A stretch of 12,306 nt of DNA, from assembly GCA_044869275.1 (NCBI GenBank), contig JBIOXB010000169.1, forward strand, positions 1-12,306, in the 5' to 3' direction. A model generated the notes under the pieces. That model had not been told where the DNA came from and did not search any database. It was given only the letters and a program-made list of their open reading frames with translations. Position numbers and translations under genes: made by a program. The stretch is from a bacterium. Lineage in GTDB: Bacteria; Zhuqueibacterota; Zhuqueibacteria; Zhuqueibacterales; Zhuqueibacteraceae. This document shows positions 1 through 12,306 of this stretch, one piece after another (within the stretch, counting starts at the first letter, position 1; every line of letters begins with the position of its first letter).

Positions 1-50
1 TTGGATAATTTTTCAGCTGGCAACGTTAAGGCGCTGCCACCACTTGGCGC

Positions 51-146
51 TGTCATTCAAAGGGAATACTGGTCAGCATTGTCGAAGCCTGGTTAACTGT
101 TACGAGCTCCGTGTTCGGCGCTGACCAGGATTCCTTCTGGATGACA
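51..146. repeat. REP/RPE-like palindromic element with 27-bp imperfect inverted arms
   Basis: Left arm TGTCATTCAAAGGGAATACTGGTCAGC (51-77) and right arm GCTGACCAGGATTCCTTCTGGATGACA (120-146) pair with 4 mismatches. GTCAT...ATGAC termini match the element at 12233-12300. It lies just downstream of the minus-strand gene ending at 191. Confidence 0.7.
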
Positions 147-190
147 AACTCGTGAATCACAAAGTCGGGCTTTGGTATGAGATTCTGAAT

Positions 191-1828
191 TCAATGATGG
201 GGTACTAGCCACTGTTCATCCCATTCGGCGATCTCGTAACGATCGGTCATGGGAAAGTGCGGCGGCCGTGTTTTTTCGAAGCGTTTGTCAAATTGCACGC
301 GCGTCGCATAACGCGGCTCGGTGGCGGAAAGTGAACCGACGGCCAGACTGCCGTAGACGTGCAGCGTGCCCGTGTTGCGCGCAGAATATTCGGAAACGCG
401 AAAACGGCCCTTGGCCAGAATCGCGGCGCAGATTTTCAAATCGCCCGGGCCGGTCACAGAGGGCGGCGCAATTTCGAGATCTTTCGCGCTCACCAATCCG
501 AGAAAATCGCCGGAAGCGGGAAACGTTTCCGGATCCCGGTCATACCACAGATCATCGTCGATGATGATTTTGTTTTCGCCGTAAACCAGCCACTCGCCCT
601 GGACCGTGCCCTTGACGTGCAGCTTGCTCTTGCCGACAATGCAACCCGGCGTTTGATCCGACACAGCGTGATGCTCGGCCTCCGGCGCAGAAGCGGAACG
701 CCACGTGTAGCTGCCGTCACGAAGAAACGTGATCCAGGTCTCTTCCGCAAAGGTCTGGACATGCGCAGTGTCCCGCGCTATCTCCAAAAAGACGCGCGGC
801 AAGGGAATGCCTTCAGCGCCTTCTTCAATGCCGGCAAGGAAAATTTTGGCGGGATCGGGAAAGAAAGGCGTGGCGCCGCTGCGCATGGCATAATAGCCCG
901 CGGTGGTGACTTTGCCGTGGAATTTCGGCTGTGTGCCGGCGCTGGCGCTGAGCACCAAAGCGCTGTTGCTGTGAAAGCGACCGTCAAGCTCGTCGGCATG
1001 CAGGGCCACTTGCGGATCCCAGTAATCCACAAATTGGGCAAACTGCGAAAAGGCGAGACGTCGCATGCGCAAGCGCGTTGATAGGGTATCGTCACCTTCT
1101 ACTGTCGAGACTGTGACTCCCAGCTCGTCGAAACCGGTGGCTGAGCCTGCCGGGAAATATTGCACGGTAAACTGGAACCGCTGGCCGTCTTTTTCCCAGG
1201 CAAAAGCCGAATCAGACGCCGCGAGCGCCGGCAGTTTGGCGACGAATTTCTTGACTTTTTTCAAGATGGCGTCGCGTTGCGGCGACGACACCGCCACATG
1301 GCGCGGCACGAGCTTGAGATTGGCGAGGGCAGTTTCCGGCATTCGCGCGCTGATCGCGAGTGGCGGATTCAGCGGCGAGGTTTCGGCGGGAAAATCTGCG
1401 GCGCCAAGCGTGGCGTTGCCTGGGCCGGAATTTTCGTTCGTGCGAGAGGCGCCTGCCGAGGGGGAAGCGGACGCTATTTCCGTTGGAGAGGGTGAGATCG
1501 CTTCTGGCATCGTTGGAAGTGAGGTTGCCGAAGCTTTCTCACCCGCTCGAGGCAGGATGGATGCAGATTGGCGACTGATTGAGTTCCCGGAACTCGCCGC
1601 CTTGGGCGCAGCTTTTGCTTTCAGCGCCAACGTATTGGAGAAAACGACTTCAAAACCCCAATGAGGAATATGAAAACGGGAAGAGTCGGGCCATTCAACC
1701 AGACGGTTGGCCACGATCAGCAGCAGAAAATGAATGAAAACCGAGAGCCCGATCGAGGCCGTATATTCCATCGGCACCTGGCGCAGGCGGCGGAAGTTTT
1801 CGACAAGCCGGTTTGGCAAAGGCATCAC
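191..1828 (-). CDS. Hypothetical membrane-anchored protein: N-terminal TM helix, Ala/Ser/Pro-rich linker, C-terminal beta-rich domain (PilX/DUF4900-like)
   Basis: 545-aa ORF with hydrophobic segment SIGLSVFIHFLLLIVA and a low-complexity linker. C-terminal motifs (GRFHSN, LHVKGTV, IIIDDDLWY, LGLVSAKDLEIA, LHVYGSL) resemble DUF4900/PilX-type C-terminal domains. The start is uncertain (GTG 1828, ATG 1825 or later). Confidence 0.75.
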   Translation of the reverse strand: MMPLPNRLVENFRRLRQVPMEYTASIGLSVFIHFLLLIVANRLVEWPDSSRFHIPHWGFEVVFSNTLALKAKAAPKAASSGNSISRQSASILPRAGEKASATSLPTMPEAISPSPTEIASASPSAGASRTNENSGPGNATLGAADFPAETSPLNPPLAISARMPETALANLKLVPRHVAVSSPQRDAILKKVKKFVAKLPALAASDSAFAWEKDGQRFQFTVQYFPAGSATGFDELGVTVSTVEGDDTLSTRLRMRRLAFSQFAQFVDYWDPQVALHADELDGRFHSNSALVLSASAGTQPKFHGKVTTAGYYAMRSGATPFFPDPAKIFLAGIEEGAEGIPLPRVFLEIARDTAHVQTFAEETWITFLRDGSYTWRSASAPEAEHHAVSDQTPGCIVGKSKLHVKGTVQGEWLVYGENKIIIDDDLWYDRDPETFPASGDFLGLVSAKDLEIAPPSVTGPGDLKICAAILAKGRFRVSEYSARNTGTLHVYGSLAVGSLSATEPRYATRVQFDKRFEKTRPPHFPMTDRYEIAEWDEQWLVPHH

Positions 1829-2085
1829 TGCGGGTTATTCGATTGCAGCACCTTCAACGCTTGCGGATCGGCATTGCAAAATCATCCCACAAAAATATTT
1901 TAAAGACAGAAAGATTCGAGGACAGAAAAATGTTTGCCGTCGACTCGCAAGCTGCACGGTTAGCATCGCTTTGAGACTCTACGTTCCATTTTTCTGTCCT
2001 TGAGCAAAATAATAGGCACGCGCGAAACGAATTTGGTACACTGTCACCATAATTCTTGTAACCACTTGACTGAGTGAGAAGGAAT

Positions 2086-2204
2086 CAGACTGTGTGAAAA
2101 CATGGGAATGCCGCACCCTAAGCTTGTCGAAGGGTGCTAAGTTCAAAAAATCCGGCTTCGACAAGCTCAGCCGGCGTTGAAATCAAGCGTTTTCACACGG
2201 TCTG
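2086..2204. mobile_element. MITE copy 1 (119 bp) with 14-bp terminal inverted repeats and an internal palindrome
   Basis: Ends CAGACTGTGTGAAA / TTTCACACGGTCTG. Internal arms CTAAGCTTGTCGAAG / CTTCGACAAGCTCAG. Flanked by direct repeat AAT (2083-2085, 2205-2207). A near-identical copy is at 5251-5368. Confidence 0.85.
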
Positions 2205-2243
2205 AATCTTGTGCGCCATAATCACAGTGCTTGATTCAACCAA

Positions 2244-2265
2244 GATCCCGCAAGGCGGGATGACA
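2244..2265. repeat. Half copy of an RPE/REP-like palindrome (short GC hairpin)
   Basis: GATCCCGCAAGGCGGGATGACA forms stem ATCCCGC/GCGGGAT and resembles the right arm (GATTCCCGC...GCGGGAATGAC) of the element at 12233-12300. Confidence 0.5.
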
Positions 2266-2656
2266 TGACTGAGGGCAGAGGCGTATTACCTATTCAAACA
2301 CAGAATAAAATTCGGAAAACTTTTGACCGGCAGCCAGTTTTCTTAAAATCTCGCGAACATTACATAAAATCTGCGCAAAAGGCAATAACTTCGCGCAAGC
2401 CCCTGAGCTGGCATTCTGTACGGATTGGTTAACGGATTAAACAAGCGAACAGAGTGGGATTTTTGCAAGAAGCAGAAGTTCACTGGCAGGGATAGTAATG
2501 CAACAGTGCTGGTGCGAGCTGCAATTCTCCGGGAAAATTCGAGAGCAATGACGGGGCTTACCGCGCTATCCCGTTGCGGGTGAAGTGGAGGAGTGATCCA
2601 GAGGACACGCAGGATCGGCGCCGCCATGCCGCTCGACTACGCGCCCCCTGGAATTC

Positions 2657-3187
2657 TCAGGTGAGGTTTTGATCTTGCCGCGCCAGCGTTTCATAATCCG
2701 GCCGGTCGGCGATGGTTTGGTGCCGGAACGCGCGCACAATTTCGCCGCGGTGCAGCAGAAAAACCCCGGGCATTTGCAGGACGTTTCCCATGGGCCGGCC
2801 GCCTCTGTTCTTGTTCGCCCGAACGTTTTCCCATCCCCGTTTCCAAACCTTGGGGCGGAGGAAATGCAGCGGACTCGCCACGCGCAATTCAAAGGCGCGA
2901 TACAATTCCCGTTTGGGATCGCTCACGCGCGGCAGGTCTTGCAGGCCATAGCGCGCGAAAAGCGATTCCGATCTTTCCTGCTGCCCTTGATGGACAAACG
3001 CCAACTGCGTTCCGCTCGCGGCTATGGCTTGGCGCTGGTCCGCAACATCGGCCAAAGTCTCGCGGCAAAACGTTCAGCCGAAATGGCGCAGAAAGATCAG
3101 CAGCACGGGCGTGCGATTTGACAAATGGAGCAAGCTGTCGCCCTGCTGGGTCCTGGCCTGCACCAGTTTTTTTTCAAAGTCGTTCAA
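2657..3187 (-). CDS. AhpC/TSA-like (AhpC-TSA_2, SelL/SelU-related) redoxin, probable selenoprotein with UxxC motif, about 176 aa
   Basis: ORF 2657-3055 continues upstream in frame through one TGA (3076-3074): (M)NDFEKKLVQARTQQGDSLLHLSNRTPVLLIFLRHFG-U-TFCRETLADV. The family motif is FLRHxGCxxCRE. Downstream family motifs VSDPKRELYRAF, QMPGVF and DRPDY are present. Proposed TTG start at 3187 follows a GGGA RBS that overlaps the sigma gene stop. Confidence 0.85.
3028..3057 (-). promoter_or_regulatory. Candidate bacterial SECIS hairpin for the AhpC-like gene
   Basis: Starting 18 nt after the UGA, the minus strand reads UUGG-CCG-AUGUUG-CGG-A-CCAG, a stem with a bulged A. An alternative outer pairing is UUGGC/GCCAA. 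Folded by eye only. Confidence 0.45.
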
Positions 3188-3191
3188 GAGA

Positions 3192-4073
3192 TCATCCCAA
3201 ATACTGCCGCAAGGGCTGTTGCCGGAATTGCAGGCGCATGCGCGCCAGCGCTTTTTCGCGAATTTGCCGCACGCGCTCGCGGGTCAAACGATAACGATTG
3301 CCGACTTCCTGCAGCGAGAGAGGTTGATCATCCTCCAAGCCGAAACACAGCTTCAGAATCTCCGCCTCCCTGGGATTGAGCGTCTCCAAAGCGTGGCGCA
3401 AGTCCAGGCGCAGCGATTCCTGCATCAACTCTTGATCAGGTGAATCGTACCCGTCGCTCATGAGCGTATCCATGACGCGGTAGCCTTCCATGTTGGGCAT
3501 GGGCTGTTCCAGTGACACGGGGTGCGCGCCATCTTTGAGAAGCTGCATCACCTCGAGCTCGGACAGCTTTATCAGCGCAGCCACTTCCTTCATCGCCGGC
3601 GGGCGGCCCTGGTGTTCCTCCAGGTTTTGCACGATGCGGGTCAGCCGGTTGAGCGCATTGATACGATTCAGCGGCAGGCGTACGATGCGATGATGCTCGG
3701 AAATCCCCTGCAAAATCGCCTGGCGGATCCACCACACGGCGTATGAAATGAATTTGAACCCCTTGGTTTCGTCGAAGCGCTCGGCCGCCTTCAACAAACC
3801 GGCATTGCCTTCGCTGATCAAATCCTCCAGTGGCAAGCCCCTGCCCTGGTATCTTTTCGCAATGCTGATCACGAAGCGCAAATTGGCGCAGATCAAGCCG
3901 TTTAGCGCCTCCTGATCGCCGCTTTTGAAGCGCCGCACCAAATCCACTTCCTTTTGCGCAGAAATCGGGAGGCAGTTTTCCAGATCCTCCAGGTATCTTC
4001 TGACCACTGGCATGCTGCTCTCCGTGTTTTTCTGGCGCCTACTGGGTGCAGAGATGCTGCGCGCTTTTTTCAT
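3192..4073 (-). CDS. RNA polymerase sigma-70 factor, short RpoD/SigA family lacking region 1.1
   Basis: 293 aa. Region 1.2 RRYLEDL; region 2 ANLRFVISIAKRYQGRGLPLEDLISEGNAGLLKAAERFDETKGFKFISYAVWWIRQAI; region 3 IVRLP...PVSLEQP; region 4 LTRERVRQIREKAL. RBS AGGAGG lies upstream of the ATG. Confidence 0.96.
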   Translation of the reverse strand: MKKARSISAPSRRQKNTESSMPVVRRYLEDLENCLPISAQKEVDLVRRFKSGDQEALNGLICANLRFVISIAKRYQGRGLPLEDLISEGNAGLLKAAERFDETKGFKFISYAVWWIRQAILQGISEHHRIVRLPLNRINALNRLTRIVQNLEEHQGRPPAMKEVAALIKLSELEVMQLLKDGAHPVSLEQPMPNMEGYRVMDTLMSDGYDSPDQELMQESLRLDLRHALETLNPREAEILKLCFGLEDDQPLSLQEVGNRYRLTRERVRQIREKALARMRLQFRQQPLRQYLG

Positions 4074-4210
4074 AGCAACCTCCTATTCATCGCCGCAGAA
4101 AAGCCGGAAAGACACTTGTACGACTTTCCTGATATGAAAGCTGTTGTTGTCTCAAAAATGACTATATAAATTTAAAGCATTATCTGTCTGACTAAATATT
4201 GTTGCGAATT

Positions 4211-4238
4211 AATATAGAAATAAAATGATCATAGTCAA
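4211..4238 (-). promoter_or_regulatory. Putative sigma-70 promoter for the sigma-redoxin operon
   Basis: Minus-strand TTGACT (4238-4233), 16-bp spacer, TATATT (4216-4211), in an AT-rich intergenic region. Confidence 0.55.
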
Positions 4239-4246
4239 GCATCTTC

Positions 4247-4275
4247 TTGACAAATGGTCAACAAAAATATATATT
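4247..4275 (+). promoter_or_regulatory. Putative sigma-70 promoter for the CarH-like gene, overlapped by candidate CarH operator repeats
   Basis: TTGACA (4247-4252), 17-bp spacer, TATATT (4270-4275). TTGACA and TCAACA (4258-4263) are TnnACA cores exactly 11 bp apart. Confidence 0.65.
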
Positions 4276-4280
4276 GTTAA

Positions 4281-5237
4281 ATGCAAATGGACGCTAAGTC
4301 GAAATTTCCCATTAGAGTGGTTGCTCAAAGAACCGGCTTGAACGTTCACATTATTCGCATCTGGGAACGCAGGTACGGCGCAGTTTCACCTGCGCGCACG
4401 CCGACAAAACGCCGTCTTTACACGCAAACGGACGTGGACCGTCTCATTCTGCTGCGCCGTGCGGTTGCTGCCGGTCACAGCATTGGACAAATCGCGCGCA
4501 TGACCGACGAGCAAATCCTTGAGGTTTTGAGCGACCCTCACAGTACGGTTGCACTGAATGCAACGGCGGCGCACCTTGTGCTGGCGGCAGAAAATGAAAC
4601 GGACCTGGCGCAATCCCATCTCCAGGCCTGTTTGCATGAAATCCAAAATTTTAATAGTGATGGATTGGATGCGGCTTTGGCGCGCGCCTCGGTGGTGCTC
4701 AGCCAGCCGGTCTTAATCGACCGGGTGATCGTGCCGTTGATGGATCAGATCGGAGAGTTGTGGTGCCAGGGAAAATTCCGCATCGTGCAAGAGCGGCTCG
4801 CGTCCACGATCGTGCGCACTTTTTTGGGCGGGCTGAAAAACTCCCATCAACTGCCGGCCTCGGCCCCGCGCATTTTGGTGACGACGCCGCAAGGACAGTA
4901 TCACGAATTGGGCGCGCTGATGGCAGCGGTCACCGCCGGCACGCAGGGATGGCATGTAACCTATCTTGGCCCCGGTTTGCCGGCGGAAGAAATCGCCGCC
5001 GGAGCGATGCAAAACAATGCGCGCGCGGTCGCGCTCAGCATTATCTATCCGGCGGACGACCCCATGCTGGAGCAGGAGCTGCGTAAATTGCGGCGCCTGC
5101 TGGCTCTTGATACCGTTCTCATCGTCGGCGGGCGAGCCGCCGGCCACTATGCCGCGGTCCTGGCCGAAACCGGCGTGATGCGCATGGATAGTGTCGCCGC
5201 CTTCCGGGCTCAGCTTGAAGCCATCCGGCTTGGGTGA
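4281..5237 (+). CDS. carH: CarH/LitR-family MerR transcriptional regulator with B12-binding domains
   Basis: N-terminal MerR HTH with RIWERRYG and RRLY. Four-helix bundle GELWCQGKFRIVQERLAS. Rossmann B12 domain with QYHELG, GWHVTYLGPGLP, VALS and IVGG. The start is ATG 4281 or 4287. Confidence 0.92.
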   Translation: MQMDAKSKFPIRVVAQRTGLNVHIIRIWERRYGAVSPARTPTKRRLYTQTDVDRLILLRRAVAAGHSIGQIARMTDEQILEVLSDPHSTVALNATAAHLVLAAENETDLAQSHLQACLHEIQNFNSDGLDAALARASVVLSQPVLIDRVIVPLMDQIGELWCQGKFRIVQERLASTIVRTFLGGLKNSHQLPASAPRILVTTPQGQYHELGALMAAVTAGTQGWHVTYLGPGLPAEEIAAGAMQNNARAVALSIIYPADDPMLEQELRKLRRLLALDTVLIVGGRAAGHYAAVLAETGVMRMDSVAAFRAQLEAIRLG

Positions 5238-5250
5238 GTTCATCAGCGGC

Positions 5251-5368
5251 CAGACTGTGTGAAAACTTGAGAATGCCGCACCCTGAGCTTGTCGAAGGGT
5301 GCCAAGTTCAAGAATCCGGCTTCGACAAGCTCAGCCGGCGTTGAAACCAAGCGCTTTCACACAGTCTG
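5251..5368. mobile_element. MITE copy 2 (118 bp)
   Basis: Perfect 14-bp TIRs CAGACTGTGTGAAA / TTTCACACAGTCTG. Perfect internal 15-bp IR CTGAGCTTGTCGAAG (5283-5297) / CTTCGACAAGCTCAG (5320-5334). Flanked by direct repeat GGC (5248-5250, 5369-5371). Confidence 0.88.
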
Positions 5369-5425
5369 GGCATTCTGATATGGCGAGTTGCATCCCCTCA
5401 TCACCTTATATGGACAGGGAGACCA

Positions 5426-5773
5426 ATGGCAAGAGTCGATTGGTATTACCACCGCCCCAGCTGAGACACCTGCGCCAAAACGCAAGAGTTTCTTGCGCAG
5501 CACAACATCGAACCGGCGGAAAAGACCAGCACCAAAAAAGCCAGCTATCCCAAAAAACAAGTGCTCGCACTGCTGCAAGGCATCGATGAAATCTACGCCA
5601 CCAAAGGCAGAGCCGTCGTTCATGTGAATCTCAAAAAAGACAAACCGGACGAGGCGGCGTTATTTGAATTGCTCATCGGACGAACCGGCAATTTGCGTTC
5701 GCCCGCTTTGCGCCTCGGGCGCAAGCTGGTGGTGGGATTTGACGAAGCCACCTACCAGAAGGTTTTTGCTTGA
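5426..5773 (+). CDS. ArsC/Spx-like thioredoxin-fold protein, probable selenoprotein with UxxC motif, 115 aa
   Basis: ATG 5426 follows RBS AGGGAG. It reads MARVDWYYHRPS-U(TGA 5462-5464)-DTCAKTQEFL... in frame with ORF 5561-5773, which carries GRTGNLRSPALRLGRKLVVGFDEATY. The N-terminus matches the ArsC-family YHxPxCxTCxK motif. Confidence 0.88.
5481..5497 (+). promoter_or_regulatory. Candidate bacterial SECIS hairpin for the ArsC-like gene
   Basis: Perfect stem CGCAAGA-GTT-TCTTGCG starts 16 nt after the UGA. The apical loop begins with G, 23 nt after the UGA, which fits bacterial SECIS geometry. Confidence 0.65.
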
Positions 5774-5791
5774 TGCGAAGCGGAGGAAAGG

Positions 5792-6685
5792 ATGAAAATC
5801 TTAATCAGCGGTTCTACCGGCTTGATCGGCACGGTGCTGATCAAATCGCTCTTGGGGCAAGGCCATCAAGTGGCACGCTTGGTGCGCACGCCGGGAAAAT
5901 ACAGCGAGCCCGTCGTGCTGTGGAATCCCGAGGCCGGCACATTGAATCCTGCGGCGTGTGAAGGTTATGACGCAGTGGTTCATCTTGCAGGTGAGAATAT
6001 CGCAAAGAGATGGTCGGCCGCACAGAAAGCCAAGATCAGAAACAGCCGCGTGCAGGGCACAACTTTGCTCAGCTCAACGCTGGCGAAATTGAGCAAGCCC
6101 GCGCACGTGCTGGTGAGCGCTTCGGCGATCGGCTACTATGGCGATCGCGGCGGCGAAATGTTGCGCGAAGACAGCAAGCCGGGCACCGGTTTTCTCGCCG
6201 AAACTAGCGTGGCTTGGGAAAAATCCGCGGAACCGGCAGCACAAGCAGGAATACGCGTTGTGCATCCTCGCCTGGGCGTGGTGTTGACGCCTCGAGGCGG
6301 CGCACTGCAGAAAATGTTGCTGCCATTCAAGCTCGGCTTGGGCGGAGTCATGGGCAATGGCGAGCAATACTGGAGCTGGGTCACGCTGGACGACGTCATC
6401 GGCGCGATGCAGCATTGCCTGCAAAGCGAAGGCTTGCGCGGGCCGGTGAATGTCGTCGCGCCGCATGCCGTGACCAATCGCGAATTCACGAAGGCGCTCG
6501 GACGGGCTTTATCCCGGCCCACGATTTTTCCGGTGCCGGCTTTTGCCGCGCGCCTGGTGTTGGGAGAAATGGCGGATGACCTGCTGCTTTCCAGCGCGCG
6601 TATCGAGCCGACACAATTGATTGCCAGCGGGTATAAATTTCGTCATACGGAACTAGAAGCTGCGTTGCGGGCATTGTTGAAGTAG
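5792..6685 (+). CDS. TIGR01777 family NAD-dependent oxidoreductase/epimerase (YfcH-like, C-terminal DUF1731)
   Basis: MKILISGSTGLIG Rossmann motif, VVHLAGENI, SASAIGYYG, FKLGLGG, YWSWVTLDD, GPVNVVAP, RPTIFPVPAF. RBS GGAGGA lies upstream. Confidence 0.95.
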   Translation: MKILISGSTGLIGTVLIKSLLGQGHQVARLVRTPGKYSEPVVLWNPEAGTLNPAACEGYDAVVHLAGENIAKRWSAAQKAKIRNSRVQGTTLLSSTLAKLSKPAHVLVSASAIGYYGDRGGEMLREDSKPGTGFLAETSVAWEKSAEPAAQAGIRVVHPRLGVVLTPRGGALQKMLLPFKLGLGGVMGNGEQYWSWVTLDDVIGAMQHCLQSEGLRGPVNVVAPHAVTNREFTKALGRALSRPTIFPVPAFAARLVLGEMADDLLLSSARIEPTQLIASGYKFRHTELEAALRALLK

Positions 6686-6694
6686 GAAACCGCT

Positions 6695-6964
6695 TTAATT
6701 GATCGCCGGCGTTTTGAAGAGACCAAACTTCGTAATCGTCGGAGCTGCCTTCGCTTGATGAATAATCAAACGGACTTTTGCCCAATAGGTTTCTTTTTGG
6801 TTGTCAACGAGGTTTTGCGCAGAAAAGCGGCGATCTTTGCCGCGCACGTTTGAGGCGGCGAAATACCGTCCTGGGCTGCTGACATTGATCCACCCAAGAT
6901 AGCGCCGAGCCATGTCATCAACAGGAAATGTTTTATGGAGTGCAGCGCAGTTTTTTTTGCCCAA
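6695..6964 (-). pseudogene. Deleted remnant of a GH29 alpha-L-fucosidase C-terminal region (F5/8 type C-like domain)
   Basis: AASNVRGKDRRFSAQNLVDNQKETYWA joins directly to KVRLIIHQAKAAPTITKFGLFK. These resemble the start and end of the F5/8-C domain, with the middle missing. Upstream INVSSPGRYF recalls GH29 DVSIRPGWFY. Recognised from memory of the family. Confidence 0.55.
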
Positions 6965-6978
6965 GGACTAGTGCACTG

Positions 6979-8088
6979 TCACCTCATTCTAAAAGCCTCA
7001 ACAAGCGGTTTGGCGGCTTTCGGTTGCGCGGCGCAATAATCTTCGCCCAGCGCGGCGGCTACCGTTGCGGCGATTTGGCTTTGCGTGTGCAGGCCGGAGT
7101 TCATGCGCTCACCAAGCGCCGGTGTATCTGGCCCAATGAGGGCGATCCAAATGTTGTCCGCGCCTTTGATCTTCGCACCGTGATCCTTCCATTCCTGCAG
7201 TCCATAACCTCGGCCATGATCCGCGACAACGATGAGTGTGGTTTTGTCGCGATATTGTGAAATGGATTGCAATGTTTCCCACAGTGTTTTGAGAAAATTA
7301 TCCGTGCGCCGGGCAGCGTCAAGATAGTGATCGTATCGTCCGGCGTGCGCGAATTCGTCGGTTTCTCCGAACGTCATCCAGAATACGCGCGGTTGATTTG
7401 CCTTGAGGTATTCGAGCGCCGAGTAGAAGGTGATCGCATCGTACGGCTCCTCGCCCCAGGGGTGGAACAGCTCGGCCTTCAAACGATTGAGCAGCGCTTG
7501 CTCTGCGGAAATCTCGCCCACGGTGACCGGCTCGATGCCGCCATTGACGTAAAAGCCGCAGCGCTCGCGATTGATAATCCACGGCACCACCTGCCACGCG
7601 CCAAACGCCGCGACTTTGCCTTTGAAATTTTTCTTTTGGTGGAGCCATTCAAACACACTCACATTGGGGTTGGGCCGTTTGTCGTTGCTGTTGATGGCGG
7701 TGTCGGCATAGCCCACAATCATCTCACTGTAGCCGGGATATGAAAAATGAAACCCATTGGTCACCTTCACCAGGCTATTTTTATTTTGATTACCAAAGAG
7801 CTGGCCTTGTTTGGCGACAACGCGCCATAAAAATGGCGTCAAAACCTCGCGTCGCGCTTCGAGGTTATCACGCCAATAAGCTTGCTTGAGCGCGGCCCCA
7901 TTCTCGCCGCCGCCATTTTCTTTGTTCATCAGCGCAGAATCAGCGCCGGTGAAAACTTCCTGCCAACGCAGGCCATCGACCAGAATCAGCATGACGTTTT
8001 CAGTGCGAAGCTTGGCGGGCGATTGTCCCGCCGCCTTGCAACAACCCAGCAGTATAAAGCACAGAGTGAAGATTCTTGATGTTTTCAT
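6979..8088 (-). CDS. Secreted alkaline-phosphatase-superfamily protein (phosphoglyceromutase/AP-like)
   Basis: Signal peptide; NVMLILVDGLRWQEVF, FSYPGYSE, GETDEFAHAGRYD, TTLIVVADHGRG, WKDHG, QIAATVA. RBS GAGGAG lies upstream. Confidence 0.9.
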   Translation of the reverse strand: MKTSRIFTLCFILLGCCKAAGQSPAKLRTENVMLILVDGLRWQEVFTGADSALMNKENGGGENGAALKQAYWRDNLEARREVLTPFLWRVVAKQGQLFGNQNKNSLVKVTNGFHFSYPGYSEMIVGYADTAINSNDKRPNPNVSVFEWLHQKKNFKGKVAAFGAWQVVPWIINRERCGFYVNGGIEPVTVGEISAEQALLNRLKAELFHPWGEEPYDAITFYSALEYLKANQPRVFWMTFGETDEFAHAGRYDHYLDAARRTDNFLKTLWETLQSISQYRDKTTLIVVADHGRGYGLQEWKDHGAKIKGADNIWIALIGPDTPALGERMNSGLHTQSQIAATVAAALGEDYCAAQPKAAKPLVEAFRMR

Positions 8089-8106
8089 AGCGCCGAATGG
8101 CTCCTC

Positions 8107-9465
8107 TCAATATTGATCGTCCCGTGCAAAGGTATTTTCCCTGTACATCCATTTGCCCCGCGTGAAATCGGAAAACTCCACCGACTCGCCGCCCAATTGA
8201 ATCGAAGCCTCGGATAGCGGCGTAATCGCGCTCCAGGCAACAGCATCGTACACATCCAGCGGTGTGTTGACTTTGCGTTTGATTGCTTCAATGAACGCAT
8301 GCAAGACGAAAAAATCCATGCCGCCATGTCCTGCGGTCTTGGCATCCTCCCCAAAGCGCTTCCACAGCGGATGGTCGTATTGCTCGAGATACGGCTTGGC
8401 CTCTTCCCAACGATGCGCTTCTTTGCTCACGCCTTCGAGGTACAACGATTTGTTCAGGTCCATCCACAAGCCCTTGGTCCCTTGCACTCGGAAGCCCAAT
8501 GAGTACGGACGCGGCAAACTGGTATCGTGTTGCAGCAAGACCGTTTCTTCGTTGTTGGTCTTGATCATGGTGGTGACGACGTCGCCGAGCTTGAATTTGA
8601 TTTTGGCATTGGGATGATCCGCGCCGCCGTTCTTGACGAGGTATTCGTGCAGCCCGCGTGCTTTGGAGGCATACGAGCAGAGCGAGACAAAACGATTGCC
8701 GCGATTGATGTCGAGCATCATCGCCACCGGCCCGAGGCCGTGCGTGGGATAAAGATCGCCGTTGCGCATAATCGAATGCTGCGTGCGCCATTGCGCTTCG
8801 GAAAAGCCTTTTTCGCCAAACTCCACGCCCCCGCCGTAGGGCTGTTTGCCATCGTTGAATTTTACTGCGCGCAAATCGTGCTGATAGCCGGCCTGCAAAT
8901 GCACCAACTCCCCGAACATGCCCTGGCGCACCATGTTGAGAATCGCCATCACATCGCGACGATAGCAGACGTTCTCCAGCATCATCAGCGGCATGCCGGT
9001 GCGCTCCGAGGTACCCACCAAATCCCAACACTCTGCGATCGTCGCGCCGGCAATCACTTCGCAACCGACGTATTTCTTGGCATTCATCGCATCGAGGCTC
9101 ATCACTGAATGCCATTCCCAGGGCGTCGCGATGATGACACCGTCAATGTCTTTCATCTCCAGCAATTTTCGGTAATCATACGGCCCCTCTTTGATGACTC
9201 GCGGGTTGGGCTTGCCAGATTTTTTGATGAGGTCCATGCTGGCGTCGATCATCACCTGCTGCACGTCGCAGATCGCGACCACTTCGACGTCGTCGCGGCG
9301 CAAAGCAAGCTCGAGATGATTCTGTCCACGCAGTCCGACACCGATGAGGCCAAGCCGGACTTTTGGGGTTTTGGTGTCGGGGAAGACGAGGCGGGAGGGA
9401 AGAATCGTGAGGCCCGTGCCGGCGAGGGCAGTGGTTTTGATGAAATCGCGACGCGAGGTGTTCAT
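8107..9465 (-). CDS. Tat-exported Gfo/Idh/MocA oxidoreductase, GH109 alpha-N-acetylgalactosaminidase-like
   Basis: Start moved to ATG 9465 after RBS GAGGAGGA. Tat signal MNTSRRDFIK. Motifs GLIGVGLRG, IATPWEWH, MMLENVCY, NGDLYPTHGLGP, RPYS, GHGGMDF. Confidence 0.93.
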   Translation of the reverse strand: MNTSRRDFIKTTALAGTGLTILPSRLVFPDTKTPKVRLGLIGVGLRGQNHLELALRRDDVEVVAICDVQQVMIDASMDLIKKSGKPNPRVIKEGPYDYRKLLEMKDIDGVIIATPWEWHSVMSLDAMNAKKYVGCEVIAGATIAECWDLVGTSERTGMPLMMLENVCYRRDVMAILNMVRQGMFGELVHLQAGYQHDLRAVKFNDGKQPYGGGVEFGEKGFSEAQWRTQHSIMRNGDLYPTHGLGPVAMMLDINRGNRFVSLCSYASKARGLHEYLVKNGGADHPNAKIKFKLGDVVTTMIKTNNEETVLLQHDTSLPRPYSLGFRVQGTKGLWMDLNKSLYLEGVSKEAHRWEEAKPYLEQYDHPLWKRFGEDAKTAGHGGMDFFVLHAFIEAIKRKVNTPLDVYDAVAWSAITPLSEASIQLGGESVEFSDFTRGKWMYRENTFARDDQY

Positions 9466-9482
9466 AGCTTTCCTCCTCAGTT

Positions 9483-9538
9483 GATTTGCGATTGAAGATT
9501 TGCGATTTACGGTCGCAGATCGACAATGGTAAATCGCC
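9483..9538. repeat. Degenerate 7-bp tandem repeat forming a hairpin
   Basis: GATTTGC GATTGAA GATTTGC GATTTAC..., with a perfect inverted pair GCGATTTAC (9502-9510) / GTAAATCGC (9529-9537). Confidence 0.5.
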
Positions 9539-9550
9539 ATAAGTTGCTTT

Positions 9551-10747
9551 TTATCCCCCCGATTGCATATACAAAATCAACCCCAGCACGATCAACCCTG
9601 CCACCACCGCCAGCGCGATTTTGATCGCCGAATATGGCCGGTTGCCCTGCACCTCGCCGGTGCGCGCGTTGATGAGAATGCGATAAAGCCGGCCCTGGTA
9701 ACGGTACGCCGCGACCCAAATGGGCAGCAGAATGTGTTTGAACGTGATACCGGAATACTGCGTTTGCATGGAATCGATGCGCTGCTCGTCACCCCCAATG
9801 TCGCGGCAGATCAAATGGCGCAGCGTGGATTGCATCCATTCCTTTGCCAGGCCGAAGCCCTGGGGCAGATCGAGTTGGTAGCGTTCCGTGCGAAAACCGC
9901 TCAAATATTCCGGCTTGAAATCCACCAGCCCTTCCATATCCCACGGCGTCAATTCCTGCACATAGCCGCGCGGCAAGCCTTGCGAAGCGACGACGAGGAC
10001 GTCATCAAACCAGTGTTGTATTTTTCCATCCACGGCGGTCCAGCGTGTGTGCCGGACTTGCCGCGTCCGGCGCACGTTTTTGCCGTTGACATTCGCCCAA
10101 TACTGGTCGGTTTGCCAATAATGCGTGCCACGCGCGCCGGTGTAAAACGTGTGCGTCATGGCGTCGAAAGTCCAATACGGCGTGTATAACCCCACCAGCC
10201 TGCCCAAATCCACAAGTTTTTGCAAATCATTGGGCGCGAACCAGAGTGAATCCACCCAGCGTTGAAACGTCTTTTTCGCTGCCGCGGGATCCACGCGAAA
10301 AGGCAACACCGCGCTCGGCGGAATCGCCGGCGTGGCGGCCTGCGGCTCGGAGTCCAAATGCACGCCGCAGAAAGGGCAATCTTGCGTGCGGTCCTTGGCC
10401 GCCATCATCACGATGCCACCACAGGCCTGGCAGCGCACCTCCCGTTCCGCGCCCAGCGTGACGCGCAAATCTTTGCGGCTCTGGTCGAGATAATCTTCAT
10501 AAGACTGCTCATTGATCTCTGCTGCGCTATGTGGAATTTTTTCTTGCTGCCCGCAATACCGGCAGATCAACGCTTGGGAGTTGGGATCGAATACGAGTTG
10601 CGCGCCGCAACTGCGGCAGGGGAATTTCTTGCCGGCGCTGGGTGCGGGCTGCGGTCTATCGGGAAGATTTTCTGCGCGCGGCGGTTGCGCTGCAAAAGAC
10701 ACGGAGGATGCTGCTGCTGTCGTCGACGAAGAATCTTTTTCAGTCAT
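9551..10747 (-). CDS. Double zinc-ribbon protein with a C-terminal TM helix
   Basis: Cys pairs CRSC/CRYC and CQAC/CPFC; motifs VLPFRV, SLWFAP, YTPYWTFD, YLSGF, FKHILLPIW, INARTGEVQGNRPYS; hydrophobic C-terminus. ATG 10747 was chosen because it lies just after the upstream gene's stop at 10759. Confidence 0.88.
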   Translation of the reverse strand: MTEKDSSSTTAAASSVSFAAQPPRAENLPDRPQPAPSAGKKFPCRSCGAQLVFDPNSQALICRYCGQQEKIPHSAAEINEQSYEDYLDQSRKDLRVTLGAEREVRCQACGGIVMMAAKDRTQDCPFCGVHLDSEPQAATPAIPPSAVLPFRVDPAAAKKTFQRWVDSLWFAPNDLQKLVDLGRLVGLYTPYWTFDAMTHTFYTGARGTHYWQTDQYWANVNGKNVRRTRQVRHTRWTAVDGKIQHWFDDVLVVASQGLPRGYVQELTPWDMEGLVDFKPEYLSGFRTERYQLDLPQGFGLAKEWMQSTLRHLICRDIGGDEQRIDSMQTQYSGITFKHILLPIWVAAYRYQGRLYRILINARTGEVQGNRPYSAIKIALAVVAGLIVLGLILYMQSGG

Positions 10748-10758
10748 GAAGGCAGTTT

Positions 10759-12123
10759 TTATTTGCGAAAGTAATGACGCCGGCGCGCCCAAACGAAAGT
10801 CGTGCGATTTTCTGTTCCTAAATCCTGCAAAGCATCTGCGTAAATCTTCAGACCATATAATGCTGCGCAAGCTTTGGGAGCTAAGACGGAAGTGCTTGCC
10901 GGTAGTTTACCCTCGGCCAAATGTCGCGCACACAAGGCTTGGTCGATTAAATCACCTTCGCCGCTCGTCAGTTTAAGATGTGGAAAATTCTTTTTCAAAT
11001 TGTCGGCGCATTGCGCGAGCGCCTGCGGATGCGAGATCAAAGTATCGACTTCGCCAAAATCTGCACGCGGATGCAACAACAGGCAGTGGCCGATCACCAC
11101 CTCAAAAATCTCCAAAATCTCGCAGTCGAATTTGCTCAGGGCGTGAATGGTTTCCATCACCACGCCGCCGCGCGCGTTCTGAATGGCAAAAACGCCGAAG
11201 TCAATTTTGCCCTGGTGCAGCGCGGCCAGCACATGGTCCGAAGTGTAAAGATATTCCACCCGATATGCGGGGATTTGCGCGGCATGCTGCGCACAGTAAT
11301 GGCGGCACGCCTCTTCATTGAAGCTGCCCTGGCCGCCTTGAATGCCGATCACGAATTCGTGCGGCGAAATGCGCTCGGGCAGCAGCGCGCTGTACACTCG
11401 ATCGAGAGCTTCTTCCAAGCGCAGCCGCATCTCGCCGGTGTAGGGATTATAATTCTGCAGGTTGTAAAACAATTCCCAGGTATCGTTGCAGGTTTGCGCG
11501 ATCACCGACAACAGCAGCTCGAAGCCCTTCGTGTCGATGGAGGTTGGCGACAGTCTCATTTCCTGCAGCACGCGCCCGAGATAGTGGGTCACGCCCTGGC
11601 TGTTTGCGGCGAGCCGGTCATGTTCCTGGGGCGAGATTTCCACGACGCGCAAGCCCAAGCCGGTGAAATAGGAAAGCCACGCGCGATAGCCCGAGGAAAC
11701 GGAACGCAACGGCCACATCACCAGCGGCAATCCGGCCAAACCATGCGCGGCGCTGTCCGGCCCAAACATGGGATGCGTGGCGATGAGCTCGAGGGTGGCA
11801 TGCGCGCCCAGATGCTGGGCTAAAATCTCAGCGGGATATGCTTTGACCGAACAGACGTCAAGGATAGTGGTATGCGGTTTCAAATACGGCTTCAGACTGG
11901 CAACGCACGCTTCGAATTGATTGATGGGCACGCACAAAAAAATCGCCTCGGCCTGCGCACAGACTTCGGGCAACGATTTGAACGCTATGCCGATTTCCGC
12001 AGCCACCTTTGCCAGCTCGGGATTTCTGTCCGTGGCGAGAATCGTGTGATCGCGGCACAGAGTCTTCGCCCAGAACTGGCCGAAGCGGCCGAAGCCGATA
12101 ACGCCGGCGGTTTGTCGTTGCAT
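10759..12123 (-). CDS. Prephenate/arogenate dehydrogenase fused to a prephenate dehydratase domain (TyrA-PheA-like, no ACT domain)
   Basis: N-terminal half has GVIGFGRFG, DVCSVK, HPMFGP and EHDRLAANSQGVTH. C-terminal half has IGIQGGQGSFNEEA, FAIQNARGGVV, SHPQALAQC and LQDLGTENRTTF. ATG at 12123. Confidence 0.9.
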   Translation of the reverse strand: MQRQTAGVIGFGRFGQFWAKTLCRDHTILATDRNPELAKVAAEIGIAFKSLPEVCAQAEAIFLCVPINQFEACVASLKPYLKPHTTILDVCSVKAYPAEILAQHLGAHATLELIATHPMFGPDSAAHGLAGLPLVMWPLRSVSSGYRAWLSYFTGLGLRVVEISPQEHDRLAANSQGVTHYLGRVLQEMRLSPTSIDTKGFELLLSVIAQTCNDTWELFYNLQNYNPYTGEMRLRLEEALDRVYSALLPERISPHEFVIGIQGGQGSFNEEACRHYCAQHAAQIPAYRVEYLYTSDHVLAALHQGKIDFGVFAIQNARGGVVMETIHALSKFDCEILEIFEVVIGHCLLLHPRADFGEVDTLISHPQALAQCADNLKKNFPHLKLTSGEGDLIDQALCARHLAEGKLPASTSVLAPKACAALYGLKIYADALQDLGTENRTTFVWARRRHYFRK

Positions 12124-12181
12124 AAAAAAATTGCCGGTAATATTGCTGCGCCAGCCTTTCTGTCCTTGCCGGTGCGCCAAA

Positions 12182-12208
12182 AGATTACCACGAAAATGCA
12201 GTTTGCAA
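12182..12208 (-). promoter_or_regulatory. Possible extended -10 promoter for the tyrA-pheA-like gene
   Basis: Minus strand reads TTGCAA, then TGG-TAATCT (a TGn extended -10). The spacer is short (15 bp). Confidence 0.25.
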
Positions 12209-12232
12209 ATTCATAAAACACTTCAGCATGCC

Positions 12233-12300
12233 GTCATTCCCGCGCAAGCGGGAATCCAGGGAGCACGAGGAACTTGGATTCCCGCTTTCGCGGGAATGAC
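12233..12300. repeat. RPE/dRS3-like palindromic repeat
   Basis: GTCATTCCCGCGCAAGCGGGAATCC ... GGATTCCCGCTTTCGCGGGAATGAC. Each arm is itself a hairpin, and the two arms are inverted. Confidence 0.85.
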
Positions 12301-12306
12301 AGGTTT

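Follow-up and report, generated by a model that had tools for sequence, protein, structure and literature searches.

A descendant of a CarH photoprotection cluster with a variant CarH-like regulator and two predicted selenoprotein genes

The window (the whole 12,306-nt stretch of bacterial DNA that was analyzed) contains, at positions 2657..6685, five genes and two UGA-x-x-Cys motifs, all of which were confirmed to be real (Table 1). As an earlier note on this DNA had described, a gene for a CarH-like regulator and a sigma-70 gene diverge from each other, sigma70-type boxes lie back to back on the two strands, and the right arm ends with a TIGR01777 oxidoreductase gene. The regulator and the sigma were identified by Pfam domains, and the oxidoreductase scored 319.7 against a cut-off of 207. 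Eight sigma70-type sites were detected in positions 1800-7000, compared with a mean of 2.5 in shuffled sequence. The carH ATG begins 5 nt past its -10 box, a leaderless-type spacing that is 5-7 nt in 16 of 16 loci examined, and the gap between the divergent -35 boxes is 8 bp here versus 24-220 bp in relatives. No Rfam matches were detected in the window. The window DNA was found in soil and subsurface metagenomes, and there were no RNA datasets among the listed holders of it.

Table 1. Features of the locus, in window coordinates
Feature	Position	Strand	Evidence or detail
SelL-related peroxiredoxin-like redox protein, U-T-F-C motif, 175-aa frame	2657..3187	-	NF040769 154.8 vs cut-off 120 bits; PF13911
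Candidate SECIS of SelL-related gene	3036..3054	-	bulged 7-bp stem; -7.4 to -10 kcal/mol, constrained folding
In-frame UGA (predicted Sec) of SelL-related gene	3074..3076	-	context RHFG-U-TFC
Fast-evolving RpoD-like sigma-70 paralogue, 293 aa	3192..4073	-	Pfam regions 2, 3, 4
Predicted sigma-SelL arm promoter, TTGACT-16-TATATT	4211..4238	-	10/12 consensus match; without operator repeat
Weakened CarH-type operator (putative), two 11-bp-phased TnnACA repeats over carH -35	4243..4264	+	8.3 bits
Predicted carH promoter, TTGACA-17-TATATT	4247..4275	+	11/12 consensus match
CarH-like regulator, 318 aa	4281..5237	+	MerR_1 (PF13411), B12-binding_2 (PF02607), B12-binding (PF02310)
CarH key residues	W161 (4761), C162 (4764), E171 (4791), R172 (4794), predicted lower-ligand H208 (4902)	+	
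MITE-like repeat, 118 bp, between carH and arsC	5251..5368	.	14-bp terminal inverted repeats
ArsC-family (seleno)protein, U-D-T-C motif, 115-aa frame	5426..5773	+	UGA 5462-5464; NF041106 130.4 vs cut-off 85 bits
ArsC SECIS hairpin	5481..5497	+	7-bp stem, GUU loop, 23 nt after UGA, -8.5 kcal/mol
TIGR01777 family oxidoreductase (epimerase + DUF1731)	5792..6685	+	TIGR01777 319.7 bits

Both redoxin genes behave as selenoprotein genes: each carries a UxxC motif and passes the cut-off of its NCBIfam family. Their truncation by standard annotation, which the note had foreseen, is real, the protein database holding only post-UGA calls of this contig (70 aa and 132 aa; P0126, P0227). The ArsC-family gene combines its family score with a conserved UGA (context RPS-U-DTC; one in-frame TGA in 16 of 16 ArsC matches) and a hairpin that has the four consensus SECIS features of PMC13188914, where NF041106 appears among predicted selenoprotein families. 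Covariation in this hairpin is weak (one compensatory pair, reached by 58 of 500 shuffles), and unconstrained folding z-scores of the region are unremarkable. The SelL-related frame probably begins at a TTG 4 nt past the sigma stop codon, and its UGA is aligned with Cys in 78 of 80 GTDB homologues, the remaining two loci having been mis-parsed by the pattern and left out. Sec-form homologues in metagenomes reach 57% identity, nearer than any Cys form among the matches listed (51%). Against a consensus that places the hairpin 16-37 nt after the UGA, the SelL candidate SECIS is borderline in loop G position and energy and differs from the unconstrained MFE fold. A nonsense mutation was rejected as the origin of this UGA, as at least 120 metagenome stretches share RHFG-UGA-TFCR; of 120 listed, 118 match SelL, 100 of them over 120 aligned aa. 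Sec would be inserted at both UGAs. Both redoxin families are already catalogued (NF041106, NF040769); neither family was found within a CarH/photolyase cluster in the literature searched.

Selenocysteine and B12 genes were sought in the genome, and both kinds of machinery are present. The assembly contains selA, selB, and tRNA-Sec; selD was not found in it. True loss of selD, suspected from a gap after a selB-linked ORF on contig C86, was rejected because purC is also missing and because the likely source run yields a 13.7-kb contig, similar in depth, that follows the gene order of a congener's purC-selD region. The selD of this organism therefore appears to be unbinned, on a contig assigned to it by inference. 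The genome also encodes a photolyase, a PduO adenosyltransferase, a cobalamin riboswitch, and two methylmalonyl-CoA mutase-family genes; a CobA-type adenosyltransferase was not found with TIGR00708.

The best sequence and fold matches of the regulator are to Thermus thermophilus CarH, and its AF2 model (pLDDT 86.8) fits 5C8F and 5C8D. Like that class I CarH/LitR protein (PDB 5C8D/5C8E/5C8F, 3WHP), it has a MerR winged helix with the RxWERRY signature (here RIWERRY), a four-helix bundle, a Rossmann B12 domain with the lower axial His (His208, invariant in 37 aligned sequences), the cap Trp and Glu, and TnnACA repeats phased at 11 bp across the -35 box. Unlike it, the window CarH has Arg at the His142 position, Cys at the His132 position, and Gln in place of the acidic residue (Glu in T. 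thermophilus) two residues before the lower His, this last change being lineage-wide (all 37 aligned relatives); its operator has two repeats rather than three or four, and Sec redoxins, TIGR01777, and a sigma gene adjoin it rather than crt genes. Its NF052513 score of 123.9, obtained for the window protein, is below the 400-bit cut-off. A His beside the Trp is the light-state upper ligand in CarH and is common, not universal. That residue is Cys162 in the window CarH, and the position is variable across 119 homologues (H 68, R 27, Q 13, C 5, K 4, E 1). Cys coexists with an intact EH pair elsewhere (G124, P0020, and P0004), so it may be neutral.

The second difference, overlooked in the note, is that Wx9EH reads Wx9ER (W161-x9-E171-R172, Arg codon CGG, identical in a second sample, X2). 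Private decay or sequencing error was rejected as its cause: turning a His codon into CGG takes two base changes, the codon is the same in X2, and three relatives share the Arg. W161 and E171 are conserved in 119 of 119 homologues and the motif His in 116, the three exceptions falling among the four closest relatives of the window CarH; the His is present at 24 of 24 other GTDB loci. Wx9EH has been described as invariant among the CarH proteins studied and as the motif that defines them (PMC8156234), and with Wx9ER in its place the light sensing claimed for this regulator cannot be assumed. Five sequences with Cys beside the Trp, the window CarH among them, form a monophyletic clade (FastTree, SH-like 100) of 64-76% identity, in which both upper-pocket histidines are altered in four members and have been kept so across ~30% divergence. 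One nested member has the E-H pair, which suggests that Arg and His are interchangeable at the motif position.

One explanation of these changes is that the clade no longer reads light and that its CarH, using another cobalamin form, responds to oxidants or B12 status, Cys162 possibly serving as upper cobalt ligand and Arg172 remodeling the adenosyl pocket, with the output pared to selenium redoxins. The shared loss of both histidines, the retention of redox genes where carotenoid genes are gone, the occurrence of the DNA in soil and subsurface, and the integration of oxygen by CarH via the His132 ligand position (PMC10442372) are consistent with it; the variability of that position and the Cys found beside intact EH argue against it, and we consider it unlikely. 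We are just as doubtful of its fuller form, in which CarH, with Cys and Arg in place of the two upper-pocket histidines, has become in this small clade a sensor that uses cobalamin to report redox state or B12 status and controls selenoprotein expression, and one compressed operator gates both the selenoenzyme operon and the auxiliary RpoD-type sigma. If true, it would be a case of a natural B12 photoreceptor changing its input and would tie selenium redox chemistry to B12 directly at the level of regulation; if the CarH is normal or a relic, the locus amounts to a lineage-specific rearrangement of modest interest.

The locus derives from a CarH photoprotection cluster that occurs lineage-wide, the lineage probably being KSB1. 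The carH loci of relatives contain crtB, crtI, crtD, TspO, DPRP, class II photolyase, DUF523, and bcp; in this genome crtB and crtI were not found, and crtD was detected only as a fragment, on C86 together with a crtW-like fragment. Rather than a design that replaces it, the selenium-based output is the remainder of an ordinary carotenoid/photolyase cluster. Genome G005 has TIGR01777, arsC(Sec), carH, and sigma in identical order and orientation, but its CarH carries Wx9EH, each of the two promoters has a full operator, and behind sigma, where the window has SelL, lie tspO, crtD, crtI, crtB, DUF523, photolyase, and idi. The synteny implied by the note holds for one arm: carH-arsC(Sec)-TIGR01777 recurs and is, by gene order, a conserved unit, whereas conservation of the sigma-SelL arm, or its control by CarH, is not supported. 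Among the 12 other genomes of the family that have arsC, 11 carry TIGR01777 after arsC(Sec); the order has 14 genomes with carH, and in 3 of them, which belong to one genus, it adjoins arsC(Sec). For each of four clade relatives, the source and the length of the longest contig (26275, 2049, 28570, and 2171 nt) equal those of an ArsC homologue, an indirect sign of linkage, and carH seems always to adjoin arsC(Sec) in the small clade that contains Wx9ER. Another genus has four genomes in which arsC(Sec) and carH lie apart, and the three of these that were scored yielded no operator.

The divergent sigma cannot be assigned to the ECF class, which has regions 2 and 4 only, as region 3 is present. 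It is a long-branch extra paralogue, 54% identical to the primary sigma of the genome; the primary role, which belongs to a slow-evolving orthologue shared across genomes, fits C200. Among 23 other genomes of the phylum that have carH, 8 do carry a non-ECF sigma divergent from it, in line with the pairing reported in the note; trees left orthology to these other carH-linked sigmas undecided (p-AU 0.41 and 0.28). The motifs of regions 2.4 and 4.2 are nearly identical to those of the primary sigma, indicating housekeeping-type recognition and leaving the label "dedicated" without support. Streptomyces LitR-LitS likewise joins a B12 MerR regulator to a sigma gene, but LitS is ECF-type (PMC11519972).

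A family operator, TTGACA-N5-TAGACA, was modeled from 14 loci and checked on 9 held-out loci, of which 8 have a site that scores 25 bits or more. In the window it is weakened at the carH promoter, where its 8.3 bits compare with 17.0-30.6 bits in relatives and resemble the sites (at most 7.7 bits) of genomes in which arsC no longer adjoins carH; two TnnACA repeats remain there, and relatives mostly have two as well. At the sigma promoter it is gone (-16.7 bits, no TnnACA repeats). Scanning the whole genome gave no second site that convinces: the strongest hit, of 20.8 bits on C99, is close to an ATPase gene, and none turned up ahead of the photolyase operon on C86. A two-armed regulon is not supported, given the loss of the sigma-side operator and the finding of SelL above its family cut-off in only 1 of 41 genomes, namely this one. 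The earlier picture, in which an intact light/B12 switch governs the two arms and a dedicated sigma cascade and two selenoproteins make up a conserved regulon, is improbable to us: a single bound oligomer could cover both closely spaced -35 boxes, the sigma-SelL junction is bridged in strains of two other studies, a weak SelL remnant (41 aa, E 3e-6) lies behind sigma in G011, and 10 of 14 sigma differences in strain X3 are synonymous among the variants listed, but the missing sigma-side repeats, the primary-type recognition motifs, the undecided orthology, and the rarity of SelL oppose it, as do the two closest SelL relatives (75-77%), which sit on contigs matching none of the listed carH-hit contigs in size. 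Synonymous codons in X3 number 1 of 5 for SelL and 2 of 5 for ArsC (low depth; 40 of 58 rows listed), which is uninformative or unfavorable as a sign of purifying selection on the Sec genes.

Operator decay and the crt fragments also fit a relaxing relic, in which carH nears loss, both promoters are effectively constitutive, and the selenoproteins are leftover housekeeping redoxins. Of the 18 family genomes, 7 lack a carH match, among them G001 (99%) and G004 (100%), which retain arsC-TIGR01777 next to DUF523 and other cluster genes; in-frame stops interrupt the sigma of G002 and the carH of G110; and the window CarH deviates at 8 of 93 highly conserved columns, compared with at most 4 in 91 of 120 sequences. 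Against such decay, the two phased repeats persist, and the clade keeps its DNA-binding helix and B12 motifs at the stated identities with database calls lacking internal breaks (P0037 being a 236-aa partial sequence and P0005 having an aberrant N terminus). We rate a relic as somewhat less probable even than a rewired sensor.

Gene content, motifs, synteny, and carotenoid gene loss are directly seen. The explanation that we tentatively prefer, giving it a little short of an even chance, is that the locus is a reduced descendant whose variant CarH still binds cobalamin and controls arsC(Sec)-TIGR01777, being released by light and oxygen. The Wx9ER protein would likely bind cobalamin via His208, and its oligomer, sitting on the pair of TnnACA repeats that overlaps the -35 box, would probably repress the carH promoter. 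Loss of the adenosyl ligand in light and oxygen would make CarH let go, with read-through from the leaderless promoter over the 118-bp repeat into arsC and TIGR01777, and the redoxins may counter oxidative or photo-oxidative damage through thiol/selenol redox chemistry. Expression of the sigma-SelL arm is likely either constitutive or influenced only indirectly, given how close its -35 box is to that of carH, and sigma probably assists at housekeeping-type promoters as an auxiliary factor instead of running a dedicated cascade. Several observations argue against this preferred explanation: the near-universal motif His and its defining status (PMC8156234), the H132A variant of TtCarH, which mostly fails to dissociate (PMC10442372) and is altered at the position that is Cys here, the weak carH operator, the genomes of another genus with arsC(Sec) away from carH, the multicopy repeat in the carH-arsC junction, and a same-genus genome (99% complete) without a carH match that shares the window promoter (38 of 43 nt) ahead of arsC.

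Loss of the adenosyl-cap motif or of B12 binding, with another input, is described for Myxococcus CarA and class II-V LitR (PMC9304148; PMC9758184). CarA lacks the Trp, keeps EH, and needs the CarS antirepressor, whereas the window CarH keeps Trp and Glu and has the His changed; class II LitR uses a short LOV protein, and no partner of the window CarH came up in the analysis. CarH serves as an optogenetic tool. Whether a B12 domain counts as a photoreceptor is judged by Wx9EH, and a natural Wx9ER clade with a nested EH member offers a test both of that rule and of the way cobalt-carbon chemistry is controlled in CarH. With this locus, two predicted selenoprotein families whose function is unknown gain a place in photoprotection clusters, a functional lead that gene-caller truncation hides.

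The 118-bp repeat went unmentioned in the earlier note. None of the listed Logan contigs bridges the carH-arsC junction across it; the genome holds ~90 near-full copies on 66 contigs, and a second copy lies in the window at 2086-2204.

All five genes described in the earlier note were found in place on this contig, which belongs to a 6.67-Mb, 94% complete genome (G000). Two predicted sigma70-type promoters lie back to back between the CarH-like and sigma genes, and databases carry both UGA genes, arsC(Sec) of the ArsC family and the SelL-related gene (SelL), solely as truncated calls, as had been expected of standard annotation.

Genes of the locus around the CarH-like regulator
Feature	Position	Strand	Remark
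SelL-related gene	about 3187-2657	-	predicted selenoprotein, passes NF040769
RpoD-like sigma	4073-3192	-	
CarH-like regulator	4281-5237	+	
ArsC-family gene	5426-5773	+	passes NF041106
TIGR01777 gene	5792-6685	+	

In sequence and predicted fold, the regulator is nearest to T. thermophilus CarH. Whereas that protein and other studied CarHs carry the adenosyl-cap motif Wx9EH, the window regulator has W161-x9-E171-R172, and Cys replaces the upper ligand His132. PMC8156234 and PMC9304148 call Wx9EH absolutely conserved and defining, and PMC11796333 includes it in the signature; with the motif altered, light sensing by the window regulator cannot be taken for granted. The motif His is retained in all 24 other GTDB carH loci and in 116 of the best 119 of 1059 homologues, where the three Arg cases all fall among the regulator's four closest relatives. 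These four and the window regulator form a clade (SH-like support 100, FastTree; 64-76% identity) in which all five have Cys at the His132 position and the sole E-H member is nested. Each of the four relatives has an ArsC homologue with the same source and a longest contig of the same size; for two this contig is about 2 kb, so that carH and arsC(Sec) would be neighbors there, judging from metadata. His132 affects tetramer dissociation in T. thermophilus CarH (PMC10442372 and PMC4557120), but Cys at this position alone proves little, because homologues whose clusters are intact vary there. Other inputs are on record for some regulator variants (PMC9758184), and one carrying these substitutions might have been rewired as a redox/B12 sensor, a reading that we consider doubtful, though the strongest of the alternatives. 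Another helix-turn-helix/B12-domain regulator with Wx9ER, lacking the lower His, is flanked by a DPRP gene and a UGA-form SelL gene (L149:1271-2158 and L213) and offers an independent E-R case within a photolyase cluster. From its gene content, G000 can supply AdoCbl: it has PduO, two mutase genes, and a cobalamin riboswitch 5′ of a 777-aa ORF, which we take to be a probable uptake receptor.

The predicted operator of relatives is TTGACA-N5-TAGACA, placed over the -35 box at one or both divergent promoters; it has two TnnACA repeats, phased at 11 bp as in the published CarH consensus. A matrix of 25 pattern-selected sites from 14 loci (17.0-30.6 bits in-sample) gave at least 25 bits at eight of nine held-out loci, the ninth having a carH with an internal stop. 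The window candidate on the carH side scores 8.3 bits with both TnnACA cores retained, and the sigma side scores -16.7 bits with none. Only 8 bp separates the two divergent -35 boxes, and in a congener lacking carH the same compressed predicted promoter stands directly before arsC. We tentatively favor a reading in which the variant would still act like CarH at its own promoter and would control arsC(Sec) and TIGR01777, the sigma-SelL arm being largely uncoupled; the full two-armed regulon of the earlier note is very improbable. From its sequence carH appears to be leaderless throughout the order, the ATG following the -10 box by 5-7 nt in 16 of 16 loci (window 4270-4283 and relatives). A 118-bp MITE-like repeat with 14-bp terminal inverted repeats occurs at window 2086-2204 and at 5251-5368, where it separates carH from arsC. 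About 90 near-full copies are present on 66 contigs, often inside another REP-like palindrome; the repeat has a stable fold without a sense-strand U-tract and did not turn up in the loci retrieved from relatives.

Of the phylum's 167 genomes, 24 have a match to carH. Its neighbors in relatives are standard photoprotection genes: crtB, crtI, crtD, TspO, DPRP, class II photolyase, DUF523/DUF1722, and bcp peroxiredoxins. The relative G005 has the same core gene set and order as the window, but behind sigma it carries tspO, crtD, crtI, crtB, DUF523, photolyase, and idi where the window has SelL. No crtB, crtI, tspO, or DPRP was found in G000 by tblastn, and its contig C86 holds fragments of crtD and of a crtW-like gene ahead of intact DUF523, photolyase, and idi genes. 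We consider it unlikely that the locus is a relaxing relic. In the remnant operon on C86 (L065, about 69300-76000), a radical-SAM-like fragment is joined to the crtD/crtW-like fragments and the photolyase is class II; DUF547-like and glycosyltransferase genes are presumably also present.

The conserved synteny anticipated among CarH homologues held for part of the locus. TIGR01777 follows arsC(Sec) in 11 of the 12 other family genomes having arsC(Sec) (the twelfth contig ends), and eight of the 23 further genomes with carH have a sigma on the divergent arm, nine of the 23 having been viewed with 1.5-kb flanks only; SelL did not follow, exceeding the NF040769 cut-off in G000 alone among 41 genomes. 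A weak SelL remnant lies after sigma in the relative G011. Among the order's 14 genomes with carH, three from a single genus place arsC(Sec) immediately 3′ of carH; in five genomes arsC(Sec) has no adjacent carH and faces DUF523 and further genes of the cluster, and in four it is unlinked. SelL relatives of other phyla sometimes lie in clusters of photo-response genes: DPRP (4), photolyase (3), CarH-like (2), and cluster-type FAD oxidoreductase (28) among 120 redundant UGA-form loci, and CarH-like (3) and photolyase (3) among 80 GTDB loci.

The description of the sigma factor as dedicated is not borne out. Its regions 2.4 and 4.2 are near-identical to those of the primary sigma, which is conserved across the order (28 of 29 genomes), and distinct promoter specificity is therefore not predicted. 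Most genomes of the order have a second paralogue; the window sigma is an additional long-branch copy, whose grouping with other carH-linked sigmas was neither recovered nor rejected in the tree. Ten of its 14 differences in strain X3 are synonymous. In G005 (L007:7166-7534) and in another relative, G017 (L010:11109-11432), the carH-linked sigma is immediately followed by a second, short sigma-like ORF with region 2 only.

NF041106 figures among predicted selenoproteins in PMC13188914, and all 16 of its matches in 41 genomes have one in-frame TGA each. The arsC(Sec) hairpin, with a 7-bp stem and GUU loop 23 nt 3′ of the UGA, satisfies the four consensus SECIS criteria. When homologues from 11 of the 16 loci are aligned, its pairing is kept in 66 of 66 cells; the single compensatory change among them is weak on its own. 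Two more UGA genes in G000, C4:8353 (+) and C208:42254 (-), have GUU-loop hairpins resembling the ArsC SECIS and are probable further selenoprotein genes, presumably AhpD-like CxxU and SelW-like CxxU. The SelL UGA position is Cys in 78 of 80 GTDB loci, which came from a query bearing Cys there; a direct pattern scan gave at least 120 UGA-form stretches, and the candidate SelL SECIS is a borderline fit. For both Sec genes, strain X3 variants offer very few sites, and purifying selection was not evident from them. The Sec machinery was recovered in part: selA, selB, and tRNA-Sec are in the G000 assembly and selD was not found there. The latter occurs in 16 of 18 family genomes, and a 13.7-kb contig from the likely source run is collinear with a congener's purC-selD region, at a depth of 11 versus 11.6-12.5 for window contigs in that run. 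Sec machinery is on record in PMC9012183 for KSB1, probably the lineage of G000; an ArsC homologue named KSB1 is 63% identical to the window ArsC.

The two Sec families are already known, as are CarH clusters; our searches found no publication uniting them. Within a literature covering few subscription journals, the text seen on CarH and selenoproteins contained no such link, and no paper turned up for LitR/CarH together with an RpoD-like or group 2 sigma, or for TIGR01777 together with light and photolyase.

Both ends of the contig are occupied by REP-like palindromes (51-146 and 12233-12300), which probably account for the assembly breaks. At 10759-12150 (-), prephenate dehydrogenase and prephenate dehydratase domains are fused in a single 463-aa protein. 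A 545-aa protein at 191-1828 (-) has no match in Pfam or NCBIfam; the ESM Atlas offers hypothetical clusters as look-alikes (0.97-0.98), and DUF4900 is a weak lead (0.77, 16% of members). At 6979-9465 (-), a gene for a GH109-type oxidoreductase bearing a TAT signal precedes a phosphodiesterase/sulfatase-like gene; the pair is unrelated to the CarH cluster.
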